The notes below the pieces were generated by a model. It ran no database searches. It was not told where the DNA came from and saw only the letters and a list, made by a program, of their open reading frames with translations. A DNA stretch of 35,852 nucleotides from a virus (taxonomy: Duplodnaviria; Caudoviricetes), in IMG/VR virus record IMGVR_UViG_3300037755_000487, positions 1-35,852 of that record; one strand, 5' to 3'. Both the position numbers and the translations under genes were made by a program. Of this stretch, positions 1 through 35,852 are shown one piece after another. How positions within the stretch are numbered: position 1 is the stretch's first letter; each line of letters starts with the position of its first letter.

Positions 1-1402
1 TGATGTTTCCGCTCACGCGCGCGCGATCGGCGCAAAGTTGGAATGCGGTCGTACCAACGAGCGGAACGAAATTGTCTTCGACGACCATGTCCGTAATGAT
101 CGTCTGTGCGGATCCTGGGCCGAAGCCGCCTAACGTGTCATCTCCTGCCCCGCCACCCATGGTGTTTCTTCGGATGAGCCAGAATGGCTGGTAGTCGGGA
201 TCGACGACCTGGGAACCGGCCGCATAGGGGTTTGGCCGACCGCCCGCTTGTCGCCATACGTCGTTTCCGAAATCTCCGACCGATTCGGAATGCGAAAGAA
301 TGATTTTAGATCCGTAGTTCCACCGGATGCACCCGCTTACCGGCACACCCGCCAACGCGTCGCAAGTGACACCCATCCATGCTGACCGCGTGTGATCGAG
401 CAAGCCGAAAGATCGCCGTCCCGCGTCCGTCACAGTGACGTCGACGAATGCGAACAGATCGGGCACCTTCAAATTCCCAGACCTGTTCGACAACAGAATC
501 ATGGCGATCTTGTCGACTAACATATCCAGCGCAAGAAAATTCGAGATCCCATCCGCATGGGTCGAATTCGCACGGAACAGCAGGAGTGTCGCCGCCGTGG
601 AATCGTTTCCGATGAAGTCGATTTCTGAAAATGCGACGTCGTCAGAGGCCGCCCCAGAGCCTCCAATATCGTGGAATGCGATTGCGCCGGCGGAAGACCC
701 ATCAACGATCGGATGCCCCCCCGTTGCCCCATAGGCACCGACTCGAATGGGTCCAGTCAGCAGGGTCAGCGTCGATCCATCCTTGGTCCACGTCTGACCG
801 CGACGGAACAGACAACGCGCCGCGCCGCTCGCACCGGCAGCGCCACATGTTGTCATCGCCGTTTCGTAATCGCTCGTCTGGAGCCCCGTCGATCCCGTTG
901 GGCATCCGTCAGCGCCGCCGGTTGGCGTCGCATCGGTCGCTATGCAGTATGTCGACGCCGCGAAGACGGTGTCGGGGTCAGTGACGGTCACGTCGACTGT
1001 GTCCGTATCCACGTTCCCAGCCTCATCCGACACTGTCAACGTAATCGTTTTCGCCGCGCCACCACCCGACTCGAAGACGTGAGCCGATATGCATCCTCTG
1101 TCGGCGTCTTTCGTGTCTCCGCTCACTGCCCACGTCTGGCCAGTCGTCTCGCCGAAATCCCAGTGACACTCGAGATCGCGGAATGGATCCACGTCCGAAT
1201 CAGTGTGAGCCGACACCGTCGCGTCGAAGAATACGTAGAGAGGAGCAACGCCACTCGTGCGCGACGCCTCGACCGACGCGGTGATCGGCGACCCGGGAGG
1301 GTCCGTTCGTTGCGTCCCGCCGCCGCCCATCATGCTCGGGCTCGGCCATCCGGTGAGGACGAGCGCAACGCTCGCCAGGGCGACGGATCGCGGAGTGCTC
1401 AC
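1..1402 (-). CDS. PKD-domain protein with hydrophobic N-terminus and probable beta-helix region (3' end outside window)
   Basis: Translated by hand, absent from the ORF track. GTG at 1402 overlaps the upstream TGA (GTGA). Reads MSTPRSVALASVALVLTGW...ASRTSGVAPLYVFFDAT...ECHWDFGE...AHVFESGG..KTITLTVSDEAGNVDTDTVDVTV (PKD-like WDFG motif) and stays open to the window edge. Confidence 0.75.
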   Translation of the reverse strand, partial: MSTPRSVALASVALVLTGWPSPSMMGGGGTQRTDPPGSPITASVEASRTSGVAPLYVFFDATVSAHTDSDVDPFRDLECHWDFGETTGQTWAVSGDTKDADRGCISAHVFESGGGAAKTITLTVSDEAGNVDTDTVDVTVTDPDTVFAASTYCIATDATPTGGADGCPTGSTGLQTSDYETAMTTCGAAGASGAARCLFRRGQTWTKDGSTLTLLTGPIRVGAYGATGGHPIVDGSSAGAIAFHDIGGSGAASDDVAFSEIDFIGNDSTAATLLLFRANSTHADGISNFLALDMLVDKIAMILLSNRSGNLKVPDLFAFVDVTVTDAGRRSFGLLDHTRSAWMGVTCDALAGVPVSGCIRWNYGSKIILSHSESVGDFGNDVWRQAGGRPNPYAAGSQVVDPDYQPFWLIRRNTMGGGAGDDTLGGFGPGSAQTIITDMVVEDNFVPLVGTTAFQLCADRARVSGNI

Positions 1403-4400
1403 GGCGACACCCACCCGACGTTGCTAGTCGAGTACCAATTGCCGCCCGCCGCGCCGAGCTGAAGAAGGCAGACTTGATCACCCGCCGTTGAACTGGAGAT
1501 CGTTACCCCGTCGGCCAGGTCGTTGCCGTCGAGCTGGATTCGATCCGCCGCGTCCGGGTCGATCGAGTAAGCGGCGCCGTCCAGGTTCCGGAAGCAGCAA
1601 CTCTCGCCGAACGGGGCCGCGACGAGCGGTAGGACGGTCGTGTAGGGACCCCCTGTGAGCGCGATCATATCGCCCAAACACTGCGACTCCGTCAGCGTAT
1701 CACCTGCCGACTGAGAATTTGCTAGGCGGACGTACCCAGCAACGAAACTCGACGTGACGAGAGACGTCCCGGTTGCCGCCCCGATGTCCCCGCCCGCGAA
1801 GAGTGCCGAGCCCGTCCCGGATTCGTCGCTGATGATCGCGCGCAGCTTCGCGCTCGTGTCGATCTCGGAGGTGCGCAGCAATGCGGAATCAATCCGAGCA
1901 TCGGCAACGGTTCCGGCCGTGATGTTCGATCCGCTGATGCCGGTTCCGATTTTCGCGCCGCTGAGAGTTCCGTCGGCCAAGTCGTCGAGGTCCGCGTCCC
2001 ACGCCTGCACGCTCGATCCGATGTCGGCGGGGACGAGAGGTAGCGGGCTCCATCCGCGCTCCGAGAGGACGATCCAACCGTTGACGTTATTCGATGCGAT
2101 CCGAACCCGGTCGCCACGGGCTCCGTTCGAGACGATCGAGACGCCGTCGGCCAGATCCACTCCGTTTATTTGAATCCGATCCGCCGCGTTCGGAGTGATC
2201 GTATAGACAGCGTCGTCGAGCGCGTAGAAGGTGCATTCTTCCTTCGCGGGCGCAGACACGGCTTCCAATGTTAGTTCAAATGGTCCACCGATCATCGGGT
2301 GGACTTCACCGAGACAATCGATCTGCGGAACAACGTCGCCAAAGCTGTACGGCGCATAGACCGTTCCACCCTTGATCGTCCCGGTCGTCGCGATCGATCG
2401 CGTTGCCGGGTCGCCCGCGAGCTGGCGAATCGGACCGAGCGACGACTGATAATCGCAAGCGCCAGAGTTGGATGTTCCGACTTTTGCGCAGAATCCTTGA
2501 TCGCCAATGTCGATCGTCACGCTCGACGAAGCGCCGCGCATAGCAGCGCCGGACAGAATGTCCGCATCGAGGAGATCGTCGTAGGTGAAATCAGCGGTGT
2601 CGATCGGGTCCTCCAGATGCGCGCGAATCCGCAGCGTCTGGATATCTCCGCCCGAGGTCGTCGTAATCGCCGGGTATCGTGCGATCGAGAGATCCGAGTC
2701 GTCGACGAACGTCCCGGGCTTGGATCCAGAGAGCACGAGATCGAGATCGAGCATCCCGACCGTCCCAAGCCTCGCGATGCCTCGGAAGCAGTAGTCACCG
2801 GATATTTCGATGCGGCCGTTCAGCTCTTCCGTCGACGAGCCACCGTCGAGCATATACGAGTCCGCGCCTAACGTCGTGTCCTCGCAGTTTGCCCCGGTCT
2901 TGTCGCCGCGAATTCTGAAATCAACATTACCGCCGTTGAGGAACCCGATCGGCCCGTCGATTTCACCTGACAGCGCGATCGAATTTCCGGCCATCGGCGC
3001 GTTGAAATCGAAGAATCCGCCAGGGTTCGCAGGACCATTGATGCTCGTCAACCGCCACCTGAACGCACCGCCGATGGTGGTCGTCGCTGCCCCCTGCGTC
3101 GTCGGGTCGATCACGTCCGCCCAGGGACGCTGATGAAATCCTCGATCGCCCTCCCAGTACGACGCGCCCGAGACGTATGTCTGTGTTGCTGCGCCGACGG
3201 ATAGCGACGCATCACCGCGGAGATCAAGCTGGGGATTCGCGCTCGCGAGGTCGCTCCGGCCTGCGTGGCCGCCGAGCTTCGTGTCAATCAGATAGAGCCG
3301 GGTGGCGTACGGTAGTCCGTCACCCGACACGGCGGCGATTCCCGCGTCGGCCACGAGCTGATCGTCTCCCTCGGTCGCCAGCGCGTAGCGCTCACAGAGT
3401 GCGGTCGGAGCGCCGTCGCACCCCGCGTAGTCGCTGCTCAGGTGTCCGTTCCGAACGATCACGATCGCATCGTGCTGCACACCGCCGCAGACATCGCTCG
3501 ATCCGAGGTAGTACTCGTCGCCGGACGCCTCGACGCAGGGAGTGGGCGTGCCGGCCCCGTCCGTCGAGCCGTAGAACAGCGTGACGTTCTTTTTCGCGCC
3601 GCTCGTCGCGAGTATATGACCGTTGAAATCGATCGAAATGATGGGAGCGTCCGACCCGCCCGTCGGCAGATACCACCGGATCGGTATAGCTGGGTCGTAG
3701 GTGTAGTCGTCGGCGAGGATGACCGACGCCATGATCGTTTCGGTGTTAGTCGCGCTCGGGAGGACGAGCGACTGAAAGTAGGCGTTCAGCTCGCCGTTGC
3801 TCGACACGGCAACGGGGGCACCCAGTGTCCCGGCGACGCGAAGCGCTTCGAGCGCGTCGATGAGGATCTTGTCGGCTGCGCTGAGAACACCGGCGTCCGA
3901 CGCGTTCGCAGCCGGGATCGTCGCATCCGTCCCGGTGTCGCTATTGATGGTCACCTGGGAGGCGGCGGGCGTCGCAGTGAGGTTCGTCGCGCCTCCTCCG
4001 ACGCCCGATCCGCACGGTAGACCCGATGCAGCCTCGACCAGGTCGCCGGTCGCGTCGTACTCCACGCAATTGCCGGCCGTTCCTGCGGTGCCCGTCACGA
4101 GCTGGCCGTCGGTCCCGGTCCGGAGAGTCGCATCGATCTGACCGATGGAGTTGATCGCGCCGTCCGAAATTGAACCGTCCGCCTCGAGGGCCGCGGCATT
4201 TCCGAAATCGCCTGACTCCGGGACGTCGTCCTCCGTCGAAAGGATCCTCGCATTGAGCTCTGCGAGCGCCGCTTCGACGTTCACCGCCGTGAAAATCGAG
4301 CCCGCGTCCTCAATACCGATGAGGCTCGCGCCCTGCCCTGTCGACGTGCTGGCAAGACTCGACGACGCGAGAGCGCCGACCACCTGGCCGACCGTGTAGT

Positions 4401-4740
4401 CGCCGGACTGGGCAGTGACGGCGCCCGAGCGTCCGAAGACAGTCGAGACGCCGCCACCTCCCCCGGCAGTAAGCGTAGAAGCGAGAACTTTCCATTCAAG
4501 GATGTTCTTGTCGCAGACGCAGTAATTGAGCTGCGCGAAGAGCGGAGTCCCGCCGCCGTCGCAGGTGTCGGCGCTGACCGGGTCCGTGACGACGTAGTTG
4601 CTGATCACGTTGGCCGAGCAGGTCGGGAGCGCATCTGCGATTGTGTTCATCGCGGTGATCGGTCCGAATTGGATCTGCGCCATCGCCATCGTCGGAAGAG
4701 CCAAGACCAAGGCGATCGCTGCGAGTGTTAGTCGAACCAC
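1399..4740 (-). CDS. Large (~1113 aa) Gly/Ala/Thr/Asp-rich fibre- or adhesin-like protein with signal-peptide-like N-terminus
   Basis: Start re-called to GTG 4740, which has an AAGGAG RBS 6 nt upstream; the longer ORF overlaps two other genes. N-terminus MVRLTLAAIALVLALPTMAMA-Q; VSTVFGRSGAVTAQSGDY motif; duplicated C-terminal domain. Confidence 0.75.
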   Translation of the reverse strand: MVRLTLAAIALVLALPTMAMAQIQFGPITAMNTIADALPTCSANVISNYVVTDPVSADTCDGGGTPLFAQLNYCVCDKNILEWKVLASTLTAGGGGGVSTVFGRSGAVTAQSGDYTVGQVVGALASSSLASTSTGQGASLIGIEDAGSIFTAVNVEAALAELNARILSTEDDVPESGDFGNAAALEADGSISDGAINSIGQIDATLRTGTDGQLVTGTAGTAGNCVEYDATGDLVEAASGLPCGSGVGGGATNLTATPAASQVTINSDTGTDATIPAANASDAGVLSAADKILIDALEALRVAGTLGAPVAVSSNGELNAYFQSLVLPSATNTETIMASVILADDYTYDPAIPIRWYLPTGGSDAPIISIDFNGHILATSGAKKNVTLFYGSTDGAGTPTPCVEASGDEYYLGSSDVCGGVQHDAIVIVRNGHLSSDYAGCDGAPTALCERYALATEGDDQLVADAGIAAVSGDGLPYATRLYLIDTKLGGHAGRSDLASANPQLDLRGDASLSVGAATQTYVSGASYWEGDRGFHQRPWADVIDPTTQGAATTTIGGAFRWRLTSINGPANPGGFFDFNAPMAGNSIALSGEIDGPIGFLNGGNVDFRIRGDKTGANCEDTTLGADSYMLDGGSSTEELNGRIEISGDYCFRGIARLGTVGMLDLDLVLSGSKPGTFVDDSDLSIARYPAITTTSGGDIQTLRIRAHLEDPIDTADFTYDDLLDADILSGAAMRGASSSVTIDIGDQGFCAKVGTSNSGACDYQSSLGPIRQLAGDPATRSIATTGTIKGGTVYAPYSFGDVVPQIDCLGEVHPMIGGPFELTLEAVSAPAKEECTFYALDDAVYTITPNAADRIQINGVDLADGVSIVSNGARGDRVRIASNNVNGWIVLSERGWSPLPLVPADIGSSVQAWDADLDDLADGTLSGAKIGTGISGSNITAGTVADARIDSALLRTSEIDTSAKLRAIISDESGTGSALFAGGDIGAATGTSLVTSSFVAGYVRLANSQSAGDTLTESQCLGDMIALTGGPYTTVLPLVAAPFGESCCFRNLDGAAYSIDPDAADRIQLDGNDLADGVTISSSTAGDQVCLLQLGAAGGNWYSTSNVGWVSP

Positions 4741-4751
4741 GGTGAACTCCT

Positions 4752-5105
4752 TCAAGATAGGCCTGGGAGCGGAGCTGCGAGCGGATCGATTCCGATCACG
4801 TTGACGCGGCTCACGGCGATGATCACGCCGATGGGATTGTTGAACTCGAACCAGACCGTCCCTTCCTTCGGGTGGTCCCAGAAGAGCGGATCGAAGCGCG
4901 GACTGTTTCCGCCCGGCGCGGCATAGACGTACTCGTAATCGGACATCCCAGCGTGCGGAGCGTGGACCGTGAGCGTGCGCGGATCGGCGTCCTGGATGAA
5001 GAACGTAAGAAGCTGAGTCCCGTCGTTCTTGAATGTGTCTCCGCCCGATGCCGAAGCGGCAACGAAGGACAAGCTCGGTCCTGTGGACATGGGAATCAGC
5101 GCCAC
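4752..5105 (-). CDS. Hypothetical phage protein, beta-rich, possibly structural
   Basis: 117-aa ORF tightly packed in the tail operon, abutting the upstream stop. Confidence 0.65.
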   Translation of the reverse strand: MALIPMSTGPSLSFVAASASGGDTFKNDGTQLLTFFIQDADPRTLTVHAPHAGMSDYEYVYAAPGGNSPRFDPLFWDHPKEGTVWFEFNNPIGVIIAVSRVNVIGIDPLAAPLPGLS

Positions 5106-5447
5106 CTAGCCGTCCTCCAGGAGCGCACCGATTCGCGCGATCGCCTCGCCCTCGTCGAAGTCGATCGTCTGCGAGAGCACCTCCGAGAAGACTCGAACGA
5201 TCGCTGCCAAGACGGGATCTCTCGACATGCGACGCGCAAGTAGATTCCCGCCAGTAAGCGGAGTCGACTTCGGCGAAACACACGTCACGATCTTCCCGTT
5301 CTCGAATCGCCGCTCTCCTGGGTTGTCGATGCAGACCTGCCACTGGTTCGACGTGATGCTGAAAGCCTCGGCGGGAATCACACGATGGATCGCGTCGTCG
5401 TAGTAGGCGATCGGGTGCCCGGCGTCGTCCGTTTGACAGAATTTCAT
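5106..5447 (-). CDS. Putative tail fibre assembly chaperone
   Basis: Directly follows the tail fibre gene; ATG 5447 with GGAAGG RBS; 'YYDDAIHRVIPAEAFSITSNQWQ' resembles fibre-assembly N-termini. Confidence 0.6.
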   Translation of the reverse strand: MKFCQTDDAGHPIAYYDDAIHRVIPAEAFSITSNQWQVCIDNPGERRFENGKIVTCVSPKSTPLTGGNLLARRMSRDPVLAAIVRVFSEVLSQTIDFDEGEAIARIGALLEDG

Positions 5448-5461
5448 GACCTTACCTTCCC

Positions 5462-6391
5462 CTAGTGACCGATCGAGAGCCAATCGACGAGTTGGTTGTT
5501 GTTGTCCGTCGAGATTCGGATCGTTGTGAGCGGTGTCGACGGATGCGGACGCGCACCCGACGGGCCCTGATTCGTATCGATTGAATTCACTCGCCCAGAC
5601 GCGCCCGCCCAGAGATGCGCGGTCGGATAGGCGATCGGGAGCGTCACATCATGCGCCAGCGTGTCGCTGATCAGGCCCGTCTGACCCCACTGAATGATCA
5701 GGCCGCCAGGCAGGATCTGATATCCGTTGGCCGTCTTTGAGCTTCCGAGCGCGCCGAGCGCGGCCGGGCTCACAGCACGGGTTGCATCGGTACCCGCAAG
5801 CACCTCTGCCGCCGTGGCGAGTTCGACGAGGCCCCTCTGGATATCGCTTGCGACCGCGGACGCGAGTCCGGCTGGCGTGACCGCGCGAGTCGAGTCGGAG
5901 AGGGCCTGCGTCTCTGCGCCGGTCGCAAGTTCGACCAGCCCGGACAGGACATCGGTCGCGGCGCGCTGATGTAGTCCGGCCGGCGTCACAGCCAGGATTC
6001 CTGGTGTCCCGGAATTCACCTCGGAGAACGATGCTAGTTCGACGAGTCCCTGTTGGGCGCCGTCTGCAATCGGAACCAGAAGAAGCCAATTCGACCCGAG
6101 ATCTGTATGCGGAGCATTCCCGGTGTTTGCGACCACCGCTCGGTAGGCCTTGCGATTGAACGGAGCGATGACGAGCGCGCCCTCGGTGTACACCGTTGCG
6201 GCGTTCCACTCGGGAATTCCATGGTCTTCGATGTGCGCGAGCATGTCGTCGACCCGCGCGGCACGCCAGTTCTCTTGCTGGTACGGCGGCTTTTCCGCGA
6301 TCCAGCCTAGATCGACCTTCGCATCGCCGGGATCTGTCTGTGCCCCGGCCTCGGCCCAACGGTGCTCGAATGTTCGGCGTACTCCGGCCAT
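5462..6391 (-). CDS. Tail fibre protein
   Basis: Three GLVELA(T/S)..E.....(R/L)AV(T/S)PA.L repeats; WNAATVYTEGALV carbohydrate-binding-like motif; C-terminal NGYQILPGGLIIQWG (gp53-like) domain; follows baseplate genes. Confidence 0.85.
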   Translation of the reverse strand: MAGVRRTFEHRWAEAGAQTDPGDAKVDLGWIAEKPPYQQENWRAARVDDMLAHIEDHGIPEWNAATVYTEGALVIAPFNRKAYRAVVANTGNAPHTDLGSNWLLLVPIADGAQQGLVELASFSEVNSGTPGILAVTPAGLHQRAATDVLSGLVELATGAETQALSDSTRAVTPAGLASAVASDIQRGLVELATAAEVLAGTDATRAVSPAALGALGSSKTANGYQILPGGLIIQWGQTGLISDTLAHDVTLPIAYPTAHLWAGASGRVNSIDTNQGPSGARPHPSTPLTTIRISTDNNNQLVDWLSIGH

Positions 6392-6393
6392 GG

Positions 6394-7038
6394 CTACAGC
6401 CCCACAATCGTTAGGTTTACGCCCGGAGGCCTTGGGATCACGGGGAGCTGTCCCCGGATCCCACCAAGGGCGTTCAGGATGGCGAGTTCTTCCGCGCTCA
6501 AGACGCGTTGCACTTCAGCGGTCGCCGTCGCCGGCGGCGTGAATATGATGTGAACAGGTGTCACAGGGGAGTCGTCGAGCACCGCCTGGATCGAGGCGAT
6601 CACGTCCTCGGGCGTCGCGCGCGTCTGGTTTCGCACGATTTTCGCGCGCAGCATTCTCCGATATTCATTATCTCCGAGCAGAGCGTTCGCGGTCGGGCTC
6701 TCGAAGATCGATCTAAACCGGAGGCCCTGTTCCGGATCTGTGAGATCGCCAAACCCTTCCGCGGCCGGTCCACCCGCTCCATCGTGATAGGCGAAATAGT
6801 CGATCGGAACGACGCCCGAGACTTCGCGGGGCTGCCCGAGGATCTGCCCGAGTCCGTCGAGACCATCGCCCGACGCGGTATCGATCCGCCGCAGGAGTTC
6901 CATTGCCAGCGCCGCGTCGCGGGCGAGCGTGGTCTCGTCGACGAAGAGCTGAATGATTCCCTGGAGCTTCGGACTCTCCCGATACTGGTAGGCCAGGCGG
7001 GACATCGCGGTGGCGAGTAGGTCGCTTGACGGGATCAT
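6394..7038 (-). CDS. Baseplate wedge protein (DUF2612-like)
   Basis: QYRESPKL...IDTASGDGLDGLGQILGQPR...DNEYRRMLRAKI motifs; follows baseplate J. Confidence 0.8.
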   Translation of the reverse strand: MIPSSDLLATAMSRLAYQYRESPKLQGIIQLFVDETTLARDAALAMELLRRIDTASGDGLDGLGQILGQPREVSGVVPIDYFAYHDGAGGPAAEGFGDLTDPEQGLRFRSIFESPTANALLGDNEYRRMLRAKIVRNQTRATPEDVIASIQAVLDDSPVTPVHIIFTPPATATAEVQRVLSAEELAILNALGGIRGQLPVIPRPPGVNLTIVGL

Positions 7039-8216
7039 GAGATCACCGTGATGTCGGAAATCTGCCAGCCCGAGATCTCCGTCTCATCGATCACGATGTC
7101 GGCGGTGCCCAGCGTCGGGTCGCCGATCTCGAGGGAGATCACATGATGACCTTGGACCGAGTTGATCGCCGTATAGAGATCGTTAAGGAATACGTCGTCG
7201 CCGATGCCAAGGTAGAAGTCGTCCTCGAACGATCCCGCCGCGTAGTCGACCAGCGCCTGCTTGATGTCGTCGTCTCCCGTCGCCGGGTAGTTCGCGGTCG
7301 CCGAGAGCGTGACCTCGACGATGATCGGGATCACCGTCGGCCGCGTGAATTTGATCGCCTGCGTGTATCCCTGCGAATCGGTGATGTTCTCGGTGGTGGT
7401 CCCGAAGAGCTCGATCCCGGTCGGGTGGTTCTCCCAGATCGCCTGTGCCACCTCAGCGTCGTCTCCGCCGACCACAACGACCTCATAGGAGTGCGCGGGT
7501 CGTCCGTCGACCGTGCCGCTCGTGTCGTTCACATAGACGCGGCATCGCGAGACGCCGTCGAGCTGGAGGATCGCCGAATAGAGCGATTCGAGAATGTTCG
7601 TCGCGCTGTTCTCGGTGCTGAGAATCTGCCGGGCCCGAAGCTCGGCGTCGCTTTCGTCCGAGGTCCCCACCGCATTCGGTGCCCCACTCGAGGTCGTCGT
7701 CACGCCGTTGTCGATTGATGCCCATCCCGAGATCGGAGTAACAATCACGGTCAGCTCATTCGGGCCGACCGTGATGGGACCATTCGAAATGGCGCGGAAC
7801 GTCGCGACGATAGAGCCACCGCCAGGGATCACGATGACCGAGATCGGAAAGAATCGATCCCCGTTTACGGTTTCGATGATCGCCGTTAGGCCGATCACAG
7901 TGGCCGGCGTGCCGGTGACGGTCGCCTGGATGAAACTTTTTGTGCCCGTCTTCCGTGTGATCGCATTCAGCGCGACCAAATCGGAGAGGCTCGCGCCCAC
8001 GGCCTGCCGTGGCCTGAACGACTGATAGACGGCCGCCATCGTCTGCCAGACCTCGTCGATCGCCCCGGCGACCGTTCCGAGGATCTGCGCGTCGGGCGTA
8101 TCGGCCGAGAGATCGACGTCGTCCCCGAAGATGTCCTGCCATCCAGACTCGAAGGTCGCGAGAATCTCGGACATCGTCTTCCGGACGAATCCGGTCTCCG
8201 TGACGCCGTAGATCAC
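7035..8216 (-). CDS. Baseplate J/gp47 family protein
   Basis: GVTETGFVRKT, GTSDESDAELRAR and VYVNDT....DGRPAHSYEVVVVGGDD motifs; 393 aa. Confidence 0.9.
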   Translation of the reverse strand: MIYGVTETGFVRKTMSEILATFESGWQDIFGDDVDLSADTPDAQILGTVAGAIDEVWQTMAAVYQSFRPRQAVGASLSDLVALNAITRKTGTKSFIQATVTGTPATVIGLTAIIETVNGDRFFPISVIVIPGGGSIVATFRAISNGPITVGPNELTVIVTPISGWASIDNGVTTTSSGAPNAVGTSDESDAELRARQILSTENSATNILESLYSAILQLDGVSRCRVYVNDTSGTVDGRPAHSYEVVVVGGDDAEVAQAIWENHPTGIELFGTTTENITDSQGYTQAIKFTRPTVIPIIVEVTLSATANYPATGDDDIKQALVDYAAGSFEDDFYLGIGDDVFLNDLYTAINSVQGHHVISLEIGDPTLGTADIVIDETEISGWQISDITVIS

Positions 8217-8569
8217 GGAGTCACCTCGATCAGACCGGTCGGGCCGTAGATCGTGTCGACTTCAAAGGAGAGAGTTAGGCGACGTGAGGCGACCGCGTAG
8301 GACAGGTCGAACGTGATCAGCGAAACGACGCCCTGGGTCCCCAGGATCCGGTCGCGCAGATCGATCTCGATCAGCCGGATGTCGGGCCGGTCGGAGAAGA
8401 TCCTCTGGAACCAGGCTGTCCCGTCGTTGACGTTGAGGAACCACTCGCCATTGAAGAGCTGTAGGCGGGTGAGAAGCGACTGCGCCACTCCGTCGAGGCC
8501 GCTGGTCAGCGCGATTCCGGCGCGCGTGCCGAAATAGACGTCGTGCGAGCTGTCGAGCGCGAGAGTCAT
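8213..8569 (-). CDS. Baseplate wedge / sheath initiator (gp25/GPW-like)
   Basis: VAQSLLTRLQLFNGEWFLNVNDGTAW...VDTIYG; lies between spike and J. Confidence 0.75.
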   Translation of the reverse strand: MTLALDSSHDVYFGTRAGIALTSGLDGVAQSLLTRLQLFNGEWFLNVNDGTAWFQRIFSDRPDIRLIEIDLRDRILGTQGVVSLITFDLSYAVASRRLTLSFEVDTIYGPTGLIEVTP

Positions 8570-8650
8570 AGAGCCCCGGGTGCCGCCCTATATCTGTTGG
8601 AAGCGGCCCCCGGTTGGGTGTAGAGCCGGCACAATGGTTTTCAATACGGC

Positions 8651-9340
8651 CTAGGAGCGGATCACGTCGACCAGGGCTTTCTGCGCGGCGATGGTGGCCC
8701 CGTTCGAAAGCGGCACACCGCCGACCGTGCTGGTGGCGATCGCGTCGAGAGCCGCACTCAACACCGCCAGGAGCTCGTTCGCTCCGCGGGTCAGCGTGAT
8801 CGGTCCGCCGGCCGCGACCGTGAACGCGGCGGAAGTCGTCTCGACTGTGATGTCGGTGGCGCCGACCGTGATCTTCACGGCCCCATCTTCGGACCGGATC
8901 TCGAGGGCGGTGGTCGAAGATCCCGGCGCCATGGCACTCGACGAGGGCCACAGCCCGAGGATCGCGATCGCGTCGCTGTAGGAGTGGCGTCGAGCGTCGG
9001 GGGGGACGCTTTCGGCCCCTTCTTGAAGCCATCCAGAGGCGTTCCTCTCAATGCAAACGACCAGACATTTGTCGCCCGCCGCGACCGGAAATGTCATCAC
9101 ATAGCCGCCGGCCCTCGGAAACAGAATCGGCACGTCGACGATCTGCGGGACCGTGACCGATTCGAGGGTCCCATCTGGCCGCTCGAATTCGCGCTGTAGC
9201 TCAACCGTCACCTCCGCTCGCTGGGTTGCTGGGTCGAACGAATCGATTCGGCCAGGGAGCGCGGTATGCAGGTCTACGAGGGCGCCGTGCAGCGCCTCGT
9301 CGATGACGTCAACTAACGATAGATCGCGTCCGATTTCCAT
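8651..9340 (-). CDS. Baseplate central spike (Gp138/gpV-like)
   Basis: Start re-called to ATG 9340; LHTALPGRIDSFDPATQRAEV...VPILFPRAGGYVMTFPVAAGDKCLVV...RRHSYSDAIAI. Confidence 0.85.
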   Translation of the reverse strand: MEIGRDLSLVDVIDEALHGALVDLHTALPGRIDSFDPATQRAEVTVELQREFERPDGTLESVTVPQIVDVPILFPRAGGYVMTFPVAAGDKCLVVCIERNASGWLQEGAESVPPDARRHSYSDAIAILGLWPSSSAMAPGSSTTALEIRSEDGAVKITVGATDITVETTSAAFTVAAGGPITLTRGANELLAVLSAALDAIATSTVGGVPLSNGATIAAQKALVDVIRS

Positions 9341-9341
9341 T

Positions 9342-10223
9342 TCAGAGCGCCCCCGCCGGCAGCGCGAGGGCTTTCGTGTACCACGCCTGACCGCGCGACT
9401 CGCCGACGTGAACGACGCGCCAGACGCCGAATCCCAGAAACTCAGATGTGTTCGCGGGCCCGAGGCCGCCCACGGCAAGGGTCGGGGTGCTAGTTGTGAC
9501 CTGCGCGCCGGCCGAGAAGACATCGATACGCCGGCCCGGAACCAGCCGATGATCGAGCAGTGTCAGCACCTCGACTCCGATGGTGCTGGCGAGCGGAGAG
9601 TCGATCATCCCGGTTTCGCGGGAGATCTCTATCGCCGGCTGGCCGTCGGTGCGGCCTCGGTCGATGAATTGGAGCACTCCGCCTTGGATCCACCACCGGA
9701 AGCCGAATGAGAGCGCGAGCTTGTTCAGCTCATCGCGCGTCATGCCTGAGGCGACGAAGGATCCCGAGATCGTTTGATCGGTGACGAAGCCAAGCGACCC
9801 GATTGCCACCTTCGAAAATGTCCCGGCGAGCTGCGTCAATACGCTGTGAAGTGTCACACCGGCCGCGAAAGAGAGGTTGCATGTCGCCTGCTCGTAGTCG
9901 CCCGCACCATCCGCCGCATAGATATCGGTGAGTCGATCGGCACCCTCTCGAACTGGGTAGACGTTCCTGATCTCGCCGTTGAAGATCGTTCCGAACCTCT
10001 GTGGGTAGCCTGCATCGAGACGGACGCGCTTGTACTTCTTCTCCATCAACTTCGCGATCGTGGAGGTCGAGAGGTTGTGGACTCCAATCTTCGCGAGTCC
10101 GATGCCCTGCCCCGAGTAGCTGATATCGAATCTGACCGAGAGCTTCCCGAGATCGACTCCGGCGCCCTCTTCATCCTCGATCAGAAGTCGTAGCTGCCTC
10201 GGGAATAATCCTCCGGTCGTCAT
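9342..10223 (-). CDS. Baseplate hub protein
   Basis: 293 aa; HNLSTST, LDAGYPQRFGTIFNGEI, WWIQGGVLQFI, ETGMIDSP and GESRGQAWYT motifs; upstream of spike. Confidence 0.8.
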   Translation of the reverse strand: MTTGGLFPRQLRLLIEDEEGAGVDLGKLSVRFDISYSGQGIGLAKIGVHNLSTSTIAKLMEKKYKRVRLDAGYPQRFGTIFNGEIRNVYPVREGADRLTDIYAADGAGDYEQATCNLSFAAGVTLHSVLTQLAGTFSKVAIGSLGFVTDQTISGSFVASGMTRDELNKLALSFGFRWWIQGGVLQFIDRGRTDGQPAIEISRETGMIDSPLASTIGVEVLTLLDHRLVPGRRIDVFSAGAQVTTSTPTLAVGGLGPANTSEFLGFGVWRVVHVGESRGQAWYTKALALPAGAL

Positions 10224-10549
10224 GCCGTAGCCGCCATCTCTTCGGTCGTGTAGTAGACGAGCTTCACGCGGACGCCGAGTTCGCCGCGTCCCGCGTCTAC
10301 AAGCGTGGACTCGGTCGGCTCCGCGAACAATCCCCCGAGTTTCAGCGCATATGGCTCGATCAGGTCTGCGCCGATCACGACAGCGACTCCCTCGACTAGG
10401 GCCACCGTCGCATCGCCTCCAATGTCGTAGATGCTAATCGACCAGACGTTGATCAGGTTCGAGTAGCGCGCTCGGATTCGGAGCTTCCGGCCGTCGAGTG
10501 TGACGTCCATCGATTCCTTTGGAGCGCCGGTGAACGGCAGATTGATCAT
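10220..10549 (-). CDS. Small baseplate-associated protein
   Basis: 109 aa at the conserved position before the hub; ATGA overlap with the hub gene. Confidence 0.65.
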   Translation of the reverse strand: MINLPFTGAPKESMDVTLDGRKLRIRARYSNLINVWSISIYDIGGDATVALVEGVAVVIGADLIEPYALKLGGLFAEPTESTLVDAGRGELGVRVKLVYYTTEEMAATA

Positions 10550-10560
10550 TTCATCGGCTC

Positions 10561-11142
10561 CTAGGGTCCGGTCGGCGTCACGCCGAGGTTGCTCTCTGCG
10601 ACGGCCTGGGTCTGCGCCTGGTCACCCGATACATCGTCCTCGCCCTTCTTTGAAGAGACGTGGTCGGGAACGACGATTTGGAGCTCGACCAGCTCGGCGT
10701 TGAAGATGATTGCGTGCTTCACATCTCTATCTCGCGGGACCGAAAAGCGAGTGAAGAGCATGTTCGCGTACTCGCCGAACGGCGTGACGAGGACAAAAGG
10801 CACCATCTCGCGGAAATGCTTCAAGAGGAGCTGGTAGGCCGAGAGCGACCGTGTCTCGGCCGTGGCGTTCGCATACCGATCGACCGCCAGACGCCACGAG
10901 ATCGGGAAGTCGGACACCGCGCCCTGTAGCGTGTACCGGATCGGCTCGAGGAAGGCGTTGTCGGACACCGTCCCGCTCACGATGCCATTGCCAGAGGCGA
11001 CCTCGACCGGGTGACGAGTGACCGTCACCGTGTGGTCGATCTGCTCGCGCAGCACCGCGTCGAGCGGAATCTCGTTCAGCTCACGAGGGCCGAACGGCGT
11101 CAGGAATCCGATCGGATTCAGCGGATTGACGTTGGCCGGCAT
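10561..11142 (-). CDS. Tail tube initiator / Dit-like baseplate protein
   Basis: LDAVLREQIDHTVTVTRHPVE...VSDNAFLEP motif; directly after the tape measure gene. Confidence 0.75.
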   Translation of the reverse strand: MPANVNPLNPIGFLTPFGPRELNEIPLDAVLREQIDHTVTVTRHPVEVASGNGIVSGTVSDNAFLEPIRYTLQGAVSDFPISWRLAVDRYANATAETRSLSAYQLLLKHFREMVPFVLVTPFGEYANMLFTRFSVPRDRDVKHAIIFNAELVELQIVVPDHVSSKKGEDDVSGDQAQTQAVAESNLGVTPTGP

Positions 11143-12435
11143 CTACTTACGAACCTTCGAGCGCATCGCCTCGGCGGCCTGGAGGATCGAGTCCCGATCG
11201 AAGTCACCGAGCGCGCGGACGACGTCGCCGGCCGGAGCCTGACCGTTGAAGTGATTCTCATTGTTTAGCGTGACGTTGATCGGTGCGTCTCCGCTGCCAC
11301 TACCGGGGGGTGATCCCAATTGGTATGGGTCGGCAATCCGCCCAGCGATGCCACCGAATGAGTCGAGGAAGCCGGATGAAATCGCAGCGAGGAAATCGGC
11401 GGGCTGCTCGATGAACTTGTTGTAGAGCCCGGCCGGGGCCGTCGCAAAGAACGTGTCGTCGTCACCCTGGAGGGTCTTCTGGAAGTCCGCGATCGCGAGG
11501 GGCAAGCCAACCCCGACTGCGATCGCCGGATGCGTCCGCGCAGCTATTCCGGCAATAGATGCTAGTCCTAGATCACGCACACCGTTATCACTCACACCGA
11601 TTCCGAACGCCGAGAAGAATTCCTTGTTTAGCGCGATGACCGTTTCGATCTCTGTACCGATCCCGCGTACCTGCGCCTTGAGATCGTCGAATGCCGGCGA
11701 CTTAGCGAACGTGAGCATCGCGGCGGCGGTATCGTTCAACCAGTTGAGCAGCCCCTGGCCTTCGGTGATCAACAGCGAGTTGAGCGTTTGCCCAAGTGCG
11801 TCGAGCGATTCCCGGAACTGTTCGGCGGCGGCAGCCTGTCCCGGGTCGATGACCAGCCCGAGGCGCTGCGCCTCTTGCTCGAGCGCGATGATCCCGGCCG
11901 ATCCCGACTTGAGCAACGTCTCGAACTCGGCGCCGAATCCCAGACGCTCGGCGAAGGAAAGCGCTTGCTGCTGATTCGGTGCGAGGACTATCGCATCGGC
12001 CACGTCGAGCAGAAGCTGGCGGGTGTCCTTCAGCTTCCCGTTGGCGTCGGTGATCGAGACGCCGATCGCAGCGAAGGCCTCCGAGGCGCCTTCGCTGCCA
12101 GTGAACAGCGCGCCGCGCGCGGTCTGCCGCAGGTTGGCTAGTTGGGCGTCGAGCGCACCAACGGAGATTCCGTTCTGCTTGGCTGCGAATTCAAGTCGTT
12201 GCAGGGACTCGAATCCGATGTCGATGTTTCGCGCAAACTTGGAAGACGCTGCGGTATCGGAGACGGCTCCGAGGAAGGCGCTGATCGCCTTGGCGGCCGA
12301 GAATGCGCCGGCCACGACTGCGCCGAGCTTTCCGACGCTCGCGGTGATGTCTGCGTTGAAGTTGGCTAGGCCGTCGTCCTTGATCTCGAGGCCGAGGACC
12401 GATACCAGCTCGTCGATCACGCCGGTTCCGGCCAT
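11143..12435 (-). CDS. Tape measure protein (short, 430 aa)
   Basis: Ala/Gly-rich helical sequence starting VIDELVSVLGLEI; follows the tail chaperones. Confidence 0.8.
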   Translation of the reverse strand: MAGTGVIDELVSVLGLEIKDDGLANFNADITASVGKLGAVVAGAFSAAKAISAFLGAVSDTAASSKFARNIDIGFESLQRLEFAAKQNGISVGALDAQLANLRQTARGALFTGSEGASEAFAAIGVSITDANGKLKDTRQLLLDVADAIVLAPNQQQALSFAERLGFGAEFETLLKSGSAGIIALEQEAQRLGLVIDPGQAAAAEQFRESLDALGQTLNSLLITEGQGLLNWLNDTAAAMLTFAKSPAFDDLKAQVRGIGTEIETVIALNKEFFSAFGIGVSDNGVRDLGLASIAGIAARTHPAIAVGVGLPLAIADFQKTLQGDDDTFFATAPAGLYNKFIEQPADFLAAISSGFLDSFGGIAGRIADPYQLGSPPGSGSGDAPINVTLNNENHFNGQAPAGDVVRALGDFDRDSILQAAEAMRSKVRK

Positions 12436-12436
12436 C

Positions 12437-12679
12437 CTATCGCCCTTCCTGCCGTCGCTTCTCCTGGGCTTCGGCCCTCTCCCGAAGTGCTTCGTGCATG
12501 TCCAGGAGATCGATCAGTGAATACGTCCCGTCTTGCAGCTCTCTCAGTTGACAGAGTGGTGGGGACGAGAGGCAGGGTCCCCAGATTCGCCAGTCGACGT
12601 CGCTGGGGGATTCTGGCTTACTTCGAACATCTGCTTTGCTCGATCGACTACCCCGGCGGGTAGCAATTCGGACAAAAAA
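12437..12679 (-). CDS. -1 frame extension of the tail assembly chaperone (GT/E'-like)
   Basis: Open -1 frame ending ...WRIWGPCL...LRELQDGTYSLIDLLDMHEALRERAEAQEKRRQEGR, stopping 1 nt before the TMP start. Confidence 0.6.
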   Translation of the reverse strand, partial: FFVRIATRRGSRSSKADVRSKPESPSDVDWRIWGPCLSSPPLCQLRELQDGTYSLIDLLDMHEALRERAEAQEKRRQEGR

Positions 12680-13041
12680 TCGGAGTAGTTCGCCTCCAGC
12701 ACGAACAGAGCAATCCGGTAGCGGAGTATGACGCCCTTCGATCCGAGAAAGGCCGTCTCGAAGTCGACCCGTTGACCATTCAAAAAGGTCTGCTCGCACA
12801 GGTATTTGACCATCGAGGCCATCTTCTCGGGCGGCATCGACCCGACGATGGACGCGATCGAGTCCGACAAGACCCGCGCTTGGACGTCGGGGCCGGCGTT
12901 GCGTGCGGCGATGATCGGAACGAGGCCCTGAAGAAGCATCGGTGCGAGCTGCACCTCGAGCGCAAGCGCCTCGCTGGGCGCCATCTGCATCACGGACCAT
13001 TTGTCCGATCCGAGCGTGAGATATTTCGTCTCGCAGGGCAC
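12544..13041 (-). CDS. Tail assembly chaperone
   Basis: 165 aa between tail tube and tape measure genes; contains a slippery heptamer. Confidence 0.75.
   Translation of the reverse strand: MPCETKYLTLGSDKWSVMQMAPSEALALEVQLAPMLLQGLVPIIAARNAGPDVQARVLSDSIASIVGSMPPEKMASMVKYLCEQTFLNGQRVDFETAFLGSKGVILRYRIALFVLEANYSDFLSELLPAGVVDRAKQMFEVSQNPPATSTGESGDPASRPHHSVN
12673..12679 (-). other. Putative -1 ribosomal frameshift heptamer T TTT TTG
   Basis: In-frame GAT TTT TTG in the chaperone ORF; a -1 slip enters the frame ending at 12437. Confidence 0.6.
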
Positions 13042-13473
13042 TTAGATGCTCCCATTCGCGAAGATGTCGACGGCGGGAAGCGCCAGTCTCCACTCGCGTT
13101 TGTTGTGATCGTCACCGTAGGCGAGCGAAGGCGGGCCGGCGGGGAATGCGCCCTCCGCGAGGACCAGGTCCTGGGAGTTGGAATCTTTCACGGCAAAAGA
13201 TGCGGGAGAAAGCAGGCCGGCGTCCTGGACCTTCAGCGCGGCGGTCAGCACCGCGTTGCTCGAAGATGTCTGAAGGAAGCGCAGTGTCGCCACACCCGAG
13301 CGGTTCGCCGACTTCAGGGCGACCGCGTCACCGTCTGCGCCGATCAGGAGCCGATAGGCGTCGACGTTCCGCTCGATGACGATGGCGTCGGGGCCGTCGG
13401 CGAATCCCGTGAGAGGAATCCCATTGAACAAGACGACAACGTCCTTGAAGGAAAAGCTGACAGGTCCCGCCAT
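13042..13473 (-). CDS. Tail tube protein (DUF3277-like)
   Basis: 143 aa after the sheath; FSFKDVVV...LTGFADG...IGADGD...LQTSSSN motifs. Confidence 0.8.
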   Translation of the reverse strand: MAGPVSFSFKDVVVLFNGIPLTGFADGPDAIVIERNVDAYRLLIGADGDAVALKSANRSGVATLRFLQTSSSNAVLTAALKVQDAGLLSPASFAVKDSNSQDLVLAEGAFPAGPPSLAYGDDHNKREWRLALPAVDIFANGSI

Positions 13474-13486
13474 GGAATAGGCCCCC

Positions 13487-14596
13487 TTAGATCGTCACGG
13501 TCCCGTTGACGGTGGCGAAGTGGACGGCGCCCGAGAGGCGCGCGGTGAAGGAGATCGGCGGCGCGATGCGGGCCGCGCGATTCGCTTCGGAAACCGTGAG
13601 CACGTTCGGGACGCTCACCTCGTATGCGTCGAGCAGGTTGCCGTCGTCGTCGAAGTTTGCGGCCAGGAGTCCGTTGTTGACGCCCTGCTGCAACGCAAGC
13701 CGCACTTGATTCACCAGGATCTCCATGCCCGCGTTCGTGTACGGCACCTTCGGCAGCGTGGCGAGCATCCCGAACACCCTGAACGCGATCTCCGCCTGGA
13801 GCCAGTCCACTCCGTGCATAACGTCGAAGAACTCGCCAGAGGCCATCGTGCCCTCGCGGACCATGCTGGTGCCGGCGATCGAAACGTAGCCGTTGCCCTT
13901 GTTCGTGAGCAGGAAGTCGAACTCGGACTGGGTGAGATCGGTGACCGAGATGCCGGGCAGCGTTCGGAAACTTCCGGTCTTGGTCGTGTTCACGCCGTTG
14001 AAATCGACCGTCAGCATCGATCCGAAGAACGACGCCTCGGGGTAGGAGTTCACCGTATCCGTATCCGCGTCCGGATGGTAGAAACACGCCGTTCGGTTGT
14101 ATCCGAGGGTGTTGAGAGCGCCGGGTAGACCGCCACCTGCTGCGATCGCGGCAGCTTCGTTCGATGTGGTCACGAAGAGCTTCGTCCTCGCTTCGGTCCA
14201 CGCGGCCAGGGCGATCGCGGCGTCCGCATCGATCGAGATCCGCGCATCGGCCGTGAGCATCACGCCATACCAGTCGTCACTCGCGTCGACGATCGCGTCC
14301 ATCTCGTCGCCGATATCGACCGAAGGATTGGTTTGATCGCGAACACCGATGGCGACGCGAATCGGGCGCGGGGACTGGGCGAAATAGGCGTTCGCCGTTT
14401 TGTATTCTTCGGTGATCGCGGCGAAATCATCCCCCACGCCGGCGATTGAATCGTAGAACCGGATCCGCTCACCGAGCGGGATCACGCCGGTCGAGTTCGG
14501 GCCGACGATCAGGAGCGTTCCGAATCCGGGGCCCTGGGGAAATACGGTCTGCCGGGTGATCGCGACGTTGACGACATTTGTAAGCGGTAGGGACAT
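13487..14596 (-). CDS. Tail sheath protein (DUF3383-like)
   Basis: LPLTNVVNVAI, YFAQSPRP, GEFFDVMHGVDWLQ, KVPYTNAG and LSGAVHFATVNGTV motifs. Confidence 0.9.
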   Translation of the reverse strand: MSLPLTNVVNVAITRQTVFPQGPGFGTLLIVGPNSTGVIPLGERIRFYDSIAGVGDDFAAITEEYKTANAYFAQSPRPIRVAIGVRDQTNPSVDIGDEMDAIVDASDDWYGVMLTADARISIDADAAIALAAWTEARTKLFVTTSNEAAAIAAGGGLPGALNTLGYNRTACFYHPDADTDTVNSYPEASFFGSMLTVDFNGVNTTKTGSFRTLPGISVTDLTQSEFDFLLTNKGNGYVSIAGTSMVREGTMASGEFFDVMHGVDWLQAEIAFRVFGMLATLPKVPYTNAGMEILVNQVRLALQQGVNNGLLAANFDDDGNLLDAYEVSVPNVLTVSEANRAARIAPPISFTARLSGAVHFATVNGTVTI

Positions 14597-14599
14597 GGC

Positions 14600-15124
14600 T
14601 CAGGGCACCTCCAGCCTTTGAGTAGAACCGGCACCATGGATATCAACGCCGGCCACCGAGTCGATCAGAAGCTCGCAGTCGAACCGGGCCGAGAATCGGA
14701 AATCGCATTGCGCGCGCGGCTCCCATCCGGGGCCCGCCACCGCGGGCAGATCACGAATCAAGCTGGCTCTCATGAACCCGATCACGAGCCCTTCCTTCGA
14801 TCCGATCGTCGTTGACGGCCGGCGGGCGTAGGTGTGGAGCGCGGCCAGCATGACCCGCGCCCCATTGCCCATAATCTGGATCGAGACATCGAGATCGAAC
14901 GTGTCTCGCATCGTCTCGACGAGCTGGTGGTCTGGATCTCCGAGTAGGTCCTCGATCTTCACGTCTCCCATGCCGATCGGGATGACCGAGAGCATGTGCA
15001 GCGTGCCGTAGGGCCGCGGAGGTCGGTCGCCTTCCTGGTTCGCGAAAATCCAGGGGATATCGACGCCCGCGCGCGCGAATGCGTGCAGCGTGTCCTCGAC
15101 CCGGGATTCGGCGAAACACGTCAT
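14600..15124 (-). CDS. Putative tail terminator / neck protein
   Basis: 174 aa immediately upstream of the sheath; ANQEGDRPPRPYGTL motif. Confidence 0.65.
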   Translation of the reverse strand: MTCFAESRVEDTLHAFARAGVDIPWIFANQEGDRPPRPYGTLHMLSVIPIGMGDVKIEDLLGDPDHQLVETMRDTFDLDVSIQIMGNGARVMLAALHTYARRPSTTIGSKEGLVIGFMRASLIRDLPAVAGPGWEPRAQCDFRFSARFDCELLIDSVAGVDIHGAGSTQRLEVP

Positions 15125-15513
15125 CGGTTCCGTTCCCGGCCCTTGATCTCACGGATACCGACATATCGCCGGTATCCGCTCGCCGCCCAGGGCTTCTCCC
15201 CGACGACGCGCCACCACCAGCCATCGACCCAGACGCGATCGCCCGCGGTTCCACCGTTGGCCTGGCTCTGCTCGACCGCGAGCGTCTGGTTCGCGCGAGT
15301 CAAGAAGACGCTCGAGTCCTCCGTCTGCATGCCTTCCGGGAGAAGTTTCCGATCAGATGGCGAGATCGGGCGCACCGCCATGCGGACGATGCGGTCATTA
15401 TCGGCCGTCTCGACCCAGCGACCATCAACCCAGGCACCGAGACTCTGGCGGACGCGTAGCTTTCGTGTGCCCTGCGAAAAGAGCGTGCGGGATAGATTCG
15501 GCGCCGGGCTCAT
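15121..15513 (-). CDS. Putative head closure / head-tail joining protein
   Basis: 130 aa; GAWVDGRWVE...LLPEG...GDRVWVDGWWWRV; neck-region position. Confidence 0.65.
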   Translation of the reverse strand: MSPAPNLSRTLFSQGTRKLRVRQSLGAWVDGRWVETADNDRIVRMAVRPISPSDRKLLPEGMQTEDSSVFLTRANQTLAVEQSQANGGTAGDRVWVDGWWWRVVGEKPWAASGYRRYVGIREIKGRERNR

Positions 15514-16019
15514 TATGAGGACTTCCCGATGACCTGATAGGTGATCGACTGGACGAGGTGTCCGGTATCGACGAGCGGGTTCGCGCGGCCCTTGGCTGCG
15601 ATCGTGGCGGGCCTGTTAGGCGGCGAGCTGAGATCCGTCACCATTCGCGACACGTCGGCCGCAGCCTTCGTCCCGAGCAGCGCCATGGCCTTCTCCGGGC
15701 TCTGCTTGCCACTCGAAACCGCCTCGGCGAGCTTGCGAATCATTTTCTGGTGTTCGCGCTTGTGCGTTTCCATCGCGGATCGAAGAAATGACCGCTCGGG
15801 AATCGTCCCGTCCGAGCTCCCGAACTCGTGAATGGTACCGACCATGATCACGCTGGTTCCGTCGGGGTAGTCGGCTGACCCGGTCGGAAGCCCGACCTTG
15901 ACCTTGTATCCGCGTCGGCGCTTGGCCTTTTCGAGACGCCGGCCGAACTCCTCTAATCCGCCGTTCTTCTGGCTGTGGCGCTGCGAGTGTTGGGCTTTAG
16001 CAGGCAACGATCGGCCCAC
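15513..16019 (-). CDS. Neck / tail completion protein
   Basis: VGTIHEFG...IPERSFLR...PPNRPATIAAKG..NPLVDTGHLVQSITYQV; start uncertain (alternative TTG at 16007). Confidence 0.75.
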   Translation of the reverse strand: MGRSLPAKAQHSQRHSQKNGGLEEFGRRLEKAKRRRGYKVKVGLPTGSADYPDGTSVIMVGTIHEFGSSDGTIPERSFLRSAMETHKREHQKMIRKLAEAVSSGKQSPEKAMALLGTKAAADVSRMVTDLSSPPNRPATIAAKGRANPLVDTGHLVQSITYQVIGKSS

Positions 16020-16374
16020 TCAGGAATCGCTTCCGCAGTCGGATGAACTCCTGCCCATAGGACGTGGCCCAATACTGAGCGTCCATCGGAGAGAGGCCTT
16101 CTGGAATGTGATAGACGGACTGGACTCCGTCGACGTTGGCCTGCTCGAGCGCGCCGGGCTGCTCACCGACCGGGCTACCGTCTTCGTCACTCGATACGGC
16201 GAGACGGTGAGCGGCGAGTGCAGCGATCGCGCGAGCATGAAAGGTGCCGAAGACAGATGAGCTTGTGTCGTTCTCGGCGTCTTCGAGCGCCAAGTCGACG
16301 CGCGCCTGATTCCAGAGTTCAAACTCTGCATAGCGGACGATGAAGTCGACGAAGGGCACGACGGTAGACGGCAC
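15997..16374 (-). CDS. Head-tail adaptor (DUF4054-like)
   Basis: FIVRYAEF...LAAHRL...WATSYGQEFIRL motifs. Confidence 0.8.
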   Translation of the reverse strand: MPSTVVPFVDFIVRYAEFELWNQARVDLALEDAENDTSSSVFGTFHARAIAALAAHRLAVSSDEDGSPVGEQPGALEQANVDGVQSVYHIPEGLSPMDAQYWATSYGQEFIRLRKRFLSGPIVAC

Positions 16375-16395
16375 TGCTCACCTCATTCGAGGCGG

Positions 16396-16656
16396 CTACT
16401 TCGCGCCGCCTTTGCCTTTGATCTTCGGCTTCGGTTCCGGGTCGGCCGGGTCGTCGGAATCCGATACCAGCTCGACGTCGCCCGCTTTGAAAAGAGCCTT
16501 TGCCCCGTCGGAGCCGAGGAAACGGTCGGCGACTTCCGCGACCTCTCCCGGCTCGATCAGGACCGAATCGATCGCATGAACGAGCGATCCTTCTTCGTAC
16601 TCCGCGAAGGCCGTAAAGCCTCGAGAGCTCTTCGAGACGTTTCTCACCATCGCCAT
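16396..16656 (-). CDS. Small hypothetical protein downstream of the capsid gene
   Basis: 86-aa ORF with Lys/Pro-rich tail, tightly packed. Confidence 0.65.
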   Translation of the reverse strand: MAMVRNVSKSSRGFTAFAEYEEGSLVHAIDSVLIEPGEVAEVADRFLGSDGAKALFKAGDVELVSDSDDPADPEPKPKIKGKGGAK

Positions 16657-16659
16657 AGA

Positions 16660-17559
16660 TCAGATCCCCGTGCGGTAAATGACCGCGCCCGGGTACCGCA
16701 TCTCGACGCCCGAGAGCTTGTACTCGCCGGGGATTCGGACCTTCAGGTTGACCGTCTGCGGCGCCACGAATCGGAGCGGCAACGGGATGTGCATAACCAT
16801 GACTTCCGGGCTTGACGAGTAGACGACGGCCTTGCCCGTGAGCTGCGGCAGCGGTCGGATGTCGAGCGGGATCTTCGTGCGCGCCGTAGCCGCGTTCTTC
16901 AGCCGGATGTATTCCAGCACCGTCTGATCACTCACCGTGTTGAGGCGTGTCGTGGCCAGCAAGTTGAACTGCGAGATCGGGATCAGCATCCGGTCCGGGA
17001 TCTCGATGCCGTTCGTTCCGGTTATGATCGCGTTGATAGGTTCGTTCACCAGCGTCAGCAGCGCATCGACACTCGTCGACAGCGCGACCGCCCAGGTCGT
17101 GGCCGCGGCAGCCGTCCCGACGACCGAGTGGTTGAGCAGACCTTCGAGACCCCGAGCCGCGTCACCCAGGAAACAAGTCCGCTGAACGTGCTCCTCGTAG
17201 CCGCGTCGGGCCTGCATGCCGAGACGAGCATCGAGCGGCATCTGGAGATACGCTGACTGCCGCAGCTCCTCCAGCGTGTACTCGTACCCGATACCGGCGT
17301 ACTTGATCGGGAGCAGGTCGCGCCCGGTGGTCGCTCGCGCGAAGGGCATGTCGTCACCGTCGGAGCCGATGAACTTCCCTTCGGTAATCCCGTCCATGTA
17401 GTGGACTTCGACCGACTTGTCCCACTCGCCGGCTTCGTTTGACACCGGAACCAGCTCGTCGTAGATGATCGGGGTGTATTTCCGCTCCCAGATCGTCTTT
17501 TCGATATGCGCAAGCTGCGACGTGAGGTAGGCGAAGGCGTCCGAGTCTGTGATTCGCAT
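16660..17559 (-). CDS. Major capsid protein (DUF2184-like, HK97 fold)
   Basis: LTSQLAHIE, GIGYEYTLEELR, GDAARGLEGLLNH and GVEMRYPGAVIYRTGI motifs. Confidence 0.9.
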   Translation of the reverse strand: MRITDSDAFAYLTSQLAHIEKTIWERKYTPIIYDELVPVSNEAGEWDKSVEVHYMDGITEGKFIGSDGDDMPFARATTGRDLLPIKYAGIGYEYTLEELRQSAYLQMPLDARLGMQARRGYEEHVQRTCFLGDAARGLEGLLNHSVVGTAAAATTWAVALSTSVDALLTLVNEPINAIITGTNGIEIPDRMLIPISQFNLLATTRLNTVSDQTVLEYIRLKNAATARTKIPLDIRPLPQLTGKAVVYSSSPEVMVMHIPLPLRFVAPQTVNLKVRIPGEYKLSGVEMRYPGAVIYRTGI

Positions 17560-17611
17560 CGATCCTGTTCTCCCTGGCCGGCTATCAACCGGATGGAGGT
17601 TTAAAACAGCT

Positions 17612-18100
17612 CTACGAGAGCCTAATCCGAATCGGGATCAGCGTGCCGGCCGAACCCACCGCATCGAACACCGCACCGGGCAGCACGGTCGCATCGGTGC
17701 CGTCGGCGTTGCTTCGGACTCGTCCGAGTTCCTCGCCGCCGCCCGCGACGTGCCGCACGAATACGGGGCTGTTCGCGGCGACGATGTCGTCTTCGGTTCG
17801 CATGTAGATCACGCCGAAGTCACAGATCGAGACGTTGGCCCCGATCTCGTCCTGGAGGACGTCGCTCGCGTTGGCGACCTCGTCCTGGACGCGCGCCGAG
17901 ATACCGAGCGCGGCAGTCACTTCGCCGGCGGTCGTCGGGAGCTTGCAGACGTCCGCACCGGCTCCCCGGGTGACGACACGACCGAAGGGAATCGCCACGC
18001 TCGCGGCCTTGGATCGGATGTTCTTCAACTGGCCGTCCACGACGGCGCCCTCGACGGACGCGACATGCTCGGTGGTGTAGCTGGTTTGGACAGGCGGCAT
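17612..18100 (-). CDS. Head decoration / cement protein
   Basis: 162 aa between protease-scaffold and capsid genes; IPFGRVVTRG motif. Confidence 0.75.
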   Translation of the reverse strand: MPPVQTSYTTEHVASVEGAVVDGQLKNIRSKAASVAIPFGRVVTRGAGADVCKLPTTAGEVTAALGISARVQDEVANASDVLQDEIGANVSICDFGVIYMRTEDDIVAANSPVFVRHVAGGGEELGRVRSNADGTDATVLPGAVFDAVGSAGTLIPIRIRLS

Positions 18101-18112
18101 CTCTTCGATCTC

Positions 18113-19294
18113 CTAGTTGGCAGCGGCCACCTTGTAGGCGTCTCGCTGTCTGGACAAGTATTTCGCGCGCGGGGACTCTGCGTCCTCGTCGTTCGCTTGT
18201 GTATTCGAGGCGGCCGCGAGGGCCGCGGCAGCTCGCTTCGCGGCAGACGGATTCCCGTCCTTCGCGAGTTCGACGCGCGCATCGAAGGCGGCATCGAGGT
18301 AGGTGTCGCTGCGGCCTTCGGTGTCGAACCCGATGGCCTTGAGGGCCGCGAGCTTGATCGCCTTGGAGTCGAGCGCCGAGCAGTCGAGCTTCGGTGCGAG
18401 GGTGAGAGCAGCATCGACCAGGGCGGTGCGGGCTCGGGCGGCCGCGTCCATCGCCTCGGGACTGGTCTTCTCCTCGAGCTCGTCGATTTTCTTCTTGTTC
18501 TCTTCGTTCTCGGCGTCGGCCTTCGCGAGCTTCTCTTCGAGCTCGTCGATTTTCTTCTGCTGCTCTTCCTCGGCCATGTCTCGGGTCTTGAGGTCGGCCG
18601 CGTGCTTGTCGACCAGCTGCTTGATGGCGATTGCTGCAACGTCGGTGACTTCAATACTATGCCCACCGCAGTCGATGGTCTTGAGGGTGGTCGTCATGTG
18701 ATCATTCTCCTGATCTTTGCAATGACACTGCGAGGTGTTCAATTCGAACCGATCATGCATCCGGCAGGATGGCCCGCAACGTCCACGCTCCACGAGTGCA
18801 ACATGGTTCGCCCGGATCTCGGTCTGGGCTCCGTCAAATAGTTCGCCTTCCGGCGTCTCTCCTGGGGTCGGATCCAGCTTCATGTCGTACCCGACAGACA
18901 GCTCGCGCTTGCCGTTCTTGACCGCTTCGACGCCCGCTTTGTGGAGGATGCGAACCATCCCGCAGACGTGGTTTCCGTCTCGATAGACGTGATCGCCGAC
19001 GATTCCGACCACGAGCTTGTGGGCGTTTTCGGAATCGACGAAGTCGCTCGGGTGATCGATCGTGATCGGCTTGCCGGCGATCGAGGCGAGTGATTCCTCC
19101 GAGAAGACTTCCTCGGGTGCCCGGTAGATGCGGATCTCGTCGGTCGGGCCCTTGTCGGGAAGCATCTCCCGAAGGCCGCCTTCGCTGCCCATGTAGAGCT
19201 GGATGCCAGCCCGGGCGAGACGGGCTTTCGAGACGAGCCAGCCCTCGGGCGTGGTCTGGATCTCGCCGAAGTCGATCGAATCGTAGAACAGCAT
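18113..19294 (-). CDS. Prohead protease-scaffold (DUF2213-like)
   Basis: TPEGWLV...ARAGIQLY, GKPITIDHP, KRELSVGY and NHVALVERGRCG motifs; C-terminal coiled coil with KKIDELEEK twice. Confidence 0.9.
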   Translation of the reverse strand: MLFYDSIDFGEIQTTPEGWLVSKARLARAGIQLYMGSEGGLREMLPDKGPTDEIRIYRAPEEVFSEESLASIAGKPITIDHPSDFVDSENAHKLVVGIVGDHVYRDGNHVCGMVRILHKAGVEAVKNGKRELSVGYDMKLDPTPGETPEGELFDGAQTEIRANHVALVERGRCGPSCRMHDRFELNTSQCHCKDQENDHMTTTLKTIDCGGHSIEVTDVAAIAIKQLVDKHAADLKTRDMAEEEQQKKIDELEEKLAKADAENEENKKKIDELEEKTSPEAMDAAARARTALVDAALTLAPKLDCSALDSKAIKLAALKAIGFDTEGRSDTYLDAAFDARVELAKDGNPSAAKRAAAALAAASNTQANDEDAESPRAKYLSRQRDAYKVAAAN

Positions 19295-19333
19295 GCCGGC
19301 CAGAGTGGCGCCGGCAGGATGAGGGTCAATCGG

Positions 19334-20185
19334 TCAGAGGGTGATCACCGGCTCGGCCCAGCATCGGCACTGATAGTCCTCGCCAGGATTTCCAGTTTTT
19401 GCCGGCGGATCATCGAAGCGGAATTTCTTTCCAGCATTCTCCCTGTGCGTTTTCCTAACGCTGGCGTCCTTCGACGTGCGCCAGATGTACTGCTCAATCC
19501 CGAGCGCCTGATTCCGCTCACGGTTGAGGGCCGCGGTGAGCTTCGCAGTCTGGTCGCGTGCGATGAACCGGGCCCGCGCGTCGGTGATGTCCCCGAGCAT
19601 TTTCAGCTCTTTCATCATCGATTGCGAAGACTTCCGGCCCTGGATCACGTTCTCGTAGACGATCCGCTGGACCTTTCCCAAATACTCATCGGGGATCGAT
19701 TGGATGAGGTCGACGTTCTCCTTGGTCTTGAGGGTGAGCACCTGAACGAGGCCCGATTCCTCGGCGACTGCGCTGAGATCGATGCCCACCGCGTTCTCTA
19801 CGGATCGATAGAATCGTTCGCGGTTTCGGCGGTTTGCGCGTCCCGTCAGCTCGAGCGCTAGGCCTTCGGACCGTTGCCGCGCCAGCGCGAGATGACTAAC
19901 ACGGATCTCGTCGAAGGCCGCTGTCAGCTCGTCTGATAGGTCGTCCGTCGTGCGCATCGCGTCGATGAGAAACTCGGGCTCCCACCGTCTGAGGATCGGG
20001 AAAATCAGCCGCTCAACCTGGGCCTGCGTCTCTCGTGCGAACTCTTGGAACATGCGACCGAGCCGGAGCTGGTCGCTGGCCGCCGGGCGCGCCGGGCGGA
20101 ACCGAACGGTGCGCGCCCGCCGGCGACGACGAGATCGCGGGTTTTCGAGGAGTCGTTGCTGCTCGACGACGTGCGCGATCTGCAT
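19334..20185 (-). CDS. Head morphogenesis protein (SPP1 gp7 / Mu F-like)
   Basis: RARFIARDQTAKL...YIWRTSKDASVRKTH...PGEDYQCRCWAEPV. Confidence 0.9.
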   Translation of the reverse strand: MQIAHVVEQQRLLENPRSRRRRRARTVRFRPARPAASDQLRLGRMFQEFARETQAQVERLIFPILRRWEPEFLIDAMRTTDDLSDELTAAFDEIRVSHLALARQRSEGLALELTGRANRRNRERFYRSVENAVGIDLSAVAEESGLVQVLTLKTKENVDLIQSIPDEYLGKVQRIVYENVIQGRKSSQSMMKELKMLGDITDARARFIARDQTAKLTAALNRERNQALGIEQYIWRTSKDASVRKTHRENAGKKFRFDDPPAKTGNPGEDYQCRCWAEPVITL

Positions 20186-20188
20186 GGG

Positions 20189-21622
20189 CTACTCGGCGGC
20201 GGGATCGCTCGTCCCGGGCTGGGCGTTCGGATCCGTGGGCGGGGTGAGCGGAGTGGGCAGGACGGGGAACGCGGGCAGGACGGGCGGCGGGCGATTCTCT
20301 TCCAGCTCGATCTCGCCCTCGAGGTCCGAAATAAACTTGTCATCGATTGCGACATAGGTCCCGGCGGCCTTCAGTTGCTTCGCGATCGTCACCTCGTCGA
20401 CCACGCCCAGATCGAAATAGATCTTGTCGGTGTTGGCCCGCTTCAATTCGATCTCGGCCTCTTCCGACTCGCTCATCTGCCACAGCGAGTTGAAGCGCCA
20501 TTTGACGTCGTTCGGTTTCTTCCCTATCGCCGAGCGCAGCAGGACCTCGTCGAGCCGGTTGAGTCGCGGCTTCAGATAGTTCTGCTGCCGTGCCGCGACC
20601 GCGTCGTAGAAGTTCCGGAGGTCGCCCTCCCCCGTCGCGCTCATCCCCTTCGCCGACGTGCCGAGGAGCTTGGTCACCGGGATACCGGAGGCCGCCGAGA
20701 TAATCACAAGGAACTGCTCGATTAGCGGAGCCAGGCCCTGCACAAGTGCGTTTTGTTTCTGGTCGTAGTCCTCGGCTGCATCGATGATGACCGAATTCCA
20801 GATGCTCTTGATCGAATCGGCGAGCTGGATCCGCCGCTTGACGGTGGTCTCGCCTTCGGGCGTCGAGAGCAGGTGCATTAAATCTGGAATTCCGTAGACG
20901 TCGATCTTCGCCTCAGTGACGAGCTCGGCCACCCCACCGATCACCGTCTCGGCGTCGGCAATCGCGTCGAAGGACCGTTCGACACGGGAGCCACCCCACC
21001 AGCGATTTCGCTGCATTTCGCGCCACGGCAGCGCAATTCCAGGGAACCGGACGATCCGACTGTGGTGGACGTACTCGATCCGCGCCGCCGCGATCGTGTA
21101 GAACTCGGGCTGCATGAATTGTTCGGAGGATGGATCCATGACGAGCGCGGTATTGATGCCGTCGTGAGGGATCAGGGTCTGCGCGTCGAGCGTATGCAAA
21201 AACATCAAGCTGTTAGGCTTCACGCGGCCGGGGTCGAGTTCTTCGTTGAGCTCCCCGGTGCCGTCGAGGCCCATGAGAAGCGCGCCGCCGCCGAAGAGAT
21301 CGGCCCACTGAATCGCCTCACGGACCTTCTCGGCCACGCACAGACGATCCTCAATGTTCTCGACGGCTTCCTGCTCTTTGGGGTCCTCGAGCTCGAATGT
21401 GCGCCACTCGCGCGTCATCTCGAGGGCGGGGATCTCTACGATTTGGGCTGCCATCCAGCTCGAGCGGTACGCGGCAAGCAGGTCTGGATAGGTTCGGCCG
21501 TAGTGAAAGAAGTGCCGGGCGCTAGGGGCTCTAGAATCGTTCCTCCCGCCCTGCCCCGTCGTCAGGTTGGCGAGGGTGTCGATCGTCTGGAGCTGGTCGT
21601 CGCGCGGGGTCGCTGCTGCCAT
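20189..21622 (-). CDS. Portal protein (DUF1073-like)
   Basis: Follows terL; YRSSWMAAQIVEIPA, VHHSRIVRF and SGIPVTKLLGTSAKGMSATGEGDLRNFYD motifs. Confidence 0.9.
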   Translation of the reverse strand: MAAATPRDDQLQTIDTLANLTTGQGGRNDSRAPSARHFFHYGRTYPDLLAAYRSSWMAAQIVEIPALEMTREWRTFELEDPKEQEAVENIEDRLCVAEKVREAIQWADLFGGGALLMGLDGTGELNEELDPGRVKPNSLMFLHTLDAQTLIPHDGINTALVMDPSSEQFMQPEFYTIAAARIEYVHHSRIVRFPGIALPWREMQRNRWWGGSRVERSFDAIADAETVIGGVAELVTEAKIDVYGIPDLMHLLSTPEGETTVKRRIQLADSIKSIWNSVIIDAAEDYDQKQNALVQGLAPLIEQFLVIISAASGIPVTKLLGTSAKGMSATGEGDLRNFYDAVAARQQNYLKPRLNRLDEVLLRSAIGKKPNDVKWRFNSLWQMSESEEAEIELKRANTDKIYFDLGVVDEVTIAKQLKAAGTYVAIDDKFISDLEGEIELEENRPPPVLPAFPVLPTPLTPPTDPNAQPGTSDPAAE

Positions 21623-21673
21623 AGGGCGGAATCTACCGCCGGCAGGATGGAGCGCGAACTTCCGCGCGCTCGG

Positions 21674-23224
21674 TCATCCGAGCGCCTGCCCGTAGAAGTC
21701 GGCATTCCCGAGAATCAGGTCGTGGATCGCGTCCATCGTCGGGTCGACCTGGTCGTCGTGCGCGTGTGACATCGCGGCCGTGAACTTCACGAACTCGTCG
21801 AGATAGTCGGAGAGCCATCCGTTCGGATGTTCCTGGGGGCTCGGCAGGAACACGTTTCCCGCTTCGATGGATGGCGCCGAGGACTTTGCGCGGACGACCT
21901 TGTCGACGTCCCGCTGGATACCGCGCACAGGGATCGCCCCTTCCCCAGTCCGCAGGCTTTGGACTAGCCCGGTGCCGCTCGCCTTGTCCTCGATCATCAT
22001 CTGCGACGGTGACGGCTGCGCGGGGCCGAGTGGCTTCGCCTTCCACTTCGACCAGAACGCGCGCGCCTGCCGATCGAGCTCGGGGCTCTCCCATTTCCCA
22101 TGGATCTGGTCGAGCAGGTAGATCTGGCCCTCTCGGCTCAGTCCCCAAACTTGAAAACATGACCAGTCGTTGCGCTCCCTGGTCTTCATGGCGGTGTCGG
22201 CGTAGATCTTGATCAGGACCAGCGGCGGCAGAGCCCTCCAATATCGCCACCAACCGACGAGGAAGATGTCACCCTCGGCGGGGTTCGGGCTCTGCTGATA
22301 GAGCGCACTCCAGAAATAGGAGCCGACCGTTTTCTTGATCCGGCGGAGCGCCTTGAGATCGTATCGGTGTGGCGCGAGCGCCTCACCCTTCTTCCGGTGC
22401 TTCTCGTTGTGTGTAGCGATCGCCGGAAATTGAATCACTTCCCATCGGTCGGCGTCCGGGTCGTTCTCGGCGATCGCCTTCTTCGTCGCATCTTGCAGCC
22501 GGCCCGCCAGATCGTCCTCGTGCCAACAGGTTTGCGTGAGCAGGATCCCGCCGCCCGGAGCGAGGCGGGTGTAGGCCGTCGAAACGTATCGATTCCAGAC
22601 CTTCTCGCGCGCCGCGGCTGAGCCAGAATCCTGGTCGTCCTTGAATGGATCGTCGATCACCAGGATGTGCGCGCCATTACCGGTGACGCCGCCGCCGACG
22701 CCCGACGCCCGCAGTCTCCCACCGTGCCCGAGGACGTGCGTCTCCTGTCTATTTCGCTTGCCGCCATACGTCCCCGCGCCGGGCGGCGGGATCCGGACGT
22801 CGGGGAAGATCGTCTTGAACTCGGTCCCGTCCATGATCTTCTGTACGGCCTCGTTCATATTCTCAGCGAGACTAGCCGCGTAGGACCAGAGGATAATCTC
22901 GAGCCAGGGGTGTCGGCCCAGAGCGTAGGCCGGCAGGCGTCTCGACGAGGCCTCGCTTTTCCCATGCCGCGGCGGCGCCAAGACCATTAGCCGTGGCGAT
23001 TGATGCCTAACAACCTGCGCGAGGAATCGGTCGAGCGCCGCGTGGAGATCAGCGCCGAACCATCCCGGATAGTAGTCGGGCTTCGTGTGCATCGTGAAGG
23101 CGAGAAAGTTTTTCGAGGCGGTCTCCCGAACCTCGTCGCGCACCAGCTTCTCCTGGTATCTCGATCTCATCTGTTCCCGGAGACGAAAGAAGTCTGCGGC
23201 GTCTCCGAGGCTATTGGCTGCCAT
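21674..23224 (-). CDS. terL: Terminase large subunit
   Basis: Walker A APPRHGKSE, Walker B LVIDDPFKD, nuclease motifs IEDKASG and HDDQVD. Confidence 0.95.
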   Translation of the reverse strand: MAANSLGDAADFFRLREQMRSRYQEKLVRDEVRETASKNFLAFTMHTKPDYYPGWFGADLHAALDRFLAQVVRHQSPRLMVLAPPRHGKSEASSRRLPAYALGRHPWLEIILWSYAASLAENMNEAVQKIMDGTEFKTIFPDVRIPPPGAGTYGGKRNRQETHVLGHGGRLRASGVGGGVTGNGAHILVIDDPFKDDQDSGSAAAREKVWNRYVSTAYTRLAPGGGILLTQTCWHEDDLAGRLQDATKKAIAENDPDADRWEVIQFPAIATHNEKHRKKGEALAPHRYDLKALRRIKKTVGSYFWSALYQQSPNPAEGDIFLVGWWRYWRALPPLVLIKIYADTAMKTRERNDWSCFQVWGLSREGQIYLLDQIHGKWESPELDRQARAFWSKWKAKPLGPAQPSPSQMMIEDKASGTGLVQSLRTGEGAIPVRGIQRDVDKVVRAKSSAPSIEAGNVFLPSPQEHPNGWLSDYLDEFVKFTAAMSHAHDDQVDPTMDAIHDLILGNADFYGQALG

Positions 23225-23678
23225 GGCTGGCGCTCGGAACGTCGACCTTTTCGAGTTCCTCGACGATCCGCCGTTGCAGGTCGCTCGGGAGCAGGTCGAA
23301 TATCTCCTCCCACTGTGGGCCCTCGACCTGGTGCCGATCGATCCACAGCGCGAATCGTTTCCCGAGGAGCTCGAGCGCTCTGATCGCGTCTCGGTCTTTC
23401 ACCACGTGCCCGTCGTCATCCGGGAATGCAAAATCCGCGAGCCGATTGATGATACGTTCCGCCGTCACCGCTCGCTTCTTCGCGGCCTTCTGGGTGAGCT
23501 CGGCGATCCGCATGGCAACTGCAGGGCGCTTCAAGAGCTTTCCGGATTCCACTTCAATCGATCGCTTGCTCATCCGAGCGCAGCAGTACGCTTGCCTGTA
23601 GGCCTCGCACGCGTTTCCGACCTCGACGTACCCCGCCGCGAATTTCGCCTGCTTCGGCGTCAGTTTACGCATTGCCAC
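23211..23678 (-). CDS. terS: Terminase small subunit
   Basis: LTPKQAKFAAGYV..GNACEAYRQAY HTH and RALELLGK motif; directly upstream of terL. Confidence 0.9.
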   Translation of the reverse strand: MAMRKLTPKQAKFAAGYVEVGNACEAYRQAYCCARMSKRSIEVESGKLLKRPAVAMRIAELTQKAAKKRAVTAERIINRLADFAFPDDDGHVVKDRDAIRALELLGKRFALWIDRHQVEGPQWEEIFDLLPSDLQRRIVEELEKVDVPSASHGSQ

Positions 23679-24261
23679 GGCTCCACCTCCGCGGTGTGAC
23701 GTCCGTCCTCTGCTCCGAGGGTAACGGCGGTCGGTATTCGACGGTCACCGACTTGCGGCGCAGTCTCCGATGGTCCGCGCCTCGGCACCCGGCTCCGTTA
23801 CGGAGCGACCTGCAGATTGGGTCCATACCGATCAGTAGTGCGCAGGTCGATTGAGTGATCCAGACGTCGTGATCAGGACACCGTTTCAGGATCACCGTTG
23901 CCGTCGTTGCCGTCGTTGCATGAGACGGCGTGGACCTGGTCTGGGCCCGCCTAATGCGGCGCTGCGTGACGGGTACTCCTGGCGAGCGTCCATCCGATGC
24001 GAATGTCACGGAGACCCCGTCCTTTTCGAGTCTGGCGAGCGTCCTGAGGACGCGAGCGACAGCCGGCGAGTGGGGATGGAAACAGCGATGGTCCACACGC
24101 CTTCGCTCGATCCGCTCGACCGTTCGTGGGCGGACGCCAGCGGCGACGTCGAGATCCTTTTGGCGTAGCCCAAGCTTGTGCCGACGCCGCCGTACCTCGG
24201 AGGAGTGGCTGAGCACCTGCGCGATCTCGGCGCGTGATAAAACTCGAGTGATCATCGCCAT
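23665..24261 (-). CDS. XRE-like HTH protein with Cys-rich C-terminus
   Basis: VRRRRHKLGLRQKDLDVAAGVRPRTVERIER HTH signature; located before terS. Confidence 0.65.
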   Translation of the reverse strand: MAMITRVLSRAEIAQVLSHSSEVRRRRHKLGLRQKDLDVAAGVRPRTVERIERRRVDHRCFHPHSPAVARVLRTLARLEKDGVSVTFASDGRSPGVPVTQRRIRRAQTRSTPSHATTATTATVILKRCPDHDVWITQSTCALLIGMDPICRSLRNGAGCRGADHRRLRRKSVTVEYRPPLPSEQRTDVTPRRWSRGNA

Positions 24262-24432
24262 CTAGGAGCGATCCACCACGATTCGCGGTTCGATTTCGAC
24301 GCGCGCGGCGCTTCCTTCGATCTGCTCTCGCAGGAGCTTGATCGTAGATGCTTGCCTCGCGCATCGTTTCGCGATTGCCTGGATCTCTGCCTCGAGCCGC
24401 GCGCACCGCTCGCAGTCAGTCGTGATGGACAT
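24262..24432 (-). CDS. Small hypothetical protein (CxxC, coiled coil)
   Basis: ATG 24432 with GGGAG RBS; MSITTDCERCARLEAEIQ... Confidence 0.55.
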   Translation of the reverse strand: MSITTDCERCARLEAEIQAIAKRCARQASTIKLLREQIEGSAARVEIEPRIVVDRS

Positions 24433-24573
24433 GTTTCTCCCCCCCCGTAAAAGATCCGCTCTGGAGACGATTTGGCCTGGGTGTCCCTCTCGGGCGGGGG
24501 CGGCCGGCATCGTCTCCCGTTGGCAGGGCCGAGCGGATAGCCCTGTCGCACTGCCCCCTCACCGGTCTCAGTT

Positions 24574-24936
24574 TCAGTTGAAGATCTCGCCGCTCGCGGC
24601 GAGCTGATCGTCCTCCTCGACGGCGAGCCAGCCCATCTCGAGCTGGCGATCATCCGTGAGGTGCACCTCGAATTCGGTGCTCTCTCGCGGTGCTCGGACT
24701 CGCGGCGCGACGACTACCGAGACGTTCCGCCCCTTCGCCGTCTTGAACGCCACCGTGACGCTGAAGCTCGACTGACGACCGTTCTCGAGTCCGGCGACGA
24801 GCTCCGAGATCGCGCCGATCAGCATCGCCTCGAAGGCGTCGACCGCGCGCTCCACGATCTGTTTTTCGCCTTTGTGGAGCCCGCCCCGCTTGCTCTTCAG
24901 CGTGGGAGCGGTAGTGCTAGTGGGTCCTGTGGACAT
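24574..24936 (-). CDS. Hypothetical protein
   Basis: 120 aa; AAGGAG RBS upstream; acidic C-terminus. Confidence 0.65.
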   Translation of the reverse strand: MSTGPTSTTAPTLKSKRGGLHKGEKQIVERAVDAFEAMLIGAISELVAGLENGRQSSFSVTVAFKTAKGRNVSVVVAPRVRAPRESTEFEVHLTDDRQLEMGWLAVEEDDQLAASGEIFN

Positions 24937-25496
24937 GTTTCGATCTCCTTGTTTTCAAACCCGATGAGCAAGCGGGCGTGTGCGCGCTCGTCTCGAGTCG
25001 CCTCGAATCGTGTGCGGTGCGATGCGGCGCGTTCGAGTCGCCAGACCAGCATCTCGACGCGGGGGGCCTCGCCCTGCTCCGCGGTCACCTTCTCGATCTG
25101 GAGGGTGGTGACGTCTCGATCGTCCTGCCAGAGGATCCCGTTCGCCGCGTCGAGCGGGCCTTTGGCGAGATTGTCGACGTCGCCTCGGAGCGCGCTGCGG
25201 CACCAATCGCGAGGGACGTGTCGGGTCTTCCGCTCGTCCGCCTTCGCGAGCGGCAGCACGAACAGCAACCGCACCGCGATCGGGTCGCTCTGGATCGGGA
25301 ATCCATGGTGCCGACCTCGAGCTCCTCGGATGACCGCGCTCGCGAAGCGCTTCCACGTCGCGTAGTTCCCGCCCTTCGGTGTGTACATCTGCGCGAAAGT
25401 CGTCGAAGCGGCGCGCACCACTCGCGCTCGAGGTCTCGGCGCCGGCGGGCAGACTCCCGGTATCACGACGTGGAGCACCGGACTGCTGGCCGTCAT
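24897..25496 (-). CDS. rusA: RusA-family Holliday junction resolvase
   Basis: Start re-called to ATG 25496 (ATGA overlap); PPAPRPR...GDVDNLAKGPLDAANGILWQDDRDV catalytic motif. Confidence 0.9.
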   Translation of the reverse strand: MTASSPVLHVVIPGVCPPAPRPRARVVRAASTTFAQMYTPKGGNYATWKRFASAVIRGARGRHHGFPIQSDPIAVRLLFVLPLAKADERKTRHVPRDWCRSALRGDVDNLAKGPLDAANGILWQDDRDVTTLQIEKVTAEQGEAPRVEMLVWRLERAASHRTRFEATRDERAHARLLIGFENKEIETCPQDPLALPLPR

Positions 25497-26155
25497 CGAG
25501 ACCGCCGCAGACTCGGGCGATCGAGCGGGACGAACCCCGGCCCCGGGTCGCCCATGAGCCGGTCGTAGGCTCTCGGTAGCTGCGTCGCGAGGCTTTTCTC
25601 GCCCTCGGTCGGGTGGACGTTGGTCGTGACGATCGTCGACTTCATCGCCTCCCAGCGTCGATCGATAATCTGGTCCAGAACGGCGAGGGGCCACGCGTGC
25701 TCGTAGGCCGTCCCCCAATCGTCGAGCACGAGAGCATCGACAGACTCAGCGAGATCAGGGAGGCGACGTTGCTTCGCGAACACCGACTCGTAGAGGTCGG
25801 CGCACTTGATCACCGCGGCCGTCGGGACGCCGCGCCCTGCCCGGCTGCGACTCAGGTACAGCTCCCGCAAGCACCAGTAGGCCGTCACGCTCTTGCCGGA
25901 CCCTGGACGCCCGGCGAGGATCATCGACGCGCCTCGGTCGGCCAGGCGTAGCCACGCGTGCGCTTGCCGCGGTATCAGATCCGCCTGCACCTCGAGGAGC
26001 CGGAATCGTTCCGGCACGCCGTAGCCACGCATGGCGATCTCAATCGCGAGCGGAGAGAGGCGCTTTTCGAGCCACTCTCGGAATTGTTGGTTGTCGTCCT
26101 GAGTTTCGTTCCACGCGGAACGGTGGGTCGCGGGGAACTCGGCGACGTTAGTCAT
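25493..26155 (-). CDS. DnaC/IstB-like AAA+ helicase loader
   Basis: Start re-called to ATG 26155 (ATGA overlap); Walker A GRPGSGKS, Walker B LVLDDWG, IIDRRW...STIVTTN. Confidence 0.88.
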   Translation of the reverse strand: MTNVAEFPATHRSAWNETQDDNQQFREWLEKRLSPLAIEIAMRGYGVPERFRLLEVQADLIPRQAHAWLRLADRGASMILAGRPGSGKSVTAYWCLRELYLSRSRAGRGVPTAAVIKCADLYESVFAKQRRLPDLAESVDALVLDDWGTAYEHAWPLAVLDQIIDRRWEAMKSTIVTTNVHPTEGEKSLATQLPRAYDRLMGDPGPGFVPLDRPSLRRSR

Positions 26156-27087
26156 GTGCGGACTCCTCGGTTTTTCACCTCCTCGGAGGCGGACTCCCAA
26201 TCGAAGACGCCGCGAGCGGAGGCGGTCGGCGCGACCTTGATCGGCTTGCGGTTGTTCCACCACCGCAGCATGACGACCTTGGCTTTGGCGGAGAAGGCCT
26301 TGTCCTCGAGCTCCTGGTCCTCGGCTTCGACGGTCGCTGCGATCACGGGCCAGTTCTCGTCGAGCCATTCCGTCGGCGTTGAGGCGCGCGTCCCGTCGAG
26401 TCGAGGCGGCGGCGAACCGTTCAAGAGATTGAGGAGCGGCGAAGACGGGCCTGGAGGAGCGAGGCGATCGCGAGGAATCAGCGGGATCAGGGTCCCTTGT
26501 GCGGTCAGTGTTCGGCTGTTCGGCTGTTCGGCGTGTTCGGCACCGTGTTCGGCACCGTGTTCGGCACCGTGTTCGGCACCATGTTCGGCACCGTGTTCGG
26601 CACCGTGTTCGGCTTGTTCGGCTTGTTCGGTGTTCGGGTGTTCGGCACCTTCGCTCCCTCCTGAGCGAAGCGAAGGAGGGTTCTTCTCTTTTAATAACAA
26701 TGAGATAGAAGAAGCTAAGAAGCGCGCGAGGGCGAGAATCTCGGATATCTGTTCGGCTTGTTCGGCACCGTGTTCGGCGTGTTCGGCACCGTGTTCGGCT
26801 CGTGTTCGGCTCGTGTTCGGCTCGTGTTCGGCTCGTGTTCGGCACCGTGTTCGGCTCGTGTTCGGCACCGTGTTCGGCTCGTGTTCGGCACCGTGTTCGG
26901 CTCGTGTTCGGCACCGTGTTCGGCTCGTGTTCGGCTCGTGTTCGGCGGACCGGCACCATGAATTCACGGTGCTGATCGATCGTCCCCAGCGCCCTCGATA
27001 GTCGCGCTGCGTCCGCACAATGCCCGCCGCGCGGTCAGCCGCGAGCATCTCGAGCGCTTGATCTTTCGTCAGCCGTTCCACTCTCAC
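26152..27087 (-). CDS. Putative replication initiator (lambda O-like position) with internal repeats
   Basis: N-terminal HTH-like TQRDYRGRWGRSISTVNSW; AEHG/EPNT repeats; lies between Cro-like and DnaC-like genes. Confidence 0.65.
   Translation of the reverse strand: MRVERLTKDQALEMLAADRAAGIVRTQRDYRGRWGRSISTVNSWCRSAEHEPNTSRTRCRTRAEHGAEHEPNTVPNTSRTRCRTRAEHEPNTSRTRAEHGAEHAEHGAEQAEQISEILALARFLASSISLLLKEKNPPSLRSGGSEGAEHPNTEQAEQAEHGAEHGAEHGAEHGAEHGAEHGAEHAEQPNSRTLTAQGTLIPLIPRDRLAPPGPSSPLLNLLNGSPPPRLDGTRASTPTEWLDENWPVIAATVEAEDQELEDKAFSAKAKVVMLRWWNNRKPIKVAPTASARGVFDWESASEEVKNRGVRT
26509..26946. repeat. Two arrays of TGTTCGG(C) repeats flanking an AT-rich spacer; candidate replication origin
   Basis: About 14 copies in 26509-26646 and about 18 in 26750-26946, mostly 11- and 12-bp units; AT-rich 26681-26722 between them. 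Confidence 0.8.
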
Positions 27088-27090
27088 CCC

Positions 27091-27333
27091 TCACGCCGCT
27101 GCGTCCTCGGTGGATTTCCGGTTGCGCTCTTGCCAGCGCATGACGTCCGCGGCCTCAATCTCCCCTCCCGAAACCCGCTCCCATTCCTCGGCTCGCTGCC
27201 ACGAGACGCCGGTGTGCCCCGAGACGATCTGGCGGAACGTGCCGTAGCCGATCCTGAACGCTGCGGCAGTCTGGCGACGCGCCAGGTCGTGCGAATCGCC
27301 GTAGATGACGAGCGGGTGTAGATCGTTTTTCAC
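27091..27333 (-). CDS. Cro-like HTH regulator
   Basis: GTG 27333 with GGAGG RBS; 80 aa; RRQTAAAFRIGYGTFRQIVSG...AEEWERVSGGEI; first gene of the leftward operon. Confidence 0.75.
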   Translation of the reverse strand: MKNDLHPLVIYGDSHDLARRQTAAAFRIGYGTFRQIVSGHTGVSWQRAEEWERVSGGEIEAADVMRWQERNRKSTEDAAA

Positions 27334-27346
27334 GTTGCCTCCGAGG

Positions 27347-27386
27347 GTTCGGGGATAGTGAACACGCAATCCGCGATCCCGTCAAG
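27347..27386 (-). promoter_or_regulatory. Leftward phage promoter/operator
   Basis: Minus strand CTTGACGG-N13-GTGTTCACTATCCCCGAAC, then GGAGG and GTG; same layout as the element at 33026-33065. Confidence 0.75.
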
Positions 27387-27427
27387 CCCACGAACGGTGT
27401 GGCTGAACGTTGCATGACCCGATGATG

Positions 27428-27435
27428 GGGCTGCT
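27428..27435 (+). repeat. Target site duplication, left copy (GGGCTGCT)
   Basis: Identical to 32698-32705 and flush with the TIR. Confidence 0.9.
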
Positions 27436-27458
27436 GGTAGTGTCCTTCCCCTGAGGGC
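27436..27458 (+). repeat. Left terminal inverted repeat GGTAGTGTCCTTCCCCTGAGGGC
   Basis: Exact reverse complement of 32675-32697. Confidence 0.95.
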
Positions 27459-27468
27459 ATCATAAAGC

Positions 27469-30018
27469 CTACGGCCGCGTGCCGAAGGAGTCGGGTTCCA
27501 ATATTCCCGTTAGCTCGTCCCATGACTGGCGTGCTTCTACGATCGCCTCAAAGTACTTCTGAACTGGGTCGGCAATTTTCCTCCGATCTTCAGGAGACTG
27601 CGGTAAGGGAACTCGAACCTCTCGCCAATGGTCTCCCAGGTGCTCTCGGTTCGTCTGCATCAACGTCAAGGTTGGATACTGCTCCTGCACCACCTTGAGT
27701 GACATGAGAGCGAGTAACAAGAACGGCGTGATGCCTTCCTCGTTCTCTAACACCCGGATGACAAGTACCTCCTTGGTCAACAGAATATTCGTCTGCCATG
27801 GGAGCACGAGGGAGAACTGACCAATGTTTGAAGAGGCTCTGGCTGGCGAGACCAAGTCGCCGTAGTGAAGCTCCGGACCGCCACGCTTTTTCTCGTCGGC
27901 CACGCTTTCATGAACGAAGTTCGTCGGATTCTCGTTGATTCGCCAGTTCTTGAGGTCTGTGACCTTCACGTAGGGAATTGCTCCAGTAGCCCGCGCATTT
28001 CCAGGCGGCGAGCCGTGCCCCCCGTAGGTAGCGACGATCCCACGATCGGACAGGTCGCCGAGAGTCACAATCTCTGACGGGTGCTTATTGCCCCACGCTC
28101 GCACTGCCTTCTCTGAATCCTTCCGCCACCAGAATCTAGGAACTAAGACGCCCCGCTTCCTTGCCTTTTCCTGAGGAACCAGAAAGCGAAATCGTGCATT
28201 CCCTGGCGCTGCCTTTGCTTTCTCCTTCCCGCGGTACTCAGCCGCGACGATCTCCTTGACAGCCTCCGCCATCTCATTGTCTAGTTCGCCGGTGCGCTGA
28301 CCAGACTCGTTCACCCTCTTGAGAAGATTTCCCTTCCTGTCTTGGCCGATGGTCCGGGGGAAGCTCATGATAATTTGGTGGCCCTTCGGCGGAGTGCTTT
28401 TGGTCACGAACATTAGACAGGTTTTGGCGCGGCAGAACTCCTCGAATGCAACCATTGGAACATCTACCACGTGGGTAACGGTCATATCGCGGCACACCCA
28501 ATCGACAAACCATCTAAACGTCTTAGAGAAGAGGAAAGTTTCCGGAAGGACGATGGCCATGCGACCACCGGGCTTTAGGAGTTCCAGGTCACGTTCGAAG
28601 AAGGCCAGTCCGAGTTGCTGTTCGACTACATCCTCGCTCGGCTTCCAGTGCTTGCCTTCAAGTCTCCACCGACGGCACGTCTGCAATTTCTCCGACCGTC
28701 CAACTTCCACACCGACTTTAAGATTCTTTCCGAAAGGAGGATTGGTCATGACAAGATCGAACGCGGCGGATTTAACGGCCCCCTCGAGATCGTCGCTCCG
28801 ATCGGGCCAATCACCGCGGTCGATCATGTTCGCACGGTAGACGTGAGAGCGACCGTCTCCAAGAAGCGTGAGGTACGCCTTGCAAAGCTTTGTCGATACC
28901 ACATCCTTGTCCGCGGCCATCAAGCTTTCTTGAGCCCATTGCCGCTTCGCCTTGTCCTTCGCGTCGGCGGACAAGTGCTCACGTTCGTCGATTCCCTTGA
29001 ATACATGGTCGAGGGACGCTGCAAGGAAGCCACCAGTACCGCACGCTGGGTCGATGACTCGTGATTTGTGGTCCGGGTCGAGAATGGAAACCACGCAGTC
29101 CACGATTGGTGGCGGGGTGAAGTAGGCACCTTCCTCACCCTTGAGGGCTCTGCCGCGAAGAATCTGGAATGCCGTTCCGACTGCTTGTCGATCATGGCCA
29201 AGGAGCCGATACGGTTGAAGTGTCCGAACGACTGTCTCGATGCTCGCATCATCAACGTGAAATCTATCCGTCTCGTCAGTGAAAACAGAGCTTAGGCGAC
29301 TCTTTACATCCTCGAAAAATACACGTATGGCCTCGCCTGTATTTGGGCGAGATCGACCAAGCTGAAAGGCGAGCGAACGTTCCGGCTCCAACTCACCATG
29401 CTGCTCGTCGACAATCTTGCATATCAGTAGATTCGCAAGGTCGTTGAGAATGAACTCATCCCGATTAACGTGGGTGTCCTGGGCAGCGATGTAGTCGCGG
29501 AGCCGTCGGAATATTTCGCCAAGATTGGGCGGCGGGATCAGGTCAGAGTAATGAAGCGGCTTATCGGTCTCGGTTGGAGCAAGGGGATCTGTCGGGCGAG
29601 GGATGGGTGCGTAGTCGTTGACCTCGAATCCATCACGGGTTTTGTAGACAAGCCGATGAGACGCGCCGTTGAACCAGATTCCGAGCCGGGCTTCAGGTTC
29701 AAGCGATAGGTATGTCTTTAGCTGACCAATTCCTTCTGTCTCGTCAGGCGCTTTGCACTCTACAAGAATCTGAACATGGTCAGGGTCACCACGCGTCTCG
29801 ACCGAGTCAAAGATCGCGATATCTACTGGGAACCCTTCTCGGCGCGCTCCGGATGGAGTCCGCGGCACACGCCATTGTGGTCGCGTGATGATCTGTTGCG
29901 GATTCCATCCCATGCGTTGAGTTAGATAGAAGACGAGCGGTTGTGTGGCGGACTGCTCTTCCTCCCCGGCGAGAATCTCACGTCCCGAAAGCGCATCAAT
30001 GACTACAGATTTTGCCAA
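27469..30018 (-). CDS. Single-chain restriction-modification enzyme (nuclease, N6-adenine MTase, target recognition domain; Type IIG-like)
   Basis: N-terminal PVDIAIF...VECKAP...GQLKTY nuclease; GAYFTP, DPACGTGGFL (motif I), NPPF (motif IV); C-terminal HsdS-like IPYVKVTDL region. Confidence 0.88.
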   Translation of the reverse strand: MAKSVVIDALSGREILAGEEEQSATQPLVFYLTQRMGWNPQQIITRPQWRVPRTPSGARREGFPVDIAIFDSVETRGDPDHVQILVECKAPDETEGIGQLKTYLSLEPEARLGIWFNGASHRLVYKTRDGFEVNDYAPIPRPTDPLAPTETDKPLHYSDLIPPPNLGEIFRRLRDYIAAQDTHVNRDEFILNDLANLLICKIVDEQHGELEPERSLAFQLGRSRPNTGEAIRVFFEDVKSRLSSVFTDETDRFHVDDASIETVVRTLQPYRLLGHDRQAVGTAFQILRGRALKGEEGAYFTPPPIVDCVVSILDPDHKSRVIDPACGTGGFLAASLDHVFKGIDEREHLSADAKDKAKRQWAQESLMAADKDVVSTKLCKAYLTLLGDGRSHVYRANMIDRGDWPDRSDDLEGAVKSAAFDLVMTNPPFGKNLKVGVEVGRSEKLQTCRRWRLEGKHWKPSEDVVEQQLGLAFFERDLELLKPGGRMAIVLPETFLFSKTFRWFVDWVCRDMTVTHVVDVPMVAFEEFCRAKTCLMFVTKSTPPKGHQIIMSFPRTIGQDRKGNLLKRVNESGQRTGELDNEMAEAVKEIVAAEYRGKEKAKAAPGNARFRFLVPQEKARKRGVLVPRFWWRKDSEKAVRAWGNKHPSEIVTLGDLSDRGIVATYGGHGSPPGNARATGAIPYVKVTDLKNWRINENPTNFVHESVADEKKRGGPELHYGDLVSPARASSNIGQFSLVLPWQTNILLTKEVLVIRVLENEEGITPFLLLALMSLKVVQEQYPTLTLMQTNREHLGDHWREVRVPLPQSPEDRRKIADPVQKYFEAIVEARQSWDELTGILEPDSFGTRP

Positions 30019-30071
30019 GTCAAGTTCCCCCGAGGAGAGAGTCTCTCATGCGGCGGGGGCAATCACAAGTC

Positions 30072-30908
30072 CTATCGACCGTAAATTTCTCCGGCCTCGA
30101 CTAGGTCATCGATCCGCCATTGACGGTCGGCAATTCCGGCAGCGATTGCCGGAGTCGTCTTAATCGTGCTGTGATTCCGCACGAAGTTGTAGTACGCAAA
30201 GTGCAGCGAAACGGCCGCTTTCAGGTTGTCGGCCTTCTTCGAGAAGCCGTTGGTGAGCCGGGTCAAGCGGCGCATTCCCATGCGCATGGTGAGGTTCTGG
30301 CGTTCGACGTGAGACGTTGAAATCCGGCTGGGATCGGGGCTCCCGAAAACCTTATCCTTGTCGACTCCGACGACCATGGGCGGGCTGTACCTACGCTCAC
30401 CCAGGTCTTCGACGCGGAAGCGCTTTACGATTCGGCCGTAGTCGACGTTGTTCTTTCCGAGCTGGCCCGCGATCGCGAACTTGTAGGCGGCGAGCTTGTC
30501 GGTGCTGATCTGCACGCGGCCCTCGACCCGTCGAGCGACGACCTTGAGCAGCGCGTTCGCGTCGGGCTGAGTGCGCTTCCCGACGTGATGCGCGGGAACA
30601 AGCTTTGATTCGGGATCCATGGCAACCCACGTCCAGAAATCCCCGACCTTTCGCTCGTCGTCGTCCTTCTGGACCCGTGCCCGCTTCTTTCCGACGAACC
30701 CCCAAATCTCGTCGAGCTGAAGCTCTCGGCACTCGACGTGGCGGATATGCTCCTCCGAGAGCCGATCGCAGCCCTTGCCGGTCTGGACAACCACCTTGGT
30801 GATCGTGTCGCGGTGAGCACCCGTCATGCGCTCAGTCGAGCGGATCGAGCTGCCTTCGACAAGGCATCGAAGGATTTGGGCTTTTGTGTCGGTGGTGAGT
30901 CGTGCCAT
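30072..30908 (-). CDS. IS1-family DDE transposase (single ORF)
   Basis: Start re-called to ATG 30908; HTH LVEGSSIRSTERMTG; DDE motifs QLDEIW, STDK and HVERQNLTMR; C-terminal FSKK...YNF. Confidence 0.9.
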   Translation of the reverse strand: MARLTTDTKAQILRCLVEGSSIRSTERMTGAHRDTITKVVVQTGKGCDRLSEEHIRHVECRELQLDEIWGFVGKKRARVQKDDDERKVGDFWTWVAMDPESKLVPAHHVGKRTQPDANALLKVVARRVEGRVQISTDKLAAYKFAIAGQLGKNNVDYGRIVKRFRVEDLGERRYSPPMVVGVDKDKVFGSPDPSRISTSHVERQNLTMRMGMRRLTRLTNGFSKKADNLKAAVSLHFAYYNFVRNHSTIKTTPAIAAGIADRQWRIDDLVEAGEIYGR

Positions 30909-30968
30909 GTAGATTAATGTATTACGTTTAATGTTGGCAGTCAATGGTTTATGTGATACAAAAAAGGC
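30909..30968. promoter_or_regulatory. Divergent promoter pair for transposase and RHH gene
   Basis: Minus: TTGACT-17-TACATT, 7 nt before the ATG. Plus: TTGGCA-17-TACAAA with extended -10 TG, 6 nt before the ATG. Confidence 0.6.
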
Positions 30969-31154
30969 ATGGCAGCAAAAAAGAAACGGCCGCCGGGAAG
31001 ACCAAGGCTTGCCCCGGGTGAATCGAGGCAGGAAACCGTGACGCTCAGGGTGCGGTCTGAGGATGCCGAGAGAATGAGGATGGCGGCTGATAGTGCTGGG
31101 CTATCCTTTTCGGCGTGGGCGAGAAAGATTCTCACCGAAGCCGCCGGCAAATAG
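30969..31154 (+). CDS. Ribbon-helix-helix (CopG-like) regulator
   Basis: 61 aa; GRPRL...TVTLRVRSEDAERMRMAADSAGLSFSAWARKIL. Confidence 0.8.
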   Translation: MAAKKKRPPGRPRLAPGESRQETVTLRVRSEDAERMRMAADSAGLSFSAWARKILTEAAGK

Positions 31155-31226
31155 GTGGAACGGTGGGGAATCGAACCCCAGAGGGCCAAGGTGTAGAGCC
31201 GGGCCTGGGAACCATCCCGCCGCCCC
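31154..31226 (-). ncRNA. Non-canonical tRNA-like cloverleaf with CUA anticodon
   Basis: Folded by hand: GGGGCGG C GGGA-TGGT-TCCC A GGCCCGG-CTCTACA-CCTTGGCC CTC TGGGG-TTCGATT-CCCCA CCGTTCC A CC. Confidence 0.6.
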
Positions 31227-31319
31227 GAGCGTTGGGTGGAGAGCGGCGCGACGTAACCCGCCAAGGCACGATCGAAGTGCCGCTCTCCTCTCGGCCGCCC
31301 AACCGGCCTCAGCGTATCC

Positions 31320-32060
31320 TCACGAGCCTTCCTCCTCGTCGGTGTTGGGATCTTCATCCGCCCCTTGCGCCGACTCATATGAGCGCATTTGGTCGATGAG
31401 CCCGAACACGAAGTCGCGGTCAGCGGCGTCAAGCGCGAAGAGATCGAGACTGGCCGAAAGGGTGACTGTGCCGCCGCTGAGCTCGATAGTTTGGGAAGGG
31501 CCGCTCGGCTGCTCAGGTTGAGCGTTGATGCGATCGTTGTTTCGATTGCGCTTTGCTGCCGACTTGCGAGCAGCCTTCTTTCGCGGCGATCCCGCTCCGG
31601 CTTTCGGCCCCGGCCGCGGCTTCGCCAGGAGCGGGGAAACCTTGACACCCACGTAGTCCAGGCAGGTAATCAGGAACCGCACGGCTTTGGTGCGCGTTGT
31701 GCCGGAGACGCCATACGCTTCACCCATCCGCTCGGACAACTCGGCAGGCGTTGTCTTCAGGAGGTCTAGAGCGAAAATGTCCGAATACCGAGATTCGATG
31801 ATCGCTCGAAGCTCTCGCTTGCGAGCGTCGTCGTCCGCGACTGCGACACTATGCATCGCCTCCAACGGCTTCCCGGCGTCATCAATCATGCCAAGGAATT
31901 TGAACCCGGCGAGCAATTGAGTCTGAACACCGCCCGAAAGCCCCGGAAAGACGCTGCGATCAATTCGGTTGGGAACGCCCTGGGAGAGCTGTTTCAACGC
32001 GTTCTCGAAGGTCCCCCACGCGACGTATACGGCGGCGGGCGAGTCGTCTGAGTTTGCCAT
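31320..32060 (-). CDS. DUF5343-like protein (probable winged-helix DNA-binding)
   Basis: YVAWGTF...VPNRIDRSVF...LLAGFKFLGMIDDAGKP...YGVSGTTRTKAVRFL; GGAGG RBS; family call from recall. Confidence 0.65.
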   Translation of the reverse strand: MANSDDSPAAVYVAWGTFENALKQLSQGVPNRIDRSVFPGLSGGVQTQLLAGFKFLGMIDDAGKPLEAMHSVAVADDDARKRELRAIIESRYSDIFALDLLKTTPAELSERMGEAYGVSGTTRTKAVRFLITCLDYVGVKVSPLLAKPRPGPKAGAGSPRKKAARKSAAKRNRNNDRINAQPEQPSGPSQTIELSGGTVTLSASLDLFALDAADRDFVFGLIDQMRSYESAQGADEDPNTDEEEGS

Positions 32061-32061
32061 C

Positions 32062-32129
32062 TCGAATCCTCCAATTGCGGAACGTTCCTAAGATTATGGT
32101 ATCTCGGAACGTGCCGCAATTAGATTCGA
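32062..32129. promoter_or_regulatory. Long inverted repeat in the divergent intergenic region
   Basis: AATTGCGGAACGTTCC (32073-32088) and GGAACGTGCCGCAATT (32106-32121) match 15/16; outer TCGAATC/GATTCGA arms. Confidence 0.55.
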
Positions 32130-32176
32130 TGAGATTATTTGTTTACTCCCGGATATCGTCGAATTATAATGATTGA

Positions 32177-32374
32177 ATGGATCAAAAAATCGAGATAGGT
32201 CAGTCAGTTACGCTTCTTTCTGCTCATGGTCCGATCAATCGCGTAGTTGTCAACGTCCTCGATGGTATCATTCTGGTCTGCAAGGCCGAGGAGTTTCAGG
32301 CGGCGCGAAGGGAGCATCGGGATCCAATTTCGATCGGCTTTCCGATCGATGACATCGTTCCTACGGCTGGCTGA
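32177..32374 (+). CDS. Small hypothetical protein (65 aa)
   Basis: ATG follows a TATAAT; beta-rich ORF closely followed by the next gene. Confidence 0.6.
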   Translation: MDQKIEIGQSVTLLSAHGPINRVVVNVLDGIILVCKAEEFQAARREHRDPISIGFPIDDIVPTAG

Positions 32375-32378
32375 TCCC

Positions 32379-32669
32379 ATGAATCAGACCCCTCTCCCTG
32401 ATTTCATCGCCGCCATCCGCGCAATGCACGGCGCTGCTTCCAAACTCCTGACACGGGAGCCCGTCCACGAGCAGTTCGAAGGCGAGACGGTCTGGGAAGG
32501 CGAAGTGCTGGTGTTCGAGCTGTCAGACCATCCCACAGCCTCGAAGTGCTTCGCCTGGGAGGTCGACGGGGAGATCACGGCTGTCCTGGCCGAAGGGCCA
32601 ATTCAGACCGCTACAGACGCCGTGAGAGCTTCGATCTGGGCGGATGGGTCAGTGGAGCAGGAGGCGTGA
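32379..32669 (+). CDS. Hypothetical protein (96 aa) at the right end of the transposon
   Basis: Start re-called to ATG 32379; PVHEQFEGETVWEGEVLVFEL..HP.A..CFAW...AVRASI; stops 5 bp before the TIR. Confidence 0.7.
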   Translation: MNQTPLPDFIAAIRAMHGAASKLLTREPVHEQFEGETVWEGEVLVFELSDHPTASKCFAWEVDGEITAVLAEGPIQTATDAVRASIWADGSVEQEA

Positions 32670-32674
32670 GTCTG

Positions 32675-32697
32675 GCCCTCAGGGGAAGGACACTACC
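32675..32697 (-). repeat. Right terminal inverted repeat
   Basis: GCCCTCAGGGGAAGGACACTACC, reverse complement of 27436-27458. Confidence 0.95.
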
Positions 32698-32705
32698 GGG
32701 CTGCT
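32698..32705 (+). repeat. Target site duplication, right copy (GGGCTGCT)
   Basis: Identical to 27428-27435. Confidence 0.9.
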
Positions 32706-32965
32706 TCGCTTCTGACCGGAGGCAATCTCTCGTTGCCACTGTTCTTGGCCTTCTGTGAGGCTATCGATACCCCGGTCTCCAGGGTGCTGGAAGAAGGCAT
32801 GCTGGCAAAGCACCGCGATGTGGACAGGCTGACATCCAATGGCTCTCGAAAATCGACGCCCGCGAATACCGCGTGGCGATGAAGGGCGCGAGAGACGCCG
32901 TTGATCTCCACCGCCTCCGGGAATCCGAGAAGAAATCCCCGACTCGCGACAGGGACGCCAAATAG
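32698..32965 (+). pseudogene. Possible remnant of an XRE-type (cI-position) repressor, interrupted and frameshifted
   Basis: AASLLTGGNLSLPLFLAFCEAIDTPVSRVLEEG resembles the second half of an XRE HTH; a plausible helical continuation (IQWLSKIDAREYRVAMKGARDAV...) lies in another frame; divergent from cro. Confidence 0.4.
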
Positions 32966-33002
32966 CCGGTCTACATAGACTTTTTATCCTACCGGCAAAT
33001 TA

Positions 33003-33065
33003 GTTCAGTTTCCCCGAACATTAGTCTTGACGGTTCTCTATCCGTAGTGTTCACTATCCCCGAAC
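33003..33065 (+). promoter_or_regulatory. Rightward phage promoter with two operator-like sites
   Basis: GTTCAGTTTCCCCGAAC (33003-33019), TTGACG (33027-33032), GTGTTCACTATCCCCGAAC (33047-33065), then GGAGG and ATG 33082. Confidence 0.75.
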
Positions 33066-33081
33066 ACAACGGAGGCCCGAC

Positions 33082-33372
33082 ATGACCAATCCCACCCCTT
33101 CCCCCCGACTCAATCACCCTCGGCTCGTCGACCTGGGCTTGACGCCCGAAGCGCTAGAGCAGTGGTGCCGTGACGGCGAAACCTCGCGCGTCGTCGGCCA
33201 CGCGATTCACGCGATTTCGACTTCAATTCGCTCGCCTGACGAGATCTGGAGCTTGCCGACTCCGGACGAGGAGGATCGGATCCGCGACGCGATCGCGAAC
33301 CTCGTCGAGGTCGGTCTCTACGAGCGGGAGGCGTCCTATTGGTGGGGCGGCACCGAGATCGAGGCGTCATGA
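33082..33372 (+). CDS. Hypothetical early protein
   Basis: 96 aa; GGAGG RBS; first gene after the rightward promoter. Confidence 0.7.
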   Translation: MTNPTPSPRLNHPRLVDLGLTPEALEQWCRDGETSRVVGHAIHAISTSIRSPDEIWSLPTPDEEDRIRDAIANLVEVGLYEREASYWWGGTEIEAS

Positions 33373-33680
33373 TCCCCCACCGCACCTCTCTCGCCGGCCA
33401 CCCGCTGACCAAGTCCGAAACCGCTCTCGTCCGGGAGGTCGAGGCGGCGCGCGCCGATCTGGCCACCGCCCGGGCCGCGCTCGAGGCCGAGGTCGAGGCG
33501 CACGACAAGACGCGGAGGCGGATGGCCGTCGAGTTGGCTCGCGCCAATTCCGTGACAAGCACCCTTTGCCTCGCCAACCGACAGATGGGCGACCTGCGCG
33601 AAGAGCGCGACCGCTTCCACGACCTCGCTCTGCACCTGGCCGAAGAGGGCGGGAACTTCTGCTCAGGAGGCCCGACATGA
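33369..33680 (+). CDS. Hypothetical coiled-coil protein
   Basis: ATG 33369 (ATGA overlap, GAGG RBS); Ala/Glu/Arg heptad pattern. Confidence 0.65.
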   Translation: MIPHRTSLAGHPLTKSETALVREVEAARADLATARAALEAEVEAHDKTRRRMAVELARANSVTSTLCLANRQMGDLREERDRFHDLALHLAEEGGNFCSGGPT

Positions 33681-33745
33681 CCAATCCCACCCCCGCCCAG
33701 TTCTGGACCCAGGCCCGCGAAGCCGCGGAGGCGGTCGCGCGATGA
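33677..33745 (+). CDS. 22-aa micro-ORF MTNPTPAQFWTQAREAAEAVAR
   Basis: GGAGG RBS; ATGA overlaps at both ends. Confidence 0.5.
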   Translation: MTNPTPAQFWTQAREAAEAVAR

Positions 33746-34086
33746 ACCGCCGCACGATCCTGCTCCAGGACGCCGAGTCGCTGCTCGCCCGAGCGTTGCG
33801 CCGCCTCTTCCCGCCCACCGTCACGGTCTGGAACTCAGTCTGCATGGACTGCGATCGCGTCTACGGCGTCCAGAATCTCCCCTACGACGAGCGGCACGGC
33901 AGGGAGGTCAATTCACACGGCCTCTGCGTCTCGTGCGCGGCGGATCGTGGAGTGCTCGATCTCGACACCCTGGCCGATGGTCGGCTGGGTGTAGCCCGGC
34001 GGCACGGTATAGGGATTGGTGACGTGACCGCCGGGCCTTCCATTGTTGTTCGCGAGGCCCGGCGCCTCGCAGAAGAGGAGAAGTGA
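33742..34086 (+). CDS. Hypothetical protein with putative zinc finger
   Basis: CMDC...SHGLCVSC; ATGA overlap. Confidence 0.65.
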   Translation: MNRRTILLQDAESLLARALRRLFPPTVTVWNSVCMDCDRVYGVQNLPYDERHGREVNSHGLCVSCAADRGVLDLDTLADGRLGVARRHGIGIGDVTAGPSIVVREARRLAEEEK

Positions 34087-34089
34087 CCC

Positions 34090-34620
34090 ATGCCCGAATT
34101 TCGAGATTTGTTTCCGAGGAGTTTCAAGGCGCGCGATTTCCGCGACGCGCCCCAGGTCTACACGATCGCGGCCGTCGAGCCGCGCGTCATGAAGGGGGAC
34201 GACGAATCGGTCCGGGTGAAGCTCTGCGTCAAATTCGCCGGATCGGATCGATTCTGGCTTGCCGGCCCGAAGGAGGCGTGCCCGTCTATCGCGGAGGCCG
34301 TCGGGTCGACGAACACGGACGACTGGATCGGATCGCAGATCGAGCTCTACGAGGCGGAGACGGATTTCGGGGGTGAGGCCGTCGATTGCGTCCGCGCCAG
34401 GCGACCGTCGAGCCCCGCCCCCGCCCCCGCCCCCGCCCCCAAGCGCCGCGCTGCGAAGCGCCGCGCTGCGAAGGCGAAGGCGAAGTTCCCCGCCCACGTC
34501 GGGACGGACGGCGGCGGCGACGAGCTCGTGCAACTCGAGGAGGGCGGCGAGATCTACCAGATCCCGGCCGCGGACCTCGCGGGCGTGCTCGATGGATCGG
34601 TCGAGCTCGAGGATTTCTAG
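34090..34620 (+). CDS. Putative OB-fold / ssDNA-binding phage protein
   Basis: FP.SFKARD...YTIAAV...IAEAVGSTNTDDWIGSQIELY...FGGEAVDCVRAR resembles a common phage family; Pro/Ala linker and acidic tail; adjacent to a nuclease. Confidence 0.55.
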   Translation: MPEFRDLFPRSFKARDFRDAPQVYTIAAVEPRVMKGDDESVRVKLCVKFAGSDRFWLAGPKEACPSIAEAVGSTNTDDWIGSQIELYEAETDFGGEAVDCVRARRPSSPAPAPAPAPKRRAAKRRAAKAKAKFPAHVGTDGGGDELVQLEEGGEIYQIPAADLAGVLDGSVELEDF

Positions 34621-34679
34621 CCGCCCGCCCCGGCCGGGTCGGACGCCCATCACGTCCGGCCCGGCCCATCGAGGTTCCC

Positions 34680-35348
34680 ATGCCCGAGCTCTCCGAACTC
34701 TTCCCCGGCCCCGCCGCCTACGCGCCGACCGTCCCGCCATTTCCCGGCGAGCGAGACACGAGCGCATATCGAGTTGGCGGCGTCCGGGTGCCCTCGGTGA
34801 CCGAGGTCCTCGATCTGGCGGGGTTCTCGGAGTTCACCGGGATTCCGCGATTGGTGCTCGAGAACGCGGCGAACCGCGGGAAATGGGCACATCACTACTG
34901 CGAGCGGATCATTCACGGAGAGGTCCTCGATCTGGCGGCGGTGCCCTCCGAGGTGCTCCCTCGCCTCGAGGCCTTCCGGGCGTTCCTGCACGAGAGCCAG
35001 TTCGTCGCCGCGGAGGTCGAGATCGCGTGCGTCTCGACGAGGTACCGCTATGCGGGGACGATCGATCTCGTCGGTCTGCTCCCCGCCGCCGGGATGTCTC
35101 TGATCGACGTGAAGCTCCCAATCTCGCCGTCGCCCGCGTGGGCGTTACAGACCGCGGGATACGCATTCGCCTACCACGAGTCGGTCGGGGTCAGCGTCGA
35201 CGCTCGCTTCGCGCTCCAGTTGCGAGACGACGGCCGCTACCGCCTCGTGCATCACAGCGACGACGTCGACGACCTGCACGATTTTCTGGCGGCGCTGCGC
35301 GTTGCGAGCTGCAAAATCCGACACGGCCTCGCCCAGCTCGCCGAGTAG
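34680..35348 (+). CDS. PD-(D/E)XK exonuclease-like protein
   Basis: Start re-called to ATG 34680; VPSVTEVL, RGKWAH, YAGTIDL...LIDVK and LQTAGY motifs. Confidence 0.85.
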   Translation: MPELSELFPGPAAYAPTVPPFPGERDTSAYRVGGVRVPSVTEVLDLAGFSEFTGIPRLVLENAANRGKWAHHYCERIIHGEVLDLAAVPSEVLPRLEAFRAFLHESQFVAAEVEIACVSTRYRYAGTIDLVGLLPAAGMSLIDVKLPISPSPAWALQTAGYAFAYHESVGVSVDARFALQLRDDGRYRLVHHSDDVDDLHDFLAALRVASCKIRHGLAQLAE

Positions 35349-35388
35349 CCACACAACCGGCCGCAGGAGCGGCCAAGAGGAGAATAAG

Positions 35389-35852
35389 ATGGACGCGAAA
35401 ACTCTATTGGGCGGCGATCCCACTAGCTGGGATTTGTATTCGATCGACAACACCACCCTCACCCAGGTGCTGCCGTGTCTCGACGTCACCACCCTCGCCC
35501 AGGTGCTGCCGCGTCTCGACGTCACCACCCTCGCCCAGGTGCTGCCGCGTCTCGACAACACCACCCTCGCCCGGGTGCTGCCGCGTCTCGACGATCTGCG
35601 CCTCGTCCAGGTGCTGCCGCGTCTCGACGTCACCACCCTCGCCCAGGTGATGGCGTACCTCGACAACACCACCCTCGCCCGGGTGCTGCCGCGTCTCGAC
35701 AACACCACCCTCGCCCGGGTGCTGCCGCGTCTCGACGTCACCACCCTCGCCCGGGTGAGGGCGTGTCTCGACCTGGTAGTACCCCGCCTCGAACGGCCGT
35801 ACTCCCAGATCCTTGCTGCCCTAGAGGCGGGCGGCGAGCTGGCCATGAGGCG
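35389..35852 (+). CDS. 12-aa tandem repeat protein (3' end outside window)
   Basis: Translated by hand; AGGAG RBS; MDAKTLLGG...(LD[VN]TTLA[QR]VLPR)x9...VPRLERPYSQILAALEAGGELAMR, open to the edge. Confidence 0.75.
   Translation, partial: MDAKTLLGGDPTSWDLYSIDNTTLTQVLPCLDVTTLAQVLPRLDVTTLAQVLPRLDNTTLARVLPRLDDLRLVQVLPRLDVTTLAQVMAYLDNTTLARVLPRLDNTTLARVLPRLDVTTLARVRACLDLVVPRLERPYSQILAALEAGGELAMR
35444..35772 (+). repeat. Nine tandem 36-bp coding repeats
   Basis: TCGAC recurs at exact 36-bp intervals from 35444 to 35768; no spacers. Confidence 0.9.

Follow-up and report, generated by a model that had tools for sequence, protein, structure and literature searches.

A 5,262-bp transposon lies in a single piece within the tailed-phage contig analyzed here (the window: the whole stretch of 35,852 nucleotides). 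We consider it probable that this is a unit transposon moved by its own IS1-type transposase, carrying a predicted one-chain restriction-modification (RM) enzyme and a tRNA-like RNA that would receive alanine and probably act in trans. The starting points are the observed ends, target duplication and gene order, the architecture shared with relatives, and the recurrence of a 96-aa gene and the RNA, from which we infer the remainder. The contig is myovirus-like (terminase, portal, major head, tail sheath and baseplate genes), and the element sits between two divergent phage (early) transcription units, with a GC content of 0.573 versus 0.633 in the rest of the window.

The element is bounded by terminal inverted repeats (TIRs) of 23 nucleotides each with 100% complementarity, at 27436..27458 (plus strand, starting GGTAGTG, an IS1-type GGnnnTG end) and 32675..32697 (minus strand). 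Immediately outside both stands GGGCTGCT (27428..27435 and 32698..32705, plus strand; the left copy also identified by family comparison), an exact 8-bp target-site duplication; for a given 8-mer of this make-up the chance is ∼4 × 10−5. Between the outer genes and the TIRs lie 10 bp and 5 bp. Repeats, duplication, these short gaps and the gene content (RM gene, transposase, RHH gene, tRNA-like RNA, DUF5343-like gene and two small open reading frames [ORFs]) were all as given in the initial annotation. Its suggested search for other TIR copies recovered only these two in the window, even allowing five mismatches, and none further in viral contigs; no second copy of the element was found. With one transposase and two TIR copies, the element is not a composite of two IS copies around cargo, and the earlier description of a non-composite IS1-family element with cargo on both sides is supported, this being the usual build among relatives. 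The empty site that the initial annotation had hoped to see was not recovered: the exact junction motif had no match in viral contigs, no relative was found via the flanking replication protein, and the one sequencing run containing the stretch, probably its source, covered it in part and showed no joint spanning the element; no RNA dataset containing it was listed. Recent insertion, also proposed there, is plausible but undated, because most of the family (108 of 138 elements) shows an exact 8-bp duplication and the empty allele was not found. By eye, the right flank resembles the latter half of a helix-turn-helix of the XRE type; it has no Pfam match and just six open codons before the junction in frame, and an interrupted phage gene is not claimed.

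The transposase (278 aa; 30072..30908, minus strand) matched PF03400 (DDE_Tnp_IS1) at 34.8 bits (cut-off 24.1), and its best NCBIfam match was NF033558 (IS1) at 69.3 bits, below the cut-off of 100 and in this respect unlike classical IS1. Residues D66, D137 and E202 were invariant across 44 transposases, and we take them to be the catalytic DDE triad of the family. As the initial annotation had it, the enzyme is a single ORF with no evident zinc finger (three cysteines, CxxC absent); a search for a solved structure found none. A candidate sigma70-like promoter (30916..30944, minus strand; consensus match) lies upstream of the transposase, between it and a divergent gene for a 61-aa RHH protein (30969..31154, plus strand). 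The latter is NikA-like by profile (26.6 bits, just below the cut-off of 27), with homologues in six other elements. By analogy with IS1, the transposase would use its N-terminal helix-turn-helix to bind the ends, joining them to the target with an 8-bp stagger. Without the IS1 frameshift, its expression would probably be limited by the divergent RHH protein, acting at the promoter that the two genes share.

Classical IS1 of Escherichia coli has 23-bp inverted repeats and an 8-bp duplication (8 to 9 bp across the IS1 family), and the window element, with 23 bp and 8 bp, agrees with both. It is also like classical IS1 in its DDE_Tnp_IS1 match above the Pfam cut-off and in ends fitting GGnnnTG, an IS1 feature (PMC6807381). 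It is unlike it in having one ORF where classical IS1 has insA/insB joined by a −1 frameshift (frameshifting is described in PMC5009743), no N-terminal zinc finger, and a 5.3-kb length that includes passengers on either side. One IS with passengers between its own ends is the arrangement called a transporter IS (tIS), as defined in PMC9330008 and PMC7986276, and the element has that arrangement. Transporter IS with cargo are known, the ISMhu11 subgroup of IS1 being one case. The ISMhu11 subgroup, said to have been described by Siguier in 2009 and 2015, reportedly lacks the zinc finger, keeps the helix-turn-helix, reaches ∼4.6 kb and carries passengers, including methyltransferases and regulators; these passengers are reported to lie solely upstream, and only a few members are said to have been described. 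The window element shares the defining features (zinc finger absent, helix-turn-helix kept, passengers or long noncoding DNA inside the ends). By that description, the family differs in having cargo on both sides in 79 of 138 elements, sizes up to 6 kb, and recurrent tRNA-like RNAs and 96-aa companions. In the literature searched, which included few subscription journals, neither ISMhu11, ISNisp5 nor ISOba3 was named in this sense, and no description of this IS1-related family with tRNA cargo was found.

A cargo survey around transposase homologues, as the initial annotation had advised, showed the same build to be widespread. An unbiased inverted-repeat search found GGT-type ends at 18 of 37 viral loci, and a motif-led search found ends at 151 of 262 loci (94 of 127 where at least 5 kb was present on both sides). 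Removal of five candidates without GG..TG ends and eight duplicates left 138 distinct elements, spanning 1,085 to 6,014 bp (median, 3,107), with more than 300 bp of cargo upstream of the transposase in 137. The shared architecture is GGTAGTG ends, an 8-bp duplication, and 1 to 6 kb with variable cargo on either side. By contig, 52 of the 138 were in cellular genomes, 56 in viral contigs and 29 in metagenomes (capped samples, not rates), and the transposase lineage comprises at least 8,000 protein clusters. The earlier view of a vehicle carrying defence genes into phages holds insofar as phages are among the hosts, but not for any specificity, since cellular genomes also carry relatives. One relative is L038, whose transposase is 86% identical and which has its own ends and duplication, the same 96-aa gene and tRNA-like RNA, and different cargo. 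It pairs with the window sequence on a long branch of the transposase tree; when midpoint-rooted, this tree did not group the carriers of the 96-aa gene, or those of the RNA, cleanly, and co-evolution is not claimed. If the reading is right, a very common and little-described IS1 lineage serves as a compact one-gene carrier of 1 to 5 kb of cargo across uncultured bacteria and their phages.

The RM protein (849 aa; 27469..30018, minus strand) was delineated by motifs, homology and profile comparison. It has an N-terminal PD-(D/E)xK motif (D66, E87, K89), an m6A methyltransferase (N6-methyltransferase; DPACGTG at 323, NPPF at 426) and a C-terminal specificity-like domain that resembles Methylase_S at 0.97. 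D66, E87, K89 and NPPF are invariant in 54 homologues, and the motif is present in 98 of 102 full-length homologues. With nuclease, methyltransferase and specificity domains in one chain, the layout is that of single-chain type II (IIG-like) RM proteins, and the product is predicted to be a one-chain restriction-methylase-specificity enzyme. Its best solved relative, the type IIG/IIB-like RM.BsaXI, likewise joins an N-terminal PD-(D/E)xK motif and a gamma-type m6A methyltransferase in one chain; unlike RM.BsaXI, the specificity-like domain here is fused at the C terminus and is not a separate subunit. Assignment to MAD2 of the MADS system was rejected (232 bits against an equivalog cut-off of 720; the rest of the mad operon is missing from the element). 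Such an enzyme would methylate its own replicon and cut unmodified incoming DNA, which would protect the lysogen or host and stabilize the element. The initial annotation had spoken of a defence payload: this stands as a prediction for the RM gene only, the DUF5343-like gene yielding no evidence of such a role, and enrichment across the family is modest. PADLOC-matched proteins made up 24 of 140 cargo representatives versus 8 of 100 from flanks (P = 0.053; about two-fold, borderline). The sharp ends of the elements delimit candidate defence and toxin-antitoxin modules, and the 116 of 140 representatives without a PADLOC match constitute a screen list.

The tRNA-like RNA (31154..31226, minus strand) was defined by homologues, a covariance model and alignment. 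It has a 7-bp acceptor stem (G1-C72, G2-C71, G3:U70) with A73, a reduced D arm, the loop CUCUACA and a canonical T arm, and CCA is not encoded. Its reality rests on recurring homologues, because ARAGORN at default settings did not call it and its best Rfam match, tmRNA, fell short of the gathering score (26.6 versus 47 bits). Among 246 loci, the 500 nucleotides before the transposase held 26 sense-strand tRNA-like matches (in only 22 loci) and no antisense match, and other position bins held zero to six; ARAGORN tRNAs were not denser in elements (15 in 462 kb) than in flanks (92 in 1,896 kb). In aligned copies the acceptor and T stems are 100% paired with compensatory changes, and G3:U70 is present in 12 of 12, as well as in L087, L039, L057, L274 and L275; G3:U70 with A73 is the tRNA-Ala identity signature. 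Scans covered three phylum samples, each with 151 genomes: both non-seed matches above 60 bits fell in such elements, weaker covariance-model matches were ordinary tRNA-Ala, and one sample had no RNA match. Because G3:U70 is rewarded by the covariance model, matches outside the seed are biased towards that pair, and the shuffle control was inflated by related sequences. The loop register N-U-Y-U-A-C-A paired best (43 versus 14 and 22) and places CUA or UUA at the anticodon position in 13 of 17 copies, so that UAG would be read here and UAA in most relatives; one base over, the loop gives UAC. The RNA departs from canonical tRNAs in its D arm, in the missing ARAGORN call and at position 37, where 16 of 17 copies have C in place of the purine of working tRNAs; U33 is absent in three. 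The minimum-energy fold of the window RNA differs from a cloverleaf, with a stability similar to shuffles (z = −0.59). A long G+C-rich hairpin lies directly upstream (31238..31288, minus strand), and several relatives have hairpins of unrelated sequence at the equivalent place.

Two known kinds of RNA invite comparison. Like the tRNA-like domain of tmRNA, the RNA has an alanine acceptor stem and T arm; unlike tmRNA, it has no mRNA-like domain or tag but a 7-nt loop resembling that of an anticodon arm. The allo-tRNAs and irregular tRNA polycistrons of Mukai et al. (PMC5389517), from soil and sediment metagenomes, are described as having G3:U70, stop or mismatched anticodons, 8/4 or 9/3 acceptor/T-stem geometry and long variable arms, with toxin-antitoxin genes and an ORF related to transposons nearby. 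The window RNA is similarly an aberrant tRNA-like RNA with G3:U70 and a candidate stop-type anticodon near transposon-related genes; unlike allo-tRNAs, it is 7/5 and ∼73 nt, with a reduced D arm, a short variable loop and C37. By eye, no resembling RNA was found among the 24 tRNA0 and 2 tRNA2 rows compared (PMC5389517). The RNA may derive from tRNA-Ala and be excised from a transcript running towards the transposase; it would then receive CCA and be alanylated by the host AlaRS via G3:U70. The role that we would favor is that of a putative weak stop-codon suppressor or a tRNA decoy. If so, the irregular orphan tRNAs would be placed in a genomic context, and it could be asked directly whether transposons can encode charged tRNAs that decode stops. 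A still bolder version, in which a widespread IS1-derived branch rewires host translation with a core module made up of its own alanine-charged stop suppressor RNA and the 96-aa protein, and the wider family is the vehicle of the irregular tRNAs of soil and sediment metagenomes, seems to us quite doubtful.

Several other accounts of the RNA deserve weight. It might act in cis only: its excision by host tRNA-processing enzymes would fix where the transposase mRNA begins and how stable it is, in place of IS1 frameshift control, and the alanine features would be a relic of its origin. Its usual fixed place and strand just upstream of the transposase (∼30 to 90 nt from the transposase match in L038, L052, L119, L122, L199 and L275), the unrelated tRNA bodies in the same slot of other members, and C37 with the reduced D arm, which speak against efficient decoding, all suit this account. 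We nonetheless think it rather unlikely, as G3:U70 and A73 persist while adjacent acceptor pairs vary to either side, conservation extends to the loop, which processing would not need, the opposite-strand RHH gene intervenes between RNA and transposase in the window, and L087 and L057 have the RNA on the opposite strand. A role as toxin or antitoxin, either as an alanine-charged tRNA that misreads stops (or Val codons in the shifted register) and poisons translation on induction or as an anticodon-nuclease decoy, appears unlikely. It would fit the UUA-anticodon G3:U70 allo-tRNAs found near toxin-antitoxin genes, missense versions of which killed E. coli on induction, but several allo-tRNAs tested did not translate (both from PMC5389517). 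Family cargo does include RmrTA, MazF-like, Panacea, Fic, HipA-like and NYN genes, yet there is no fixed toxin partner, the sole steady companion being the 96-aa protein, which is also found without the RNA. Should the RNA be inert, the element would still add a well-formed example to the transporter-IS class already known.

The remaining alternatives concern the element as a whole. A selfish passenger, in which the cargo is simply what happened to be captured, the RM gene is an addiction module and insertion is an accident neutral or damaging to the phage, is an outcome we hold possible at a minority level. The spread of 574 cargo ORFs over 392 clusters, the borderline PADLOC enrichment, the site between divergent early phage units and the single isolated-phage record with a homologue (1 of 50,697) are consistent with it; against it, 41 of 138 elements encode a relative of a PADLOC-matched protein, catalytic motifs are intact, and the same modules are seen again elsewhere (RM homologues in L163 and L221, the DUF5343 pair in L103 and L273). 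That the repeats arose by chance and the genes form an unrelated island beside an ordinary small IS can draw on the missing empty site but has almost no probability, being contradicted by perfect 23-bp repeats with the family consensus, an exact duplication and the same build in more than 100 relatives. A unit transposon with an RNA likely acting in trans remains our preferred reading. Stop read-through in cis was considered and rejected: the stops behind the transposase mismatch the anticodon, 3 to 59 codons would be opened in 15 of 17 loci, and a long read-through frame after the transposase stop was absent in most RNA-bearing loci.

The 96-aa protein (32379..32669, plus strand) is a companion of this branch by homologue counts, its gene being present in 16 of 21 elements with CCT-type ends versus 1 of 117 others. 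A fold search gave no clear match (best Z, 5.6), and its Atlas matches were unnamed. The initial annotation had taken this ORF and the RNA as cargo; each is found repeatedly in this branch. The DUF5343-like protein (246 aa; 31320..32060, minus strand) was recognized by a subthreshold profile match (17.8 bits) and a fold prediction, and many homologues have PF17278. It is predicted to have a helical/winged-helix N-terminal domain, a basic linker and a small C-terminal domain; structural comparison with wHTH recognition domains gave FokI (Z 7.1, rmsd 3.2, 141 aligned) and BrxA (Z 5.8), with a Foldseek E of 0.12, and no evidence of a nuclease was found in it. It forms a divergent pair with a 65-aa ORF (32177..32374, plus strand), between which lie overlapping divergent promoter-like sites (32134..32170; consensus match), and in both L103 and L273 this pair adjoins a family transposase.

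The element was confirmed as written in the sequence: the 23-nt arms of its terminal inverted repeats (27436–27458 and 32675–32697) are complementary throughout, the 8-mer GGGCTGCT abuts both on the outside as an exact 8-bp target site duplication, and no third copy of the repeat was found within the window when up to five mismatches were allowed. The enclosed 5,262 bp have a GC content of 0.573, compared with 0.633 in the rest of the window. The contig, which makes up the entire record, is that of a myovirus-like phage (genes for terminase, portal, head, sheath and baseplate), with the element placed between a leftward phage unit (small HTH-like ORF, replication gene and DnaC-like loader) and a rightward unit. 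Outside the transposon ends, a perfect 19-bp inverted repeat (27347–27365 and 33047–33065, with a partial copy at 33001–33019) stands upstream of both divergent phage units; these repeats are likely phage operator sites, which would lie ∼420 bp apart without the element. By eye, the frame at 32700–32882 (+) resembles the latter half of an XRE helix-turn-helix; it had no Pfam match, the left flank holds no open 5′ half, and the frame is possibly a decayed repressor. The putative replication gene (26152–27087, −), upstream of the DnaC-like loader gene, carries iteron-like tandem repeats of 11 to 12 bp. Elsewhere in the window, repeats of 36-bp period lie in coding sequence where the contig ends (35400–35750), and a 1,314-aa ORF follows the tail fiber genes (1399–5343, −; no PHROG match).

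The assignment to the IS1 family held, as the 278-aa transposase scored above the Pfam DDE_Tnp_IS1 cutoff; its best NCBIfam match was also IS1, but below cutoff. It contains no CxxC, in agreement with the reported absence of a zinc finger, and D66, D137 and E202 are kept in 44 of 44 aligned homologues. Related transposases form at least 8,000 clusters, and the nearest named relative, a member of the 86% cluster, is from a gammaproteobacterial MAG. Locus L038, with a transposase at the ∼86% identity level, holds a 3.3-kb element whose cargo differs and which is flanked by a duplication of its own. In the ISMhu11 subgroup of IS1, to which the element may belong, the zinc finger is absent and some members carry passengers. 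The transposon class of the element is already known. The literature presents transporter insertion sequences as an established class (PMC9330008, PMC7986276), GGnnnTG ends as an IS1 feature (PMC6807381) and frameshifting as used by IS1 (PMC5009743). Poorly described, yet directly testable, are the family's scale, its cargo pool and an alanine-type RNA with stop-codon loops.

To survey the family, 261 loci were collected around transposase homologues. With no motif imposed, an inverted-repeat search recovered ends of the GGT type for 18 of the first 37 loci, and a motif-led search found ends in 151 of 262 sequences (94 of 127 where ≥5 kb was available on both sides). Removal of five without GG..TG ends and eight duplicates left 138 elements, spanning 1,085 to 6,014 bp (median 3,107), of which only two exceed that of the window in length; an exact 8-bp duplication was found in 108. 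More than 300 bp lies upstream of the transposase in 137 elements and on both sides in 79, and therefore the central transposase with two-sided cargo that the initial annotation described is the family norm (79/138). Its interpretation of the element was partly supported. Among the sampled loci, 56 elements lie in viral contigs, 52 in cellular genomes and 29 in metagenome contigs, and the family is not phage specific. In scans using partly different patterns, the number of matching stretches was estimated at ∼9,500 for genomes and was 266 for viral contigs, and one of 50,697 isolated-phage records had a homologue. In a cultured organism, a family element that lacks the tRNA-like RNA is carried on a Mesorhizobium loti plasmid (L262). 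One 6-kb family element has an IS1595 transposase nested within it (L139:7799–8764). In another locus, a family-end pair with a near-matching duplication lies upstream of the transposase and encloses a second 96-aa gene (L028:5936–8963), possibly a nonautonomous or nested element. Of the 21 elements whose ends are of the CCT type, 16 have the 96-aa gene, compared with 1 of the 117 others, and the gene's position varies; its product has a good predicted fold, for which structural comparison returned no clear match.

Family cargo comprised 574 ORFs in 392 clusters, most of which returned no annotation. When 140 ORFs from 213 larger or shared cargo representatives were scanned with PADLOC, 24 matched, compared with 8 of 100 random flank ORFs (P = 0.053); the matches were RmrTA, PD-Lambda-2, PD-Lambda-5, SoFic, HEC, IetA, TIR and methyltransferases, and a homologue of a PADLOC-matched protein occurs in 41 of the 138 elements. 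The share of defense genes in family cargo is real but not dominant. For the window's element, the proposed defense payload stands as a prediction for the 849-aa protein only, whose motifs, closest solved relative (RM.BsaXI) and Methylase_S-like end (residues 635 to 849; 0.97) predict a one-chain restriction-methylase-specificity enzyme. Its family is conserved (full-length homologues at 65 to 72% identity), with D66, E87, K89 and NPPF invariant across 54 aligned homologues and the nuclease motif in 98 of 102 full-length ones. The DUF5343-like protein has a confident predicted fold over its first 140 residues, with weak likeness to recognition domains of FokI, BspD6I, BrxA and SspB (Z 5.4 to 7.1), but this likeness does not establish function. 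Its gene and the 65-aa ORF also form a divergent pair adjoining family transposases in two other loci (L103 and L273). One homologue of the 849-aa protein, P0304, additionally bears an IS1595 transposase domain. A two-gene cargo (a ∼380-aa HTH protein with a match to PD-Lambda-2_B, together with a 160-aa protein of unassigned function) recurs in loci L002, L014, L146, L154, L186, L209 and L236, and the same type stands unannotated in the Mesorhizobium plasmid. Other cargo recurs directly behind the transposase (L042, L100, L170, L212 and L232; L037, L219, L227 and L091), its kinds being proteins of ∼310 aa without assigned function and proteasome-subunit-like proteins.

The tRNA-like RNA (31154–31226, −) was not called by ARAGORN at default settings, its Rfam match was weak and it showed no special fold stability. 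A homologue lies 30 nt before the transposase in L038. Across 246 distinct loci, a T-arm-plus-acceptor search placed 26 sense matches (22 loci) in the 500 nt that precede the transposase, with no antisense match in that interval and 0 to 6 in each other bin; some of these upstream matches are complete tRNAs whose anticodon and body are oddly matched, and ARAGORN tRNA density inside elements overall was not above that of the flanks. In 12 aligned copies of the short RNA class, acceptor and T stems are fully paired with two-sided changes, and the alanine identity pair G3:U70 is present in all 12. A model built on this class found further copies in family loci. Three phylum samples, drawn independently and of 151 genomes each, gave only two nonseed matches above 60 bits, one adjoining a family transposase (L275) and the other, where a contig breaks off, lying next to a family end and the 96-aa gene (L274); matches at ≤45 bits were ordinary tRNA-Ala. 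At the anticodon place, in the best-pairing loop register, 17 copies read UUA (10), CUA (3), UUG (3) and UCC (1), with C at position 37 in 16 and CCA encoded in 4. PMC5389517 describes aberrant tRNAs that combine G3:U70 with a UUA anticodon and lie close to toxin-antitoxin and transposon-related genes, and a review (PMC7609411) covers them; the window RNA is set apart from allo-tRNAs by its stem lengths.

The observed part of the mechanism is a unit with its own ends and an 8-bp duplication, which the transposase would move in the manner of IS1. The divergent RHH likely represses a promoter shared with the transposase (a consensus match), and the restriction-methylase-specificity enzyme likely protects and stabilizes the carrier. 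The RNA probably descends from tRNA-Ala, and is probably processed out of the transcript heading to the transposase and alanylated. We favor a trans-acting role, that of a weak suppressor or decoy, since both the identity pair and the loop have been conserved. Processing in cis is almost as probable in view of C37 and of the place that the RNA keeps relative to the transposase. No read-through target in cis was found behind the transposase stop at the RNA-bearing loci checked. Leu/Ser-type long-arm tRNAs with a UUA anticodon and G37 lie within family elements at L060:11132–11217 and L230:9628–9715, and are more canonical ochre-suppressor candidates than the window RNA. Further tRNAs inside or at family elements have, by eye, anticodons mismatched to their bodies (L129:8002–8088, L174:8466–8540, L225:9798–9871, L143:9551–9623 and L235:9627–9880), and tRNAs stand in a row in four loci (three in L235; two each in L084, L132 and L147).

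Follow-up and report, generated by a model that had tools for sequence, protein, structure and literature searches.

Alanyl- and seryl-tRNA synthetases recognise their tRNAs without the anticodon, and such anticodon-blind charging meets the need of a tRNA that reads a stop codon. In tRNA-Pyl, the discriminator base is G73. Irregular tRNAs have been described near transposon and toxin-antitoxin genes, some of them Ser, Leu or G3.U70 bodies with a UUA anticodon (Mukai et al. 2017, PMC5389517). In that report, G3.U70 allo-tRNAs that were given CUA inserted alanine at amber codons in E. coli, and six allo-tRNA(UAU) linked to transposons or toxin-antitoxin genes were inactive as suppressors after conversion to CUA. 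Some archaea have natural tRNA-Pyl with C37, whose suppression becomes stronger on mutation to C37A (PMC11467909), and G1-C72, G2-C71, G3.U70 and A73 are conserved marks of tRNA-Ala (PMC9976931). Here, we describe a conserved compact tRNA-shaped gene that is built into one clade of IS1 transposons and has alanine marks and an invariant loop.

The window, which is the whole 35,852-nt stretch of viral DNA analysed here, contains phage genes for the terminase, portal, capsid, tail and baseplate, and a 5.26-kb IS1-family transposon is inserted in this phage at 27436-32697. Target duplications of the IS1 family are 8-9 bp long; the present element has perfect 23-bp terminal inverted repeats (27436..27458 and 32675..32697), an 8-bp target duplication (27428-27435 and 32698-32705) and a PF03400 match at E 2.6e-8, which bears out the claim of an earlier sequence-only reading that the RNA lies inside a transposon. 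On the minus strand, the order is a DUF5343-like gene, a leader, the tRNA-like gene, an antisense ribbon-helix-helix (RHH)-like gene, a promoter-like site, the transposase and a methyltransferase. The transposase is a 278-aa IS1-family DDE enzyme ending at a TAG stop (30072..30908, minus strand), and a predicted sigma70-like promoter (30916..30944, minus strand) lies 7 nt before its ATG; the transposase mRNA of the window is predicted to be leaderless, and the same arrangement of promoter and ATG is found in L040. The passenger gene encodes an N6-methyltransferase of restriction-modification type (27469..30018, minus strand). The RHH-like gene (30969..31154, plus strand, 61 aa; NikA-like at E 7e-6, just below the cut-off) is antisense to the RNA, and its TAG stop overlaps the 3' trailer of the RNA. 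The DUF5343-like gene (31320..32060, minus strand, 246 aa) ends 93 nt upstream of the RNA, and its product is predicted to be a winged-helix protein of DNA-binding type that resembles the DNA-recognition parts of FokI and BrxA at middling Z scores of 7.2 and 5.7. Foldseek gave no match to it at E<=0.001, and a literature search that barely covered subscription journals found nothing on DUF5343. From the modelled fold, it is plausible that DUF5343 acts as a regulator of the RNA-containing unit. Two small genes without a Pfam family (32177-32374 and 32379-32669, plus strand) also occur in related elements.

Several further features of the phage were observed. The transposon sits between the divergent early-gene arms, and the insertion is flanked by 19-bp inverted repeats at 27347-27365 and 33047-33065 (also 33003-33019), which are probably phage operator sites. 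Tandem repeats of 11-12 bp lie within a replication-type gene (26520-26948), and ten 36-bp repeats at 35372-35844 encode a 12-residue repeat protein with an MgtE_N-like match.

The tRNA-like gene extends for 71 nt from G1 to the discriminator A73 (31156..31226, minus strand) and carries alanine identity marks. Its 7-bp acceptor pairs 31226-31220 with 31163-31157 and includes G3.U70 and G4.U69, with A73 at 31156; a single linker C (31219) is followed by a 4-bp D-stem with a UGGU loop (31218-31207); the anticodon arm consists of 4 bp, a 1x2 internal loop and 2 bp, and carries the loop CU-CUA-CA (31192..31198, minus strand, with CUA at 31196-31194); finally, a 3-nt variable region leads to a 5-bp T-stem with a UUCGAUU loop. 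The 3' end reads CCU, so CCA is not encoded. Every structural feature listed in the sequence-only reading was recovered by direct reading and parsing, including the absence of U8 and the atypical C37. Of the canonical tRNA features, U33 is present, and U8, the two-base linker, the standard D-arm, the 5-bp anticodon stem and a purine at position 37 are absent.

A descriptor consisting of a 7-bp acceptor and a 5-bp T-arm gave one match in the window, and one of 200 dinucleotide shuffles also matched; when the alanine marks were required in addition, no shuffle of 200 matched. The folding energy (z = -0.94) is by itself not distinctive, the cloverleaf at -31.6 kcal/mol is not the minimum-energy fold (a rod-like fold reaches -33.4 kcal/mol), and 7-nt and 8-nt loops on the anticodon arm are equal in energy. 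The argument for the cloverleaf is therefore drawn from homologues and not from free folding. The suggested check with tRNA finders gave a divided answer: ARAGORN found no gene in the window and Rfam gave no match over the RNA at E<=1, but ARAGORN called the relative L449 as tRNA-Stop(tta), the only one called among seven compact members tried.

Fifteen homologues of the window RNA were found, 14 of which adjoin IS1 transposases, mainly of one clade; the full set thus comprises 16 RNAs of 67-71 nt, 15 of them beside an IS1 transposase. L040 and L112 were found as neighbours of DUF5343 genes, L145, L162 and L131 with a loop-blind pattern in viral contigs (2 of 84 matches adjoined an IS1 transposase), and L444 and L445 with a loop-blind-type pattern in 251 Myxococcota genomes; a covariance model built from 10 sequences recovered the remaining homologues. 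Six of the 16 members trained the covariance model, which found eight of the other ten. In 151 genomes of the class of genome G001, the best nine matches of the model (49.6-76.5 bits) all adjoined an IS1 transposase; a search of 151 genomes of its order gave 12 matches, of which 11 belonged to the compact RNA family. Matches at or below 46 bits (nine loci read) and L473 proved to be ordinary tRNA-Lys and were dropped. Because the members are akin and come mostly from one Myxococcota order, these counts overstate independence. A strict pattern run on 401 Acidobacteriota genomes gave a single match, an ordinary tRNA-Ala, and no family member; the model R1 found none at 34 (of 37) viral transposase loci of other branches; loop-based patterns in viral contigs returned, among the matches listed, mostly ordinary tRNA-Val and no new member; a plasmid search gave no match, a phage search only T-arm matches of 29-32 nt, and among the sequencing runs listed no carrier of the RNA appeared. 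No description of the compact family was found in the literature, with subscription journals barely covered.

G1-C72, G2-C71, G3.U70 and A73 are invariant in all 16 RNAs, as is the loop word U35-A36-C37-A38, and the nine RNAs found by loop-blind queries (L040, L112, L131, L145, L162, L444, L445, L474 and L481) all have UACA. In the model-fitted alignment, which leans toward structure, 96.7% of cells are paired and 6 of 15 pairs changed on both sides; the covariation score is 0.366, compared to at most 0.127 for slid partners, and the slid controls pair at 68% or less. Covariation among homologues had been named as a check, and the stems do covary; the homologues keep the fold, and neither of the refuting outcomes that can be judged from sequence (no homologues with the fold, or a match to a degraded tRNA or tmRNA fragment) arose. 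None of the 16 RNAs encodes CCA, the D-arm varies from 2 to 4 bp, and U8 is absent. Constrained folding of several members gives a four-way junction that lacks both linker and variable loop and has an anticodon arm of 8-9 bp. The likeness to tRNA-Pyl that had been pointed out holds in part: the Pyl-like linker geometry (1-nt linker, 3-nt variable loop) is found in the window RNA, L449, L131 and L447, the last being the closest relative of the window RNA (60/71 identical), and several members have neither trait.

Upstream of the RNA, the leader is a 93-nt structured stretch between the DUF5343-like gene and the RNA. It holds a hairpin with a nested hairpin (31231..31308, minus strand), whose 6-nt loop is able to pair with 31236-31231, and the predicted pseudoknot ends 4 nt before G1. 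All six pairs of this pseudoknot can form in the window, L112 and L443, with letters changed on both sides. Directly 3' of the RNA lies a weak terminator-like hairpin (31131..31151, minus strand; two found, 1.5 expected in shuffles). A recurring structured leader was also seen in L059, L096, L109, L064, L078, L102, L103, L162 and L172, in the 150 nt that follow the DUF5343 stop or precede the RNA; it combines a short AUG-led stretch, a nested hairpin and a hairpin whose loop, CACC, can pair with GUGG further downstream. It has no Rfam match among the loci scanned, and it is possibly an undescribed pseudoknot motif that controls the cargo behind DUF5343.

A transposase-based search gave 15 matches in 11 of 121 genomes, of which ten lie beside a compact RNA, two beside another tRNA body, one belongs to another branch and has no RNA, and two are incomplete at a contig end. 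In a quick tree, the RNA carriers, whose transposases are 45-66% identical to that of the window, form a 15-row clade (SH-aLRT 99) plus L482 and L162, separate from a 15-row clade without the RNA. DUF5343, by comparison, was rejected as the determinant; a compact RNA occurs in only 1 of 49 metagenome or viral DUF5343 loci (examined out of 59 fetched, many of them short) and in 1 of 16 genome loci. The link to IS1-like transposases or DUF5343 genes that had been anticipated thus narrows to one IS1 transposase clade. In L038, L039, L041, L043-L045, L047, L097, L098 and L107, the position some 150 nt past DUF5343, which irregular tRNAs occupy in other elements, is taken by a conserved small reading frame of about 40 codons (starting M..YF..KSVFVRAY).

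Two gene layouts occur at the 15 IS loci, and they bear on whether the RNA works in cis. In the direct layout (9 of 15), the RNA lies 17-52 nt before the transposase ATG; together with the hairpin or pseudoknot that ends just upstream of G1, and with weak matches of relatives to the mascRNA/menRNA model (RF01684; 27-30 bits, sub-threshold), this would agree with a processing or regulatory signal, whose tRNA shape recruits RNase P and 3' nucleases to cut the transposon transcript and so sets transposase output or matures the upstream mRNA end. The mascRNA plays such a processing role for MALAT1. In the separated layout (6 of 15, including the window), however, 255-294 nt and an antisense RHH gene stand between the RNA and the transposase, and a promoter-like site precedes the ATG in the window, with similar hexamers seen by eye in related loci. 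Moreover, promoter-like hexamers and no gene end lie upstream of the leader hairpin in L444, L445, L448, L471 and L472, and cutting needs only an acceptor and an elbow, not an invariant G3.U70 or a UACA loop common to two bodies. Both RNA body kinds (see below) and both layouts are mixed in the one 15-row clade (SH-aLRT 99, quick tree), so the shared component is the RNA with its loop; as the RNA itself is what all layouts share, this argues for a released trans-acting product and against a purely cis reading, which we regard as rather unlikely.

The loop word UACA raises another possibility, namely that the RNA is a nuclease decoy or stress sensor that exposes a site for a MazF-type toxin RNase or an anticodon nuclease on a stable charged tRNA body. 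UACA is the sole invariant loop word and is kept even in L445 and L447, the two members without a stop anticodon (L447 has GUA, and L445 is one loop base short); RelE/HigB-like, HicB-like and RtcB-like genes were seen by eye in related loci, and a UACA-specific MazF has been described (PMC5635168). On the other hand, no such nuclease gene lies within the window element, and for a decoy there would be no need to conserve alanine or serine identity. In addition, position 34 is a pyrimidine in 14 of the 16 RNAs (U 11, C 3, G 2), which gives the central triplets UUA (11), CUA (3) and GUA (2) and places a stop anticodon at the centre of a 7-nt loop in 14 of 16. A decoy appears a doubtful explanation. 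The amber anticodon CUA of the suppressor originally proposed is that of the window RNA but a minority variant, the family being mainly of ochre type. Position 33 is U in 7, G in 5 and C in 4 of the 16, so that U33 is lacking in nine. Three other candidates for the loop and its surroundings were tried and rejected: no suitable -10 box for the loop as a promoter hexamer was seen by eye, a UGUA target for pairing with the loop had no position common to both layouts, and an upstream reading frame running through the RNA is conserved in some loci but not in all.

The register of the loop was compared across 18 RNAs, with L445 left out. The 7-nt register, which puts YUA at the anticodon position, is the best paired overall, with 30:40 paired in 18/18 and 29:41 in 16/18, compared to 12/18 and 9/18 for the 8-nt register, and is tied with the latter in the window RNA. 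A shifted register would present UAC with A37 (Val-like) or a four-base YUAC anticodon, inserting alanine at valine codons or causing +1 frameshifts. Such a register, Y-UAC-A, puts a purine at position 37; the window RNA, L447, L445 and L494 fold the 8-nt loop equally well or better; 31:39 is unpaired, as an A.C or C.A mismatch, in 8 of 18; and U33, A37 and stem mismatches are traits of efficient quadruplet tRNAs (PMC11231383). Nevertheless, the 8-nt loop costs 6 of the 18 RNAs their second stem pair and 9 their third, a perfect 6-bp stem closes the 7-nt loop in L449, and no conserved frameshift target was found in the element, which leaves this account improbable. A functionless relic of an ordinary tRNA-Ala or a tmRNA end captured by the transposon, which the tmRNA-like acceptor and T-arm (L131 matches the tmRNA model at 28.3 bits, below the threshold of 47) and the cloverleaf's failure to be the minimum-energy fold might suggest, is contradicted by the compensatory changes and by the marks and loop that stay invariant across transposases as divergent as those above, and is scarcely credible.

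Stop codons were also surveyed. The transposases of RNA carriers end in TAG in 14 of 16 cases, with one TAA and one TGA (a frameshifted copy); transposases without the RNA have a UAR stop in 17 of 34 viral and 12 of 17 DUF5343-linked cases, and RHH genes in 7 of 7 distinct copies. We give this bias no weight, because descent and 4-bp overlaps with convergent genes are able to account for it. Such a 4-bp overlap of the transposase TAG stop with the stop of a convergent cargo gene, which differs between loci, was seen in L472, L475, L479, L480, L486, L487 and L040. At L478 (G163:C98:2382-3188), a single case, an otherwise intact transposase has an in-frame TAG and the element carries a UUA RNA. 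Sequences past the transposase stops are unrelated, giving no conserved read-through product, and in L443 the anticodon and stop are mismatched, with a CUA RNA beside a TAA-ending transposase.

Another finding is that two sister elements (L474/L494 and L481) have an allo-tRNA-type body in the same slot, with the loop CU-UUA-CA. In L474 and L481, this body is about 9/3 with a long variable arm, G73 and an encoded CCA, and the gene order (leader, RNA, RHH gene, transposase) is that of the separated layout. In the viral L490, a loop-containing pattern found an 8/4 body with CU-CUA-CA beside one of the small genes of the element; in the stretch L490:3001-5523 of a 323-kb viral contig, this amber allo-type tRNA with C37 adjoins an AAA-ATPase-like gene and, by eye, lies near an RtcB-like RNA ligase gene. 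Other irregular tRNAs were seen beside DUF5343 genes or IS1 transposases (L042:5758-5845, L051:5898-5987, L071, L105:5841-5942, L012:4903-5003, L020, L022 and L026), among them a Leu-type body with UUA (tRNA-Stop by ARAGORN), an allo-tRNA(UAU), Pro-loop forms and others. The viral L122, L124, L127, L142, L151, L160, L172 and L187 (about 3001-3070) hold further compact G3.U70/A73 RNAs that differ in the loop and have no IS1 transposase of the carrier type beside them, and the loop of L127, UU-CUA-GA, is a more regular amber loop. RNAs of 60-67 nt in L143, L146, L153, L321, L322 and L417 resemble, by eye, the tRNA-like domain of tmRNA with one hairpin closing it and no tag frame.

The reading that best fits the homologues is a mobile suppressor chargeable with alanine. 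The alanine marks, the covariation, the invariance of UACA, the 7-nt register and the loop common to two bodies suggest this from sequence comparison; the scarcity of U33, the absence of U8, the D-arm of 2-4 bp, the 31:39 mismatch and the lack of a stop anticodon in L447 and L445 would speak against it, as do the 8-nt loop formed equally easily in the window RNA, the absence of a conserved read-through product and the mismatch in L443. We put the chances about even that the window RNA is a released, alanine-charged, weak UAG/UAA suppressor acting in trans, of which it would be the amber variant. According to this mechanism, the RNA would be co-transcribed from the DUF5343 unit, cut by RNase P at G1, 4 nt behind the leader pseudoknot, and then trimmed at its 3' end and given CCA. 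The host alanyl-tRNA synthetase would charge it with alanine without need of the anticodon, and it would be delivered to a stop codon in the A-site, the long anticodon arm offsetting the shrunken D-arm. Suppression would be of low efficiency owing to C37 and the variable position 33; by analogy with the archaeal tRNA-Pyl, C37 is compatible with weak amber decoding. The least certain step is the purpose, which may be that of a low-dose read-through effector of a toxin- or defence-type cassette; in addition, the RNA may adjust or rescue those genes of the element that end in UAG.

A wider proposal, to which we give somewhat less than an even chance, is that the IS1 clade made a stop-reading minimal tRNA of about 68 nt one of its core genes: with no U8 and often no linker or variable loop, it would yet decode on the bacterial ribosome, would be interchangeable with allo-tRNA bodies charged by another anticodon-blind synthetase, would be tuned down by C37, and would control UAG/UAA read-through, including that of its own transposase. 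If decoding is true, these would rank with the most reduced tRNA bodies in use on a bacterial ribosome, an insertion sequence would be altering how its host ends proteins, and a natural 71-nt amber reader would offer a new scaffold for genetic code expansion. Standard tRNA finders miss the compact family, which also makes testable a point left open by the allo-tRNAs, namely why mobile elements and toxin-antitoxin loci carry irregular tRNAs.

Compared to known systems, the compact RNA fails membership of the allo-tRNAs, tRNA-Pyl and tmRNA on defining features. With tRNA-Pyl, the window RNA shares CUA, the 1-nt linker, the small D-loop, the long anticodon stem and the 3-nt variable loop; the family differs in having A73 in 16/16 together with G3.U70, and most members have UUA. 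As had been stated, the window contains no pyl gene, and PylS exceeded the cut-off in none of five carrier genomes, which may be incomplete and do not include the phage's own host. C37 is shared with some archaeal tRNA-Pyl (PMC11467909). The tRNA-like domain of tmRNA (RF00023) has the same alanine-type acceptor and T-arm and a reduced D-arm, whereas the compact RNA is about 70 nt long, with its halves joined by about 40 nt that hold neither a tag frame nor pseudoknots, and a D-stem and anticodon arm of its own; neither ARAGORN nor Rfam called it as tmRNA in the window. With mascRNA and menRNA, it shares a small cloverleaf behind a structured upstream element and a CCA that is not encoded. In its setting, the compact RNA resembles the allo-tRNAs and the polycistronic tRNA2 group, which also lie beside transposon or toxin-antitoxin genes (as 15 of the 16 compact RNAs lie beside an IS1 transposase), some with UUA and a short D-loop (PMC5389517). 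L474, L481 and L490 are themselves allo-type bodies, and L042, behind a DUF5343 gene, resembles the tRNA2/tRNA-Leu(UUA) rows of that report. The compact RNA differs in its 7/5 rather than 8/4 or 9/3 acceptor branch, the lack of a long variable arm (3 nt in the window RNA), its length of 67-71 nt and its C37, where the UUA rows examined in PMC5389517 have A37. A term search of the supplement of that report gave six rows with TTACA or CTACA, none in the anticodon loop and none starting like the compact family, although its figure S6, a picture, could hold a related consensus. What is new is an alanine body of compact 7/5 form that has C37 and is fixed in an IS1 clade; if the suppressor reading holds, it would function in the manner of the mobile irregular tRNAs of ochre type described by Mukai et al.
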